A DNA stretch of 64,000 bases from an uncultured bacterium (GCA_964619725.1 CAZUFC010000024.1:14350-78349), one strand, 5' to 3'; counted from the stretch's first letter, positions 1 through 64,000 are shown. Translations and numbers: made by a program. Notes: a model not told the origin generated them from the sequence alone.

Positions 1-282
1 GTGAAACACATGACGCAATTCCTTGTCGGCCATCGGCGGCACAGTCATAACTTCATGTTCAAGCTCATTGCCGGACAACAGAATCAACGCCGCAGTTCCT
101 GAACATCCGCAATCCTCAATAAAATCGACTATCCTGGCTTTAAAGGAAGGATCGTTCGATTCGCCCGTTTCCAGCTCCATGCTGCGATCGATCAATACGT
201 CTATCGCCCTGGAGCTCCTCTTTACGGAAAGCAGCCGAATGACATTATGCGAAATATGGAAAACCGAAAATGACTTTTTCAT
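1..282 (-). CDS. Partial (runs off window start) PilM/GspL-like pilus assembly protein
   Basis: Not in the ORF track. Manual translation from ATG at 282 stays open to base 1: MKKSFSVFHISHNVIRLLSVKR...AALILLSGNELEHEVMTVPPMADKELRHVF. This resembles the PilM N-terminus (..P.M..EL..) and it lies 30 bp downstream of a pseudopilin gene. Confidence 0.55.
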   Translation of the reverse strand, partial: MKKSFSVFHISHNVIRLLSVKRSSRAIDVLIDRSMELETGESNDPSFKARIVDFIEDCGCSGTAALILLSGNELEHEVMTVPPMADKELRHVFH

Positions 283-311
283 CTAACTCGTTAAGATTTT
301 CTTTTGCCCGG

Positions 312-1331
312 TTATTTCCAGATGTCGTCTCCGGACCAGGATGGCGGATAACTCTCATCTACGCCGTTCGGACCCCAACTGTATATATAGAACCTGTTTT
401 TGTAAACCTCATAATCGAACGGCGTCCCCCAGGAATCGCCGCTCAATATCAATTGATGATTGACGTAAGGTCCTTGCCAGCCGTCCAAACCCGGATCGTC
501 CACCAGCTCATCCAGATTCAGCGGTGTCTGCTTCGTGTCCTCTATGAAACTCTGTACAGCGCCGATCAGGTTCCGGCAACGCTCGCTCGTCGCCTTTACC
601 TCTTCAGTCAGTCTTGTCTTGTAACTCACATAAAAAACGTTCCCCCGGGAATCGATCAGCTCGCAACTGAAAGCATCATACTCCGGTTCATAACGATAAC
701 GGACGGCGCTTCCCCAGGCGTCGACAGCTATCTCTTCCTCGCTTACGCCGCTTATATAGGGCCCGTTCCACCATTCGTTCCCGTTCACGTTCTCCAGAAG
801 CATCGACAAGGCGTCCCTCGTTCCCCGGGAAGAGACAGGAAATGTATGCATATCCGAATAATAATTCATTAAAGCCCTGGACACTGCCTCCATCTTCTCA
901 CGGTTGGCGTTCTCCTTCCGGTAAGTTTTGGACGGCGGCGCCACTATCGTATAAACTATGTCCGTATCATAACTGCCCTGGTTGTCCGTTTCATCGCGTC
1001 CCCAACTGTAAAGAGTCAAAGTGTCCGAATCATAATCATAAGGATTGATCCAGGAATCCTCCTTGTAATCGTTCTCGTAAAATCCCCGGCTCATGTATGG
1101 AGGTTCGGATTCCACAAGAGCGTCAAGACTCTCCGGCCAATCCCCTTCTATTTCATAATAACTCTCTATCGCTGAAATTATGTTCTCCATCTCCTCCTTG
1201 GTCGCGTTTTCCTTCTGAGTCGACCGCAGCAGGTCGACCAACGGCAGCGAAAGCGTCGCCAGCAGAGCCATAATGCCCATAACCACTATAATCTCTATGA
1301 ACGTAAAGCCTCTTATTCTATATTCTCTCAT
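312..1331 (-). CDS. Type II secretion major pseudopilin-like protein with three tandem GspG head domains
   Basis: Class III prepilin motif RG|FTFIEIIVVMGIMALLA. Three units carry the GspG signatures (W.GPY, D.WG..Y.Y, YSWG.DG, DDI) fully or in part. Start taken at MREYRIRG (1331); 1361 is the alternative. Confidence 0.8.
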   Translation of the reverse strand: MREYRIRGFTFIEIIVVMGIMALLATLSLPLVDLLRSTQKENATKEEMENIISAIESYYEIEGDWPESLDALVESEPPYMSRGFYENDYKEDSWINPYDYDSDTLTLYSWGRDETDNQGSYDTDIVYTIVAPPSKTYRKENANREKMEAVSRALMNYYSDMHTFPVSSRGTRDALSMLLENVNGNEWWNGPYISGVSEEEIAVDAWGSAVRYRYEPEYDAFSCELIDSRGNVFYVSYKTRLTEEVKATSERCRNLIGAVQSFIEDTKQTPLNLDELVDDPGLDGWQGPYVNHQLILSGDSWGTPFDYEVYKNRFYIYSWGPNGVDESYPPSWSGDDIWK

Positions 1332-1390
1332 ATCTTTAACCTCCCTTACTTCTTGTATCATAATTACAGAAAAAAGAAAATCTCTAATCA

Positions 1391-1443
1391 GTGACCGTCC
1401 ACAAACTCGATTCTCGATTCAAAATTTAATGCTGGACAGTCAC
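1391..1443. repeat. 53-bp palindromic MITE/REP-like element (type B), inverted relative to the copies at 58349 and 63849
   Basis: GTGACCGTCCA...TGGACAGTCAC terminal inverted repeats, flanked by a CTAATCAG direct repeat (1384-1391, 1443-1450). Its reverse complement matches 58349-58401 and 63849-63901. Confidence 0.85.
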
Positions 1444-1571
1444 TAATCAGCGCTCTGTTTTCCTTATTTTTAGCCGGCATCCCCGTCGAATTTACTTTTG
1501 TTTTTTTACGCAATCCCGTATGATGCTCGATAAGGAGGATTTTTGACAACCAATCAACAGGAGAAGCGAAT

Positions 1572-2240
1572 ATGAAAAAATGGAGTATAATTTCAGGAGC
1601 AACGGCGATAATTCTGATTTTCGTTTCAGCGAACGCCGGAGCGATGGGTCTGGGTTTCGTGCTGCAGCATGAATCAGGTGAAATAGATATCGAGGAAGAC
1701 AGCTACGAATGGGTTGAATACTTTGATGAAAAATTTGATGCGAAAAGAAATCTGCTCGGTTTTACTCTTCAATCCTCCCCCATCGGAAGGGATATCTTCA
1801 ATTACAAATTTGATCTCGGATTGGAGAGCGTCGTTCTGGACCCCGGTTATCAGTCGTGGGATTATGAGGGTTACGGACTCTCCATGAAGCATGCATTCGG
1901 TTTCGGCGTCGCCCGCACGCCCGCTTTTAAATTCTGGATCGGCCCGGCCATGAGGCTATATTACGATTACCTGGAGAACGAGGATTACTACTGGTACGAT
2001 GAAGGCGATTATAAAATGTGGCTGTTCGGATGGGGCTTAGGGCCAGAGCTGGGGTTCAATGTGCGCGCCGGCGGTTTCATGGTTCTCTCTTTCTCCGGGG
2101 GATTCAGTTATAACTACATTGTCAGCGCCGGCGATTATGATGAATACGACGATTATTATGATTGGGAGGATGAAAGCTGGTGGGGCATCGAAACGATGGG
2201 TTATCTGGAGTTTTCCATGCTCTTTCTAACCGGTCCGTGA
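1572..2240 (+). CDS. Putative small outer-membrane beta-barrel protein
   Basis: Signal peptide (..SANAGA), alternating hydrophobic/aromatic beta-strands, Asp/Tyr-rich loops, C-terminal YLEFSMLF strand. RBS AGGAG upstream. Confidence 0.65.
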   Translation: MKKWSIISGATAIILIFVSANAGAMGLGFVLQHESGEIDIEEDSYEWVEYFDEKFDAKRNLLGFTLQSSPIGRDIFNYKFDLGLESVVLDPGYQSWDYEGYGLSMKHAFGFGVARTPAFKFWIGPAMRLYYDYLENEDYYWYDEGDYKMWLFGWGLGPELGFNVRAGGFMVLSFSGGFSYNYIVSAGDYDEYDDYYDWEDESWWGIETMGYLEFSMLFLTGP

Positions 2241-3617
2241 TCCTCCCGCGTGAAAAGTGCGAAATTTGAGCGTTCCCTGTAACGGTCTGTCGTTCAGGGT
2301 CAGCAGGCTGTCGGGATAAGCTGTGAAAGGATCGAACCACAAGGTGTTGGACGCGCCGGGAAGACCGTCGGGCGAGAATATCATCAGTTCGTAAATACGA
2401 TTCTTTGATTTTTCTATTTTCTGGAAATTGAAGGAGAAATAGGCGTTATCCCTGATCTGGTCTCCAGGAATCTCTATTTCGCGCACCGTTTTTTCACCAT
2501 CGCATGAGTTCAGCCGGAATTGCAGTTTCTGGCGGTTGGTTCTCATGTAGGTTGCCGTAAAGAGGTCTATGCGGCATAAACCGTCCAGGGGAGATTTGAA
2601 TTTCTGTTTGACGGCGACCTCACGCGTAATTTCTCCTGTAACATCGGCGCCTATGTCCTGGTTTATGCCCAATTTTAATCCCTGTCCTGCTGTTCCTTCA
2701 ATGATAAGCTGAAACATTTCCGCATCGCTTCGACGTCTCAGGCGTTGAACGGCAGCTCTTTTCTTCAGTATGCGCGGCAGGTGAAACATGTTGTACCGGA
2801 ATGCTTTTCTAACATGAGGCGCTGCATTGGTCCAGAATATTTTCAGCAGGCGTCGCCGGTTCTGTTTAAGGGTCGTGAGTTCGTAATTTTTCAGAACGGT
2901 CTGAAGCGCGTATCTCATTCCGAGAGAGTCGCGCCATTCCGAGTTTGTGTTGAAGTTTCCACGCCGATGGCGCACCAGCGATGACGGGATATGGAGAACT
3001 TTGTATCCCGCAATCCATGCCCTCAAACCCAGGTCTACGTCCTCGTTGTAAAACCAGTAATCCGCGTCCAATCCGCCTATTTTCCTGTAATGTTCAGAGC
3101 GCATTAAGAGCGATGCTCCGCACGCATAGGCGGAATGGAAAGGGGCGGAAGCTTCGGATTCCCGGAAGGGGCGGTCCGCATATCCGCCGGCCGCTGTCAA
3201 TGGATCGAACTGAGCGCCGTCGTTTTCGATCAGTGTGCCGTCCCAGGTGAGTATCCGGCTGCCGCAGACAGCCGCATCAGGATTCGATCCCGCTGCATGA
3301 AGCAGGTTCTCCAGCCAGCCGGGTTCCGTCTTCGTATCGTTGTTCAGCAATACGAAATATTGCGCTCCTTCGGATACAGCCTTCTCTATGCCGATGTTAT
3401 TACCGCGGGCGAATCCCAGATTCCTGCGGCTTTCAATAAGCATGATGCGGTCTTTCCAGCTTTTCAGATAATCAATGCTCCCGTCGACGGAAGCGTTGTC
3501 CACGACTAGAACGACGAAATCGGAAACATCCTGACGGAAAAGCGATTCAAGACAGTCAGGCAGACAATCCTCACCGTTGTAATTCAATATAATCACCCAT
3601 GTTCGTAACGATTTCAT
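2226..3617 (-). CDS. Glycosyltransferase family 2 with C-terminal beta-sandwich extension
   Basis: VIILNYNG, VVDNASVDGS, NLGFARGNN, LLNND, EDVDLGLR motifs. Real start is probably MKSLRTW (3617), because the longer ORF overlaps the tRNA. Confidence 0.9.
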   Translation of the reverse strand: MKSLRTWVIILNYNGEDCLPDCLESLFRQDVSDFVVLVVDNASVDGSIDYLKSWKDRIMLIESRRNLGFARGNNIGIEKAVSEGAQYFVLLNNDTKTEPGWLENLLHAAGSNPDAAVCGSRILTWDGTLIENDGAQFDPLTAAGGYADRPFRESEASAPFHSAYACGASLLMRSEHYRKIGGLDADYWFYNEDVDLGLRAWIAGYKVLHIPSSLVRHRRGNFNTNSEWRDSLGMRYALQTVLKNYELTTLKQNRRRLLKIFWTNAAPHVRKAFRYNMFHLPRILKKRAAVQRLRRRSDAEMFQLIIEGTAGQGLKLGINQDIGADVTGEITREVAVKQKFKSPLDGLCRIDLFTATYMRTNRQKLQFRLNSCDGEKTVREIEIPGDQIRDNAYFSFNFQKIEKSKNRIYELMIFSPDGLPGASNTLWFDPFTAYPDSLLTLNDRPLQGTLKFRTFHAGGSRTG

Positions 3618-3776
3618 AGTTAACGGCCGGATTGAAAAGACGCTTCCTTTCTCCCGCAAAGAAACGATATTCTTCATTTTTTGGTATGTCAATGCAGCAT
3701 TTCCTGCTTTACAACACTGCCGGAAAGGAAACGCCAAGCGGATTCCTGAAAAGTGCAATTTCACACGGATAGGGTA

Positions 3777-3805
3777 TTGACAAATGAATTCGACTGTTGG
3801 AGAAT
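3777..3805 (+). promoter_or_regulatory. Sigma70-type promoter of tRNA-Leu
   Basis: TTGACA-17 bp-GAGAAT with an extended TG, about 10 bp before the tRNA. Confidence 0.6.
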
Positions 3806-3814
3806 AGGATTCGG

Positions 3815-3899
3815 GCCGGAGTGGCGGAACTGGCAGACGCGCGGGACTCAAAATCCCGTGGTCCTTTGGGCTGTGTGGGTTCGATTCCCACCTCCGGCA
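3815..3899 (+). tRNA. tRNA-Leu(CAA)
   Basis: GCCGGAG/CTCCGGC acceptor stem, D-arm TGGCGGAACTGGCAGACGC, anticodon loop CT-CAA-AA, long variable arm, GGTTCGATTCC T-arm. CCA is not encoded. Confidence 0.97.
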
Positions 3900-4125
3900 T
3901 TTTTTTTTACTTAAAAAACTGCAGCCAAGAACAGGCCGCCCCTGTTCTCAATATGAAGCGAGTAATGACGATGAAGTTCTGCAAGATTGCGTGGGCGGTT
4001 CCGGTTATGAAATGCATCTTTTCAACCATCCGATTTTTGCCCCATCCATCCCTTCCCTATTTTCAACCAGACGGGATGAAATGCCTTCATGGAAGGGGAC
4101 TCCAGTAATTTTTAGCGCCGATTGA

Positions 4126-4629
4126 ATGAAGCGGTTAAAATATCTTGTTCTTTGGGTATCGGTCATTTATGCGGCGCCTTGCATTATCCGTGTAAAAGCG
4201 GCGGATGATGCCGTTCCTCTGACGTCTCAAACTAAATCCGTACTTTTCCCTGGTTGGGGACAAATTTCCGAAGGCCATACATTAAAGGGTTTGACATTCA
4301 TGACCTGTGAACTGGTTTCTATCGGACTGGCCATTCATTACGGCATGGAGGGCAGCGATTATTACGACCGTTACCGGAGAACGGACGATCCGAATGATGC
4401 TGAGCGTTTCCGGAACCTGACCGTTTTAAACGATAAAAGGAGGAACGCCGCCGTATTGTGCGGCATAGCCGTCTGGGGGCTGAATCTTCTGGACATCAAC
4501 CTCGGAAAGCCGAAACCGGCAAGCTTTTCCGTTCAATCAACGGGAAGAGCTTTTCGATTAGATTCTTTTTCGGCGCTGCCCCATCCTTCGGGTATATTTT
4601 TTTCTTTGTCCTTCAGTTTAGAGATTTAG
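4126..4629 (+). CDS. Exported/membrane hypothetical protein (DUF5683-like)
   Basis: Signal peptide, then S.LFPGWGQ...G...KG and a later W.LN.LD motif. Confidence 0.6.
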   Translation: MKRLKYLVLWVSVIYAAPCIIRVKAADDAVPLTSQTKSVLFPGWGQISEGHTLKGLTFMTCELVSIGLAIHYGMEGSDYYDRYRRTDDPNDAERFRNLTVLNDKRRNAAVLCGIAVWGLNLLDINLGKPKPASFSVQSTGRAFRLDSFSALPHPSGIFFSLSFSLEI

Positions 4630-4696
4630 GTTTATTTTATTCCTCTCTGATGATATAAGGGAATGACAAAATATTTTTCGACTTGCGAGGACGCTG

Positions 4697-6517
4697 ATGA
4701 AAAAACTGATAATCAGGGAGCCCAACGGAAACCGTCGTTCAGTAATATTTTCCGGTCCCAAGCTGACGATCGGCAGGGATGATACTAATGATGTGGTATT
4801 GCTCGATCCGCAGGTATCCCGGCGTCATGCTGCGGTTTATATGGAAAACGGCGGTTTTTCCATAATCGACCAGCGCAGTTCAAACGGAACGTTCGTGGAT
4901 AATGAGAAGATCGTCGGGAAGCGTTTTTTAAGAGGCGATGAAACCATAAAGGTGGCGGATTACGTCATCAGTCTGGCAGTGGAAGATGCGGATGACGATA
5001 CGAACGGTTTTCGAGGGTCCCGGGCAAAAGTTGAGTCTAAAGCTCAGGAGAATGCAATGAAGTCGCAGACGGTCCGGGTTCGAGCTGCTGAAGCGCCTAA
5101 ATCCGCTCGCGGGGCAAGCCGTCCGGTCAAGCGAAATGAGGTAATGCCTGAAAAGAGAGGGGGGGGCAGGGGAGTAAAAGAGAAGTCAGAAAAACTGGAC
5201 CTGAAGCGAGAAAACATTCTAATCGACATAAGGCGTGAGATACACGGGCGACTGCTTCAGTATATGGACCTCCGGAAGATGGATTTCAACAAGATGAAGG
5301 ACCAGCGGTTGAAGAAGGACGTCAAGTCGTTGATGGACGAGATAATCCTGGAGCTTGACAATGAGATACCATCCTGGGTGGACAGGGAGATTCTGAGCAA
5401 GAATGTACTTGATGAAGCGTTGGGATTGGGACCTTTGGAGGATTATCTGGCAGACGACACTGTGACGGAGATAATGGTGAACAACAAGGATAAAATATAC
5501 GTGGAGCGTCATGGAAGATTGGAAAAGGTGTCGCGGCGTTTTTCATCGGATGAAGCGGTGTTGTCGGTTATCGAACGGATTGTGGGTCCGATAGGGCGAC
5601 GTATCGACGAGAGTTCTCCATATGTCGACGCGCGATTGAAGGACGGTTCCAGGGTCAACGCCATCATACCGCCCCTGGCTTTGACCGGACCGACCCTGAC
5701 GATAAGAAAATTTTCCCGGGAACCTTTCAAGGTGAATGATTTAATATCGTTCGGTTCTTTGACGGGAGAGATGGCACAATTTCTGGAAGCATGCGTTCGG
5801 GCGCGGAAAAACGTAATCATTTCCGGCGGAACGGGATCGGGCAAGACGACGTTGCTGAATGTCGTTTCTTCTTACATTCCTGAGGGGGAGCGAATAGTAA
5901 CGATAGAGGATGCGGCGGAATTGAAACTGCCGCAGGAGCATGTGGTTTCCCTGGAGGCGCGGCCTCCGAACATAGAGGGAAAGGGGGCCATCGTCATTCG
6001 GGACCTGGTTAAGAATTCGTTGAGGATGCGACCGGACCGCATAGTGGTGGGAGAATGTCGAGGAGGCGAGGCGCTGGATATGCTTCAGGCGATGAATACG
6101 GGGCACGACGGGTCCATAAGCACCATTCACGCCAATTCGCCTATAGACTCTTTGAACCGCCTGGAAACGATGGTGTTGATGTCGGGTATGGAATTGCCCA
6201 GCCGGGCGATCCGCGAGCAGATATCTGCAGCGATCAACATTATCGTTCAGACTGCACGGTACTCAGACGGCACCCGTAAAATTTCCCATATATCCGAGAC
6301 GCTGGGTTTTGATGAACTGGGCCGCATCAAGGTCGTCGATCTTTTCCGTTTTTACCAGGAAGGTCTGGATGAAGAGGGCGGAGTTATTGGAACATATTCA
6401 GCCACAGGCATCGCCCCGACTTTCATTGACGAATTCCGGTCCAAGGGCATACCTTTCGATATGGAGATACTCAACAAAAAAACAGACAGAATCAAGGCGC
6501 AGGTCAACCGATCATGA
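4697..6517 (+). CDS. cpaF: Tad/Flp pilus ATPase CpaF/TadA with N-terminal FHA domain
   Basis: FHA (IGR..N..L....VSRRHA...SSNGT), then GLGPLE, EIMVN, DARL.DGSRVN, Walker A GGTGSGKTT, TIEDAAEL, LRMRPDRIVVGECRG, AMNTGHDG. Confidence 0.95.
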   Translation: MKKLIIREPNGNRRSVIFSGPKLTIGRDDTNDVVLLDPQVSRRHAAVYMENGGFSIIDQRSSNGTFVDNEKIVGKRFLRGDETIKVADYVISLAVEDADDDTNGFRGSRAKVESKAQENAMKSQTVRVRAAEAPKSARGASRPVKRNEVMPEKRGGGRGVKEKSEKLDLKRENILIDIRREIHGRLLQYMDLRKMDFNKMKDQRLKKDVKSLMDEIILELDNEIPSWVDREILSKNVLDEALGLGPLEDYLADDTVTEIMVNNKDKIYVERHGRLEKVSRRFSSDEAVLSVIERIVGPIGRRIDESSPYVDARLKDGSRVNAIIPPLALTGPTLTIRKFSREPFKVNDLISFGSLTGEMAQFLEACVRARKNVIISGGTGSGKTTLLNVVSSYIPEGERIVTIEDAAELKLPQEHVVSLEARPPNIEGKGAIVIRDLVKNSLRMRPDRIVVGECRGGEALDMLQAMNTGHDGSISTIHANSPIDSLNRLETMVLMSGMELPSRAIREQISAAINIIVQTARYSDGTRKISHISETLGFDELGRIKVVDLFRFYQEGLDEEGGVIGTYSATGIAPTFIDEFRSKGIPFDMEILNKKTDRIKAQVNRS

Positions 6518-7371
6518 TTGAAAATATTCCTCTTGTCGTAAACGCCGTCGTTTTCGTTTCAGTCGTTCTGTTCATTACTGCAGGATGGAGCGTTTTTAGA
6601 AAAGGCTTCAAACGTTATGAAGAGAAATATCTCACCAGGACGGCTCAATCTCTGGATGAGATGTTTCTGGTATTCACTGCCGAACAGATTCTGTATTTGA
6701 ACCTGTTATCCGTTTTCGTTTTCGGGGCTCTGATTTTTTTCATATCTGGAAGCTGGCAGTGGATGATCTTCGGCGCCCTGTTCGGATGGCTCCTTCCCAA
6801 GATGATCCTCAGGATAATAAAAAAGAAACGTCTGAAGAATTTCGAAGAGCAGCTCCTGACGGCTTTATCGACTCTTTCCAGTTCTCTGCGGGCCGGATTC
6901 AGCCTGGTCCAGGCCCTGGAAATGATCAGCCGTGAAATGAACCCCCCTATATCGCAGGAATTCGGGCTTATGCTGAGAGAAAACAAGCTGGGCGTGCATT
7001 TGGATAAGGCACTGCAGAACATGACCGAGAGGGTCAAATCCTCCAATCTTGATCTTATGATCACATCGATCATTATCGCCAGATCATCGGGAGGCAATTT
7101 AGCTGAAATTTTCGAACGCATTTCCAATACCATTCGGGAAATCAACCGCCTGGAAGGAAAGATAAACGCTCTAACCGCTCAGGGACGTTTGCAGGGCATC
7201 ATAATAGGTTTGCTGCCCATCGTCCTGGGTTATATTATTTACCTTTTCGATCCTGAAATGATGATGCTTATGTTCAACGATCCCATAGGCTGGGGCATAT
7301 TAGGCATCATAGTCATTTTTGAGGCGCTGGGAGTCTATTTTATTTGGCGCATTATTTCTATAGATATTTAA
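6514..7371 (+). CDS. tadB: Tad inner-membrane platform protein TadB
   Basis: SSLRAGFSL.QAL, PISQEF, GGNLAE, ALTAQGR T2SSF motifs and TM helices; overlaps the cpaF stop. Confidence 0.93.
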   Translation: MIENIPLVVNAVVFVSVVLFITAGWSVFRKGFKRYEEKYLTRTAQSLDEMFLVFTAEQILYLNLLSVFVFGALIFFISGSWQWMIFGALFGWLLPKMILRIIKKKRLKNFEEQLLTALSTLSSSLRAGFSLVQALEMISREMNPPISQEFGLMLRENKLGVHLDKALQNMTERVKSSNLDLMITSIIIARSSGGNLAEIFERISNTIREINRLEGKINALTAQGRLQGIIIGLLPIVLGYIIYLFDPEMMMLMFNDPIGWGILGIIVIFEALGVYFIWRIISIDI

Positions 7372-7383
7372 GGAAGGACGACG

Positions 7384-8331
7384 ATGATTGATCTTCTGGT
7401 AGGCGATACGCGATCTTTACTTTTTTTGATAGCTATTTCTGCTTTCCTGTTCGGGAGTATTTTTCTGCTGGTGATATCATTCCGCCCGCGTCAACTGCTC
7501 CAGGAAATAGATTATGTTCCGGTAAGGTATCGGGGTCATCTCGGCCGTATCCGGGAAGATTTGAAGAAGAAGAATCCGTTATACCGGATTATGCTTCCTT
7601 TGATTTCTTTTCTCGGTTTTTTAATCGACAAGATACCCATGAAAAATTTAAAGAAAAAACTGGATAAAAAACTCATCATGGCCGGCAATCCCGGCGCTTT
7701 TTCTCCTTCTGAATATATGGCAGTCGTCATCATCGTGACCGTGGCTGTGCCGACAGCGGTTTATTTCATCATGCTTATGCTTTTCGGAAAGGCCCATCCC
7801 ATAGCCATTTTCGCAGCCTGCCTACTGGGATTCATGTACACCATTATGTGGTTGAGCGACGCGGTTACGAAACGTTCCCGTTCCATCAACAGGTCCCTGC
7901 CGTATACTCTCGATCTGCTCACCCTCTCTATCGAAGCCGGACTTGATTTCATCGCAGCGGTGGAGAGGATCGTTACCAAAAAGAAAGAAAGGGGACCTTT
8001 GACGGAAGAACTGTTTCAAATGCTGCAGGAATTGAAAATGGGCAAAACCAGAAGAGAAGCTTTACGCGACATGAGCGCCCGGGTTAACCTGGAGAACCTT
8101 AATTCCGTGGTCAGCGCTCTGATACAGGCCGATCAGTTGGGATCGAGTCTAGGACCTGTATTGAGGATTCAATCGGAAATGCTTCGGTTGCGTCGTTCGC
8201 AGAGAGCGGAAAAACTTGCCATGGAAGCGCCCGTAAAAATGACTTTCCCATTGCTCCTGATATTCACCAGCGTTTTTCTTTTATTATTCGGGCCGATTAT
8301 CATAAAATTCATCAGAGGAGGAATTTTCTAA
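7384..8331 (+). CDS. tadC: Tad inner-membrane platform protein TadC
   Basis: LPYTLDLL.LSIEAGL, G..RREAL, QADQLG, AEKLA..APVKM.FPL. Confidence 0.93.
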   Translation: MIDLLVGDTRSLLFLIAISAFLFGSIFLLVISFRPRQLLQEIDYVPVRYRGHLGRIREDLKKKNPLYRIMLPLISFLGFLIDKIPMKNLKKKLDKKLIMAGNPGAFSPSEYMAVVIIVTVAVPTAVYFIMLMLFGKAHPIAIFAACLLGFMYTIMWLSDAVTKRSRSINRSLPYTLDLLTLSIEAGLDFIAAVERIVTKKKERGPLTEELFQMLQELKMGKTRREALRDMSARVNLENLNSVVSALIQADQLGSSLGPVLRIQSEMLRLRRSQRAEKLAMEAPVKMTFPLLLIFTSVFLLLFGPIIIKFIRGGIF

Positions 8332-8336
8332 CGGAA

Positions 8337-9587
8337 ATGAGAGCTAAACTGATCATTATTGAAGGAGCCAATCCGGGCGCTGATTTCACGCTTAATTATC
8401 CTCAAATTCGTATCGGCCGTTCCGTCGATTCTGAGATAATATTGAACGACAAGACCGTTTCCAGGGTTCATGCCGTCATCAGTCAGAGTGAGAACGGGTG
8501 GGAAATCAGAGACAACGACAGTCAAAACGGCACTTTCGTAGGCGATGAGAGAATCGAAGAGGCGCCGTTGGATGACGGAGACGAAATAAAGATCGGCGCC
8601 ACAGTTTTTCAATTCCAGTTGATAAAAGAGAAGGGGGCTCGGAACTTATTCGGAGGCAAGGGCAAATCGGGCGATTTAGGCGAGAAATGGGGTAATGCGG
8701 ACCAGAAGAGGAAGGGGCTGTTGCCTTCCCGACCGGTATTAATCACTTTTTTTCTTATATGTATTGTTCTGGCGCCTTTATTTATATGGAAAGAATTCAT
8801 TGTGAAGCCGGAGGTTGATGCCAAGCCGCTGTTGTTGCCGTATCAGTTTTCGGTAGGATATATGCCGAAGGGGGACCAGGGTCACAGGAATCATGCGGAG
8901 TTGATTTTCAGCGCGGAAACGGAGGACCTGGAATTGTGGTTCAAGGTATGGGATGTGGACGATGAGGATGAGTTGGATATTCTTCTTAACGGTGAGAAGA
9001 TAGCGGATGTGGAGACGACGGGTAGCGGCAACTGGAGCGGCGAGCGTCATATCCGTCTGCCTTCGGGATTAATCAACGTGGGAAGGGACAACTCGGTCGT
9101 TTTCGATAATTATTACAATCCGCCGAAGAGTCAATTCTGGGGAGTAAGCGATATACGTGTGGTGCCGGTTACTGCTTTCGAATGCAATACGGAAGCGGCG
9201 CAGGATGCTTATGAAGTGGGAAAAGCGCTTTTCGATTCATATAAAATACGACCGCGGAACCTGTTCGATTCGATGAAAAAACTCGAGGCTTCGCTGAACT
9301 ATATGAAAAACTGTGGGGATAAACCTCCGTTTTACATTGAAGTTCAGGAGCTTCATCAGGAAGTAAAAAGCAAGTTGGATACGGAGATTAAGAATCTGTT
9401 TTTTACGGCGGCCAAGAATCGGCATTTGAAAAGATTCGATGAAGCGGAGACCGCTCTTTTGAAGATCATGGCGATGATTCCTTCGCCCAATTCGGAGGAG
9501 TACGTGCGCGCCAACCGGGAACTGATAAGGTTGAGGGGGACTATGCGCAAGTCAAGAAAGAAGGGCGGGAGTTCCGTATTGCCGTAA
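8337..9587 (+). CDS. FHA-domain single-pass membrane protein with periplasmic beta-sandwich and helical domains
   Basis: Canonical FHA (IGRS...VSRVHA...SQNGTFV), TM segment VLITFFLICIVLAPLFIW, C-terminal TPR-like helices. Confidence 0.85.
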   Translation: MRAKLIIIEGANPGADFTLNYPQIRIGRSVDSEIILNDKTVSRVHAVISQSENGWEIRDNDSQNGTFVGDERIEEAPLDDGDEIKIGATVFQFQLIKEKGARNLFGGKGKSGDLGEKWGNADQKRKGLLPSRPVLITFFLICIVLAPLFIWKEFIVKPEVDAKPLLLPYQFSVGYMPKGDQGHRNHAELIFSAETEDLELWFKVWDVDDEDELDILLNGEKIADVETTGSGNWSGERHIRLPSGLINVGRDNSVVFDNYYNPPKSQFWGVSDIRVVPVTAFECNTEAAQDAYEVGKALFDSYKIRPRNLFDSMKKLEASLNYMKNCGDKPPFYIEVQELHQEVKSKLDTEIKNLFFTAAKNRHLKRFDEAETALLKIMAMIPSPNSEEYVRANRELIRLRGTMRKSRKKGGSSVLP

Positions 9588-9663
9588 GTGGTCCGGAGGA
9601 ATCAGGCCGGGAACGGTTTGAAGTTTTGAACAGACATTAAAAAAGGAGACAGGCGAAAGATCA

Positions 9664-12084
9664 ATGGCGGGATTATTGTTTATATCAGATTCGCAGGATT
9701 CCAGAGAATATATAATCGAAAGCGACGCAACGAGCATAGGAAGCGACGAAGCGAATGCGCTGGTATTGAAGGGAGAAGGTGTCGCTCCTTTTCATTCCGA
9801 GATTCGGAAAGAAGACGCTCGATATATATTGCATGCCACCGACGAGGAAGCCTCTACTTACGTCAATGCTATCCGCACGGAAGAATGCGAATTGACGGAC
9901 GGCGATCAGATACAGATCGGAGCGCACATATTCCTGTTTCAAAGCGAACTTGATAATGAAAAAGCAGGCGCCCCTCCAGCCAATGTTTTTGATGCTGAAA
10001 AGACTATCGCTCAATTGGACGACGCTCCTTTAGCGGAACCGCGCGGAAAACTGACGGTATTTCAGGCGGGTTCTCTGGTGAACGAATTGTATTTATATGA
10101 CGAGCCTGTGTTTTTGGGGCGTGAGGATACGAACCAGCTTGTTCTGCCGGACAAGAATATCAGCCGCCGCCATGCCAAGGTGCTGCCCGTTGAAAGCGGT
10201 TATGCGGTGATTGATCTGGACAGCAGCAACGGTACCTTCGTCAACCGGCGACGGATATACGAAAGGACGGCGCTGGAATCGAACGATGAGATTCGTGTAG
10301 GTGGTTATGACGTTTTATTTCAAATGCTGGATCAGGCCGTTTCCGGAGAACGAACGGTGGTTGCGGATGAGGCGATTGAAGATGAAAATACGATTGCAGT
10401 TGAGACGGAAGAAGAGTTGCAGGCGGTTATTGAACGGCAGTATCCCAAACTGATCGTCATCAGCGAAAATAATTATGGTACCGAATACGAATTAAGAGAG
10501 TCTTTCATGACTATCGGCCGAGCAAGGGGAAACCATATCGTTATAGCCGACGATTCCATATCGCGGGAGCACGCTGCTTTAAGAATCTCCGGGGAAAAGG
10601 TCAAAGTCGATGATATGGGCAGTACGAACGGCATCCTGGTGAACGGGCAGCAGAAAGAATCGGCTGTGTTGAATCCGAATGATGTTCTGACTGTGGGAGA
10701 TATACACCTCCAATATGCTGCCCCGGGCGCTGCTTTTCAGTTGCGGGATGCCGGGGATACAGTTGATCTGACTGATCAGGATAAAAGCCGGCGAAAAAAG
10801 AAACTTTCTTCAAGTATGCCGAAGCTCCTCATTTTCGCAGCGTTGATCGTAGTGGCTGCGGGTTTCATCGGGGCTGCTCTTTTTCGTTATATAGGAGGAC
10901 CGTCCGGCGGATCGTCACGCAACACCAGCGGAAAAAGCGGCCTGTCCTTGAGTGAAAGTAAGAACGCGGTCATCGATCCTGAAGCCGCCAATATAAATCT
11001 TTATCAAACCATGACCCAGGGCCGGCAATTCCTGGACCAATATCAATGGAATGCTGCAATTCAGGAATTCGATAAGGTCCTGGCCGCACAACCGGATAAT
11101 GCTGAAGCCGTTGAATTAAGGAATAACGCTGTCGCTGAAAAAGAATACCTTCAAAAACTCGATTTCGCCATCGCCAGGTTCGACAGCGGGCAGGATAACG
11201 CAGCCCGGGAACTGTTCGAAGTAATTCCTGAAAAAAGCGTCTATTATTCCAGGGCCCGGGAATACATCGAGAGCATGAATGAATCCGCTGCAGCAGAATA
11301 TCTCGACAGCGGCCTGGCTTTGATGAGAAGAGGAAATTACGGGCAGGCCGTCAACCGTTTCGATGCCGCTCTCGATATTGATCCCGGCAATCAGGAAGCA
11401 TTGAGCGCCAGGAGAAGAGCTCTTCAGGCATTGAACGCTCCCCAAATCGAAAAACCCAAACGCGATCCCGGCGCGCTCAGAAGAAAAGCGGAGGCGCTTG
11501 TCGATCAAGCCATAAACGCTTATGTTGAAGGAGAACCTGAAAAAGCGGAAAACCGCCTTAACGGAGTCATGGCCCTGGACCTGAATCCCGGCGATCAAAT
11601 CGTCAGAGAAGCCCAGACGCTATTGAGCAGAATTAAACAGGTCAAATCACATTTTCAGGCCGGAAAAAACGCTTTTCAGCGGAATGAAAATGAAAAAGGC
11701 CTGAACGATTACCTGAACGTAATAGAAATAGACAGGCAAATCACCGATAAGAAAAACAGCTACTATTATACGGAAGTTAAAGGAACCGCTGTTGAAGAAT
11801 TGTTGAATCAGGGTCGCGCATATGAAGATTCTCAACAATTCTGCAAGGCGTTCAGAAATTACCGGGAAATCTTAAAAATCGATCCGGACAACTGGAAGGC
11901 CGAGAAATATATTGAAGCCATCGAGAAGAAAGCGATTGACATCTACAGGGTCGGTTATAGTCAGCAGGATTTCAATCCGCGTCTCACAGCTAGCCGGTAT
12001 AAGGAAGTTATGAATCTGCTGTGCCCCGAACACGAATATTATAAAAAGGCGCAGCAGGGTATCGAAGAAATTATGAACAGGTGA
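9664..12084 (+). CDS. Triple-FHA, single-TM, periplasmic TPR protein
   Basis: One degenerate FHA (IGSD..VAPFH) and two canonical FHAs (LGRE..ISRRHA..SSNGT; IGRA..ISREHA..STNG), TM LLIFAALIVVAAGFIGAALF, multiple TPRs. Confidence 0.88.
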   Translation: MAGLLFISDSQDSREYIIESDATSIGSDEANALVLKGEGVAPFHSEIRKEDARYILHATDEEASTYVNAIRTEECELTDGDQIQIGAHIFLFQSELDNEKAGAPPANVFDAEKTIAQLDDAPLAEPRGKLTVFQAGSLVNELYLYDEPVFLGREDTNQLVLPDKNISRRHAKVLPVESGYAVIDLDSSNGTFVNRRRIYERTALESNDEIRVGGYDVLFQMLDQAVSGERTVVADEAIEDENTIAVETEEELQAVIERQYPKLIVISENNYGTEYELRESFMTIGRARGNHIVIADDSISREHAALRISGEKVKVDDMGSTNGILVNGQQKESAVLNPNDVLTVGDIHLQYAAPGAAFQLRDAGDTVDLTDQDKSRRKKKLSSSMPKLLIFAALIVVAAGFIGAALFRYIGGPSGGSSRNTSGKSGLSLSESKNAVIDPEAANINLYQTMTQGRQFLDQYQWNAAIQEFDKVLAAQPDNAEAVELRNNAVAEKEYLQKLDFAIARFDSGQDNAARELFEVIPEKSVYYSRAREYIESMNESAAAEYLDSGLALMRRGNYGQAVNRFDAALDIDPGNQEALSARRRALQALNAPQIEKPKRDPGALRRKAEALVDQAINAYVEGEPEKAENRLNGVMALDLNPGDQIVREAQTLLSRIKQVKSHFQAGKNAFQRNENEKGLNDYLNVIEIDRQITDKKNSYYYTEVKGTAVEELLNQGRAYEDSQQFCKAFRNYREILKIDPDNWKAEKYIEAIEKKAIDIYRVGYSQQDFNPRLTASRYKEVMNLLCPEHEYYKKAQQGIEEIMNR

Positions 12085-12131
12085 CGAGCGGAGCTTCCGT
12101 CGCAGGTTTGAAAAGTCAAGAGGCCGGCATT

Positions 12132-13115
12132 ATGAGTGAAAAAATCGACAGCATCAAACTCATGAAAATGAGCAATATTTTATTGATTTTATTGATTTTG
12201 GTTATTTCGGCATGCAGGCATAAGACTCCCGGTCCTTATGATGGGGAAGGCATGGCCCCGGATGAAAAAGAACTCGTTAAAGAAGTTACCGATAATCCTG
12301 ACGACTATGAAGCTCATTACAGGCTGGGCTGTTTTTATATGGATAACGGTCGCCCGACAGACGCGATAGAAGAATTCAACGCGGCGCTCTTTTTGAATCC
12401 GAATTCATTCAAATCCTGGTTCAGGTTGGGTTATGCCAAAATGCTTCAGTCCCGTTTTTACGATGCCGTCATGCCCCTGGAAAATGCTGTCGCCCTGTCG
12501 CCCGATTCCACAATAGCCCGAAATAATCTGGGTTACGTATACATCCAGATTGGAGAATTCGGTAAGGCGGAAGATCAGTTTAATGCTGTATTGAGCATAG
12601 AACCCGATTCTCCGGAAGCTCACAGGAATTTGGCCGTCATCTATACGCACTTCAATAAAAACCTGGAAAAAGCGCTTCATCACAACCGGGAATTCGTTAA
12701 ACTTGCCCCCGACGATCCTAGGACTCCCAGGCTGAAACAGTGGATTCTGTCAAAGGAAAAACTTGTGGAGGAACCTCCAGAACCTTATTCCGGAGAGCCG
12801 TCCGAAGCTGCAGAGCAGCAGATGGCTTTGGCGTCCAAACATTACGCCGACGGCCTGGATGCTCTGAAGGCAGGGCGTGACAGAGATGCTTACCGTTATT
12901 TTATGATGGCCCTGGCTGAGAATCCCTGGCATGAAGAAGCAAACTATAAAATGGCTGAATTTTATGCGTCCAAAAATCCGCCTGCTCCTGCTGCAGCCTT
13001 GCAATGCATCCGCAGAGCGTTGACTATGGCTCCCGATTCCGAAAGATACAAAGAATTGGAAGAGAAAATACTGGAACTGGTAGAAGAAAAAGCGGCAAAA
13101 AGCAAATCGAATTAA
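12132..13115 (+). CDS. TPR-repeat lipoprotein
   Basis: Lipobox LILVISA|C and tandem TPRs (AHYRLG, ARNNLG, AHRNLA). Start is uncertain (12081/12132/12162). Confidence 0.85.
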   Translation: MSEKIDSIKLMKMSNILLILLILVISACRHKTPGPYDGEGMAPDEKELVKEVTDNPDDYEAHYRLGCFYMDNGRPTDAIEEFNAALFLNPNSFKSWFRLGYAKMLQSRFYDAVMPLENAVALSPDSTIARNNLGYVYIQIGEFGKAEDQFNAVLSIEPDSPEAHRNLAVIYTHFNKNLEKALHHNREFVKLAPDDPRTPRLKQWILSKEKLVEEPPEPYSGEPSEAAEQQMALASKHYADGLDALKAGRDRDAYRYFMMALAENPWHEEANYKMAEFYASKNPPAPAAALQCIRRALTMAPDSERYKELEEKILELVEEKAAKSKSN

Positions 13116-13223
13116 ATCATAACACCTGTTGCAGGAAAGTATAAAAACATTTTTTGACTCTAAGTCCGATACGCATGAAACGGAGGATGCGTTCATCGGG
13201 GATTTCTTTCCGATAAATTTTGC

Positions 13224-13251
13224 TTGACAGTATTTTTTCTTTTATCTATAT
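13224..13251 (+). promoter_or_regulatory. Sigma70-type promoter of rplM-rpsI
   Basis: TTGACA-16 bp-TATATT about 50 bp upstream of rplM. Confidence 0.5.
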
Positions 13252-13302
13252 TGTGCAATTCGACATCACTGGAACAGATGTCGGTAAAGGAGCGAGCGAG
13301 GT

Positions 13303-13773
13303 ATGAAAACCTATACGGCAAAGAAGGAAGAAATACAGCGACAATGGTTCGTTATCGATGCTTCAAGCGTTCCGTTGGGACGTTTGGCTTCTATGGCGGC
13401 CTACATTCTTCGCGGAAAGCACAAACCTGAATATACGCCTCACATCGATACAGGCGACCATGTAATAGTTACAAATTCGGAGAAGGTGAAGATCACCGGA
13501 AAGAAACTTAGCGATAAATTTTATTATCGTCATACAGGATATCCGGGCGGCATCCGTAAAAAACATTTGGGACTTTTGATGGAGGAAAGCCCTGAAAAAG
13601 TAGTCAAGAATGCAGTACGAGGCATGCTTCCCAAAAATATTTTAGGACGAAATATGCTGAAAAAATTGAAGGTATATAAAGGATCGGAGCATCCGCATGC
13701 CGCTCAGAAACCCATTCCTGTCGATTACGATCAAAAGCGAATGAATTTGGGAATGGAAGACAAGGAGGAATAA
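13303..13773 (+). CDS. rplM: 50S ribosomal protein L13
   Basis: W.VIDA...[39 protein letters not shown]. Confidence 0.99.
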
Positions 13774-13777
13774 TCGC

Positions 13778-14173
13778 GTGGACAGGACCGACAGATACTA
13801 TGGAACGGGACGAAGGAAATCGTCCGTCGCTCGAGTATGGTTAAAGCCCGGAACAGGGCGTATGCTTATCAATAACCGTGATGCTGATAATTATTTCCCG
13901 CGAGAAACGCTTCGCATGATCATTTCTTATCCTTTTGAGTTGACTCAGACGGTAGGAAAATTCGATTTGCAGGTGAACGTTAACGGCGGCGGCGATTCCG
14001 GTCAGGCCGGCGCTATACGTCACGGCATTTCGCGGGCGTTGCTCAATTACAACAACGGATTCCGCTCTATACTGAAAAAGAATGGTCTTTTGACGAGAGA
14101 CCCGCGAGCTGTGGAACGGAAAAAATACGGTCAGCGGGGAGCTCGGGCGAGATTCCAGTTTTCCAAACGATAA
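13778..14173 (+). CDS. rpsI: 30S ribosomal protein S9
   Basis: [41 protein letters not shown]. Confidence 0.99.
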
Positions 14174-14180
14174 ATTTATC

Positions 14181-14227
14181 GGACAATTCTTTCCGAATTT
14201 GTCGGCAAAAGAGTTGTCCTTTTTCTT
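14181..14227 (+). terminator. Rho-independent terminator after rpsI
   Basis: GGACAATTCTTT...AAAGAGTTGTCC hairpin followed by TTTTTCTT. Confidence 0.7.
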
Positions 14228-14231
14228 ATTT

Positions 14232-14310
14232 CACAAATTCGCCGTCCCGCGAAACGGTGCTTGAACGGAGCGAGAGGCGCGGAGCCAGGCGGCGGGTTGA
14301 GGTATTAACC
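14232..14310 (+). ncRNA. rpsB 5' leader (t44/S2-leader-like cis element)
   Basis: CACA...AATTCGCCGTC / GGCGGCGGGTT stem, internal GGTGC, terminal GAGG..TAACC, immediately upstream of rpsB. Confidence 0.6.
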
Positions 14311-14330
14311 GTGCATCAGGAGGAAACTCT

Positions 14331-15404
14331 ATGGCTCTTGTGACAATGCGGCAATTGTTGGAGACGGGAGTCCATTTCGGTCATCAGACCAAACGATGGA
14401 ACCCCCGAATGAAACCCTATATTTTTGGGGAACGAAATGGAATCTATATTATTGATCTCCAGCAAACCATGCAGAAATTCAAAGCCGCATATAATTTCAT
14501 CAGGGAAACCTCTGCAAACGGAGGAAATCTTTTATTCATCGGGACAAAAAAGCAGGCACAGAGCGCCGTACAGGAAGAGGCGTTACGGTGCGGAATGTAT
14601 TACGTCAATCAGAGATGGTTGGGCGGCATGTTGACCAATTTCACCACTATCAGGCGATCGGTCAATAAATTGAAGAAGCTCGAAGAGATGAAAAACGAAG
14701 GCGGCTATGAAAAGCTGACGAAGAAGGAAGCGATGCGCTTTGAGAAGGAGCGGTTGAAGCTGGAGCGGAATTTAAGCGGTATAAGGGATATGAATTCGTT
14801 GCCTGCCGCCGTGTTTATCATTGATCCTAAAAGAGAGAAAATTGCGGTTAGAGAAGCCATAAAACTGAATTTGCCTATTGTCGCCATTTTGGACACCAAT
14901 TGCGATCCTACCGAAATTACCTATCCCATTCCGGGAAATGACGACGCTATAAGGGCTATTCGACTCATTACTTCAAAAATGGCCGACGCAATACTCGAAG
15001 GAAATTCGATTAGACAGAGCCAATTGAGTACGGATGAGGAAATTGAAAAGAAGAGGCCTGCTGTTTCTGTTTCGGAAAAGGAAGACAGGGAAGCGGCGCA
15101 AAAGCCTGGGAAACCTGAAGCGCCTGAAGAAGTGAAAGAGCCTGAACCTGCAGCGGAACCGGCTGCTGCTGCTGAACAAGCTGAACAAGCGTCGGTAAAA
15201 GCTGAAGAGGATGTCGCAGGGGTTCCTGAAGAGGAAAGCTCAGAGGACGTGGAGGTTAAAGCGGAAGAGCCTGAAGAAGATGTTGAAAATAAAGTAGAGA
15301 AAACTGAAGGCGAAGCTGAAGAGCCGGTTGAAATAACGGAAGAAGTCGAAGCTCCGGCGGCTGAGGAAGAAGAAGAGGATTCTTCAGAAGAAAAAACCGA
15401 ATAA
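14331..15404 (+). CDS. rpsB: 30S ribosomal protein S2 with long acidic C-terminal tail
   Basis: [42 protein letters not shown]. Confidence 0.99.
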
Positions 15405-15507
15405 ACCTGAATTCTATCTTCGACTGATTGAAGCAAAGAAGCATTTGACGCTGAAATTTGTCGTCTGAAAGCAAAGAAGCAACAGGAAAAATAATAAGGA
15501 GAAGATA

Positions 15508-16107
15508 ATGGAAATAAATGCGAAAATGGTTAAGGAACTGAGGGAGAAAACCGGCATTGGCATAATGAAATGTAAGGAAGCTCTCAAAGAGTCTTCCGGC
15601 GATATGGAAAAAGCGATTGAATATTTAAGGAAAAAGGGTCTTTCTGATGCGTCCAAGCGCATGGGCAGAAGCGTGAAAGAAGGAAAGATCGATGCATACA
15701 TACATTTCGGCGGCAAGGTCGGCGCTATGGCAGAACTATACTGCGAATCCGATTTCGTCGCTAAAACGGAAGACTTCCAGCAATTACTGAAAGACATCCT
15801 TATGCAGATAGCCTCTGAAAATCCCTTATACCTGCAACCGGAGGATATACCGGAAGAAGTGCTTGAGAAAGAAAAGGAAATCTATAAAGCGCAGATGGCG
15901 GACAGCGGCAAACCGGACCATATCCTGGATAAAATCGCTGAGGGCAAGTTAAAGAAGTTTTATCAGCAGGTCTGTTTACTGGATCAACCTTTCATAAAAG
16001 ATAATGATGTGACTATCCGTGAACTGATCAAGGGCAAAATCGCCAAAATAGGCGAAAACATCAAGGTCGGTCGATTCGCCCGGTTCAGGATCGGAGAGGA
16101 GAGCTGA
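15508..16107 (+). CDS. tsf: Elongation factor Ts (short form)
   Basis: VKELREKTG.GIM.CK.AL, CESDFVAK; follows rpsB. Confidence 0.98.
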   Translation: MEINAKMVKELREKTGIGIMKCKEALKESSGDMEKAIEYLRKKGLSDASKRMGRSVKEGKIDAYIHFGGKVGAMAELYCESDFVAKTEDFQQLLKDILMQIASENPLYLQPEDIPEEVLEKEKEIYKAQMADSGKPDHILDKIAEGKLKKFYQQVCLLDQPFIKDNDVTIRELIKGKIAKIGENIKVGRFARFRIGEES

Positions 16108-16113
16108 TACTTT

Positions 16114-16839
16114 GTGAAGAGAAATACCGGACGTTTTAAAAGGATTCTCTTGAAAATAAGCGGAGAAGCTGTTTTTTCAGAGGGAGCGTCCGGTATTTCT
16201 TCTTCGGGTTTTAAATCCCTGATTGAAGAATTAAAACGGTTAGTAGACAGGCAATATGAGGTAGCCGTGGTTCTGGGCGCCGGCAATATTTTTCGCGGCG
16301 CGGAAATGCGACAGGAGGGACTTCTGTCACGTGTTACGGCCGATCAGATCGGAATGCTCGGAACAGTCATCAACGGATTGGCATTCAGGGATATTCTCAA
16401 GCGGTTCGGCATTCCTGCAATTATTCAATCTGCGGTTGAAATAACGGGAATAGTCTATCCGATTGATCATTCTGCAGCCGACGATTTTTTGAGTTCCGGC
16501 GGGATCGTTTTATTCGTCGGCGGAACCGGGAATCCTTTTTTTTCAACCGATACAGCAGCAGCGGTAAGGGCTCTGGAAATTAACGCGGATGCATTGTTTA
16601 AAGCGACTAAAGTCGACGGCGTTTATTCGCACGATCCGGTTGAACGGAAAGAAGCGGAATTTTATCCGGAGATAACTTGCGACGAATATATAAAAAAGGG
16701 CTTAAAAGTCATGGATACTGCCGCCGTAGCGCTTTGCGGGGAAAACAACCTGCCTGCGGCGATTTTCAATATAAATGTTGAAGGAAGCATTACCCGAATC
16801 CTTAATGGAGAAAAAACAGGATCAATCATTACACCGTAA
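16114..16839 (+). CDS. pyrH: UMP kinase
   Basis: RILLKISGE, GAGNIFRG, D.IGMLGT.IN, GTGNPFFSTD. Confidence 0.97.
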   Translation: MKRNTGRFKRILLKISGEAVFSEGASGISSSGFKSLIEELKRLVDRQYEVAVVLGAGNIFRGAEMRQEGLLSRVTADQIGMLGTVINGLAFRDILKRFGIPAIIQSAVEITGIVYPIDHSAADDFLSSGGIVLFVGGTGNPFFSTDTAAAVRALEINADALFKATKVDGVYSHDPVERKEAEFYPEITCDEYIKKGLKVMDTAAVALCGENNLPAAIFNINVEGSITRILNGEKTGSIITP

Positions 16840-16850
16840 AGGAGTATCCC

Positions 16851-17408
16851 ATGTTGAAAGAAATATATGAAGAAATGGAACTCGAAGCGGAAGACACTTT
16901 GGAACATATCAAAAGGGAATATAACGGCATCAGAACAGGACGGGCTTCAACTTCCCTTCTTGATGCCATAAAGGTGGATTATTACGGTTCATCAATGCCG
17001 ATCAAGCAGACGGCATCCGTATCAACGCCCGAAAGCAACCTCATAGTGATTCAGCCCTGGGACGCCTCGATTACTTCTGAAATTGAAAAAGCCATCTTGA
17101 AGTCTGATCTGGGCATTACCCCGCAATCAGACGGAAAAATCATTCGACTCGTTATTCCGCCCTTGACCGAAGAGCGACGTATACAACTGGCGAAACTGGT
17201 GAAAAAAATCGCTGAAGAAAGCAGAATTTCTATACGGAACGTCAGAAGAGATAAAAATGATGAAATAAAAAAGCTTCTGAAGGATAAGGAAATCAGCGAG
17301 GACGATGCTCACAAAGGCTATGATAAAATTCAGGAAATAACCGATGAATACATCAAAAAAGTCGATGAAATGATGGAAAAAAAGGAAAAGGAAGTTCTGG
17401 AATCATAA
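16851..17408 (+). CDS. frr: Ribosome recycling factor
   Basis: IRTGRAS..LLD.I.VDYYG, PPLTEERR, R.SIRNVRR. Confidence 0.98.
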   Translation: MLKEIYEEMELEAEDTLEHIKREYNGIRTGRASTSLLDAIKVDYYGSSMPIKQTASVSTPESNLIVIQPWDASITSEIEKAILKSDLGITPQSDGKIIRLVIPPLTEERRIQLAKLVKKIAEESRISIRNVRRDKNDEIKKLLKDKEISEDDAHKGYDKIQEITDEYIKKVDEMMEKKEKEVLES

Positions 17409-17511
17409 CTCAGAGGCTTATGATACCTTCAAGGTTGATTTAATTTATGCAATCACTGCGGCTGAAAGCATGCTTCATCATTTTTTCTGCAAGCGCTATT
17501 ATTTTTCTGTA

Positions 17512-17527
17512 TTGGCGCATTGCTTGC
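17512..17527 (+). promoter_or_regulatory. Candidate sigma54 -24/-12 element upstream of uppS
   Basis: TTGGCGC-ATTGC-TTGC, with GG and GC exactly 12 bp apart. Confidence 0.35.
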
Positions 17528-17585
17528 GATTGAGCAAGTTCAGGTCGAATGGCGTTTCTTCGCCGGCAACAAGCGATAAATTTTC

Positions 17586-18344
17586 ATGAGTAAAAAGAAC
17601 AGGGATTATAATGAATTGGATGCTGAGAATATGCCCGGGCATATCGGCATAATCATGGACGGCAACGGCAGATGGGCCAGAAAAAGGGGTATGCCCAGAA
17701 AAGCGGGGCATATTGCGGGCGTCAAGACTGTTAAAAAAATAGTTGAGGAGGCTGTAAGGCTGAAAATCAAATATTTGACGCTTTATACATTCTCCAAGGA
17801 GAACTGGAAGCGACCAAGAACGGAAGTTTCAGCGCTGATGAATCTGCTGTACGAACAACTGATCAAACAGAAGAAACTCATTTTAGATAACCGGATAAAA
17901 TTCAAAATACTGGGTGAAACGACCGGTCTGCCGGACAAGGTTCGACAAAAAATACAGGAAATGATCGAAACGACGAAAAATTTTGATCGTATGACGTTGA
18001 ATCTTGCTCTCAATTATGGAAGTCGCCAGGAAATTATGGATGGAATCAAAAAGCTCTGCCGGGAGTGCCTGGACAGCGGCAGGAATCCTGATGAGTTGAA
18101 GGAAGAGTCGTTTTCAGAGTATCTTTATACTTCGGGGCAACCGGACCCTGATTTGATCATCAGGACGAGCGGAGAATATCGCATCAGCAATTTTTTATTG
18201 TGGCAGGCTGCTTATTCAGAGTTCTATTTTACTTCGACCTACTGGCCGGATTTTAATGAAAGGGAATTAAGAAAGGCCATTCAAGATTTTCAGAAACGAT
18301 TACGCCGGTTCGGGGGCGTTGATTCAAAAGGAAACAAACAATGA
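17586..18344 (+). CDS. uppS: Undecaprenyl diphosphate synthase
   Basis: HIGIIMDGNGRWA, FS.ENW.RP, NYGSRQEI, RTSGE.RISNFLLWQ. Confidence 0.98.
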   Translation: MSKKNRDYNELDAENMPGHIGIIMDGNGRWARKRGMPRKAGHIAGVKTVKKIVEEAVRLKIKYLTLYTFSKENWKRPRTEVSALMNLLYEQLIKQKKLILDNRIKFKILGETTGLPDKVRQKIQEMIETTKNFDRMTLNLALNYGSRQEIMDGIKKLCRECLDSGRNPDELKEESFSEYLYTSGQPDPDLIIRTSGEYRISNFLLWQAAYSEFYFTSTYWPDFNERELRKAIQDFQKRLRRFGGVDSKGNKQ

Positions 18345-19192
18345 TAAAGCGCTATTTAACGGCCGCGGTTTTAATTCCTGTTATGGTATATCTTCTGGAA
18401 TACCGCAGCCCGATATATTTTAATGTTTTTGTTTTTGCAGCAATGATAGCGGCGTTGATCGAATACGCCGGTATTATGAAAAAAAAATCAGGTACTGTTG
18501 ATTTCCTGCCGTTAATCACAGCCGGAGCCTTTTCAGCGGGCATTATCACCTTTGGAGGCGGACCCCATGTAATCGTATCGGGCGTTGCCTGGTTTCTTCC
18601 GCTGCTCATCGTTTCTTTCTGGGCCTTGTTTTCACGCCGGGAACCTGAAAAGAAAATGATTACGATCGCTCATAATTTTTTCCCTTCGGTTTTTATCTGT
18701 GTGACGGTCGGGCACATCTGCCTTCTGAGAAAATTGGGCCTGGGCGGAGATTTGCTCAACAGGGCAATTGATTACCAGGAATTCAGCCGGGACATTTTAT
18801 TTTATCTCTTCGCTGTCGTCTGGCTTGCTGACACGGCCGCGTATCATATCGGGAAAACCTACGGAAAGCATAAACTAGCGCCTGTTCTAAGTCCTAAAAA
18901 GACGGTTGAAGGCTTCTTCGCGGGTATCGCCGGAGGAATAATCGTTTCCTTTGCGTTCAGTTGGTGGCTGGGTATGGAGATAGCCATGATTCACCGGTTG
19001 ATATTGGGAATTGCTTTACCTTTATTCGGGCTGTTCGGGGATTTGACTGAATCAGTTTTTAAAAGAGGAGTCAAAATTAAAGACTCCAGTTCTCTTATTC
19101 CCGGTCACGGCGGGATGTTCGACCGTCTCGACAGTGCGTACTTTACGGCTCCCTTTTTGTATTATTACTGCCGCTTAATTCTTAATGTCTGA
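18341..19192 (+). CDS. cdsA: Phosphatidate cytidylyltransferase
   Basis: SPKKTVEG, GDL.ES.FKR...IKDS..LIPGHGG.FDR.DS. Confidence 0.97.
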   Translation: MIKRYLTAAVLIPVMVYLLEYRSPIYFNVFVFAAMIAALIEYAGIMKKKSGTVDFLPLITAGAFSAGIITFGGGPHVIVSGVAWFLPLLIVSFWALFSRREPEKKMITIAHNFFPSVFICVTVGHICLLRKLGLGGDLLNRAIDYQEFSRDILFYLFAVVWLADTAAYHIGKTYGKHKLAPVLSPKKTVEGFFAGIAGGIIVSFAFSWWLGMEIAMIHRLILGIALPLFGLFGDLTESVFKRGVKIKDSSSLIPGHGGMFDRLDSAYFTAPFLYYYCRLILNV

Positions 19193-19209
19193 TATTCAAG
19201 GATAGCGTT

Positions 19210-20382
19210 TTGAAAAATTTATGCATTCTTGGCTCCACAGGCTCCATAGGTCTTAATACGCTGGAAATAGTCAGGAATCATTCCGATCTTTATAATGTTG
19301 CGGCTCTTGCCGTTGGCTCCAACATAGCGGAGCTGGAAAAACAGATACGTGAGTTCCGTCCGGTTATGGCGGCAGTGGGCGACGCGCGGGCTGCCGCTGA
19401 TTTGAGCAACAGGGTCGACGATTTGCCGGTAAGAATATTTAAAGGAACAGACGGTATCGTCGATATGGTGGAGGCATGTGTAGAGGTTGATGTTGTAGTT
19501 TCCGCAATAGTGGGAAGCGCGGGGATGTTGCCGACTATAAAGGCTCTGGAATGCGACAAAAGGGTTGCTCTGGCCAATAAGGAAACCCTGGTGGCGGCGG
19601 GCGAACTGGTCATGAATATTGTCAGAAAACAACAGAAAGGCAATATTATTCCCGTCGACAGCGAACACAGCGCCGTATTCCAGTGTATTCAGGGAGAAAA
19701 ATTAAATACGGTCGAAAAAATCATATTGACGGCTTCCGGAGGTCCCTTCAGCCTGAAATCCGAAGTAAATCTTGAGGATGTGACGCCGGAACAGGCTCTT
19801 GAGCATCCCAACTGGGATATGGGTTCCAAAATAACCATTGATTCGGCTACTCTGATTAACAAGGGACTGGAAATAATTGAAGCGTGCCGTTTATTCGATA
19901 TGCCCCCCGACAGAATAGAGGCCGTTATACACCCTCAGAGCATAATTCATTCCATGGCGGCATTTCACGACGGGTCCGTCATAGCTCAGATGGGTCTGCC
20001 GGACATGAAGCTCCCCATTTTGTATGCGCTGGCCTATCCGGAAAGAATCAAAACGGGTTTTAAAAGAATGGACCTGTTTGAAATTTCGAAACTGGAATTT
20101 TTCCCGGTCGACAGAAAACGATTTCCGGGGCTGGACCTCTGCATCAGCGCAGCGGAAACAGGCGGAACGGCTCCGGCAGCGCTCAACGCCGCCGACGAAA
20201 TAGCCGTGGCCTCATTTCTCAACCGTGAAATCAGATTTATGGATATCCCTGTCGTGATCGAACATGTTCTGGACAATATTCGGCATTATCCCCTGGAATC
20301 GCCGGAACAGGTTCTGGATATCGACAGAGAAGCCAGGCGCAAAGCCGGAGAAATAATAAAATCATTGAAAATCGACACATGA
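19210..20382 (+). CDS. dxr: 1-deoxy-D-xylulose-5-phosphate reductoisomerase
   Basis: LGSTGSIG, LANKE, PVDSEH, LTASGGPF, HPNW.MG.KITIDSAT. Confidence 0.98.
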   Translation: MKNLCILGSTGSIGLNTLEIVRNHSDLYNVAALAVGSNIAELEKQIREFRPVMAAVGDARAAADLSNRVDDLPVRIFKGTDGIVDMVEACVEVDVVVSAIVGSAGMLPTIKALECDKRVALANKETLVAAGELVMNIVRKQQKGNIIPVDSEHSAVFQCIQGEKLNTVEKIILTASGGPFSLKSEVNLEDVTPEQALEHPNWDMGSKITIDSATLINKGLEIIEACRLFDMPPDRIEAVIHPQSIIHSMAAFHDGSVIAQMGLPDMKLPILYALAYPERIKTGFKRMDLFEISKLEFFPVDRKRFPGLDLCISAAETGGTAPAALNAADEIAVASFLNREIRFMDIPVVIEHVLDNIRHYPLESPEQVLDIDREARRKAGEIIKSLKIDT

Positions 20383-20474
20383 GCTCAAAGCGATTGAATC
20401 GATACCGGGTGATCTTCGGCCGGGTATGATAAAACAGGAAATATTGCATAAAAACAGCATTTTGAACGTAAAAT

Positions 20475-21542
20475 ATGGATGCCATAGAGAGAAAAAAGAC
20501 CAAACCGGTCAAAGTGGGCAATTTACACATCGGTTATCCCTATCCCGTCATTGTCCAATCAATGACAAACACGCCCACGGAAGATGTTGAAAAAACGATC
20601 GCTCAAATTCATGAACTTCAGAAGGCCGGCTGTGAACTCGTCAGAGTCGCAGTTCCCACCATGAGAGCAGCGCGCAGCCTGAGTGAGATTATCGCTTCGA
20701 TCGATATACCTTTGGTTGCAGACATTCATTTCAACTATAAACTGGCGCTGGAAGCGGTCAGTCAGGGTGTTCATAAATTGCGGCTGAATCCGGGAAACAT
20801 TGAATCCAAGGAACACGTCAGGGCAGTAGCTGAAGCGGCAAACGACCGTTCGATTCCTATCAGGATCGGCGTTAATGCCGGATCGCTGCCCCGGGATATC
20901 ATGGATAAATATGGAGGTCCCGTGCCGGAAGCCATGGTTGAAGCTTTACTCAGACACGTCAGGTTGCTGGAAGGTATGGAGTTTTTCAATATCGTGGTAT
21001 CGCTGAAATCATCGGATGTAATAACGACCGTCAGGGCTAACAGGTTGCTGGCGGAACAATGCCTCTATCCTATTCACCTGGGAATCACAGAAGCCGGACC
21101 GCCACAGACCGGCATCGTCAAATCCGCTGTGGGAATCGGGATTCTGCTCCATGAAGGAATTGGAGACACCATCAGGGTTTCTTTAACCGGCAATCCCGCA
21201 GCAGAATTGCCTGCAGCCTGGGAAATACTTAAAAGCCTGGGTATCAGGCAAAGAGGTATCGAGCTGATATCATGCCCTACCTGCGGGCGATGCCGTATCG
21301 ACATGGAATGCGTTATCTCCCGATTACTGAAAAGAATGCCCGCTGAATGCAGAAATATTAAAGTCGCTGTCATGGGTTGCGTCGTCAACGGCCCGGGGGA
21401 AGCCAAAGAAGCCGATGTGGGAATCGCAGGCGGTAAAAATTGCGCTTTTCTCTTTAAAAAAGGTAAGGTTCTCGGCAAAATCGATGAAAATCAAATCGTT
21501 GATGCCCTTATACGCGAAATTGAAAAGATGAATGCCGGATGA
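20475..21542 (+). CDS. ispG: 4-hydroxy-3-methylbut-2-enyl diphosphate synthase
   Basis: VQSMTNT, ADIHF, RIGVNAGSL, HLGITEAG, SCPTCGR, MGCVVNGPGEA. Confidence 0.98.
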   Translation: MDAIERKKTKPVKVGNLHIGYPYPVIVQSMTNTPTEDVEKTIAQIHELQKAGCELVRVAVPTMRAARSLSEIIASIDIPLVADIHFNYKLALEAVSQGVHKLRLNPGNIESKEHVRAVAEAANDRSIPIRIGVNAGSLPRDIMDKYGGPVPEAMVEALLRHVRLLEGMEFFNIVVSLKSSDVITTVRANRLLAEQCLYPIHLGITEAGPPQTGIVKSAVGIGILLHEGIGDTIRVSLTGNPAAELPAAWEILKSLGIRQRGIELISCPTCGRCRIDMECVISRLLKRMPAECRNIKVAVMGCVVNGPGEAKEADVGIAGGKNCAFLFKKGKVLGKIDENQIVDALIREIEKMNAG

Positions 21543-21990
21543 TCAAGAGTTTCATGCAGTAATTACAGACCTGTTTGAACCGGCTGACTATCACGCCGCT
21601 CGTATTTTTATTGGGAACGACAAAAAAAACGGCGCAATACATTCTCCCATTTACAAAGGCATAGTTTTAGACGCACTCGTTACAAGAATTCAGCCGGGAT
21701 CGGTATCGAAATAGAAGCAAATAGTGCCGGGAGCTTTACGCAAAAAAAAAACGGATGTTTATCAGGCGATGATGAAGCATTTTGGGTTTAATTGCACTGT
21801 GAGTAATTGAGTGACAATGCCTTTGCTTTTTTTTGAATATTTTGACACAGTGCACAATTATCAGTATTTGATGAAGAGATGGCCTTTTATGCGAGGCTGC
21901 TTAGCTTTTTTTGAGACTGCTTGCGTTTCATTTATAATATGGTTTTTCGGTGAAAAAAACGAAAAGTAATATTTTATGACGGAGGAGAGG

Positions 21991-24291
21991 ATGAAAAAAT
22001 TATCGACGTTTTTTGTTTTTCTAGGCGTATTATTGACTGCCGCATTCGTGCATGCGGCAATACCTCAAACGGTTAACTACCAGGGATATCTGACTGATGC
22101 CGACGGCCTGGCGCTTAACGGCGCTTTTTCCATGGAATTCCAGATTTATGATGCGGAGATTGAGGGAACGCTTCTGTGGTCAGAGCAGCAAACGGAGGTG
22201 GCGGTTGATTCCGGATTATTTCATGTGCTGCTGGGTGATGCCGTCCCGATAGATTTGACGTTTGACGAACCATATTGGCTGGAGATCATAGTGGAAGGCG
22301 AACCTTTATATCCCCGGCAAGCGTTGACGAGCGTGGGCCAGGCATTTAAAGCGGCTGATGCGGATGATGTTTACGGTAGAGACATTAATCCCGGCAGTAT
22401 CTCCATTGAAGAATACGGACTAGTAATTGACGAAACAGGACAATGGGTAGGCGATCCCACCGGTTTAACGGGTCCGCAGGGCGACACCGGTCCGACAGGC
22501 CCTCAAGGCGACACAGGTCCGATAGGCCCTCAAGGCGAAACCGGCCCGATAGGTCCCCAAGGCGAAACCGGTCCGGTAGGTTCTCAAGGCGATACCGGCC
22601 CGATAGGTCCTCAAGGCGACACCGGTCCGATAGGCCCTCAAGGTGATACCGGTCCGATAGGTCCCCAAGGCGATACCGGTCCGATAGGCCCTCAAGGCGA
22701 CACCGGTCCAGTAGGTCCTCAAGGCGACACCGGTCCGATAGGCCCTCAAGGCGACACCGGTCCGATAGGTCCCCAAGGTGAAACCGGCCCAATGGGCCTC
22801 CAGGGTGATACTGGTCCGATTGGTCCCCAAGGCGACACCGGTCCGATAGGTCCTCAAGGCGATACCGGCCCAATAGGTCCCCAAGGTGACACCGGTCCAA
22901 TGGGACTTCAGGGTGATACTGGTCCGATTGGTCCCCAAGGCGACACCGGTCCGATAGGTCCTCAAGGCGATACCGGCCCAATAGGTCCCCAAGGCGATAC
23001 CGGCCCAATAGGTCTCCAAGGTGAAACCGGCCCAATGGGCCTCCAGGGTGAAACCGGCCCGATAGGCCCTCAAGGCGAAACCGGCCCAATGGGACTCCAG
23101 GGTGAAACCGGCCCGATGGGCCCGCAAGGCGATACGGGTCCTCAAGGTCCGCAGGGTCCGCCAGGTCCGCAAGGTTTGACGGGTCCGCAGGGTCCCACCG
23201 GTCCGCAAGGAATGCAAGGCGACCAGGGACCTATAGGTCCACAGGGGCCGACGGGGCCACAAGGCGAACAGGGCCCGACTGGTCCCCAGGGTCCGCAAGG
23301 ACCGACAGGTCCGGTTGCAGGTTCAGACAATCAAATGATCTACAATGACAACGGAAGCGCCGGCGGCGCCGAAATCTATTATGACGACGCGACCGGTAAC
23401 CTGGGCATAGGGACAAACGATCCCCAAACAGCGCTTCATGTAGAAGGCGTAATATATAACCCTGCTAAATCTTTTTCTTTTTATCTGCGTGACGATACGC
23501 GTCTGGGACTGCAGTATGAAGGGGCCCAGACGAACGGACAGTTTATCGTCGATTGGATTTTTTCCGAAGATTTCATTACCGATACAGGATGTGATCCGTC
23601 GGTCGATATTATATGGATGTATAAGAACGGCCATTGGTATGCTTCTGACGGACCCGGCGGAGGACCTGACGATATAGGTTCCGGGACCGTCATAGACAAC
23701 GGCGACACTTTCTATGTGTTTTTATCCTCTTCCAGCAGTTGCTACGGTCTCATACACTGGCCTGGTTCTTACAGTCTGGGATACGGATGGCAGGATATTA
23801 TCGTCAGAGACGTCAGCGCATACGATATTTCAGCCGACGGTAATGTCGGCGTCGGTTATGCGGCGGGCGGCGGCGCCGAATTAGCCGTTGACGGCAATGT
23901 CGCCATCGGAACAAACAGCGCATCCAATCCCATAACTATGGGCGGAGGAGCCTACTGCACCGGTTCTGCCTGGGTGAATTCCTCCTCCCGGGAATACAAG
24001 CAAAATATTCAGGAATTACCTTTAAACAAGGCATTACAGGCATTGCCGGAACTAAAACCGGTCACATTCAACTACAAAAATGATCCGGAAGAACAATGGA
24101 CTGGCTTTATCTCAGAAGAACTGCCGGAACTCGCTCAAGTCCATGAAGGAAAAGGCGCCAGCGCTCTCGACATCGTCGCCATTCTGACGAGAATCGTGCA
24201 GGACCAGCAGAAACGTCTTGAAGAACAACAGGCATTGCTGGAACGACAAACGAAAGAAATAGAGGAACTGAAATCCAGGTTGAAACCTTGA
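21991..24291 (+). CDS. Secreted collagen-like trimeric fibre with C-terminal peptidase S74 intramolecular chaperone (paralog 1)
   Basis: Signal peptide (..VHA|AIP), N-domain [13 protein letters not shown], ~95 Gly-X-Y triplets, [14 protein letters not shown] fibre repeats, [21 protein letters not shown] chaperone, then a coiled coil. Start chosen at MKKLS after RBS GGAGGA. Confidence 0.88.
22462..23316 (+). repeat. 9/27-bp coding tandem repeat (GPQ-GD/ET-GPI)n
   Basis: 855 bp = 95 Gly-X-Y codon triplets. Confidence 0.95.
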
Positions 24292-24442
24292 ATGGAATAA
24301 GTCAGCGTCTTTCCGGGAAGTTCATGTAACCGGAATATCCGTTGACGGTCCGGCGCTTTTTAATGATGGGGAGCTTGCTCAAAAGGCAAGTCATAATATA
24401 TATCCGAAGAGACAAAAGAAATATTTTATGATGGAGGAAAAG

Positions 24443-26626
<2,184 letters not shown>

Positions 26627-26664
26627 TAAGCTATCTCAAATCATTTCTCTCTCAAGAAAGGGCC

Positions 26665-27987
26665 TCATACATCTAAATTTTCCAGGAATGCCGGCGTATA
26701 TTTAAACGCTTTCTTATCCAGAAACTCGATCAAACGGTTCAACCGGTCTGATTTTTCAATAACGGCATTATTCCTGTAAAGACACGTTCCCGGCAATATC
26801 TGTGCAGGATTGACCTGGGCTATTTTGGGTATGAAAGCTTGGTTGCGGCTTAAAAATTCGAGGGTTTCACAGAAGTTTTCCTCGCTTTCTCCGGGATAAT
26901 CCGTTATCAGGCTGATTTCACAGTGCAACCCAGCCTGTTTCAATTTTTTCAGAAGTCCTGACGCTGTTTCTGAATCGAAGCCCTTGTTCATGAATTTTAA
27001 CGTTCTGTCGGAGCCGCTTTCGAGTCCTATGAAAACGTTATAACAGCCGCTTTTTTTCATTTTTTGAAAGAGTTCCAGCGTCATATTCCTTCTAATCATC
27101 AACTGACCTTCCCATTTCAGTCGGATATCACGGCGTATTATAAGATCGCAGAAGCGTTCGAGTTTATCCGGATCGCCGTTTATCAGGGAATCGTGAAAAA
27201 CAAAGTTTCTCGCATCATATTTTCGTTGCAGTCCCTCTATTTCTTCAATCACATTTTCAGGCGTTCGCATACGGAAACGGGAAGAAAGCAGTCGTTCCGA
27301 ACAAAAAGAACAGCGACGCAGACATCCTCGACTGAAAAGGATCGAAAATGTTTTCTGTTGCAGATAGTCCGACAAGGGGAAATCAAGGTATTGAGGATAG
27401 GGCGCATGATCGAGGTTTTTATGTTCCTGATGAGAAATGAAGCGTTGGTTCGCCTCTGATTTCAGTATCGCCTCAAGCGGCTTTTCTCCTTCGCCGGCGA
27501 CGATGTGACTGATATGTTCGTAGGCCGCTAATGCTGATTCACTTTTATAATCATTCGCATCGAAAAGTATTTGCGGTCCTCCGGCAATGATCTTTGCATT
27601 CCCGTTTTGCCTTTTCAAAGAATCGATTATCCTGAGAGAAGGTTTCCTGTTAGCGGCATAGATGCTGAAACAATAATGATTCGCATTGAATGCCGTCAAT
27701 TCGTCTATCATTTCCTTTTTTCTATGTGCTAGTTCGGCCAGCGTCCAGTCGTAAACCTGCGTCATGGCCGGCTTTTTTGCTGACAGCCATAATTTTTGAA
27801 TACATTTCGGCGCTTTTTTGAAGAACTCTATGTTCCAGTCGAAAACCTTATAAGGAATTCCCGCGCTCAGAAGGGTAGATTCCAGAAAAGCCAGGCCCAA
27901 TGGCGGACGCTGATGCCAGAAGGGCGGACAGAGAATAAGCGCTGCGGAAGGGTTCATTTTAAGCAACAAAACTTCCTTATGGTTCAA
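26665..27987 (-). CDS. B12-binding-domain radical SAM protein
   Basis: PPLGLAFL N-terminal cobalamin-domain motif, GGPQ, GEGE, SRGCLRRCSFC, IGLESGS. Start may be 27957. Confidence 0.9.
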   Translation of the reverse strand: MNHKEVLLLKMNPSAALILCPPFWHQRPPLGLAFLESTLLSAGIPYKVFDWNIEFFKKAPKCIQKLWLSAKKPAMTQVYDWTLAELAHRKKEMIDELTAFNANHYCFSIYAANRKPSLRIIDSLKRQNGNAKIIAGGPQILFDANDYKSESALAAYEHISHIVAGEGEKPLEAILKSEANQRFISHQEHKNLDHAPYPQYLDFPLSDYLQQKTFSILFSRGCLRRCSFCSERLLSSRFRMRTPENVIEEIEGLQRKYDARNFVFHDSLINGDPDKLERFCDLIIRRDIRLKWEGQLMIRRNMTLELFQKMKKSGCYNVFIGLESGSDRTLKFMNKGFDSETASGLLKKLKQAGLHCEISLITDYPGESEENFCETLEFLSRNQAFIPKIAQVNPAQILPGTCLYRNNAVIEKSDRLNRLIEFLDKKAFKYTPAFLENLDV

Positions 27988-28134
27988 AAGAAATTTATTT
28001 TTTTCAACGCCGGAGTTTAAATAAATCTATTCCTTGCAGCCGGCAGGAATCATCGGGGATTATTTTCTTATATGAGCTTCTACGATAGAGTTCAAATTCT
28101 CCCTGTTCTGATCAGACGGGTATTTTATCCGTGT

Positions 28135-31100
28135 TTATTCATAACCGAAACTGACGACATCGAATTCGCCGACAAGTATGCTGCTCTGGGGATGCAGGAA
28201 TGCGCCCCAGAACTTCAATCCTTCGGCAGCCCCGACGTTTTCCGTGGGCCAGTCGAATTGAAGCCGGGTTTGATGGTCGTATTCGTAAGAGGGCAGTTCG
28301 ACGAGGGCGCAATCCGGTTCGACGGACCAGTCGGGCCAGAACCAGTAGCTTCCGTAGACGTCAAGGATGATCCATTCGTCCAGTTCCATAGTTCCGTGAG
28401 GGTTCCAGCCGGTTCGGGTCAGGATGAATTCGTCTCCGGCATGAAAGGTTTCATGATTGAGGTTGAGGTTCATGACCACGTGGTCCGGGTGATCTTCCGG
28501 TGTTGAAGTAGGCGTGAGCGTCGAGGGCGGTTCCGGCGTGAAGGAAGGATAGAAGGTCGGAGTAGGCGTAGTTGGAGAGAAAGTGGGGTACATGGTAGCT
28601 GTGGGAGTAATGGGAGTATCGGTCGGGGTCCTGGTCGGCGAGCAGGTCGGTGTCGAAGTAGGGGTAAAGGTGGGTTCAGGGGTAGGCGTAAAGGGCGGAA
28701 TTGTGGGCGTCGGAGGAATGCATTCGGATGTATAAGAGACCAGTACGTCATCAATGTTCCATCCGCAGAACCGCCATCCTGAATCCGTGGGACCCATGCC
28801 CCAGCGTATCTTGACGTTGAAATGCCCTGCAGCCCATTGCGTCAGATCATATTCGACGAATTCCCATTCTCCGCCGTTCATAGTGGTCGTATTTTCCCAG
28901 AATACATCCCAGGATGATCCGCCGTTGCTGCTGACCTCGATATAAGCGTGATCGTAAGTAGGCTGTTCCACTCCCAGCCATCTCCAGAAAGAAAGATAAA
29001 CCTGTTCCGCTCCTGAACAGTCAATTGCACCCGTGGTCATATAGCGCGTATTGTACATGTTGTTGGGATAATCCCCGTTCAGATTGTAGCCGCATACGTT
29101 ATTGCCCGTGTAACCGCTCGTTGGATCAGGTTCGCCGTAATCACCGCCGTTGCCCGTGGGTTGCCCCCAGTCCCAGTCGCCGTCCATGGACCATCCCGGA
29201 TTCATATTCATGTCCTGCCAGAGGATAACATGAAGCTCAAGCGTGGTAAAATCGTAATAATATCCGTCATTGTCATCGACGATCATGTTGCCTGCAGCGT
29301 CAGAGGACTGAACTTCAAAATAATAGACCGAACAGTCATCGAGGCCGTTCAATACCGCCTGGTGTTCCTCGACGTCGAATTCGTCAAAATACAGGATGGA
29401 AGGAGGATATGTCGTCCCGTATCGAACGACGGTATCGGCAGGTTCATCGGTTGTCCAGGAAATAATCGCTCTTTCGTGCGAGACATCCTCTACCGTCACA
29501 TTGGAAATGGCCGGAGCAACGCAATCGACCTGCGCCGTCATTTCCACCGGTTGCGGTTCGCCCTGACAATCCGCATCTTCGTAAAGCACATAAACCAGGT
29601 CGCCGTGAGTCACCTGGACCGTTCCCGGTGAAGAATAGGCGGACAATGCCGCTGTTCCTTCGAAAGTCCCCGTATTCGCTCCCGTTTCGGTTAATGTGAA
29701 ATACTCGCCCGAAGGATCGGTATCACTGGTCACTGAAACTTGCGCTGTTTCAAACTCCATGGGATTCGCGTTCAAGTCCTGGTCAATCAGATTGATCCCG
29801 ATTTCCGATTCGCAGCCGTATTTCGTGCTGTCTAGCGTTAAAAAACCGCAGCCGGGAATGATATGAGTCGTCACTACGGCATCCAGGTCGAAACCGGGGT
29901 CCGGAGCGCTTGATGAACCGTCGCCGTCATCGACGATTTTTACGTAACGGGCCGTTTCCAGTCCTGTGCCGTAAATGTCGAATGAAGATGTTCCCGTTCC
30001 GGAACCCACCGATTGCCAGGGACCTCGCCAATCATTACCCACATAAACATCGTATCCTTCCTCCGTCCCCGTCGCTTCGTGAATTGTGAAGTCATCATCT
30101 TCACTGTCCCAGATTTCCGTTCCTGCTCCCATGTCGAGAACAATGTATCCGTCCACGCCGATTGAATAATAATAATCGTCGGGCGGTCCCAATGCCTCGA
30201 ATGTCAACGTCTCGTTCGTATCTCCGTAACTCGTGTCATTGCATATTATCGTCCGGTAAGCATAGCCGTCCGCTGCCGCCGTCAATTCCACGTCTAGCTC
30301 AGCGACCTCTCCGTTGACCACCATTACGCCGCCTATCGTCTGCAGCTCATAATCATTGGCCCATATCTGAACAGTATATGTCCCCGCCCTCAGATACTTA
30401 TGATAATCGCCCAGCGACGGATCGCCGTATCCTATGTCGCGTAATCCGACATACATCCCTTCTACGCGAATTACCGCAGGAACAGGCTCACCTGTGGCGG
30501 CATCGGTTACCATGCCCTGGAGTCCATATCCGGCCTCTTCTATCATGAATAATGATGCCTCACGGTTCCGTTCAAAATATCCATCAATCTGAGATGCCGG
30601 CGGCGTCTTCGTATAAGATATTTCCACACATTGACCCAAAGCCCCGTTTATGCCCAGATCATAATCCATCGAACCGCCGTTCACTTGGTAAAGAACATGG
30701 CCGCATTGCCCGCCTGTATATGAGGACAATGCCGAATATTCATTCTGAACATACTCATGCTCAAGATAATTCGGAGCACGGTCGTTCGTATAACACCACG
30801 AATACAGAAACATCTCCGTCCCTGAATGATACGTCATCGACATCGAATAAGGACGCGCCAGAATATATTCCGCCATCGCCTGCGTTTCCGGCTGCGATAA
30901 CGGGGAAGGACTGCCGCCGTCTCCGTTCCATTGATATCCATAGTCGCGGTTGCAATCAACATAATTGGCGTTGTAACGCATCCCCATCTCCATGCCGTCA
31001 GGATTCACGCACGGCAATATCCAGATTTCCCGCGTATTCACCAGCTCGGTTATTAAAGGGTCTGTCCCATAACCTTCCACCAACAACTCCGTCAATAGAT

Positions 31101-31647
31101 AAGCTACTTCCTGTCCGATCTTTTCATCTCCATGGATGTTGCCGTCGAATCGTATCTCAGCCTCATTTTCATTCGCAGACACATTATCCGAAATTTTCAT
31201 CAACCATAAATCACGTCCCTGCACGCTCGTTCCCATCGACGACATGGCGCATATGTCCGGATAATTCGTCGCCAATGCCTCAAGATCGCTCGTCAGCTCT
31301 GTGTAACTGTGATATTCAGACTTCTCTCCGTCCCCTATCGCTCGAATCCGCTCCCACTCCTGCTTTAAATCTGATACAACCACTCTCGCATCAAATCCGG
31401 CCGCCCTCAGTTCACTCAAACCTTCCTCGTCAACATCAGACAAAAAGTCACCCGCTTCATTTATTCCTACTAAATATATCCCGTGCTTATACAATCCCTC
31501 CAACTCCGAAGGAACGTCTAAAGAAACAGCCACACGCATCGTAGGCGGCCATCCGGCCCATGCCGCCGGGTTGTAAGTTACCGTAAAAAATATCGTTAAT
31601 ACCAATAAAATGAATATCCCGTTGCCGATCAGCCGATAAGTTTTCAT
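28135..31647 (-). CDS. Secreted multidomain M14 zinc carboxypeptidase with Ig/FN3-like modules, Pro/Thr linker and C-terminal domain
   Basis: Signal peptide; G.SVQGR, GNIHGDE (HxxE), VNPDG, R.N...DCNR, SQPET, YHSG, VEIS; carboxypeptidase regulatory domain; WTTDEPAD FN3-like module; PTPT repeats. Confidence 0.9.
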   Translation of the reverse strand: MKTYRLIGNGIFILLVLTIFFTVTYNPAAWAGWPPTMRVAVSLDVPSELEGLYKHGIYLVGINEAGDFLSDVDEEGLSELRAAGFDARVVVSDLKQEWERIRAIGDGEKSEYHSYTELTSDLEALATNYPDICAMSSMGTSVQGRDLWLMKISDNVSANENEAEIRFDGNIHGDEKIGQEVAYLLTELLVEGYGTDPLITELVNTREIWILPCVNPDGMEMGMRYNANYVDCNRDYGYQWNGDGGSPSPLSQPETQAMAEYILARPYSMSMTYHSGTEMFLYSWCYTNDRAPNYLEHEYVQNEYSALSSYTGGQCGHVLYQVNGGSMDYDLGINGALGQCVEISYTKTPPASQIDGYFERNREASLFMIEEAGYGLQGMVTDAATGEPVPAVIRVEGMYVGLRDIGYGDPSLGDYHKYLRAGTYTVQIWANDYELQTIGGVMVVNGEVAELDVELTAAADGYAYRTIICNDTSYGDTNETLTFEALGPPDDYYYSIGVDGYIVLDMGAGTEIWDSEDDDFTIHEATGTEEGYDVYVGNDWRGPWQSVGSGTGTSSFDIYGTGLETARYVKIVDDGDGSSSAPDPGFDLDAVVTTHIIPGCGFLTLDSTKYGCESEIGINLIDQDLNANPMEFETAQVSVTSDTDPSGEYFTLTETGANTGTFEGTAALSAYSSPGTVQVTHGDLVYVLYEDADCQGEPQPVEMTAQVDCVAPAISNVTVEDVSHERAIISWTTDEPADTVVRYGTTYPPSILYFDEFDVEEHQAVLNGLDDCSVYYFEVQSSDAAGNMIVDDNDGYYYDFTTLELHVILWQDMNMNPGWSMDGDWDWGQPTGNGGDYGEPDPTSGYTGNNVCGYNLNGDYPNNMYNTRYMTTGAIDCSGAEQVYLSFWRWLGVEQPTYDHAYIEVSSNGGSSWDVFWENTTTMNGGEWEFVEYDLTQWAAGHFNVKIRWGMGPTDSGWRFCGWNIDDVLVSYTSECIPPTPTIPPFTPTPEPTFTPTSTPTCSPTRTPTDTPITPTATMYPTFSPTTPTPTFYPSFTPEPPSTLTPTSTPEDHPDHVVMNLNLNHETFHAGDEFILTRTGWNPHGTMELDEWIILDVYGSYWFWPDWSVEPDCALVELPSYEYDHQTRLQFDWPTENVGAAEGLKFWGAFLHPQSSILVGEFDVVSFGYE

Positions 31648-31861
31648 TCAGTCCCCCGTTGCTTCATTAAATTCACGTTCTGCAGCTTTCCATGCTGCAC
31701 CCAAAAAAGCCAATGGGAAAATTTATGGATAAAAATCCCAATGCCCGCTTGCCGTAATTTGCATTATGTTATTCATATTCACTGATTCTACCCAGCCTCA
31801 CTTAATTCCATGAAGTGAAACTCCGCTTTAGTTATTAACATATTGAAACCGAAAAAGAAAG

Positions 31862-32012
31862 AAAAGGGGGAAGATTGGAAGGGGGAAGATTGGAAGAATG
31901 GAGGATTGTGAAGGTGTAGGATTGGAATAATGAGAGGATTGGAAGATTGGAGGATTGTAGGATGGCTGGATTGGAAGAGGGGAAGATTTAAGGATTTGAA
32001 AATTGGAGGGGA
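31862..32012 (+). repeat. Purine-rich degenerate 8-mer repeat tract (GGAAGATT/GGAGGATT)
   Basis: About 150 bp with almost no C; many copies of GATTGGAA/GATTGGAG. Confidence 0.8.
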
Positions 32013-32154
32013 TTGATCAAAACGGGGTTACAGTTCTTTCAAGATTTTCGACAGTTTGTTTCAGTAATCGGGGTCGGTATCGTAATCTAAATCGAAACTG
32101 AATGATGGGATATTCGGAAGAAATGTAACCTCAAAAGACCTGTTTTTGATCAAT
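32012..32154. repeat. Long imperfect palindrome, MITE-like
   Basis: Nested inverted pairs ATTGATCAAAA/TTTTGATCAAT, GGTTACA/TGTAACC, TTCAGT/ACTGAA. The left arm resembles 33948-34004. Confidence 0.6.
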
Positions 32155-32223
32155 GCCAATTATTGAGTTAATGAGGCTGGATTTCGTTTGCTTAGAGAAT
32201 TAATTGCCTGAATTGAATCAAAT

Positions 32224-33576
32224 TTATTGCCTGAATCCTGATTTATCGCCCCCTTCAGCATCTTCATCACTCAAAAACCATTCCCACGCCGGTATTATTT
32301 CTATCCTTAATTCATCCGCCCTTTCTTCCCTTTTCGCATCTCCGGTTATTATTAATCCTCGCCGAAGTCCCAATTCCCTCATCCCTGAAACAAGCGCTCT
32401 TTTCTCTCGATCGTATGTTTCGATTCTGTCCATATTCAGACATACCTGAATCAAATTCTTTTCCTCTCCTCTCTCCGTCAGAAAATCTATCTCATAACCG
32501 GCCTTCGTCTTATAATAACATAATGAATATCCTCGCCGCCTCAATTCAAGAAAAACCATGTTTTCCAATACTCGTCCCCTGTTTTTAGAAAGCTGTAAAT
32601 TCAGATAATTATGCATTCCGTGATCGATTATATAGAACTTTTTCGGGTTTACCTGGCGCCTTCTTTCTGACTCCGCACAAATATTCAACATAAATCCGAA
32701 ATATATCTCCTCACAATATCCCGTAAATTCGCTTAATGTAGTCTTCGATAATTTTATTCCTCGGGATTTGTAGTCCTTTTCCACTTTGCTCAAGCTGACC
32801 ATCGAAGAAATATTGGACAACAACGTGTGCAGCCATTGGCGAAGCAATTCATGATTCTTTATGCCGTATCGCTCCACCAGATCACGAAACATGATCGCAT
32901 TGAAGTAATCCTGAAGCATCCTGACGCGCATCGAATCTTCCTGCATAAAAACGATTTCCGGATATCCGCCCGACTCGAAATACGAATCGAATTCCGCTTT
33001 CAGCCGAAATCTCTTTTTTCCATAAATATCATCAGCCGTCCAGAATACGCCTGCTGCCGTTAAAATTTCCGAAAACGAAAAAGGCAACAATTCATACGTC
33101 AGCGTTCTCCCTCTTAAGGATGTCGCAATATCACGGCTCAAAAATTTGGAATTAGACCCTGTTATGAATATTCTGTATCCCTGTTCGTTCAACCTTCTTA
33201 CAAATTTATCCCAGTTTTCAATATTCTGAATTTCATCAAAAAAAAGAAATGGCTTTCGCTCCCGGTCATATAATTCAAAATAAGCTTCCAGGATTATCCC
33301 TAAATCTTCCGCTCTCAAAGGCAATATCCGTTCATCTTCAAAATTGATATGCAGAATATCCGTGATCTTCCCATTCCCGGACAGCAACCTTTTCATCATC
33401 TGAAAAGAAAAAAAAGTCTTACCGGCTCTTCTCGGTCCGACAACGGTTATTATTTTGTTTACCCGCGCATTAAAAAAATCGTAATCAATCTCTAATTCCC
33501 TCTCGACTAATTCAGGCAGACTTGCCTCATGAAACTCTTTTATGATTATTTTTATTTTTTCTTTTAATGAAGCCAT
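32224..33576 (-). CDS. AAA_14 ATPase with DUF4143 C-terminal domain
   Basis: GPRRAGKT, INFEDER, FFDEIQ, ITGSNS, LRGR, GGYPE, KFYIIDHG, EN.VFLEL, EIDF. Start MASLKE after RBS AAGGAG. Confidence 0.93.
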   Translation of the reverse strand: MASLKEKIKIIIKEFHEASLPELVERELEIDYDFFNARVNKIITVVGPRRAGKTFFSFQMMKRLLSGNGKITDILHINFEDERILPLRAEDLGIILEAYFELYDRERKPFLFFDEIQNIENWDKFVRRLNEQGYRIFITGSNSKFLSRDIATSLRGRTLTYELLPFSFSEILTAAGVFWTADDIYGKKRFRLKAEFDSYFESGGYPEIVFMQEDSMRVRMLQDYFNAIMFRDLVERYGIKNHELLRQWLHTLLSNISSMVSLSKVEKDYKSRGIKLSKTTLSEFTGYCEEIYFGFMLNICAESERRRQVNPKKFYIIDHGMHNYLNLQLSKNRGRVLENMVFLELRRRGYSLCYYKTKAGYEIDFLTERGEEKNLIQVCLNMDRIETYDREKRALVSGMRELGLRRGLIITGDAKREERADELRIEIIPAWEWFLSDEDAEGGDKSGFRQ

Positions 33577-33587
33577 TAGGTTTCTCC

Positions 33588-33615
33588 TTTTTTGTTTTTT
33601 GCAAAAAACAAAAAA
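33588..33615. promoter_or_regulatory. Perfect 28-bp palindrome abutting the ATPase RBS (candidate operator)
   Basis: TTTTTTGTTTTTTGCAAAAAACAAAAAA. Confidence 0.55.
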
Positions 33616-33990
33616 CCTTATTTTTGAATTATAAGGCATCCAAGATTGTAAGATCAAATGATGCATTCGTCAATCCTGATTCCGTATCCAAAAACTGGGT
33701 TTGTCCGCCAGGCCGGCAAGAACCGCTGCGTCCTCTGTTTACCAATGTCGGGTCTTTCCGCCGTTCATTTTGATCATCATGAAAAATATCAGCGATTGAC
33801 AGTCTCGCAGCGTCCCGGTAATTTGTTCGTATGAATCGGGTTTGCTTCTGACCGCATATTTTAATGCGTTCACCAAGGTACAAGTAAATTCCTGTTCGGA
33901 AGGCTGAGGGGTTTGTGATCTGAAAGCGGAGGACTTTCCCGGATTTCGGGACTGATAAAACCGGTGTTACACTTCATTCAAAACTTGTAA

Positions 33991-35319
33991 CCGTTTGTTT
34001 CAGTTTTTACTCCCCTTATCAGCGATTCCCCGGCCAAACTTCTGACGGTTCGAGTTTTGGTACAGGACGGCGCGGGAGGCGGCGCTACATCCAATTTTAA
34101 CCTTAAAATCTGGGAGGATACCGGCGGACTTCAACCGGGAGCGCTCCTGCTGGACCGGCAGGTCTCTCTGGTAGCTCAAAACAGTTGGAACGACATCGAT
34201 ATATCTGCCGATAACATCATCGTCAGCAGCGGTTCTGTACGCGTAGGACTTGAATTTCACACGGACCCTCCGCCCAGTTTTTGTCGTGACGGCGATGGAA
34301 ATATCCAATATCATCGTAATCTGATCAAGGCTGTCCCCGGCGGGTGGTTCTGGTCGGAATTTTTCGGGTTGCAGGGCGACTGGATTCTGCGGCTGCAGAT
34401 CGACGGCAATTACGGAGCGCAAACCGCGACTCCCGCGCCGACCCGGACGCCGACAAAAACCCCGACAATGCCGGGACCGACGGCGACCTTTACACCGACT
34501 CAGCCGGGACCGACGGCCACTTTCACGCCCACGATGCCCGGAGTCACCTATACGCCGACATGGATGCCGACCACGACTATTACTCCTACTCAGTCGACTT
34601 CAGAAGGAACGATAGAGTGGGATGCCGGTCAGTACTTCGGACTGGATGCACACGCCAGGATAACCGTTACCGATCCGGACCTGGATATTGATCCCGGCGC
34701 TCAGCAGCAACTCGACGTCCGGGTATGGAGCGAGTCCGACCCGTATCCGTCGGGAATCAATGTGACTCTTTACGAAACGGGCCTGTCCAGCGATACCTTC
34801 CAGTCGGTCTACCCCCATGTGAGTTTCTCAGAGACCGCCGGCGACGACGACGAGGATATGATATTTGTCGAAGATGGAGACCTTGTCTATGCAAGATACA
34901 TAGATGAGAATCCGGTTGGAGAAAGGATCGCTTCGGCGCAATGGTTCGCATCGCAAGGCATCACGCTGGAACTCGTCATGCCCGATGATCGCTTCGGCGA
35001 CGGTGAACTGTGTTACCTGAATATGAATTTTACCAATTCCGGAGACACCCAGGAAGTGGACCTCTACGCGCTGCTCAACGTTTTCGGCGATTACTTCTGT
35101 TACCCCAGTTGGCAAAACATCAACCTTGGATTGGACCATGACGACATGTTCGTTCCCGCAGATTACCAGGGAACCCTGGAACTGATTGAAGAATTCGCCA
35201 TGCCGCCCGTGGACCCGGTTGGACCCCTGTTTTTCCACGCCGCCATGTTTCAGGACGGTCAACTCACCCTGGAAACACTGGCCGCCGATCCCGATTCATT
35301 CGAGTTCTATCTGGAGTAG
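33991..35319 (+). pseudogene. 5'-truncated secreted multidomain protein (Pro/Thr linker, Ig-like module, C-terminal domain)
   Basis: Frame opens after TAA at 33988 in the middle of a domain (FTP...PAKL..V), with no signal peptide or RBS. Shares modules with the M14 protein. Confidence 0.6.
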
Positions 35320-35440
35320 ACTGAAGACGAAAGATATTATTAGTCCATTTTCGGGATTTCTATTCTTGTCCATAAAACGGTAAGGCATTTCGATACAAGA
35401 GGATAATTTCGCAGTCCTGTTAATCCGCCGGGTCATCTAC

Positions 35441-35490
35441 CCCGGATTTCTCATACAAAATCGTAACAGGTTTTGTATGAGAAATGCGGG
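35441..35490. repeat. 50-bp hairpin (20-bp arms), MITE remnant or bidirectional terminator
   Basis: CCCGGATTTCTCATACAAAA-10 nt-TTTTGTATGAGAAATGCGGG (1 mismatch), flanked by CTAC/CTAA. Confidence 0.75.
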
Positions 35491-35640
35491 CTAAATCCCC
35501 CGGTTGAATCTAAAGACAAATTCGATGATCAACCCGGCGTAAAGAAAAGGACTTTGGAATCGACAGAAAACAATTTGCATTAATGGTTCATTTGATTTAT
35601 CTTTTTCAGGTGAACCGGGGATTCTTGAAGGGGAGTCCGG

Positions 35641-37104
35641 ATGTATGACGTAGCGATTGTGGGCGGCGGTGTCATCGGTTGTGCTGTTGCCCGTTTTCTT
35701 TCACAGTATGAAGTTTCCGGCGTACTGCTTGAGAAGTATGAGGAAGTCGGTTTCGGGACATCCAAATCCAACAGCGGTATAATACATGCTGGACATCACA
35801 GTTCTCCCGATACATTGAAGGGAAGGCTGGCGGTGCCCGGCAACAGGATGTTCGATCGGTTGAGCGAAGAGCTGAAGTTTGCTTTCAAGCGGATAGGGGA
35901 GCTTGTCGTTGCAGCCGGCGAAGAAGAAATTGCCGTTTTGCGGAAATTGAAGTTGCAGGGGGAACAGAAGGGCGTGCCGGGTATGGAGATGTGGGACAGG
36001 GAACGCCTTCGAAGGGAAGAGCCTAACCTGTCGAAGCGCCTGATCGCAGCCTTGCATGTGCCCACTGCCGGTGTGATTAATCCGTACGAGTTCTGCTTTG
36101 CCCTGGTAGAAAATGCCGTGGACAACGGTTTTGAATTGAAGATCAACGCTGAAGTCACAGGAATAAGATATGAGAAGGATTCCTTCCTGATAGAAACGAA
36201 CGAGGAAACCGTCAAAAGCCGGTTCGTGATAAACAGCGCGGGTCTTTGGGCCGACAAGGTTGCCGGAATGGCAGGCATTGACGAATTTACCATTCATCCT
36301 CGCAAGGGTGAAGAATATATGCTGGACAAACGTCTGCAGGGATTGGTGAAACGCCTTATATTTCCGGTTCCCCGAAAAAACAGCAAAGGCACATTAATCA
36401 TTCCGACTTACGACGGCACCATGATGGTCGGACCGACTGCCGAAGATGTGGACGACAGAAACGATCTGACTACGACCCGGCCAGGCGCCGAAAAAGTTTT
36501 TCAGTCTGTGAAAAAACTCTGCCCTTCCATCGACAAACGGGACACCATCGCTGAATTCGCCGGATTAAGGGCCGTCAGCAATACCAATGATTTCATCATC
36601 GGCCCTTCTTCCAGGAAGGGTTTCATCAATGCCGCCGGCATCCAGTCTCCAGGATTGACGGCAGCCCCCGCCATAGCTGAATACATCCTGGAAATATTAC
36701 AGCAGCAGGGCCTCAAATTAATCAAAAAGAAAGATTTCAATCCTTCGGTCAAGGGTCCTGCCAGATTCGCCCTGCAAAATCCTAAACGCCGCCGGGAACT
36801 GATTCGGGAAAACCCCGGATTCGCCAGGGTCGTTTGTCGATGCGAATTGGTTACCGAAGCGGAAATTCACGAAGCCGTCGATCACGGCGCCAGGACTCTG
36901 GACGGCATTAAATTCAGAACAAGAGCAGGTATGGGACGATGCAACGGCGGCTTTTGCACCTACAGATGTATGAAAATACTTTCGGAACGTTTGAATAAGC
37001 CCCTGCATGAGATAACAAAAAGAGGCGACGATTCGCAGGTTATTTATCCGCGTGCCGAATATACGAACGATCCGGCGAGTGAACCTCCGGCCGGTTATGA
37101 ATGA
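35641..37104 (+). CDS. FAD-dependent oxidoreductase with BFD-like [2Fe-2S] domain (GlpA-like glycerol-3-phosphate dehydrogenase)
   Basis: [52 protein letters not shown]. Confidence 0.88.
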
Positions 37105-38420
37105 CGGAACGATTACCCTGGTTGAACGACAGGAAAGAGAGCATGTTCGGACGATTACAAAGGAAATATGATGTGGCGGTCATCGGCGGCGGGCCTGCAG
37201 GATTGGCTGCGGCCATCGGAGCCCGGGATGCAGGAGTCGACAAAGTGCTGGTGACGGACCGGGAACCCGAAATGGGAGGCATCTTACTCCAATGCATCCA
37301 TCCGGGATTCGGCCTGCATTATTTCAAGGATGAGCTCACCGGTCCTGAATATGCCGAACGTTTTATCCGTAAGACAATCGATCACGATATAGATTTTATT
37401 ACGGATTCTTACGTTTCATGGATATCTGCCGAAGGAGACGACGTTATCCGTATCCAGGTTTTGAACGAGCATTACGGACTGAAAACAGTAGCCTGTCGTT
37501 CCGTCGTGCTGGCTATGGGATGCCGGGAACGAACACGCGGCGCTATTCTGATTCCCGGTACGAGACCTTCCGGAGTCCTCACCGCGGGATTGGCGCAGAA
37601 GATGGTGAATATGCTGGGCTATCTGCCGGGAAAGAAAATAACCATACTGGGTTCAGGCGATATCGGACTCATTATGGCGCGACGGTTGACGCTTGAAGGC
37701 TGCGAAGTGAAAGGCGTATTCGAGATTATGCCCTATTCGAGCGGATTAACCAGGAATATCGTTCAATGTCTCGATGATTTCGATATTCCATTGTACCTTT
37801 CCACGACCGTGACGATGATTCATGGTCGAAACAGAGTCGAAAAAGTCACCGTGGCTCCCGTCGATGAAAACTTGATGCCGGACGAATCCAGAAGCCGGGA
37901 TGTCGAATGCGATACTCTGCTGCTGTCCATAGGGCTTATTCCGGAAAATGAACTGTCGCAAAACCTCGGACTCCAAATGGATGTTGTAACCAAAGGCCCT
38001 GTCGTTTCAAGCGATATGCAGACCTCCATGCCCGGAGTATTCGCCTGCGGTAATGTGCTCCATGTTCATGACCTGGCTGATTTCGTCACCCGAGAAGCTC
38101 TTCTGGCTGGCCGATTCGCCGGTGAATGGGCTCAGAATATCAGGAGACCTCGCGACAACATAAGAATTATTCCTGGAGAAAACGTCAATTACTGCGTTCC
38201 GCATACTATCAGTTCGGAAAGAGAACATACCCTTTACATGCGATGCTCTAAACCCATGAAACCTTGCATCCTCAAAGCCGGAAACGTGCTCGAAAAAAAA
38301 CTCCGCATCGCCGTACCCGCTGAAATGATTACTCTGAAACTTAAACCGGACCTGCTGGATTCATTTCATGGAAATATGCTCAAACTCGACATCTTGCCCG
38401 TGGAGACCCAGAATGCCTGA
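37101..38420 (+). CDS. NAD(P)/FAD-dependent oxidoreductase (partner subunit)
   Basis: [60 protein letters not shown]. Confidence 0.9.
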
Positions 38421-38796
38421 AACGAAAAAGATAACCTGTATCAGTTGCCCTGTCGGTTGTCCTATAGAACTCGTGCATGAAGGCGATAAAATCCTGGAAA
38501 TTAAAAATCATATCTGTCCCCGCGGCGAAAAATACGCCAGGCAGGAATTCATCGACCCTAGACGCTCACTCACGACCACGGCGCTCATAAAAGGAGCCCT
38601 CTGGAATAGAATACCCGTTAAAGTAACCCGGCCGCTGCCTAAAAACAGAATCATGGATGCCGTAAAAATCATCCATAACCTGACCGTTGCAGCTCCTGTG
38701 CAAATGGGACAAATTCTGCTCAAAGATATTCTGAATCAAAAAAATGCTGACGTCATCGCTACCAGAAGCATGAAAAAAATCAACGACGGTGATTAG
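38413..38796 (+). CDS. DUF1667 small Cys-rich Fe-S protein
   Basis: TCISCPVGC...CPRG..YA.QE..DP.R; the usual third gene of this trio. Confidence 0.88.
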
Positions 38797-38952
38797 AGCC
38801 TTTTAGGACGGGTTGAAAGCGATCAGTTTTATGTTTCAGTCACGGATGGATAGGGATCAAGATTAAGGAATAATGGTAAACTGATGGGTGAATCAGCGGA
38901 TGGGGTCGAATACGGGAGTATCCCCCCGGAGACTGTTTTACTCCTCAAGCCT

Positions 38953-40485
38953 TCAACAGGCCCGGCATTTCTGACTCATTTTGTAATTGTGGATGGACTC
39001 GTTGATCTTATCTACCAGGTCCATTAAATCGAACGGTTTAGCTACGAATTGAGTCGAAGAATTTTTCAGAGCGTTTCTGATCGGTTCGTCCTTGCCGTAA
39101 CCGCTGCAAAGTATCACCGGTAAGTCCTTTTCTTTCTGCCTGATTTCCGATAAAACTTCCAGGCCGTCCATAAACGGCATCCCGATATCCAGAAGAATCA
39201 AATCGATCTTATCCTTCATCTTATTATACGCTTCCATGGTTTCCAATCCGTCAGCAGATTCAATGATCTGAAAACCGCTCGCTTTCAGACATTCTACCGC
39301 CATCTCCCGGACCATCTCGTCGTCATCTGCAACCAGAATTAAAGAATCGGAATAGTCCAAATCCATGTCAGATTCCTTTTTCTTCTCTAATTCCGTCTTT
39401 TCAAGAGGAAAATCGATAACAATTCTCGTGCCCCTGTCTATGTAACTGTCGACCGAAATCTTACCCTCGTGACCCTTCACTATGCCCGCTACCGCTGCCA
39501 GGCCCATCCCGCGCCCGATGCCCTTCGTGCTGAAAAACGGCTCGAATATCCGATCCAGGGTTTCCCTTTCCATCCCTTTTCCCGTATCAGATATCCTTAT
39601 TCTCGCATAATCACGCTTCTGCTTGCGGTTTCGTCCTCGCCATTCCGTGTGCTTCGACAGATCAATGTGAACATGACCCTCGTCGCTCATCGCTTCCGCT
39701 GAATTCAGGAATATGTTCCACATTAATTGCTGTATCTGACTGATGTCGGCCTTGATGATCAAAGACTCGTCAATCGTCGTCAACCTCATGCTTATATTGC
39801 TCCGAAACGATGAGCGTATCGTCTTTAATATCCGCCCTATCTCCTCCTTCAAATCAAAACTCACCATTACGAAACGGCCCTCTCGCGTATATGCCAGCAA
39901 CTGCTTCGTCAATAATGCCGCCTGCTCAACTGCCTGCTTCGCAAGTGAATACGAACGATTCAACGTCACCTGCGCCACGTTCTCCATCCTCGCTAATGCC
40001 AGATAACCGTTTATCGCCGCAAGCAAATTGTTGAAATCGTGCGAAAGTCCTCGCGCTATGCGACCGATGATCTCCATCTTTTGCACTTCATGCTGCGAAT
40101 TCTGTATCTTCATCCGCTTCGATATGTCTCGTACTACGAAAACCGTTAACTCACCATCACCATATGACGCTGATGATATTCCCGCCTCGAATATCTTCTT
40201 GGCTCCTGATTGAGTCAATAATCCCAATTCAATGATATCAGACTCCACTGCACCCTCTTCAACCAGTTTCTCCACGCCGTCCAAAAACTCCGGCGACATC
40301 AATGACGATATGTCGCTTTCAAGCAAATCCTCTCTTGAAAATCCCGTCATACGGCATAAAGCATCATTTACATATATTATCTTCTTCGCCTGAATCCCTA
40401 ATATGCCGTCAAAAGCCGTTTCCGTTATTGTGCAAGCAAGTTCGGAAGGAACGTTCTCCTCCTTCCCGCGACTTAAATCTCTCAC
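38953..40485 (-). CDS. PAS-domain hybrid sensor histidine kinase/response regulator
   Basis: PAS; H-box SHDFNNLL; N-box NIFLNS.EAM; DTGKGM, IFEPFFSTK, GMGL; receiver ADDD..LLDIGMP..KPF. Confidence 0.95.
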   Translation of the reverse strand: MRDLSRGKEENVPSELACTITETAFDGILGIQAKKIIYVNDALCRMTGFSREDLLESDISSLMSPEFLDGVEKLVEEGAVESDIIELGLLTQSGAKKIFEAGISSASYGDGELTVFVVRDISKRMKIQNSQHEVQKMEIIGRIARGLSHDFNNLLAAINGYLALARMENVAQVTLNRSYSLAKQAVEQAALLTKQLLAYTREGRFVMVSFDLKEEIGRILKTIRSSFRSNISMRLTTIDESLIIKADISQIQQLMWNIFLNSAEAMSDEGHVHIDLSKHTEWRGRNRKQKRDYARIRISDTGKGMERETLDRIFEPFFSTKGIGRGMGLAAVAGIVKGHEGKISVDSYIDRGTRIVIDFPLEKTELEKKKESDMDLDYSDSLILVADDDEMVREMAVECLKASGFQIIESADGLETMEAYNKMKDKIDLILLDIGMPFMDGLEVLSEIRQKEKDLPVILCSGYGKDEPIRNALKNSSTQFVAKPFDLMDLVDKINESIHNYKMSQKCRAC

Positions 40486-40701
40486 GTATAAACCTCCAAC
40501 CTTTGCGAATATTCAGCTCCGCATTTATTTCCTCGCCCACACCTCAGTTTTATAGTTCCGCCCCGCATTTCAATATACGACTTTTGCCTCATATTACAAG
40601 CGAAAAACCCCCCTTATTTCTTACTTTTTTAAAAAAATAAAAATATAATAATCGACAATATAAAAGAAAAGTTACATTTTATTTTTAACTGATAATAAAG
40701 T

Positions 40702-41556
40702 TTACTTTTTTGAAATATCTGCGACAATATTGTCGATCAGTCTGACTTTTCCCAGAAAAACGGCTGCGGCTATCAGGACTTTATCTTCGATTTTCTGAAG
40801 CGGCGTCAATTCATGAGGATCGCAGATTTCGAGATATTGGATGTCGAATTGAGGGAATTTATTGATCATGTCAGACATTTTTTTCCGGACGATTACCGGG
40901 TCTGTTTCGCCCTGTAGAATCATTTTTGCGCCGTGCTGCAGGGCCTTATAAATTTGAGGCGCTATTTTTCTTTCCTCTTCAGTCAAGTTGTCATTTCTGG
41001 AACTCATGGCCAGTCCGTCGTCTTCACGAACGGTAGGCAAGACAACGATTTCCGTATCGATATTGAGGTCTTCCGTCATTTGTTCGATAATGCGGGCTTG
41101 CTGATAATCCTTACTGCCGAAGAATGCCTGATGGGGTTTGACGATGTTGAACAATTTAAGAACGACAGTGGCGACTCCGTCGAAATGTCCCGGCCGGAAA
41201 GGTCCGCAGAGGTAATTGGTAAGGTCTTTAACATGGACGAAGGATTTGTAGTTTTTCGGGTACACTTTTTCATCAGCGGGTGTGAACAGAAAATCAACGC
41301 CCAGGTTCAGCGCCAGCGCTTTATCGCGGTTCATATCTCTGGGATAAATCTGGTAATCCTCATTCGGGCCGAACTGAGTCGGGTTGACGAAAATGCTTAC
41401 GATAAGGATATCGTTTTTTCTTTTAGCTTCTTTCATAAGGCTGATATGCCCGTCATGGAAGTAACCCATGGTGGGAACGAAGCCTATCGCTTTTCCGGAC
41501 TTGCGCAAATTGCCGGTAATAAGCTGCATTTCAGGGATTTCATGAATTGTTCTCAT
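40702..41556 (-). CDS. panC: Pantoate--beta-alanine ligase
   Basis: GFVPTMG.FH.GH, SIFVNPTQFGPNED, RPGHF.GV, G.KDYQQ, GLAMSSRN, RLIDN. Confidence 0.98.
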   Translation of the reverse strand: MRTIHEIPEMQLITGNLRKSGKAIGFVPTMGYFHDGHISLMKEAKRKNDILIVSIFVNPTQFGPNEDYQIYPRDMNRDKALALNLGVDFLFTPADEKVYPKNYKSFVHVKDLTNYLCGPFRPGHFDGVATVVLKLFNIVKPHQAFFGSKDYQQARIIEQMTEDLNIDTEIVVLPTVREDDGLAMSSRNDNLTEEERKIAPQIYKALQHGAKMILQGETDPVIVRKKMSDMINKFPQFDIQYLEICDPHELTPLQKIEDKVLIAAAVFLGKVRLIDNIVADISKK

Positions 41557-42403
41557 CGTTTATTTTATCCTTGTTTAGGGCATTTATGAGTTTTTCAGGG
41601 AGTTCATAGCTATGTTCGATTTGAGGGAAGCGTTCGTTTTTAACATCATGGATATAGGATTTTACGGCTTCATTCATAATTGAGTGAAGTTGTGCGAATT
41701 GTTTAACGAATTTGGCAGGGGGATCAAAGAGGATACCGAGCATGTCGTGCAGCACGAGGACTTGTCCGTCGCAACGTGGACCGGCTCCGATACCGATGGT
41801 GGGAACATCGACGATTTGGGTGATTTTTTCAGCGACGGGCCACGGTATTCCTTCCAGGACGATGCTGAAGACTCCTGCCTGGGCAATGGACCTGGCATCG
41901 TTAAGCAGTTTTTTAACGGAAGGAAGCGTTTTTCCCTGGACGCGATAACCGCCCATCTGGTGGACGGATTGCGGCGTCAGACCGATATGGCCCATCACGG
42001 GAATACCGTTGGAGACGAGCCGTGAAATCGTTTCGGTTTTTTCTTCTCCGCCTTCCAGTTTAACCGCTTCAGCCCCGCCTTCCTTCATAAAACGCCCAGC
42101 ATTTTTCATCGTATCTTCAATGCTCACGTGAAAAGACATGAAGGGCATATCGCCGACCAGAAGCGCTCTTTTGACGCCCCGTCTGACGGCTTTCAAATGG
42201 TGGAGCATTTCATCCATGGTAACGGGAATGGTGCTTGAATACCCCAGCATGACATTGGCGAGACTGTCGCCGACAAGAACGACGTCGATTCCCGCCTCAT
42301 CGACGATTCTGGCTGTCGGATAGTCGTAGGCCGTCAGCATGGTTATTTTGTTTTTCTTCTTTTTTTTGCGTATGAGGTCGCGAATGGTGATTTTATCTTT
42401 CAT
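41540..42403 (-). CDS. panB: 3-methyl-2-oxobutanoate hydroxymethyltransferase
   Basis: MLTAYD, LVGDSL, DMPFMS, VKLEGG, GHIGLTPQ, IGIGAG..CDGQVLV. Confidence 0.98.
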   Translation of the reverse strand: MKDKITIRDLIRKKKKKNKITMLTAYDYPTARIVDEAGIDVVLVGDSLANVMLGYSSTIPVTMDEMLHHLKAVRRGVKRALLVGDMPFMSFHVSIEDTMKNAGRFMKEGGAEAVKLEGGEEKTETISRLVSNGIPVMGHIGLTPQSVHQMGGYRVQGKTLPSVKKLLNDARSIAQAGVFSIVLEGIPWPVAEKITQIVDVPTIGIGAGPRCDGQVLVLHDMLGILFDPPAKFVKQFAQLHSIMNEAVKSYIHDVKNERFPQIEHSYELPEKLINALNKDKINDENNS

Positions 42404-42412
42404 TTTTACGTT

Positions 42413-42961
42413 TCAACAGACTGTTGTTCGATTACTTTGTTTCACAGGAATGACTTTTTCCCGGCGAGGGCATTCGTTTTTCAATTGCTCGAAAGTTTTT
42501 CCAATCACGGGATGCTTCTGATGCGGTATCAGATCGCAAAGCGGAACAAGAACGAAAAGTCTGAGAGATATTTCAGGATGCGGAATCGTCAGATGCGGTC
42601 TATTCATAACGATATCATTGAAAAGCAGAATGTCCAGGTCTATTAGTCTCGGTTTTTTTTTGTTTTTATCTTCGGCTTTTCGCCCCATCGTGAACTCGAT
42701 ATCCTGACACACGTCCAGCAGAGTTTCAGGGTCTCTGCGAAAGAGAATTTCAACGGCAGCATTGACGTACCAGGGATGATTTTGTTCAACCTGGAGCGGT
42801 TCGGTCTGATAGAAGGGGGATTTTCTCAATACGGAAGCGTTCGGATTTTCGTCGATGAGAGCCAGGGCACGGAGGCAATTATGGAGAGGATTTCCCAGGT
42901 TTGAACCCAGTCCTATGTAAGCTTTATGGGCTTTGCGATCTATTTTTTCTTCATTGGGCAT
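42413..42961 (-). CDS. folK: 2-amino-4-hydroxy-6-hydroxymethyldihydropteridine diphosphokinase
   Basis: YIGLGSNLG, Y.TEP, PRLIDLDIL, LTIPHP...R.FVL.PL. Confidence 0.96.
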   Translation of the reverse strand: MPNEEKIDRKAHKAYIGLGSNLGNPLHNCLRALALIDENPNASVLRKSPFYQTEPLQVEQNHPWYVNAAVEILFRRDPETLLDVCQDIEFTMGRKAEDKNKKKPRLIDLDILLFNDIVMNRPHLTIPHPEISLRLFVLVPLCDLIPHQKHPVIGKTFEQLKNECPRREKVIPVKQSNRTTVC

Positions 42962-43019
42962 AATATTTTGAAAATGCAGAAGCGTGACTGAAATTTTATT
43001 TTCAAGAGGTTCATAAGAT

Positions 43020-44249
43020 TCATTTCATATTTTGAGCGACTGTTTTATAGAAATCGAGCACATGCGGCGGGCAACCCGGGATAAAAATGGGTTTCAACCG
43101 ACAATTTTGACTGGAAAAGACCAGGTCTGCAGCGCAGTTTCCGAGCAGGTATAAATTTTCGCCTTTCCAGGCGCTGAGTGTTTTGATGTTGGGCATTATT
43201 TTACCGAGGAAAACGGAGCATTCCGGCATTTTTTGAATCATGTTTTCGAATTGAAGTTTATCGACGGAATGCCGGAGAGCGGAAAGGCATCCGGAGCACG
43301 CTCCACCTTCGACGACATGGAGGTTGGGAAAAAGGCCGGCGCTGCCCAGCACAGGCCTTTCAAAAGGTCTTTGCACGATGTCTTCCGGATCGACGCCGCA
43401 CAAATTTTCTTTTTCCAGTTTTATGGAGCCCAGATTCATCTGCGCTGCGATTCTCAGGTGATCTACTTCAACAGGTCGAATGCTCATAAGATGAGCGGCC
43501 CAGGCATCGAGCGCCAGGGCTGACGTGCCGCACAACAGGATGTTGGAATCCCGAACGGTATTACCGAAGAACGGGGCCTGTCCTTCCATGGCCCATATTC
43601 CGTCAATAATCGTAAAGTCGGGTTTAACCGCGCAAAAAACATCGACGATTTTCTGATGTATGTCCGATCTATGAAAGATTCTTCTCTGAGGGTCCAGCAG
43701 TATGCCTTGAAGGTTTTTCAATCCCAGGGATACGAGCGTATGCATGTGAGTTTTCATTTTCGGCAGATTGACGAACAGGTCGTTTTCGAGGACGGATTCA
43801 GCGGCATAAACGCGTTTCATTAAAATTCCGTCCGGATTCTCGATCCTTACGACTTTTTCTTCGTCAAAAAAGGAAAGCCGCACATTCGTTTTTTTCAGTT
43901 CATCCAGAAGCATTCCTTCTTTAAAGGCTCGTTCAGCCGGAAAACCGTAACCCGGATTCTCGCCTACGGTGATCGTTGATGCTCCTAAATCTCTGAAGAC
44001 CCTTATCGCGGCTGTGACCACACGGGGATCGGTCGACGCCGCAGGCTGCTTCGGCAGGTCCGGCCTCACCAGATTCGGCTTAATCAGTATTGAACTGTTT
44101 CTGAAAAAACCGCGGGAGACGTCCAGGCCGGATATCCCTTCTTCAAGCATTTCCTGAATTATGGAAACGCTTTTCTCGGAATAATCGAAAGGCTTTTCCG
44201 GAATGTTCGACCTGTGTAATAGCGATACAGTCTTTTTCTGTTCAACCAT
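43020..44249 (-). CDS. DUF362 Fe-S protein
   Basis: LIKPN, TDP, NLPKMKTH, LGLKNL.G, IIDGI.AMEG; C-terminal ACSGC, GNC and PGCPP. Confidence 0.88.
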   Translation of the reverse strand: MVEQKKTVSLLHRSNIPEKPFDYSEKSVSIIQEMLEEGISGLDVSRGFFRNSSILIKPNLVRPDLPKQPAASTDPRVVTAAIRVFRDLGASTITVGENPGYGFPAERAFKEGMLLDELKKTNVRLSFFDEEKVVRIENPDGILMKRVYAAESVLENDLFVNLPKMKTHMHTLVSLGLKNLQGILLDPQRRIFHRSDIHQKIVDVFCAVKPDFTIIDGIWAMEGQAPFFGNTVRDSNILLCGTSALALDAWAAHLMSIRPVEVDHLRIAAQMNLGSIKLEKENLCGVDPEDIVQRPFERPVLGSAGLFPNLHVVEGGACSGCLSALRHSVDKLQFENMIQKMPECSVFLGKIMPNIKTLSAWKGENLYLLGNCAADLVFSSQNCRLKPIFIPGCPPHVLDFYKTVAQNMK

Positions 44250-45774
44250 TACCGTTCCTTTTTTGACTCATTTTCGCTAATTTTTTCAACGATACTTTTC
44301 CCGATGCAGTCCTGGGGAAATCCTCAACATAAGTGAAATACTTGGGAATTTTGTAACGGGCGATGTTTTTCTGAAGATAACGGATCATTTCAATCTCTTC
44401 AGGAGGACGCGCCCCTTCCTTGCATATTAAATAAGCATGGTAAACTTCACCGCGCAATTCGTCTTCCGCCGGCGCCACCACAGCGTCCCGGACTGCAGGA
44501 TGAGATATTATCGCGCATTCCACTTCGCGAGGATAGACTTTAAGTCCTCCGATTTTAATCAGTGCATCTTTTCGACCCATGAAATAATGCCATCCCTGGG
44601 CATCTTTTTGAAAGAGGTCGCGGGTGGAATACCATCCGTCTTCCAGGAAAGGAAGGAATCTGTCTGCCGATTCGCTGTAATACTCCGTTACGGCAGGTCC
44701 CTTTATCTGGAGCTCCCCTGTTTCTCCTTCAGGAACCTCTTTCCGATCGTCATCCACTATTCTTACGTCGTAATGCGGACAGGGTTTGCCGACGGAATCC
44801 AGGGGAAAGACGCCCGACAGAGGGGTCGCCAGGGCGATTCCTGTGGTTTCCGTACTTCCCCAAACCGGATGTATGGAGAGCCCGAAAACATCGCGAAACA
44901 ACCGGTTCAATTCCGGAGGAGTGGCCATACCTCCCGATTCCGCCAGCCGCAGAGTATTGGAGGACAAACCTTTCCTGCCGGCATAATCGGCCAACAGGCG
45001 GTAAAGAGCCGCTACGCCCATGATACAGGTTATTTTTTCTTTCAAGATAATTTCCATCAGTTGCCGGGGATTGGCCGTCTCGGTTAATACCGTCGTTCCG
45101 CCGGTAACCAGAGACCTCATGAAAAGTTCATGAGGATGCGAAAAAACGGCAAATAACGGCAGATGAATGTCTTCTTCAGTCAGATCGAACGCCTTAATTG
45201 AGGCTTCAGTATTCCACCAGAGCTGCTTGTGGTTGCATATGGCCGCCTTCGGTTCTCCGGTCGATCCCGACGTAAAGTTGTAATAGATTAGTTCATCTTC
45301 ATGCAACGATACAGGCGGCGGCGTATCGGGATATTGCTCGATGGCGCGCTCCCAAGCTTTTTTATCCGCAGATTTATCCGAATCGACGTTTATAATCACT
45401 GCCGACGCTGATGCGGGAAATCCTGATTCGATCAGCTCCTTCAATTCCCTGAGCCGCTCGTCAAGCAATACGGCCCTCGGCGGAAAAAGGTTCAGGAATT
45501 TCTTTTGATCCTCCAACGGCAGGCGGTAATTGACCGGCAAAGCGACCGCCCCGATCGCAGCCGCGCTGAGCATCCCGATGATGACCTCCGGAGTTTTCCT
45601 CACGGCCATATGAATCAGATCGCCCTTTTCCGCTCCATGGTCCTTGAGAAACCAGGCGAGCCGGTTAACCGTCTGAGCCAGTTCCTCATAAGTGATACGA
45701 CGCTCCTCGCAGACGACTGCCGTGACGTCCGGTCTGTTCTTCCTCTGTTTTTCGACGATGTCCCTTAATATCAT
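44242..45774 (-). CDS. AMP-dependent acyl-CoA synthetase/ligase
   Basis: FTSGSTGEPK, WGSTETTG, GELQIKGP, GRKD.LIK.GG.KVYP.EVE, PRTASGK. Confidence 0.93.
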   Translation of the reverse strand: MILRDIVEKQRKNRPDVTAVVCEERRITYEELAQTVNRLAWFLKDHGAEKGDLIHMAVRKTPEVIIGMLSAAAIGAVALPVNYRLPLEDQKKFLNLFPPRAVLLDERLRELKELIESGFPASASAVIINVDSDKSADKKAWERAIEQYPDTPPPVSLHEDELIYYNFTSGSTGEPKAAICNHKQLWWNTEASIKAFDLTEEDIHLPLFAVFSHPHELFMRSLVTGGTTVLTETANPRQLMEIILKEKITCIMGVAALYRLLADYAGRKGLSSNTLRLAESGGMATPPELNRLFRDVFGLSIHPVWGSTETTGIALATPLSGVFPLDSVGKPCPHYDVRIVDDDRKEVPEGETGELQIKGPAVTEYYSESADRFLPFLEDGWYSTRDLFQKDAQGWHYFMGRKDALIKIGGLKVYPREVECAIISHPAVRDAVVAPAEDELRGEVYHAYLICKEGARPPEEIEMIRYLQKNIARYKIPKYFTYVEDFPRTASGKVSLKKLAKMSQKRNGNG

Positions 45775-46904
45775 CTCGTTAACCCGCGTTTCTCCAATTC
45801 CTCTTTAGCTTTTTCAAATCCGTCCTCGGCGCTTTGCTGCGCCACCCAACCCGTTAATTCTTCCAGACCGTCTTCAAACCTGGTTCCGGGTTCATATCCC
45901 AGCTTCTCCTTTATCTTGGATATGTCGGCATAACAATGCCTGATGTCGCCTTCTCTGTATTTTTGAGCGATGACGGGTTCCAGTTTTCCCGGTTTCAGTT
46001 TTTTAATCAACAAACGGCCGACTTCTTCAATCGTTAAATTACGGCCGGTTCCCACATTGAAAACTTCATAATCAGCCGTCGGTTTTTCCATTGCCAGTAT
46101 ATTGGCCTGCGCGATATCTCCGACATGCACAAAATCACGGCTTTGCCGTCCGTCTTCATAGATCACTGGAGGATTGTCGTTGAGAATCCTGGATGAAAAT
46201 ATGGCGGCCACTCCCGTGTAAGGATTGGACAGGGCCTGCCTGGGTCCGTATACATTGAAATACCTCAGCGCTACGGTTGGAATTTTATAGCTCCTGCCCA
46301 CACTCAAAAACATCTCTTCATGATCCCTTTTGGTTACAGCATAAATCGAAGTCGGGAACAGCGGCTTGTCTTCATCAGTGGCCAGCGCTTCCGCTGTCTT
46401 TGAACAATGAGGACAGTGGACTTCCCAGTCTTTCCGCTTCATTTGTTCGTCCGGCCTCAATTTTGGCGCGATAAGACCGCATTGGGCGCATTTGTATCTT
46501 CCCTCTCCGTAAATGGACATGGAAGAAGCCACGATCAATTTCTCGATTTTGTCGCGAAGCGCCGGAGTGTTTATCACCAAATCCAATAAGACGGCGCCGC
46601 CCAGCGAATTATATTCCGTATACCGGCTGATCTCATACATGGACTGACCCACGCCGACAGCCGCAGCCTCATGGAAAACTATTTCCTTGCCGAGCATGGC
46701 TTTCTTTAACTCTTCCGCGTTTCTTACGTCTCCCTGGATGAATTCCGCATCTTTGTTCAGATATTCCGGAATTTTCTGCTCCGGTCCGTGCACCTGAGGA
46801 TCGAGATTATCGAAAATAGTTACATCATGACCTTCGGCAACTAACTGATCAACTATATGCGATCCAATGAAGCCTGCGCCCCCGGTTACCAGAATCTTCT
46901 TCAT
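45771..46904 (-). CDS. NAD-dependent sugar-nucleotide epimerase/dehydratase with CxxC insertion
   Basis: LVTGGAGFIGSH, ASSMSIYGEG, YAVTK, LRYFNVYGP, RDFVHV. Confidence 0.93.
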   Translation of the reverse strand: MKKILVTGGAGFIGSHIVDQLVAEGHDVTIFDNLDPQVHGPEQKIPEYLNKDAEFIQGDVRNAEELKKAMLGKEIVFHEAAAVGVGQSMYEISRYTEYNSLGGAVLLDLVINTPALRDKIEKLIVASSMSIYGEGRYKCAQCGLIAPKLRPDEQMKRKDWEVHCPHCSKTAEALATDEDKPLFPTSIYAVTKRDHEEMFLSVGRSYKIPTVALRYFNVYGPRQALSNPYTGVAAIFSSRILNDNPPVIYEDGRQSRDFVHVGDIAQANILAMEKPTADYEVFNVGTGRNLTIEEVGRLLIKKLKPGKLEPVIAQKYREGDIRHCYADISKIKEKLGYEPGTRFEDGLEELTGWVAQQSAEDGFEKAKEELEKRGLTR

Positions 46905-46961
46905 TATCTCAAAGCTCCTTTCCTGAAGAACGTCATATTAACTCAGCCCTTTGAACCGGTA

Positions 46962-47681
46962 TTATTCAACCTTCGACAATACCGGATTCGCATGTTCATC
47001 GTCTTTGAATCGTAATTTAAACAGAAAAATGAGATTCTTGACCCCGTCATCCCATAAATTCAATTTGCTGGGTCCGATTCTTTCCACATATTTGAATTGA
47101 ATAGGAACTTCACGGCTCGAAATGTCGGCGTGACGGAAAACTTTGATTTTGAATTCTTCGGAAAACGGCATTCCGTCGCTGTTGACGCTTACTTTGTCCA
47201 GCACAGGCTTTCTGAATACCCACATGCCCGACTGACTGTCCCGCAACCGGATCAGAAACAACAGAAATACCGTGAACGTCAGAACGATGTTGCCGAACCA
47301 TCTCTGGATCATATTAAAATCATGGAAGAATTGTATGGGTATTCTTGCCGCAGAAATGAAATCCAGATCGTCGATAAGCAGAATCTCGATTAAATAGGAA
47401 ATAGCGTACGTCGGATAGGTCCCGTCGCCGTCCATTGTGACGATGATGTCGCCCGTCGCTGCCTTCAGCCCCGTCTTGTAAGCGCGCCCGTATCCCTGAC
47501 GCTTTTCGAATATCACGCGCGCTCCCTTCGATTTCGCTATTTCAGAAGTCCTGTCAGTCGAATTGTTGTCGACGACCAGCTTTTCATCGACGAATTCCGG
47601 CATGCGATCCAAAACTTTGGCGATACCGTCCTCCTCATTATAACAAGGAATAACTACCGATACGGTTTTACCTCGATACAT
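46962..47681 (-). CDS. GT2 polyprenol-phosphate glycosyltransferase (DPM1/Ppm1-like)
   Basis: VVIPCYNEE, VVDNNSTD.T, GYG.A...G, MDGDGTYP, DSQSG, ER.G.SKL. Confidence 0.88.
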   Translation of the reverse strand: MYRGKTVSVVIPCYNEEDGIAKVLDRMPEFVDEKLVVDNNSTDRTSEIAKSKGARVIFEKRQGYGRAYKTGLKAATGDIIVTMDGDGTYPTYAISYLIEILLIDDLDFISAARIPIQFFHDFNMIQRWFGNIVLTFTVFLLFLIRLRDSQSGMWVFRKPVLDKVSVNSDGMPFSEEFKIKVFRHADISSREVPIQFKYVERIGPSKLNLWDDGVKNLIFLFKLRFKDDEHANPVLSKVE

Positions 47682-48813
47682 CTCTCTTGTCCCTTTCTCC
47701 ATTCCTTCGTCTGGCGAGGTTTCGTTTCCATTTCAACCGGAAAAATTCCGAAAAAACCCTGGGCAGCATGCGAGGCGTAAAAAGTATGCTGTTAGTCAAA
47801 AAACATTCATAAGTGCACCAGCATTTCGAATTTTTTATTTTTTTTCGGATACTTTCCGCTTTGTCCGAAAACCATATTTTTCTCAGATCATAATCCTGCT
47901 CTCTTAAAGAGCCCATTTTATCGTTTAAAAGTTCACACGGATAAACTTCGCCCGTGGGATATATCACTCCGCTCAAATTTCCGGCATAACAGGGAACCTG
48001 CTGTGCCTGACGGTTCAAAGTATCCGCAATGATCTCCTGACGAATGTTCTTCATCGCATTGATCATGTCGCTGAATGGAAAATCATGATAACCGCTGATG
48101 CTCTTCTCAAACGTATCACGCGTAATCATGCGGCTGAACTCCAGATATTTATCCAGATGAACCAACCCGGCTTCCTCTTCTCGCGGCTCTCCTCTCACTA
48201 AAAGCTGATTTATGGTTTTCACTCCCAAGTCATCCCGCAAAAATTCATAAAGCGGCTCAAGTTTGTCCTCATTATAGGAAGAAACCGTTACAGCAACGTT
48301 AAGATTAAAATTGGGATGATGTTTTTGAAGTTTTTCCAATTCTCTATACGTCTGAATCGCTTTATCGAACAAACCCGGCAGACGGCGGATATCGTCATGA
48401 TCCTTGCCTATTCCGTCAATGGAAATGTCTACGGCAAAGTCCAGGTCAGGGCAATCCATCAATATTTTTTCAGAGCTTCTAACCACATTATCGATCAATG
48501 ATCCGTTTGTGGGCATTCCCAGGTTCCTGACGCGGTTGTTTTTATAAAATATTTTGGCTATTTCCGGGACGTCCTTGCGAATAAAAGGATCTCCCCCCGT
48601 CAGCAGCAGAAACAGCAGATCATCCATACTGCCTGATATTTTTTCGATTTCTTCCAGCGATAATTCATCCCTGGGCGGTATCCTGTTCCCCAGAAGACAA
48701 TGACGGCAGCGCGCCAGGCAGCGTTCCGTGATGAAAAAGACCAGGTACAGGGGCAGAGCGTTTTTTTTCCTGAATATTCTCCCGGCAAACTTCAAATATT
48801 CACGACGCTTCAT
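47668..48813 (-). CDS. Radical SAM protein with SPASM/twitch domain
   Basis: CLARCRHC, TGGDP, ISIDG, C-terminal CYAG...GEVYPCE...CWCTYEC. Confidence 0.9.
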   Translation of the reverse strand: MKRREYLKFAGRIFRKKNALPLYLVFFITERCLARCRHCLLGNRIPPRDELSLEEIEKISGSMDDLLFLLLTGGDPFIRKDVPEIAKIFYKNNRVRNLGMPTNGSLIDNVVRSSEKILMDCPDLDFAVDISIDGIGKDHDDIRRLPGLFDKAIQTYRELEKLQKHHPNFNLNVAVTVSSYNEDKLEPLYEFLRDDLGVKTINQLLVRGEPREEEAGLVHLDKYLEFSRMITRDTFEKSISGYHDFPFSDMINAMKNIRQEIIADTLNRQAQQVPCYAGNLSGVIYPTGEVYPCELLNDKMGSLREQDYDLRKIWFSDKAESIRKKIKNSKCWCTYECFLTNSILFTPRMLPRVFSEFFRLKWKRNLARRRNGERDKRDVSR

Positions 48814-48817
48814 TTCA

Positions 48818-50581
48818 TCAATCCCCCGGCTCCTCATGAGTTTCTTCTGAGGAAGCATCATCTTCAATATAGCCCAGGGCTTTCATCATATCTCTCGTTT
48901 CATCATCCAGGATAATTTTCGTTCCCACAGAAGCGTTTTCGGCATTTTTGAAGCCGTTAACGGTTGCGGATTTCATCGATTCGACGCGATCAGGGTGCTC
49001 TCCGGCGATATTATCCAACTCAAAGGGGTCCCGCGTCAAATCATATAATTCCGTAATTTCGGATTGTTCGGGCGAATAGATGAATTTCCAGTCTTCATAA
49101 CGCAGGCCATGGAGTTTAACAGCCAGGGGGTCCAGGACGATGCCCTTGTTCTCTATAAGCGCCGGCAACAACTCTTCGGCGGGTTCTGGGCTCTGTTCCT
49201 GCAACACGTTATGCCCTTCGAAGGATTCAAAGTCATTATATCCCAATTCATTTAGTATAATCGACGGAATGTCTATCAGGCGCGTCTGCGCATTCCATAC
49301 GATGTTTTTTCTGTCCGGTACCGTACTGATGTATATAAAAGGAGTTTTGACGGAGACCTCGTATAAATAACGGCCGTGAGAGTAGTAATAGTCATGTTCG
49401 CCCAGGCTTTCGCCGTGATCGGCGCAGAAGGCCATAATAGTATTGTCCCGTATCTGAAGCCTTTCCAGTTCATTGACGATTTTGCCCAGCATCGCGTCCA
49501 TGAAGGACATTTCACCCGCGTATCTTTCCAAAGGCAGCGCCTTATACGCCCTATCCTGCGGTTTTAAACGGCATACTTCACGGATTTTCCTCTCCAGGTT
49601 TTCATCCATCATATCATCCGAGTCGGGCAACCTTATTTCATCCTTATACATTTTATCATAAGGCGAAGGCGGTACGTAAGGCGTGTGAGGATCGAAGAAA
49701 TGCACCCACAGAAAAAAGGGCCTGTCATGGTACCTTTTCAACCAGCGAATGACTGCCGGCGTCAGCATATCCGCCTTGCGCTCCAGCCGGTTGCTGCCGA
49801 ACAGTCGTTTAAGACGGCGAAACCAGATCAGGTCGTAGATGCCTCCATGCGGCATGAATTCATCGTCATACGTTATGAATCCCTGATCGAGATGAAACTT
49901 CTCATCCAGCGGAAAACAACTGACGAAAGCCGCTGTCTGGTAATTGAGTCTAACCAGGACTTCAGCCAGGGTGATGTTTTCGTCGCTCAGGCGATAGGCG
50001 TTTTCTTTGGCGCCGTGACGGGCGGGGATCGTCCCTGTCAGCATCGATGCATGTGAGGGCGTGGTCATGGGAACCGGACAGACCGCATCCGAAAAGAGAA
50101 TGCCTTCCCTGGAAAGCCCGTCCAAAACAGGCGTTTTCATTCCGGGATGCCCGTAGCAGCTTAAATAATCATGCCGGGCCGTATCCAACGTTACCAGTAG
50201 AACATTCCGCCAGGTCGAAATCTCCGGATCGGGTACCGGTATTTCCATTTTTGCCGCATAACGATTCGTGATGCTTATGCTTAAAATTACCACCGGCAGA
50301 AATACGAAACCTTTATAATAAATGCGCCGGCTTCTCCAGAACGGCAGATGCATAACCAGCGTCACGACCGATAAAATAACGAAATATATAATGAACGCTG
50401 TCAGCACTGTAAATAAGGCGCTCGTCACGGTTTCAGGAGCCCACGGCGTTTTCTGATAAAGCATGATGAGTTCCCATAAACTGAGAATAAAACCTAAAAT
50501 TAACGCTGCCGTAAATATTTTTCTGAAAGGTTCAGGATCGCCGGCCCCGAATGATCCGATATTTTTATACGAGCGTTGCAT
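48818..50581 (-). CDS. Membrane-anchored sulfatase-fold (alkaline phosphatase superfamily) enzyme
   Basis: Three N-terminal TMs; NVLLVTLDT.R.D, T.PSHASMLTG, H.FDPH.PY, ADHGESLGEH, ELYDL..DP.E. Confidence 0.88.
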   Translation of the reverse strand: MQRSYKNIGSFGAGDPEPFRKIFTAALILGFILSLWELIMLYQKTPWAPETVTSALFTVLTAFIIYFVILSVVTLVMHLPFWRSRRIYYKGFVFLPVVILSISITNRYAAKMEIPVPDPEISTWRNVLLVTLDTARHDYLSCYGHPGMKTPVLDGLSREGILFSDAVCPVPMTTPSHASMLTGTIPARHGAKENAYRLSDENITLAEVLVRLNYQTAAFVSCFPLDEKFHLDQGFITYDDEFMPHGGIYDLIWFRRLKRLFGSNRLERKADMLTPAVIRWLKRYHDRPFFLWVHFFDPHTPYVPPSPYDKMYKDEIRLPDSDDMMDENLERKIREVCRLKPQDRAYKALPLERYAGEMSFMDAMLGKIVNELERLQIRDNTIMAFCADHGESLGEHDYYYSHGRYLYEVSVKTPFIYISTVPDRKNIVWNAQTRLIDIPSIILNELGYNDFESFEGHNVLQEQSPEPAEELLPALIENKGIVLDPLAVKLHGLRYEDWKFIYSPEQSEITELYDLTRDPFELDNIAGEHPDRVESMKSATVNGFKNAENASVGTKIILDDETRDMMKALGYIEDDASSEETHEEPGD

Positions 50582-52011
50582 TAATACCTGTCCTTGAGAA
50601 AGAAAGCGGCCTTTAAAAAATTCAGTAAAGGCACATGATAAGTTTTCATATATCGTATTCCGAAAGTCAAACTGAATACGAAATCATAAAGTTTATTCGG
50701 AGGCAGCCTGATCAGCAGTTTTATCAGGGGAAACATAAACGGGGCCTTGACCGCCAAATGAAAAAATTTGTGGAGATTTATCAGGCGCTCTCTGTCCCGG
50801 TTCTTGATGATGCTTCGATTAAAATATGAATAAGAAAAATCGCTCATCTCCGGCGTCTTTTCCAGATAACCTTTTTCTTTGACGTATTCCAGCAGTTGCG
50901 TCTTCGGATAAGGTTGAATGATCGAACACCAGGGAAAATCCGTTTTGATCCGCTGGTTGATTTTCACCGTCTCATAAGCTTCCTCAAGCGTTTCTCCCGG
51001 AATGCCCAGCATATTGAACGTGCCTATTTTAATGCCGTGTTTTTTCAACAGAGTCGCCGTAAAAAAGATGTCCCTTTCGGAAATCTTTTTTTCCAGCACC
51101 AGGTTCCTGAGGTATTCATTGCCTGATTCGATGCCGAAATAAGCCGTGTAACATCCGGCATTGCGAAGCGCCTTTACGATTTCCTCATTAACCAGGTCGG
51201 CCCGTATCAGACAGGAAAACTCCAGCCCCACCTTGTCCGCATACCGGGGAAGAAACTTCCTGAGCCAGGCCGATTTCAACAGGAAAACTTCATCGTCGAA
51301 CCGGATGAATTTAAGAGGATACCGGGATGCCGTTTCATTTATCTCTCTGATGACTCTTTCCGGCGAAAGACGGCGCACTACGGCTCCTGCTGTCCCGGAG
51401 ACGGCCCCGGACTTGTACAGTTCATTGTAAGCTTTGTTGCAGCAAAAAGAACAACTGTACGGACATCCCCGACCCGTAATGAAATGCTTGCTTGGGTTCT
51501 CCTTCAATAGAGAATAACGGGAATAATATATCTCTCTGTCAGGCAACGGCAGCTCATCAAGATTCTGTATCAGAGGACTCAGAGGATTCTTTTCAATCGC
51601 ACCGTTCTTTTTTATCCACAAATTAGGTATTTCTCGCGGTTCTTTTCCCTGGTCCAGCGCTTCCGACAAAGCGGTTAAGGCATATTCGCCCTCACCCCTG
51701 CAAACATAATCCGCCCATTCGCTTTCGATCATTTCCGGGAAAAAAGTGGGATGAGGACCTCCGAATATTGTCGGAACGTCCAGCGCCCGTTTGATTTTTT
51801 CGGCAGTCTCCAGCGCCCAGGTATGATCGCCTGTCGTGCAGTAAAACCCAACCAGGTCTGGTTTGAATTCAGCGGCTGAAGAAACCAGGTCCTTCTCTCC
51901 GCTGTCGATCAGCAGATGAGTTGCATGCCCGTGCTTTTTCAGCATGGAAGACAAATACATGGTACCGAGAAATTCAAACCAAAAGTTCTGTATGAATAAT
52001 ATCCGGGCCAT
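50581..52011 (-). CDS. B12-binding radical SAM protein
   Basis: GGPHPT, GEGE, RGCPYSCSFC, GIESG, GIPGET. Confidence 0.92.
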   Translation of the reverse strand: MARILFIQNFWFEFLGTMYLSSMLKKHGHATHLLIDSGEKDLVSSAAEFKPDLVGFYCTTGDHTWALETAEKIKRALDVPTIFGGPHPTFFPEMIESEWADYVCRGEGEYALTALSEALDQGKEPREIPNLWIKKNGAIEKNPLSPLIQNLDELPLPDREIYYSRYSLLKENPSKHFITGRGCPYSCSFCCNKAYNELYKSGAVSGTAGAVVRRLSPERVIREINETASRYPLKFIRFDDEVFLLKSAWLRKFLPRYADKVGLEFSCLIRADLVNEEIVKALRNAGCYTAYFGIESGNEYLRNLVLEKKISERDIFFTATLLKKHGIKIGTFNMLGIPGETLEEAYETVKINQRIKTDFPWCSIIQPYPKTQLLEYVKEKGYLEKTPEMSDFSYSYFNRSIIKNRDRERLINLHKFFHLAVKAPFMFPLIKLLIRLPPNKLYDFVFSLTFGIRYMKTYHVPLLNFLKAAFFLKDRY

Positions 52012-52015
52012 TATA

Positions 52016-53428
52016 TCAAATCTTGGATCGAATGAATGTTCTGAATCCTCCTATAAAAAGATTCCAAATTTTGGACGGCGGCAAATGCAGCAACGATTTC
52101 AAGCGACGCAGCAAATATCCCGGTCTCAGATAAAACCTTCGATACGCTGAAGCCAGCGTCCTTCTTATTTCCTCTTCGGTCCTCCCTTCCGGTATGTATA
52201 CGATCTCATTGAATACGTTGTAGGAAGCGTAATCGCTGTTTTTAATTTCGCCGGACTGCTTCGCTATTTCCGTCAGTTTTGTTCCGGGATAGGGAGTGAA
52301 CGTCAGCCAGTAAACGTAATCAGGATCGAGTTCCAGTCCGAATCGTATGCTTTCCTGCGTTTCTTCCACTGTTTCGGTCGGCAGCGTCAACATGAATGAA
52401 GCGACTGTTTCGATGCCGATCTTGCGGGTTAAATGGAAGGCATTCCGAGCCTGTTTCAAAGTGGTTTCTTTTCTGATCATCTTCAACAATCGGGGAACGC
52501 CCGTCTCTACTCCGAAGAAAATCTGATAGCAGCCCGCCTGCTTCATCAACCTCAACAATTCTTCATCCACGATGTCCACCCGGGTAAAACAGGTCCAGGG
52601 CATTTCGATTCCCTTTTCAATGATGGCCCTGCAAAGCTCCGTCACCCTCTTCCGGTTCACCGTGAACGTTTCATCGTAGAATTGAAGACTGTCTGCTCCG
52701 TATTCGTCTCTTAACCTTATCATATCCCGGACGATCCGTTCCGCGCTGTGATACCGGAAAGTGCTCCCGAAAATAAGGTCCCCGGAACAATAAGCGCAAT
52801 GATAGGGGCAACCTCTCGAAGTAAACATGTGTAAAGTGCGTTTGCCGCGTAATTGCGAAGACGAATGGTACTGCATCATCGGAAAAAGATGCAGAGCCGG
52901 AAACGGAAGCTGGTCCAGGTCCCGGATCAAAGGACGCAACTCGTTGTAAATATACTCTCCCTCTTTTTTCCAGACTATACCCTTAACTTTCTCCAGAGGT
53001 CGGCCCTTTTCCAGCGCATCAAGCAGATCAACGAATGTCGCTTCGCCTTCTCCCCTTACCACGATGTCCACTTCCGTCCGCTTCAGCGACTCTTCAGGAA
53101 AAATCGTCACCTGAACGCCGCCCAATACGATGACCGTATCCGGGTTCATCCTTTTCGCCAGCCGGGCCGTCCGAAAACACCTTTCCAGGTTCGCACAGAA
53201 TGTCTGCATGCCGATTACATCAGGCTGCTCATCACATATCCTCTGCTCCACTACATCAAATGACTCGCCCGTCGCTTCAGCATCTATGACGATAACCTCA
53301 TGCCCGGCATTTTCCGCACTCGCCGCCAGGTAAGCCGGCCCTATCGGAGGATACAGCGCTCCCGCTTCGTGAAAATCTCCATATCGCTCCTGCATACGGC
53401 TGGGAGGCGTTATAAGCATGACCTTCAT
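52016..53428 (-). CDS. B12-binding radical SAM protein
   Basis: PPIGPAYLAA, GEGE, TSRGCPYHCAYC, FGVETG, PYPGT; start at MKVMLITPP. Confidence 0.92.
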   Translation of the reverse strand: MKVMLITPPSRMQERYGDFHEAGALYPPIGPAYLAASAENAGHEVIVIDAEATGESFDVVEQRICDEQPDVIGMQTFCANLERCFRTARLAKRMNPDTVIVLGGVQVTIFPEESLKRTEVDIVVRGEGEATFVDLLDALEKGRPLEKVKGIVWKKEGEYIYNELRPLIRDLDQLPFPALHLFPMMQYHSSSQLRGKRTLHMFTSRGCPYHCAYCSGDLIFGSTFRYHSAERIVRDMIRLRDEYGADSLQFYDETFTVNRKRVTELCRAIIEKGIEMPWTCFTRVDIVDEELLRLMKQAGCYQIFFGVETGVPRLLKMIRKETTLKQARNAFHLTRKIGIETVASFMLTLPTETVEETQESIRFGLELDPDYVYWLTFTPYPGTKLTEIAKQSGEIKNSDYASYNVFNEIVYIPEGRTEEEIRRTLASAYRRFYLRPGYLLRRLKSLLHLPPSKIWNLFIGGFRTFIRSKI

Positions 53429-53429
53429 G

Positions 53430-54452
53430 TCAGTAATGATCGCCTTTCCATGCAAACCTCAGAATCCCCCAAACGATCCCGAAGTCTACGCATACTATAT
53501 CAAGAAGCAAGAAAATACAAGATTTAAAGAAAAAAAGCGCCCCCCTGTTTTCCAGCAGAAAAAAAAGCCATTTGCGGTTAAAAAAATAAAATAAAAATAA
53601 AAAAGCCATAATCAGAAATATATAGGCAGGGTTGAAGCCTGAGAATAGGAACGCCGTAAACGCCGCCGCCGATAATACGGACAGAGGAACCCCCAACATG
53701 AATCCCAAAGGCACCGACGTCTGGCCCACCCTTTCGCTTCGCTTGCCGAACGGATGACGGAGTATGTGCTTCATCAGGGCCGCCGAACGATTGAAATCAG
53801 TTTTGATCACCGACCAGAAATCATAAGTCTTCAAATGCACTACTTTCAATTCCTTGTCGGATACTATCTTCAAACCCGCATCGCATATCTTGCGGCCGAA
53901 ATCAGTATCTTCCACGCTGGGTTTCCGGTATTTTTCATCGAAGCCGCCCGTTTGAATGAATTTCTTCCTTCGCATGGCCGCAATGCTGGTGTAAAACAGG
54001 TTGATGCAGGAAGGCAGAGTCAAATAAGTGAAGTGCATCCATAAATTCTTGTAATCACTGAAAAAATCAGAATAGGGAACTTCGTCCGACAGCAATCCTA
54101 CCACTCCGTCCGTTTCAGGGTCCTTGAAATCTTCTTCAAGCCGTTTCAATCCATTTTCCGGCAGTATAATATCGGAATCAATGAACAATATGATATCCCC
54201 TTTGGCTGTGTGAGCTCCGGTATTACGGGCTGCAGAAACACCCTGTCCGTTGTTGGGGGTTATACGAACGGGATATCGCTCTGCCGTTTTTCTGGTTTTT
54301 TCGTCCATGCCGTCGTCTACAACGATGACTTCCATCGACATTCCTTCTCCGGCAGAAAAAACGGCTGAAAGACATTTTTCCAGGGTCCCCCTGTCGGTTT
54401 TTTCCGGTATAATGATGCTGAATTCGGGTTTGCTGGTGTTGGAACCGTTCAT
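53430..54452 (-). CDS. GT2 glycosyltransferase with C-terminal TM helices
   Basis: SIIIP, VVDDG, G.SAARN.G, FIDSD, GGFDE, ED.DFG. Confidence 0.9.
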   Translation of the reverse strand: MNGSNTSKPEFSIIIPEKTDRGTLEKCLSAVFSAGEGMSMEVIVVDDGMDEKTRKTAERYPVRITPNNGQGVSAARNTGAHTAKGDIILFIDSDIILPENGLKRLEEDFKDPETDGVVGLLSDEVPYSDFFSDYKNLWMHFTYLTLPSCINLFYTSIAAMRRKKFIQTGGFDEKYRKPSVEDTDFGRKICDAGLKIVSDKELKVVHLKTYDFWSVIKTDFNRSAALMKHILRHPFGKRSERVGQTSVPLGFMLGVPLSVLSAAAFTAFLFSGFNPAYIFLIMAFLFLFYFFNRKWLFFLLENRGALFFFKSCIFLLLDIVCVDFGIVWGILRFAWKGDHY

Positions 54453-54456
54453 TCGT

Positions 54457-56301
54457 TCACCTGTTTTTTATGGATTCAAGACGTTCACGCGCAAAATGAT
54501 TGGCAGGATCGATGAACAGAGAATAACGAAATAGCTTTTCGGCCCTTTCCAAATTGCTGCTTGCATACCAGTTGGCCAGATTGTTCAATGAAACGTTGTA
54601 ATTGATCATCATCCTCCATTCTGCCGGACCCGCGCCGGGCGCGAACCTGGTGGGAGGCCGTCTGACGTACAAGCGCCATAAACGGTCCGACCGGCAAGGA
54701 TCATACCCGGAAGGCGGAGGTTTTTCCAGGTGATAAACGATGCCTTCCAGGTCAGGAAAAACGCCTTCGGGTAAAATAATGCGGCTGTAATGCGCCAGAT
54801 ATACCCTTTTGTTCCCCTTATCCAAAATGTTGTCAATCCCTTGTCTCACGCGTTTCTCATATCCTGTCATCTTGTCCGGCGTGTCGTAGCCGATCGGAAA
54901 ATAAAGAACATCCTCCGCATCGGACATTATCTTATACCAGTTTTCAGGATTCGCCGCTATGCCAATCAGGTGAACCGGATACCCCCTTTCATTATAACGC
55001 TCCACCTTCTGCAGATAAGCCAACGGAAAAAATTCATCCACAGCCGTCACGATATAAGGGTCTCCGAGGATTGAATTTAACACGTTACGGCTCCAGTCAT
55101 AAGCCGTAAACTCCTCATGCCTGTCCTGAGGATACCAGAAGCGAACCGCCTGAAATATTACGCACAAACAAAAGGCTGTCGTCAAAACGGCAGCCGGGAT
55201 GCTTCTTCGCCGCTCTAAAAATGTATGAAACCCGCGGCTGCGAAAAATTCCGTCCGCCCCCATCGCAGCCAAAATCGCGGTTATTATATGCGACGGCAGA
55301 TAAAACGGCTTGACCATGTACAGGAGACTCTCCCCGGAAGAATAAAACAGAAGGGATATGCCGGCGGTCTGAAAAAACCAGAGTAACAGCAATATCATCA
55401 ATTTTATGCCGTCCTGCCGTAACAGAATGACTGTTCCCGCTGCAGCTAATATAAAAATAATGATCGTGAATTGCTCGATCGTCGTTTTAAGGTAATCCAG
55501 AAACTGAACCGCGCTGTTGCGTACCACTTCCTTCTGTAAATTGGATACCTGCGTACCAGCCCGGACGAAAGAAAATTCCTTCATTTTTGCCCAGGTACAA
55601 GGCGAACCCCTGTTAAGCACGGGATTCTGCGACGCCCGCAAAGGCATGTAAATCACCGGGGATAGTCCAAGCAGAAAAAAAAGTCCGAAAAGCATCAGCT
55701 TTCGAAGATTTAAGCGTTTTCCGAAGGATAGAATGAAAGACAGAAGAAAAACCGGCAAAAGCAAAATAAGCATCTGATGAACCGCTATGCCGACTCCCGA
55801 TAAAAAGGAAACCGCCAAAGCATAATGAATGCGGCCGGAAAAGCGGGGATGAAACATCAGATACAAAAGAACGACAAAAACAAGCGAATAAAGTGCATAT
55901 ACCTCGGCAGTCGCCGACTGTTCCCACACCAGAGAACTGAAACCCGCAAGCAGAGCGACCGCCGTTCCTGAAAACTTCCTGATCCCCATTTCAATCAGAA
56001 GCAGAAAAAGAAAAATGCCGGTAAAAGAAGAAACCAGTCCGCAAAAAATGTTGATGCGAGAAGCGATATTGCCGAAAGGAATTATTTGGGCAGCCTTGAA
56101 CAAAACCATGTGTATGGGGTATCCCGGAGGATGAGGTATTCCCAGGAACCATCCTCCGACAGCATATTCCGCTCCGTCCATCAAAGTTATCGTCGGTGCA
56201 GAAGTCCGTACGTAAACGATGAAAAGAATCAGAAAAACAAGACTGGAATATAAAATCCTTGAGTCTTTCCAGGGCTTTTCTATGGAAGTTTTAACTTTCA
56301 C
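54457..56301 (-). CDS. DUF2723 / TMEM260-like GT-C membrane glycosyltransferase
   Basis: PT....D..EY......LGIPHPPGYP, W.Q...AEVY, Y.PLRA..P.LN, many TMs, C-terminal TPR. Confidence 0.88.
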   Translation of the reverse strand: MKVKTSIEKPWKDSRILYSSLVFLILFIVYVRTSAPTITLMDGAEYAVGGWFLGIPHPPGYPIHMVLFKAAQIIPFGNIASRINIFCGLVSSFTGIFLFLLLIEMGIRKFSGTAVALLAGFSSLVWEQSATAEVYALYSLVFVVLLYLMFHPRFSGRIHYALAVSFLSGVGIAVHQMLILLLPVFLLSFILSFGKRLNLRKLMLFGLFFLLGLSPVIYMPLRASQNPVLNRGSPCTWAKMKEFSFVRAGTQVSNLQKEVVRNSAVQFLDYLKTTIEQFTIIIFILAAAGTVILLRQDGIKLMILLLLWFFQTAGISLLFYSSGESLLYMVKPFYLPSHIITAILAAMGADGIFRSRGFHTFLERRRSIPAAVLTTAFCLCVIFQAVRFWYPQDRHEEFTAYDWSRNVLNSILGDPYIVTAVDEFFPLAYLQKVERYNERGYPVHLIGIAANPENWYKIMSDAEDVLYFPIGYDTPDKMTGYEKRVRQGIDNILDKGNKRVYLAHYSRIILPEGVFPDLEGIVYHLEKPPPSGYDPCRSDRLWRLYVRRPPTRFAPGAGPAEWRMMINYNVSLNNLANWYASSNLERAEKLFRYSLFIDPANHFARERLESIKNR

Positions 56302-56517
56302 CGTTTCTGCTCAAAGTAAAACGTTAATCCATCGAACCGTCAAAACAAACAGTTCGACTAACCGGAAATGATGATACTGAAAAAAAGCCCTTGAAGAAAA
56401 TGCTTTCTTGATCTTCCCGAACGAAAAAAAAAGAGTAAACCGCACACCGTGCTCTTGCAGTTGATTATGCAATGATCTGGGTCGAGGCGAAACGGAGTGG
56501 AAGACCCTTCCTGTTTT

Positions 56518-56907
56518 CTATATCATGAACCACGGAAAAGCTTTGATTTTTTTAGTCATTTGCAAGGGGCAGGAGCAACGGCAAACCAGAAATCCTTGTT
56601 CCGCCCTGGTCTGTTCCCGTATAAAATTCCGCAAATGTCTAATATGCTTCATTGACGGCGATTTCGTCCATTTTACTTCAACCGGAATCGTTCCACCGTC
56701 ATGTTCAATAATAAAATCCACCTCCGCACCTGCTTTGGTCCTGAAATAACTCAAACGCCCCTTACCGGAATAGGACATTCTTTTATACAGCTCCGCTCCA
56801 ACCCATTGTTCAAAAATATTGCCCGCATCCGCTGCGGCCGCTCCTCGACCAGGAGGAATGCCGGCGTGTTTTAAATACATAAAGTTTCTCACCCCGCCAT
56901 TCCTCAT
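56518..56907 (-). pseudogene. C-terminal remnant of an AAA_14/DUF4143 ATPase
   Basis: GVRN, GNIFEQWV..EL, YFRTKAGAEVDFII, PVEVK; no Walker A part upstream. Confidence 0.75.
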
Positions 56908-56948
56908 GAGTGTGAAGGGCTCTGAGCCCGTTACGGGCCCTTCTTTTC

Positions 56949-58179
56949 TTAAAACATGATGCCCATGCTTATATAAAAAGATCTTCCTGGTTCCTTGATT
57001 ATGGGGGGATTTGAACCCTCTCCGGCGACGACATCCCATTCATATGAGTTTGCGACGGCATATTCCTCATCAAATATGTTTTCGATTCCCAAATTGAATT
57101 CAAAGAAGTTGTATTGCAGTCCAAGCCTGATATTACCGGTATCCCACCCAGCAAGCTCTTTTTCACCCGCGTCTTCATCCACATCATTGGAATTTTCTGA
57201 ATGAATCCATTCGGGTAATGCTGTAACGGTAACTGCGGCGTTTAGAATTTCAAAATCCCTGGTAAAACGAAGAGCCAGTCTCGATTTTAAAGGCGCCATG
57301 TTTGCCAGGTCTTCATCCTGGTTAAACCGGTCCGGTTGGGTAGCCTTTTTCCCGCGATAATAGGCGATCCCTGTCTCTAAATCGAATGAATCAGACAGAG
57401 ACAATACTCCACTGACGTCACCGCCCCATATGTGCGCATCGATGTTTGTCCAGCTCTTGTGTGATTCTTCCGTCTGTATTATATGGTCTGTCCGTACCTT
57501 CGCGGAAAAAAAACAGCTTATTACCGCCGCCGTCTTCATACTGGTCGGATTCGGAATAATTGTAGCCCGCCATCACTCGCAGCCAGTCTGATCCCCCGTG
57601 CAGATTAATGCCCGCGCTGGGAAAACCAAAACTGCCGTATTTGCCGATAACTTCACCATGAAATCCAGGGGAAGGTTTTTTTGTCGTAAGCTTAACTGTA
57701 CCGCCTAAAGCGCCCGGGACTGTTACGTCGAAAGGTCCCTGTTGAATATCTATTCTGTCGATTGTAAGTAATCCCACCAGGGAAAGCGCCGGGTCTTTTC
57801 GACTTCCGCAGCCGCCTTCCAGGATGCCGCCGTTGATTGTCGTCCGAAGTTCTGCCTGTGCGAAACCACGCAGCGATACTTCATTGCCGCAACCGCCCTT
57901 ACGAATCATGCTTACTTCTATCAATTCCGATGACAACAAATCCGCAAAATCCGCTAATTCCTGTCTCCTGATTGATTTACCGAATGCCCGCGCTTCCCTT
58001 GATGCAGGCAATAACTGCCTGCCTATAATTTTACCCGTAACGGTAATGGGCTCCATTTCGAAACGGAGCCGGCCGGTTTCATCTTCATTATTTTTCTCCG
58101 CCTCTTTGGCCCAGGCAGATGTCGACTGAAATATCACCACACAAGTCAATACACCAATAAGTATCATGAAAGTTCTCAT
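56949..58179 (-). pseudogene. TonB-dependent receptor (OprC/NosA-like) with internal deletion and frameshift
   Basis: 5' ORF: signal peptide, TonB box EPITVTG, plug (IRKGG..N...RG, GGC..R.DP, GPFDV..GALGG). 3' ORF in another frame: GIENIFDE.Y and EPGRSFYISMGIMF with terminal Phe. Together only ~410 codons. Confidence 0.82.
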
Positions 58180-58201
58180 AATTTTCCCTCTAAATTAAAT
58201 A

Positions 58202-58401
58202 GTTTTTGTCCATAAACGGCGAATTTTCCCCAATACTGCGTCTGGCTGCGGATTTGCTCAGTCAACGTATATGCATTACCCCTGCCTCGCAAATCCTTGT
58301 CTTAATTGCTTTAAGATAAATTCGCCCGTTTATGGATCAAAAACCCAAGTGGCTGTCCAGCATTAAATTTTGAATCGGGCTTCGAGTTTATGGACAGGCA
58401 C
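58202..58401 (+). mobile_element. ~200-bp composite MITE (type A ~142 bp + type B 53 bp)
   Basis: A: TTTTTGTCCATAAACGGCGAATTT...AAATTCGCCCGTTTATGGATCAAAAA. B: GTGGCTGTCCA...TGGACAGGCAC. Flanked by TAAATA(G) direct repeats; near-identical copy at 63703. Confidence 0.85.
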
Positions 58402-58425
58402 TAAATAGCGGCTGACGCAGAGACG

Positions 58426-58818
58426 TTGACCGATTTTTTCACCGACGGCGCCGGCGTTATGCTCGATGAGACCTGCGGCGATTCCTGGTGGATTCAACAT
58501 TTGAAGCATAAAAAACCGGAAAGAACAAAAGTGAACAATCAAACTCTGGAGAACCTCGGATGGTCCGATAATATTTCAGAAACCTGGGATTTCCCGGATG
58601 AGGGTTGCAAGATGTCAGATGATCCGATGCGTTTTACCGGCTTAACGGTGAAATGTTTGAGAGCGAGGGGAGAAGTGACTATCGAAGAATGTCCTTCATT
58701 CAACAATCATTTTACAGCCGTAATCCTTGTCGACGACGGTCCGATACGCGGAAACGACCAGTACCAGATTGAAATAATGATGCAGGAGTTGTGCCGTATA
58801 GAAGAAAGTCCTGAATAA
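58426..58818 (+). CDS. Hypothetical protein, possibly a gene remnant cut by the adjacent MITE
   Basis: 130-codon ORF with protein-like composition and no clear RBS. Confidence 0.35.
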   Translation: MTDFFTDGAGVMLDETCGDSWWIQHLKHKKPERTKVNNQTLENLGWSDNISETWDFPDEGCKMSDDPMRFTGLTVKCLRARGEVTIEECPSFNNHFTAVILVDDGPIRGNDQYQIEIMMQELCRIEESPE

Positions 58819-59254
58819 ATAATGAAGAAATAGTCCTTCTGTGGATTCGCTGAGGACTATGAGCGCATTACCGGATAATTAACGACCCATTAATAAAATT
58901 AAACCGACAGCTAAAAAAAACGACCGCCGTGAGTTTTTCTGGAAGACGGTCGCTGTGATTTATTTTTTTCGGCTTAAGCTTTTTTATGTTCTGCAGAGCG
59001 GCTTAATCCGAATTTCATCAACGTCTGCTGTTGAGGTTTTAAGATTGTTCCACAGACGCAGGTTGCTTTTTATTTTTGGATTTTTTTCCGGCCGTTATCC
59101 CGATATTAACTTTCAGGACCGATCAAATGAGGATTATGATTTTTAGGAAACCCTTCTTCTCTTACCATGATGATCCATGATTACCGCAAGTTGTAAGGTC
59201 TTTAATCAAAACCAGAATATTTTGATCATCCCTGCTTTTCCATTATATTGGAAT

Positions 59255-59581
59255 TCAGACTTTCGTGTCAGGTCCGTCTCCGGGTTTGTCTTTGGGCGCT
59301 TTGGCTCCGGGGTCCTTATGATCCACTTTTTCCGTGAATTTTGCCTGATGCTGGAGATTATAAGGGATCGGCGGCAGTTCATCGCCTTTTTTTCCGGCCG
59401 TTTCCGTGGTTTTTTCAGGAGGATGCTTAATGTGATGAACCTTTTCGTCCATTTTTTTGGCTTCAGCCTTATTAAGCAACTGTGAAAATTCTGATTCTCC
59501 TGTTGCTTTCTTTTTCGTAGGGTCCGCTTTAACCTGTTCGGGAGGTATCTGCGGTTGTTTTCCTATTTTTCCGACATCCAT
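59255..59581 (-). CDS. Small Lys/Pro-rich hypothetical protein
   Basis: RBS AAGGAG 7 nt before MDVGKIG; preceded by a sigma28-like promoter. Confidence 0.65.
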   Translation of the reverse strand: MDVGKIGKQPQIPPEQVKADPTKKKATGESEFSQLLNKAEAKKMDEKVHHIKHPPEKTTETAGKKGDELPPIPYNLQHQAKFTEKVDHKDPGAKAPKDKPGDGPDTKV

Positions 59582-59643
59582 GAGGGCGCTCCTTTCTTTT
59601 AAAATATTCATCCCGCCGGCGGCGGGTCCCATTTCTAATTATA

Positions 59644-59670
59644 ATATCGGCAGAGGCGAAGAGAAAGTTG
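59644..59670 (-). promoter_or_regulatory. Sigma28 (FliA/WhiG)-like promoter
   Basis: Minus strand CAAC-N15-GCCGATAT versus consensus TAAA-N15-GCCGATAA. Confidence 0.55.
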
Positions 59671-59796
59671 CGTACAGAAAAAAATTAATTTTTTGAACCT
59701 GTGGAAGGAATGTGATATAATGAAGCGTCTTCAGTTCTTCTTGTACTGAGGGCTGAAAACAGAAATTATTAACGACGGGTTGGGAAATAGCGAGAT

Positions 59797-61518
59797 ATGC
59801 CGCGGTGGGAAACGGTTCGGATCGACAGAGACTCGATAGATATTTTATCATTTGAGCTTGATATATTGCCGACGACGGCCTCGATATTGATTTCGAGGGG
59901 ATTAGAGAGTATTCCGTCGGCATTCCGGTTTATGTATCCGTCGATTTCTGATTTTCATTCACCCTGTTTGATGCCCGATCTGGATCGTGGAGTCGGGAGG
60001 ATAATCAGTGCGAAGGAGCGAAACGAGCGAGTATTGATTTGCGGCGATTATGATACGGACGGAATAACGTCTACGGCCCTGATGAGGCAGACTCTTGAAG
60101 AAGCGGGGATTGAAGTATATACGTTTTTGCCCGATAGACGGAGCGACGGTTATGGGTTTCGTTCGACAGCTATCGAGGCTGCGAAGCGACATGACGCGTC
60201 GCTGATCATCACGGTCGATTCAGGGATCACGGCATTCGATACGGTTGAGGAAGCTCGACGGGAAGGAATCGACGTAATCGTTACGGATCATCATTTGCCT
60301 CGTGAAAGTTTGCCGGCTGCTGAAGCGGTGATCAATCCCCGGGTCCCGGGTTCCCGTTATCCCTGCAAGGACCTGGCGGGAGTGGGCGTTGCCTTGAAGC
60401 TGGCGCAGGAATTGATTTTCCGCGGGGTAACCAGGGTTGATGAGGATGATCTGCTGGATTTTGCTGCAGTGGGAACGGTAGCGGACGTCTGCCCGATAAG
60501 AGGAGAAAACAGAATAATCACTAAATTCGGTTTTCAGTCGCTCCGCAAAACGAATAATCTGGGATTCCAGGAATTGAAGAAGGTTTGCGGGGTAAAAACG
60601 GGCCAGGAAATAAACGTAGGGGTGATAGGTTTCCGGATGGCGCCCCGGATTAATGCAGTCGGTAGACTGGAGAGACCTGACAAGGCGCTGGACTTGCTCT
60701 GCACAAAAGACAGAACGCAAGCCAGGATGCTGTCGGAAGAATTGAACAGGCTTAATCTCAGTCGCCAGAAGCTGGAAGAGGAAATCCTGCATAAAGCGTT
60801 CAAGCAGGCTGAAAGTTACGTTAAAAACGGGGATTGTTTTCTCGTTCTTGAGGGCGAAGAATGGCATGAAGGGGTGATAGGCATAGTGGCATCCCGTATC
60901 GTCGAAAGGTATTATCGCCCCACGTTCATATTAAGTCGCCGGGACGGCAAGGCCAAAGGTTCAGGACGTTCCGTTAAAGGATTCAAGCTGCTTGATTCTC
61001 TGGATCATTGCCGGTCGCTTTTCATCGAATACGGAGGCCATGATGCCGCTGCCGGTCTGATGATCGCTCAGCAGAACGTTGTAGATTTCCGCAAAAAAAT
61101 GAATGAATACTGCTTTCGCAAAATGGACCGTAAATCGTTAGTCCCTTCGATTTATTATGATGAAGAGTTGTCCTTAAGCGACATAGACCACCATTTGATG
61201 TCTGAAATTGAAAGATTAGCGCCTTTCGGACTCGGAAATCCCACACCCGTATTCAGGCTGAATAATCTCAGGGTCAGCTCCGGCCCCTTCAGAGTCGGCC
61301 AGAAAAATGAGCACCTGAAATTCAGGGTGACCGACGGCAACCTGACTCAGGAAGCGATAGGGTTCGGCCTGGGGCATTTAACCGAAGCCATCAGGTTCGA
61401 CCGGCCCATTGACGTCGTCGGCGCTTTGGACATCAATACCTGGGGCGGCAGACCGACTATCCAGATATTATTGAAAGACGTGCATCCCGCCGGGGGAGAA
61501 GGCCCTCCTGTAATTTAA
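59797..61518 (+). CDS. recJ: Single-stranded-DNA exonuclease RecJ
   Basis: GDYDTDG, DGYG, ITVDSG, TDHH, LAGVGVA, GTVADV, APRINAVGRL, GSGRS, GGH..AAG, PFG.GNP.P. Confidence 0.98.
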   Translation: MPRWETVRIDRDSIDILSFELDILPTTASILISRGLESIPSAFRFMYPSISDFHSPCLMPDLDRGVGRIISAKERNERVLICGDYDTDGITSTALMRQTLEEAGIEVYTFLPDRRSDGYGFRSTAIEAAKRHDASLIITVDSGITAFDTVEEARREGIDVIVTDHHLPRESLPAAEAVINPRVPGSRYPCKDLAGVGVALKLAQELIFRGVTRVDEDDLLDFAAVGTVADVCPIRGENRIITKFGFQSLRKTNNLGFQELKKVCGVKTGQEINVGVIGFRMAPRINAVGRLERPDKALDLLCTKDRTQARMLSEELNRLNLSRQKLEEEILHKAFKQAESYVKNGDCFLVLEGEEWHEGVIGIVASRIVERYYRPTFILSRRDGKAKGSGRSVKGFKLLDSLDHCRSLFIEYGGHDAAAGLMIAQQNVVDFRKKMNEYCFRKMDRKSLVPSIYYDEELSLSDIDHHLMSEIERLAPFGLGNPTPVFRLNNLRVSSGPFRVGQKNEHLKFRVTDGNLTQEAIGFGLGHLTEAIRFDRPIDVVGALDINTWGGRPTIQILLKDVHPAGGEGPPVI

Positions 61519-61657
61519 AATGCCGGCTTCCGCCAAGATTTTTCTTTTCTATTTGAATCAAATGTGAAAAAATACAGCGAATATCCAGCGACTTATGGAT
61601 TCATTTTTATTAAAATTTCCGGCTGTCCTGCAAAAAAGTTTATGAGATGAGGCAAAA

Positions 61658-63589
61658 ATGCAACGCCTTCTTTTCTGTCTGACGATCATAATTATCACGA
61701 TAATCGTCTTCTTGAACAGTCTCCACAATGATTTTCAACTGGATGATTATTACAGGGTTGTGGATAATCCGGGCATCCAGAAGCTTATGCCGTTGCATCG
61801 CCACTTTTTCGACCCGCGAACAATGTCCACTTACAGGGGAATAGTGCAATTCCGCCCCATGCTTCCTCTGACTTTATCCGTCAATTATGCGATCAGCGGA
61901 GACAGCCTGGCGGGATACCATATCGGAAATATTTTATTTCAGGTCATTGCCGGGCTGCTTGTCTTTTTTGTAATACTGGAATTGCTGAATCAGGTAGAGG
62001 CGTTCAAAAAAAGAAAAGCTGATCGGCTCTCAGTCGCTTTCTTCACTTCCCTGATATTTTCCATTCATCCGGTATCAGGAATGCTGGTCAATTATATCAG
62101 CGGACGCGACCTCATTCTGATGCAACTTTTTTTATCAGCCTCATTCCTGGCTTACATGCTCATGCGCCGTAAAGGCGAGACTGCCCTGGGATGGAGCGCC
62201 GTCATTCTGCTCGGTATGCTTTCCATTCTGTCGAAAACGAATGCTTCTGCTTATCCGTTGCTGATTCTGGCCTATGAGCTGATCATCCGCCGGGAAAAAT
62301 GGTATGACAAAAAATTGTGGCTGCGGACCGTTCCGTTCGTTTTGATCGTAGTTTTTTTCTTTGTCTATACGAACTGGCTGCTGGATTTTTCAGACGTTTC
62401 TCAACTGAAATCCGAACATGGACAGGCAAGTCTTTACTCCTTGCCGACCCAGGCCAGAATACATTTTGAAGATTATCTGCCCAATTTTCTGTTTCCCTAT
62501 CTGATTCATATTCAGGCGCAGGCTCAATATGTGTCCTATTCCGATCCGCGGGCATTAGCAGCCCTGGTTATGCTGGCGGGAACAGTAATGCTGGCCTGGA
62601 TTCTGAGAAAAAGGCATCCCCTGATATCATTCAGTATTCTCGCATACTGGATCATGCTGGCGCCCACATCCTCCGTCATTCCTTTCCACACGATCAGGGC
62701 CGACTATCGGCCTTATCCCTCCAGCCCCTATTTTTATCTGACGATTATTTACCTGGTTCACAGATTCCTGAAATCGAATATGAAAATTATATTCTCTGGA
62801 GGGCTGGCGGTATATTTCGGAATATTTTCCATATTCATGAACCAAATCTGGGAAACCAAAGAATCCCTGTGGACGCATTCCGTAAAACTGGGCGGAACAG
62901 CGCTGGCTCATCACAACCTGGCCATGGGCACGCAGGACATGAACAAAAGAAAAAGGCTTCTGGAACAAGCTCTAAAAATAAGACCCGAACATATATTCAC
63001 TAATATCAACCTGGGTCTGACGAAAATCAGCCTGGGTGAAGAGGACGGACTGGAGGATGTAAAGAAGGGAGCGGCATACGGAGCGGAACTGGCTTTCGCT
63101 CAATACTGGTTAGCCGTTGCCTACTACAGACTGGGACATTACGAGGACGCTTTTGAAGTAATGAAAAAAACAGCGGAAATGGACCCTGAAAGCATAAAAT
63201 ACAACTACGAGGCGGTGATCTATGCCCAGAGAATCGACCGTCACGAGGAAGCCTTGAAGTTTGCGGAAAAAGTGATGAAACTGGACCCCAATTATGAAAA
63301 TACGGGCTTTCTCTATGCATTCAGCCTGCAGAAGCTGGGAAGAAAAGATGAAGCCGTTAGGGAATACAAGAAATACATCAGACGCAACTCTGACGATTCA
63401 AAAGCCTGGTTCAACCTGGGTTACGCCCTGATGAAGGAACAGAAATGGAAAGAAGCTATCGAAAGTTTCAACAGGGCTTTGCAGTATGAACCCGACGACA
63501 CAACGGTCCATTATCATCTTTACCAATGCTATAACGAGTTGGGACAAAAAGAAAAAGCCGAACATCATCTGGCTTTATATTATAAATAA
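61658..63589 (+). CDS. TMTC-like GT-C membrane protein with C-terminal TPRs (putative protein O-mannosyltransferase)
   Basis: NSL.N.F.LDD....N, FRP, YH..N, HPV...VNYISGR, many TMs, W.....LW, 6-7 TPRs. Confidence 0.85.
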   Translation: MQRLLFCLTIIIITIIVFLNSLHNDFQLDDYYRVVDNPGIQKLMPLHRHFFDPRTMSTYRGIVQFRPMLPLTLSVNYAISGDSLAGYHIGNILFQVIAGLLVFFVILELLNQVEAFKKRKADRLSVAFFTSLIFSIHPVSGMLVNYISGRDLILMQLFLSASFLAYMLMRRKGETALGWSAVILLGMLSILSKTNASAYPLLILAYELIIRREKWYDKKLWLRTVPFVLIVVFFFVYTNWLLDFSDVSQLKSEHGQASLYSLPTQARIHFEDYLPNFLFPYLIHIQAQAQYVSYSDPRALAALVMLAGTVMLAWILRKRHPLISFSILAYWIMLAPTSSVIPFHTIRADYRPYPSSPYFYLTIIYLVHRFLKSNMKIIFSGGLAVYFGIFSIFMNQIWETKESLWTHSVKLGGTALAHHNLAMGTQDMNKRKRLLEQALKIRPEHIFTNINLGLTKISLGEEDGLEDVKKGAAYGAELAFAQYWLAVAYYRLGHYEDAFEVMKKTAEMDPESIKYNYEAVIYAQRIDRHEEALKFAEKVMKLDPNYENTGFLYAFSLQKLGRKDEAVREYKKYIRRNSDDSKAWFNLGYALMKEQKWKEAIESFNRALQYEPDDTTVHYHLYQCYNELGQKEKAEHHLALYYK

Positions 63590-63702
63590 AGTCCGGTAAA
63601 ATGGAACATCTCCTTCGCAGGGATAATAAAGAGGGCTGGTTGGTCTGCAGGGAAGAAATCTGTCTGTTAAATCTCGCCGGCGACTGTTCATAAACTCGCT
63701 AT

Positions 63703-63901
63703 TTTTTGTCCATAAACGACGAATTTTCCCCAATACTGCGTCAGTCTTCGGATTTGCTCAGTCAAAGTATATGCATTACCCCTGCCTCGCAAATCCTTGT
63801 CTTAATTGCTTTAAGTTAAATTCGCCCGTTTATGGATCAAAAACCCAAGTGACTGTCCAGCATTAAATTTTGAATCGACAATCGAGTTTATGGACAGGCG
63901 C
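63703..63901 (+). mobile_element. Second copy of the composite MITE (A+B)
   Basis: Colinear with 58203-58401 apart from a few substitutions; flanked by CTCGCTA direct repeats (63695-63701, 63901-63907). Confidence 0.88.
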
Positions 63902-63907
63902 TCGCTA

Positions 63908-64000
63908 GTTTTTGTCCATAAACGGCGAATTTTTCCCAATATTGCGTCTGTCTTCGGATTTGCTCAGTCAAAGTATAAGCGCCGCCCCTGCCTCGCAAAT
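63908..64000 (+). mobile_element. Third, more diverged type A MITE copy (runs off window)
   Basis: GTTTTTGTCCATAAACGGCGAATTTT...GGATTTGCTCAGTCAA...CCTGCCTCGCAAAT. Confidence 0.85.

Follow-up and report, generated by a model that had tools for sequence, protein, structure and literature searches.

The Kil system of Myxococcus xanthus is encoded by two gene clusters, I (MXAN_3102-3108) and II (MXAN_4648-4661) (Seef et al. 2021, PMC8460266; Herrou et al. 2025, PMC12075869). Its secretin, KilC, has no N0 domain, and both papers place Kil-like systems in Myxococcales, Bdellovibrionales and Bradymonadales. Prey specificity and toxicity are carried by the Tip minor-pilin complexes, KilN-like ones among them, which are reported to be restricted to Myxococcota (PMC12075869), and a 2025 review limits the co-occurrence of Kil and T3SS* to Cystobacterineae (PMC12428579). 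Phosphorylation-triggered assembly has been proposed for Kil, as is known for Fha1/PpkA of the T6SS (PMC8460266); the analogy cited there is the PpkA/PppA/Fha1 pathway, in which the kinase signal is triggered by envelope or contact perturbation. Fusion of an FHA domain to CpaF has been defined as the class III architecture (PMC12019362).

A six-gene operon with five FHA domains

ORF calling places six co-oriented ORFs at positions 4697-13115 of the window, the 64,000-nucleotide stretch of DNA that was analysed, with tight spacing between them (-4, 12, 5, 76 and -4 nt, in order). Coordinates, Pfam matches and topology agree with the initial annotation, which had described six co-oriented genes carrying five FHA domains. 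The first gene (4697..6517, on the + strand, as are all six) encodes an FHA-CpaF motor ATPase of 606 aa (Pfam FHA 1.5e-16, T2SSE 9.6e-64), in which an N-terminal FHA domain (aa 1-95) and a linker precede a CpaF/TadA-type ATPase whose Walker A, Asp box, Walker B and His box (at aa 377, 400, 449 and 469, respectively) are all intact. The next two genes encode inner-membrane platform proteins with a single T2SSF domain each. The TadB-type protein (6514..7371, 285 aa, Pfam 6.9e-22) matches a Citreicoccus cluster II protein at 2e-66, and the TadC-type protein (7384..8331, 315 aa, Pfam 6.1e-16) is 49% identical to a Citreicoccus cluster II protein (E 3e-62). No other single-domain T2SSF gene occurs in the genome. 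The two proteins are the counterparts of KilG/KilH and KilH/KilG, respectively.

Downstream of the platform genes lie an FHA-TM protein of 416 aa (8337..9587, Pfam FHA 7e-21) and a 3xFHA-TM-TPR protein of 806 aa (9664..12084, Pfam FHA in three stretches, 2e-46, plus TPR), the counterparts of MXAN_4649 and MXAN_4648/KilD, respectively. By hydropathy, each has a single TM helix (aa 126-158 and aa 380-412, respectively). In the 416-aa protein a cytoplasmic FHA domain (aa 1-98) and a disordered linker precede the helix, and the periplasmic side consists of a jelly-roll (aa ~173-277) followed by a five-helix, TPR-like domain (aa 285-409). The 806-aa protein carries a degenerate FHA1 (aa 1-95), canonical FHA2 (aa 126-222) and FHA3 (aa 261-355) and, after the TM helix, a periplasmic TPR region (aa 413-806). 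The GR, SxxH and NG residues are kept in four of the operon's five FHA domains; all are missing from FHA1 of the 806-aa protein.

The AF2 model of the 416-aa protein has a pLDDT of 90.5. A fold search with this whole model returned FHA matches only, nearest to the phosphothreonine binders GarA and OdhI (38-40% identity), and the periplasmic part was therefore folded separately (pLDDT 95.2). Its jelly-roll resembles the carbohydrate-binding domain of BcsB (Z 9.5, rmsd 2.6 A over 102 aa) and also CBM35, matches that are middling and from which no specific function can be read, and the TPR-like helices give generic fold matches only (Z 8-10). The full architecture of the 416-aa family is common to 46 among the best 150 of 494 matches from 1.84 billion representatives. 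When the periplasmic parts of both FHA-TM proteins were modelled as a complex, the score was 0.20 against a mark of 0.32, which speaks neither for nor against binding.

The last gene (12081..13115) encodes a TPR lipoprotein with matches to Pfam TPR families. While the ORF opens with a GTG at 12081, the true start is likely Met28 at 12162; the signal (...LILVISAC) ends by hydropathy in VISAC, and the lipobox Cys is residue 45. Its best NCBIfam matches, all under the family cut-offs, include PilW (8e-18) and Tgl (3e-15), and a relative of the same phylum (G002) has a TPR gene of 389 aa at the corresponding position (5e-15). The protein is thus a candidate secretin pilotin of the TadD/PilW/Tgl kind. 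A terminator-like hairpin (13195..13214, + strand) 3' of this gene probably marks the end of the operon, and it is followed, before rplM, by a promoter-like site (13224-13252, 11/12 matches). The evidence from either element is weak because the regional totals of such sites match chance (11 found against 11.4 expected in the promoter scan, 15 against 11.7 in the terminator scan). On the minus strand upstream of the operon is a cluster encoding a T2SSG pseudopilin (window 312-1361), PilO and, on the same contig (C24) before the window, a secretin; being of T2SS/T4aP type, it was set aside.

Relationship to Kil and to FHA-CpaF Tad loci

Placement of the ATPase was assessed with an IQ-TREE quick tree of 55 rows, whose supports are moderate (SH-aLRT 88-91, without bootstrap). 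The ATPase is sister to that of G002 (SH-aLRT 89) within a 25-row clade (SH-aLRT 88) in which 23 members carry FHA and which includes the KilF orthologues of Archangium and Citreicoccus; FastTree on 103 rows agrees with this placement. Identity is 55% over the full length to the G002 protein (contig C163) and ~51% to the two KilF orthologues. Five canonical plasmid CpaFs (Sinorhizobium, Rhizobium, Ralstonia, Burkholderia and Vibrio) all fall outside a 45-row clade (SH-aLRT 95), so that the ATPase groups with FHA-CpaF/KilF orthologues and not with canonical Tad ATPases; the opposite placement was one of two outcomes that the initial annotation had named as refuting its proposal. An AU test of the monophyly of ten ATPases from loci with extra FHA proteins, a group picked after the tree was seen, gave p 0.086, which decides neither for nor against a single clade. 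A second CpaF-like gene (C86:20217-21509, 430 aa), which has neither an FHA domain nor adjoining Tad genes, was rejected as part of the system; in the tree its product falls among orphan paralogues from G002 and G004.

The same ATPase clade includes gamma- and beta-proteobacterial FHA-CpaFs (Acidithiobacillus, Thauera, Piscinibacter and others) from ordinary-looking Tad loci that have no extra FHA proteins. FHA-CpaF is therefore not specific to Kil, and in proteobacteria it is a common feature of ordinary Tad loci. The hosts of such loci are not known as predators. Because these ordinary Tad proteins share the clade, membership of it is by itself no proof of killing. The statement in the initial annotation that canonical Tad loci lack FHA domains was likewise too strong, given the class III FHA-CpaFs (PMC12019362) in ordinary gamma- and beta-proteobacterial Tad loci.

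Class III example loci (Acidithiobacillus, Thauera, Piscinibacter, Halofilum, Oleiphilus and a Moraxella bovis plasmid) resemble the operon in ATPase architecture and clade and in having no TadZ/CpaE gene adjoining the ATPase. In contrast, theirs is a contiguous set of Flp, TadG, CpaB, CpaC, ATPase, TadB, TadC, a small TPR gene and TadE with no further FHA proteins (the Moraxella annotation included), whereas here two more such proteins place four FHA domains after TadC. These extra proteins and the split locus exclude the operon from the class III loci of proteobacteria, in which FHA is on the ATPase only and the locus is contiguous and standard. The FHA domain on the ATPase, and its position apart from the five canonical plasmid CpaFs, exclude it from the canonical Tad/Cpa type of Caulobacter and Aggregatibacter.

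The closest resemblance is to Kil. Both combine an FHA-fused CpaF with two single-domain, GspF-like platform proteins (KilG and KilH in M. xanthus), and in cluster II, as here, an FHA-TM and then an FHA-TM-TPR protein come directly after the platform genes. Cluster II of Citreicoccus runs CpaB-TadB-TadC-FHA-TM(471)-FHA-TM-TPR(586), which matches the operon order. The likeness extends to periplasmic regions outside the FHA domains. The periplasmic part of the 416-aa protein alone matches the 471-aa Citreicoccus protein at the corresponding position (E 1e-11), and that of the 806-aa protein matches the 586-aa Citreicoccus MXAN_4648 orthologue (1e-9), a 722-aa protein of a Myxococcota MAG (2e-23) and G002 (7e-28). 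Its matches to KilD orthologues are weak, with whole-protein values of 1e-5 (Archangium) and 1e-4 (Citreicoccus) and best single stretches of 0.02 and 0.0016, respectively. These comparisons establish, at the level of sequence, that both FHA-TM proteins are homologous to the MXAN_4649 and MXAN_4648 orthologues beyond FHA. The proposal of a Kil-like operon is thus borne out as homology by the ATPase tree, the cluster II gene order and the non-FHA periplasmic matches. As each part has a Kil counterpart, the operon belongs by homology to a new member of a described kind, the Kil type, and the suggestion of an undescribed system was wrong.

There are also differences from Kil. The split is a different one: here the ATPase gene is grouped with those of the platform, the secretin is encoded beside CpaB, and pilin and peptidase genes share a locus. 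A single 3xFHA protein takes the place of two Myxococcus proteins, KilD and MXAN_4648 (1 FHA), the KilD orthologue of Citreicoccus having 2 FHA domains, and a TPR lipoprotein ends the operon. The host is flagellated and from another phylum. In Bdellovibrio bacteriovorus, where Tad has a role in predation, the tad genes are scattered, and FHA and TPR proteins are encoded near them (10.64898/2026.07.08.737194); TadZ is, however, present there, and the Bdellovibrionota ATPases sampled have a ParA/TadZ-like domain rather than FHA at the N-terminus (L054) and branch outside the FHA clade. The resemblance to the Pseudomonas aeruginosa T6SS is one of principle, in that a kinase signal, once read by an FHA scaffold, permits an envelope machine to be assembled (PpkA/PppA/Fha1); the machine is unrelated, and the likeness is a mechanistic analogy from the literature.

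Partner loci and a T3SS*-like cluster

The genome is a MAG of 9.17 Mb in 344 contigs (90.9% complete, 6.5% contamination) from an uncultured phylum with only 14 genomes in the collection, and is non-myxobacterial, as had been proposed. Four DNA runs of one study, one of which may be its source, are labelled microbial mat metagenome, and no RNA run is listed alongside them. Flp, CpaB, secretin and prepilin peptidase genes had been noted as missing from the window, and none of these was found within it. Whole-genome matches to RcpC/CpaB and the Tad secretin N-domain occur only on contig C52, which encodes RcpC/SAF (CpaB) and a Tad-type secretin (pil_N + Secretin), and those to Flp and the TadV-type peptidase only on C22, which encodes Flp, an A24 peptidase, TadE, TadG and TadE, its minor pilins being typed by Pfam alone. 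The expected pilin and secretin partners are therefore present, once each, so that the other refuting outcome, a genome lacking them, does not hold either. The system is split over loci, as is Kil, in which CpaB, a Tad-type secretin, Flp, minor pilins and a peptidase are also encoded at other loci. The linking of the three contigs into one machine is based on single-copy counts (all partner genes are single-copy), on composition, which is typical in their contigs, and on the synteny of a relative: in G002, CpaB-CpaC and all six genes are contiguous on C163. Genome G010 (C9) carries a shorter version of this contiguous locus. Every gene at the three loci is an open frame of full length, and a tRNA-Leu lies directly upstream of the operon, where G002 has CpaB and CpaC.

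No ParA-like (TadZ/CpaE) gene was found in the operon or in the examined C52 and C22 loci, and no kinase gene within the window. An HSP70-Pkinase fusion is encoded on C52, three genes upstream of CpaB, and Ser/Thr kinases adjoin related loci in G010, L107 (two) and L045. A purpose-built HMM detected 16 FHA domains in the genome, five of them in the operon; approximately half of the 16 belong to the Kil-type and T3SS*-like systems.

A search for a needle-less T3SS, suggested by the initial annotation, led to a T3SS*-like cluster on two further contigs, giving this genome, like that of M. xanthus, a partner machine. C79 encodes a sigma factor, orf140, SctJ, SctN, SctO, SctP, FHA::SctQ, FliO and SctRSTU together with a TPR/2xFHA pair, and C16 encodes a TPR gene and SctV. 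These genes, non-core genes included, are collinear with a non-flagellar T3SS cluster of Myxococcaceae in Citreicoccus (G041:C57), which is presumably the orthologue of mxan_2434-2464. SctN is 63-65% identical to its Citreicoccus counterpart compared with 48% to the genome's own FliI, and SctV 54% compared with 35% for flagellar FlhA; SctN is also 57-58% identical to the Ysc-type ATPases listed, and identity alone cannot separate T3SS* from injectisomes. No secretin was found on C79 or C16, and the needle family PF09392 has no match in the genome, in a search that the control genomes do not test. The Citreicoccus cluster is presumed to be the needleless T3SS*; the T3SS*-like cluster here, given these two results, would need another outer-membrane route.

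A proposed phosphothreonine-gated pilus machine and its alternatives

In the model that we favour, at a probability of roughly 0.6, the six genes supply motor, platform and scaffold to a Kil-type Tad (type IVc) pilus machine that would be phosphothreonine-gated. By homology, FHA-CpaF powers pilus assembly on the TadB/TadC platform, and the two bitopic FHA proteins hold their phosphothreonine-reading FHA domains in the cytoplasm and their jelly-roll/TPR modules in the periplasm. A Ser/Thr kinase may phosphorylate a component upon an envelope or contact signal, and the four competent FHA domains would then draw the ATPase and scaffold to the phosphorylated site, so that the pilus would be made on demand and not constitutively. 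The TPR lipoprotein could act as secretin pilotin or outer-membrane tether. A contact-killing function may be inferred for the operon; more tentatively, the pilus machine and the T3SS*-like apparatus might together attack neighbouring cells by contact in a dense microbial mat.

A phosphorylation-gated Tad pilus could instead serve adhesion, surface sensing and mat or biofilm attachment rather than killing, with the FHA scaffold just timing or placing assembly. Tad pili serve by default in adhesion and surface sensing (PMC8460266), class III, a published architecture (PMC12019362), places FHA-CpaF in ordinary-looking Tad loci of non-predatory proteobacteria within the shared clade, attachment matters in the mats from which the runs derive by their label, and the modelled jelly-roll resembles carbohydrate-binding modules. 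This reading is nonetheless rather unlikely, as the two extra FHA-TM proteins set the Kil type apart from class III loci, the non-FHA parts match Kil, and the genome also carries the T3SS*-like partner machine. Alternatively, a short pseudopilus could push effectors or hydrolases, perhaps substrates passed on by the T3SS-like export apparatus, through the secretin in a T2SS-like manner, an option raised for Kil itself (PMC8460266, PMC12075869) and one that would suit a T3SS*-like cluster with no secretin on its own contigs in a genome where no needle family was found. We consider it improbable: the control for the needle search is uninformative, no candidate substrates were found adjoining any locus, and Flp with TadE/TadG is a pilus set.

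The split of an ancestral contiguous arrangement, as in G002, into three loci might also reflect a rearrangement that broke the locus and left a decaying machine that no longer works, a view in keeping with the tRNA-Leu at the CpaB/CpaC position and the degenerate FHA1. Such decay is very improbable, since no gene of the three loci is interrupted or shortened and catalytic and phosphothreonine-binding motifs are kept; the Kil of M. xanthus is itself split yet works (PMC8460266), and the dispersed tad genes of B. bacteriovorus are essential (10.64898/2026.07.08.737194).

Returning to the Kil-type machine, the genome has, judged by its sequence, part-by-part counterparts of both Kil and T3SS* in a different, barely sampled phylum. 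It is possible, and we suggest it only tentatively, that Kil and T3SS* are the two machines of one contact-killing kit, either ancient or spread horizontally, whose assembly steps are all gated by FHA and Ser/Thr-kinase signalling, and not an invention of Cystobacterineae, and that this flagellated mat bacterium is an unrecognised contact-dependent predator. The contiguous G002 locus also offers a neatly delimited minimal set of genes for such a machine. If the proposal is true, the Kil/T3SS* tandem would be older or more mobile than assumed, the uncharacterised Kil proteins MXAN_4648 and MXAN_4649 would be part of a conserved core worth study, and uncultured mat predators could be flagged by gene content.

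Operon, surroundings and encoded proteins

Six ORFs of one orientation occupy positions 4697-13115 of the window, with intergenic distances of -4, 12, 5, 76 and -4 nt. The first encodes a 606-aa FHA-CpaF ATPase (Pfam FHA plus T2SSE) in which Walker A, Asp box, Walker B and His box are all intact. It is followed by single-domain TadB and TadC proteins (285 and 315 aa; Pfam T2SSF), a 416-aa FHA-TM protein (Pfam FHA), an 806-aa 3xFHA-TM-TPR protein (three Pfam FHA stretches plus TPR) and a TPR protein of 344 aa, counted from GTG (Pfam TPR). ORF coordinates and Pfam matches thus confirm the initial annotation of a co-oriented six-gene operon with five FHA domains. The 806-aa protein has lost the GR, SxxH and NG residues in its first FHA domain; the other four domains of the operon retain them. 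Hydropathy analysis placed one TM helix in each FHA-TM protein (aa 126-158 of the 416-aa and aa 380-412 of the 806-aa protein) and a lipoprotein signal (…LILVISAC) in the TPR protein closing the operon, whose top NCBIfam matches, PilW and Tgl, both fell under the family cut-offs.

The operon is bordered on its 5′ side by tRNA-Leu (3815-3899), a 167-aa ORF lacking conservation and a divergently oriented GT2 gene, and on its 3′ side by the housekeeping genes rplM, rpsI, rpsB, tsf, pyrH, frr, uppS, cdsA, dxr and ispG. Promoter and terminator scans of the region returned site counts at chance level; the sites of note are a hairpin at 13195-13214 and a promoter-like site (11/12) before rplM. Further upstream lies a T2SS/T4aP-like half-cluster on the minus strand (window 312-1361 and, on the window's contig, C24:10154-14397), with no adjoining ATPase gene. 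It encodes a 349-aa triple-T2SSG pseudopilin, a Pfam-negative 444-aa ORF, a PilO-like protein, a 184-aa ORF and a 549-aa secretin, and is followed by giant Ig/BNR proteins; genome-wide totals were 27 T2SSE hits and 7 secretins. At window 21976-24291 (+), a phage tail fibre-like protein of 771 aa combines collagen triple-helix repeats with Peptidase_S74 (endosialidase chaperone), and GC around its gene is 0.54-0.57 versus ~0.47.

In the AlphaFold model of the 416-aa protein (pLDDT 90.5 overall, 95.2 for the periplasmic part), a disordered linker joins the FHA domain to a TM helix, beyond which lie a jelly-roll and five TPR-like helices. GarA and OdhI are the nearest matches to the FHA domain (38-40% identity), and the jelly-roll is nearest, at a middling level, the carbohydrate-binding domain of BcsB (Z 9.5, rmsd 2.6 Å, 102 aa) and CBM35. 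A search of 1.84 billion representatives with the periplasmic part gave 494 proteins at E ≤ 1e-3, 200 of them reaching E ≤ 1e-10. Among the best 150 of the 494, 46 share the FHA, TM, N-domain, C-domain architecture (about 400-470 aa); a further 92 are large and repeat the ~110-aa N-domain only, and 12 have other forms. The ~110-aa jelly-roll, found in 2-15 copies in FHA-less large proteins of up to 3689 aa (for example P0002-P0008 of this set), seems to define an unnamed family of repeat domains.

Partner genes outside the window

The window spans C24:14350-78349 of a MAG (9.17 Mb, 344 contigs, 47% GC, completeness 90.9%, contamination 6.5%). The phylum of this MAG is represented by just 14 genomes in the searched collection, so that the host falls in neither Myxococcota nor Bdellovibrionota; its proposed non-myxobacterial origin is borne out. 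Its DNA was found in four runs, labelled as microbial mat metagenome and all from a single study; the source may be among them.

The pilin and secretin partners on which the initial annotation depended are present outside the window in single copy. One hit each was obtained genome-wide for RcpC/CpaB and for the Tad-type secretin N-domain, in neighbouring genes at C52:29090-31403. Flp-like hits were confined to contig C22, where a co-oriented set encodes an Flp prepilin (82 aa), an A24 peptidase (176 aa), an Flp-like protein (207 aa), TadE, TadG, a further TadE and a 330-aa ORF. Single-domain T2SSF genes are limited in this genome to TadB and TadC of the window, and tblastn found no paralogues of these Tad parts elsewhere in it. 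An orphan 430-aa CpaF-like ATPase at C86:20217-21509, without FHA or adjoining Tad genes, clusters with orphan paralogues of two same-phylum genomes, G002 and G004 (SH-aLRT 100).

The FHA-CpaF operon was found in three of the 14 genomes of the phylum. On one contig, G002 encodes CpaB, CpaC, an FHA-CpaF (55% identical to that of the window over its full length), TadB, TadC and FHA-TM (475 aa), 3xFHA-TPR (990 aa) and TPR (389 aa) proteins; G010 encodes CpaB, CpaC, FHA-CpaF, TadB, TadC, a 285-aa ORF and an FHA-TPR protein (537 aa). Contigs C24, C52 and C22 each lie within the bin's median tetranucleotide distance. Because of this synteny, the single-copy partners and the contig composition, the three loci are best read as one putative machine derived from a broken-up ancestral locus.

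A purpose-built FHA HMM detected 16 domains on 13 ORFs of the genome, five of them in the window operon and three in a cluster on C79. The genome has 34 kinase-like ORFs. No kinase lies within the window; a 683-aa fusion of an Hsp70-like ATPase domain with a Ser/Thr kinase domain, followed by a tandem-USP protein, is encoded three genes upstream of CpaB (C52:24300-26351). Kinases also flank three related loci, that of G010 (a Ser/Thr kinase) and the compared Tad loci L107 and L045.

Relationship to Kil and to other FHA-CpaF loci

In the gene list of Seef et al. 2021 (PMC8460266, supplementary file 1), kil cluster I of Myxococcus xanthus comprises an FHA protein, the peptidase KilA, the secretin KilC, the FHA-ATPase KilF and KilD (FHA plus TPR), and cluster II comprises MXAN_4648 (FHA plus TPR), MXAN_4649 (FHA), KilH, KilG, KilB (CpaB) and pilins. 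Counterparts of both clusters were recovered from Citreicoccus inhibens (Myxococcaceae): one locus encodes FHA, A24, secretin, FHA-CpaF and a 740-aa 2xFHA protein (L038), the other pilins, CpaB, TadB, TadC, FHA-TM (471 aa) and FHA-TM-TPR (586 aa) (L144). The final four genes of the latter are ordered as in the window operon. Without its FHA domain, the periplasmic part of the 416-aa protein matches the 471-aa Citreicoccus protein (E 1e-11), and that of the 806-aa protein matches the 586-aa protein (1e-9) and a 722-aa protein of a Myxococcota MAG (2e-23). Matches of the latter part to KilD orthologues were weak (whole-protein E 1e-5 in Archangium and 1e-4 in Citreicoccus; best single stretches 0.02 and 0.0016, respectively). 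FHA-CpaF, TadB, TadC, FHA-TM arrangements are also found on Lentisphaeria and Victivallales contigs.

CpaF trees were built with FastTree (103 cores) and IQ-TREE in quick mode (55 cores), both on 420 columns with a VirB11 outgroup. The rows comprised hand-picked references and the top 80 of more than 601 contig-search hits; the 55-row tree kept the FHA clade with a sample of the remaining rows. In the IQ-TREE tree the window ATPase paired with that of G002 (SH-aLRT 89) within a 25-row clade (88), in which 23 rows carry FHA and which includes Archangium and Citreicoccus KilF orthologues, a Myxococcota MAG, two PVC sequences and proteobacterial FHA-CpaFs. Since all five canonical plasmid CpaFs (Sinorhizobium pSymA, Rhizobium, Ralstonia, Burkholderia and Vibrio) fell outside the starred 45-row clade (95), the window ATPase does not group with canonical Tad ATPases in the way that would have refuted the initial annotation. 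Branch supports are moderate, and on these sequences the FHA-CpaF clade is not confined to Kil. A single clade for ten ATPases with extra FHA neighbours, a group picked after the tree was inspected, gave p 0.086 in an AU test.

The proteobacterial members (Acidithiobacillus, Thauera, Piscinibacter, Halofilum, Oleiphilus, Chromatiales and a Moraxella plasmid) have loci of Flp, TadG, CpaB, CpaC, FHA-CpaF, TadB, TadC, small TPR and TadE genes, and match the class III CpaF architecture described in PMC12019362. No extra FHA proteins are encoded in these loci, where FHA is on the ATPase alone, whereas the window operon adds further FHA proteins. On the Moraxella bovis plasmid (NZ_CP087831.1, L145), a gene annotated as RHS repeat-associated core domain directly follows the class III locus, a hint that some such loci may adjoin contact-dependent toxins. 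Bdellovibrionota ATPases and a second ATPase type of G002 and G004 have an N-terminal ParA/TadZ-like domain in place of FHA; fusions of 725-767 aa were seen in Pseudobdellovibrionaceae (L054), G004:C219 (L130) and G002:C3 (L133), with two FHA-TPR proteins and one TPR protein near that of G004:C219.

The operon had been put forward as an undescribed system. That claim does not stand, because every part has a Kil counterpart; judged by homology, this is a known kind of system in another phylum, and the supplementary data of PMC12075869 may list homologues from further phyla. It differs from Kil in its split pattern, its 3xFHA protein and the TPR lipoprotein closing the operon.

A T3SS*-like system and possible function

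The genome encodes two export apparatuses, a flagellar cluster on C7 and a second on C79. The non-flagellar T3SS-like genes lie at C79:14115-24297 (-), C79:2768-5153 (+) and C16:27915-30817 (+). Contig C79 encodes a sigma factor, a 140-aa ORF, a short SctJ, SctN (T3SS ATPase C-domain), YscO-like and FliK/SctP-like proteins, together with a 535-aa FHA::FliM-FliN (SctQ) fusion, FliO, SctR, SctS, SctT, SctU and a 1213-aa Pkinase-AAA-TPR protein; a TPR protein followed by a 2xFHA-TM protein lies a few kb apart from the rest. On C16, an orphan SctV gene is preceded by a TPR gene.

All of these genes are collinear with one Citreicoccus cluster (G041:C57), presumed to be the orthologue of mxan_2434-2464. 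SctN is 63-65% identical to its counterpart there versus 48% to the FliI of C7. SctR (60%), SctU (42%) and SctV (54%) compare with 38%, 33% and 35% between FliP, FlhB and FlhA of C7 and Citreicoccus; SctJ (34%), the 140-aa ORF (45%), the sigma factor (31%) and the 2xFHA protein (30%) also match. No secretin was found on C79 or C16, and the needle family gave no genome hits, control genomes being uninformative. The gene set fits the needleless T3SS* of M. xanthus, described as a sorting platform plus export apparatus without secretin, needle or translocon (PMC12075869; PMC10433427). Of the phylum's 14 genomes, 11 have a short SctJ adjoining SctN, and two of the 14, G000 and G004, are the only ones with a flagellar-length FliF; the T3SS-like apparatus is thus common in the phylum and seems commoner than flagella.

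Homology establishes the predicted identities and topologies of the machine parts. We infer a model in which kinase-dependent, FHA-mediated recruitment would bring together motor and scaffold, with the TPR lipoprotein as a candidate pilotin or tether. More tentatively, the machine might serve contact-dependent attack jointly with the T3SS*-like system; the leading alternative is a phosphorylation-gated pilus for adhesion or surface sensing. According to a review (PMC12428579), co-occurrence of Kil and T3SS* is apparently restricted to Cystobacterineae; at the level of gene content, the present genome is a counter-example.
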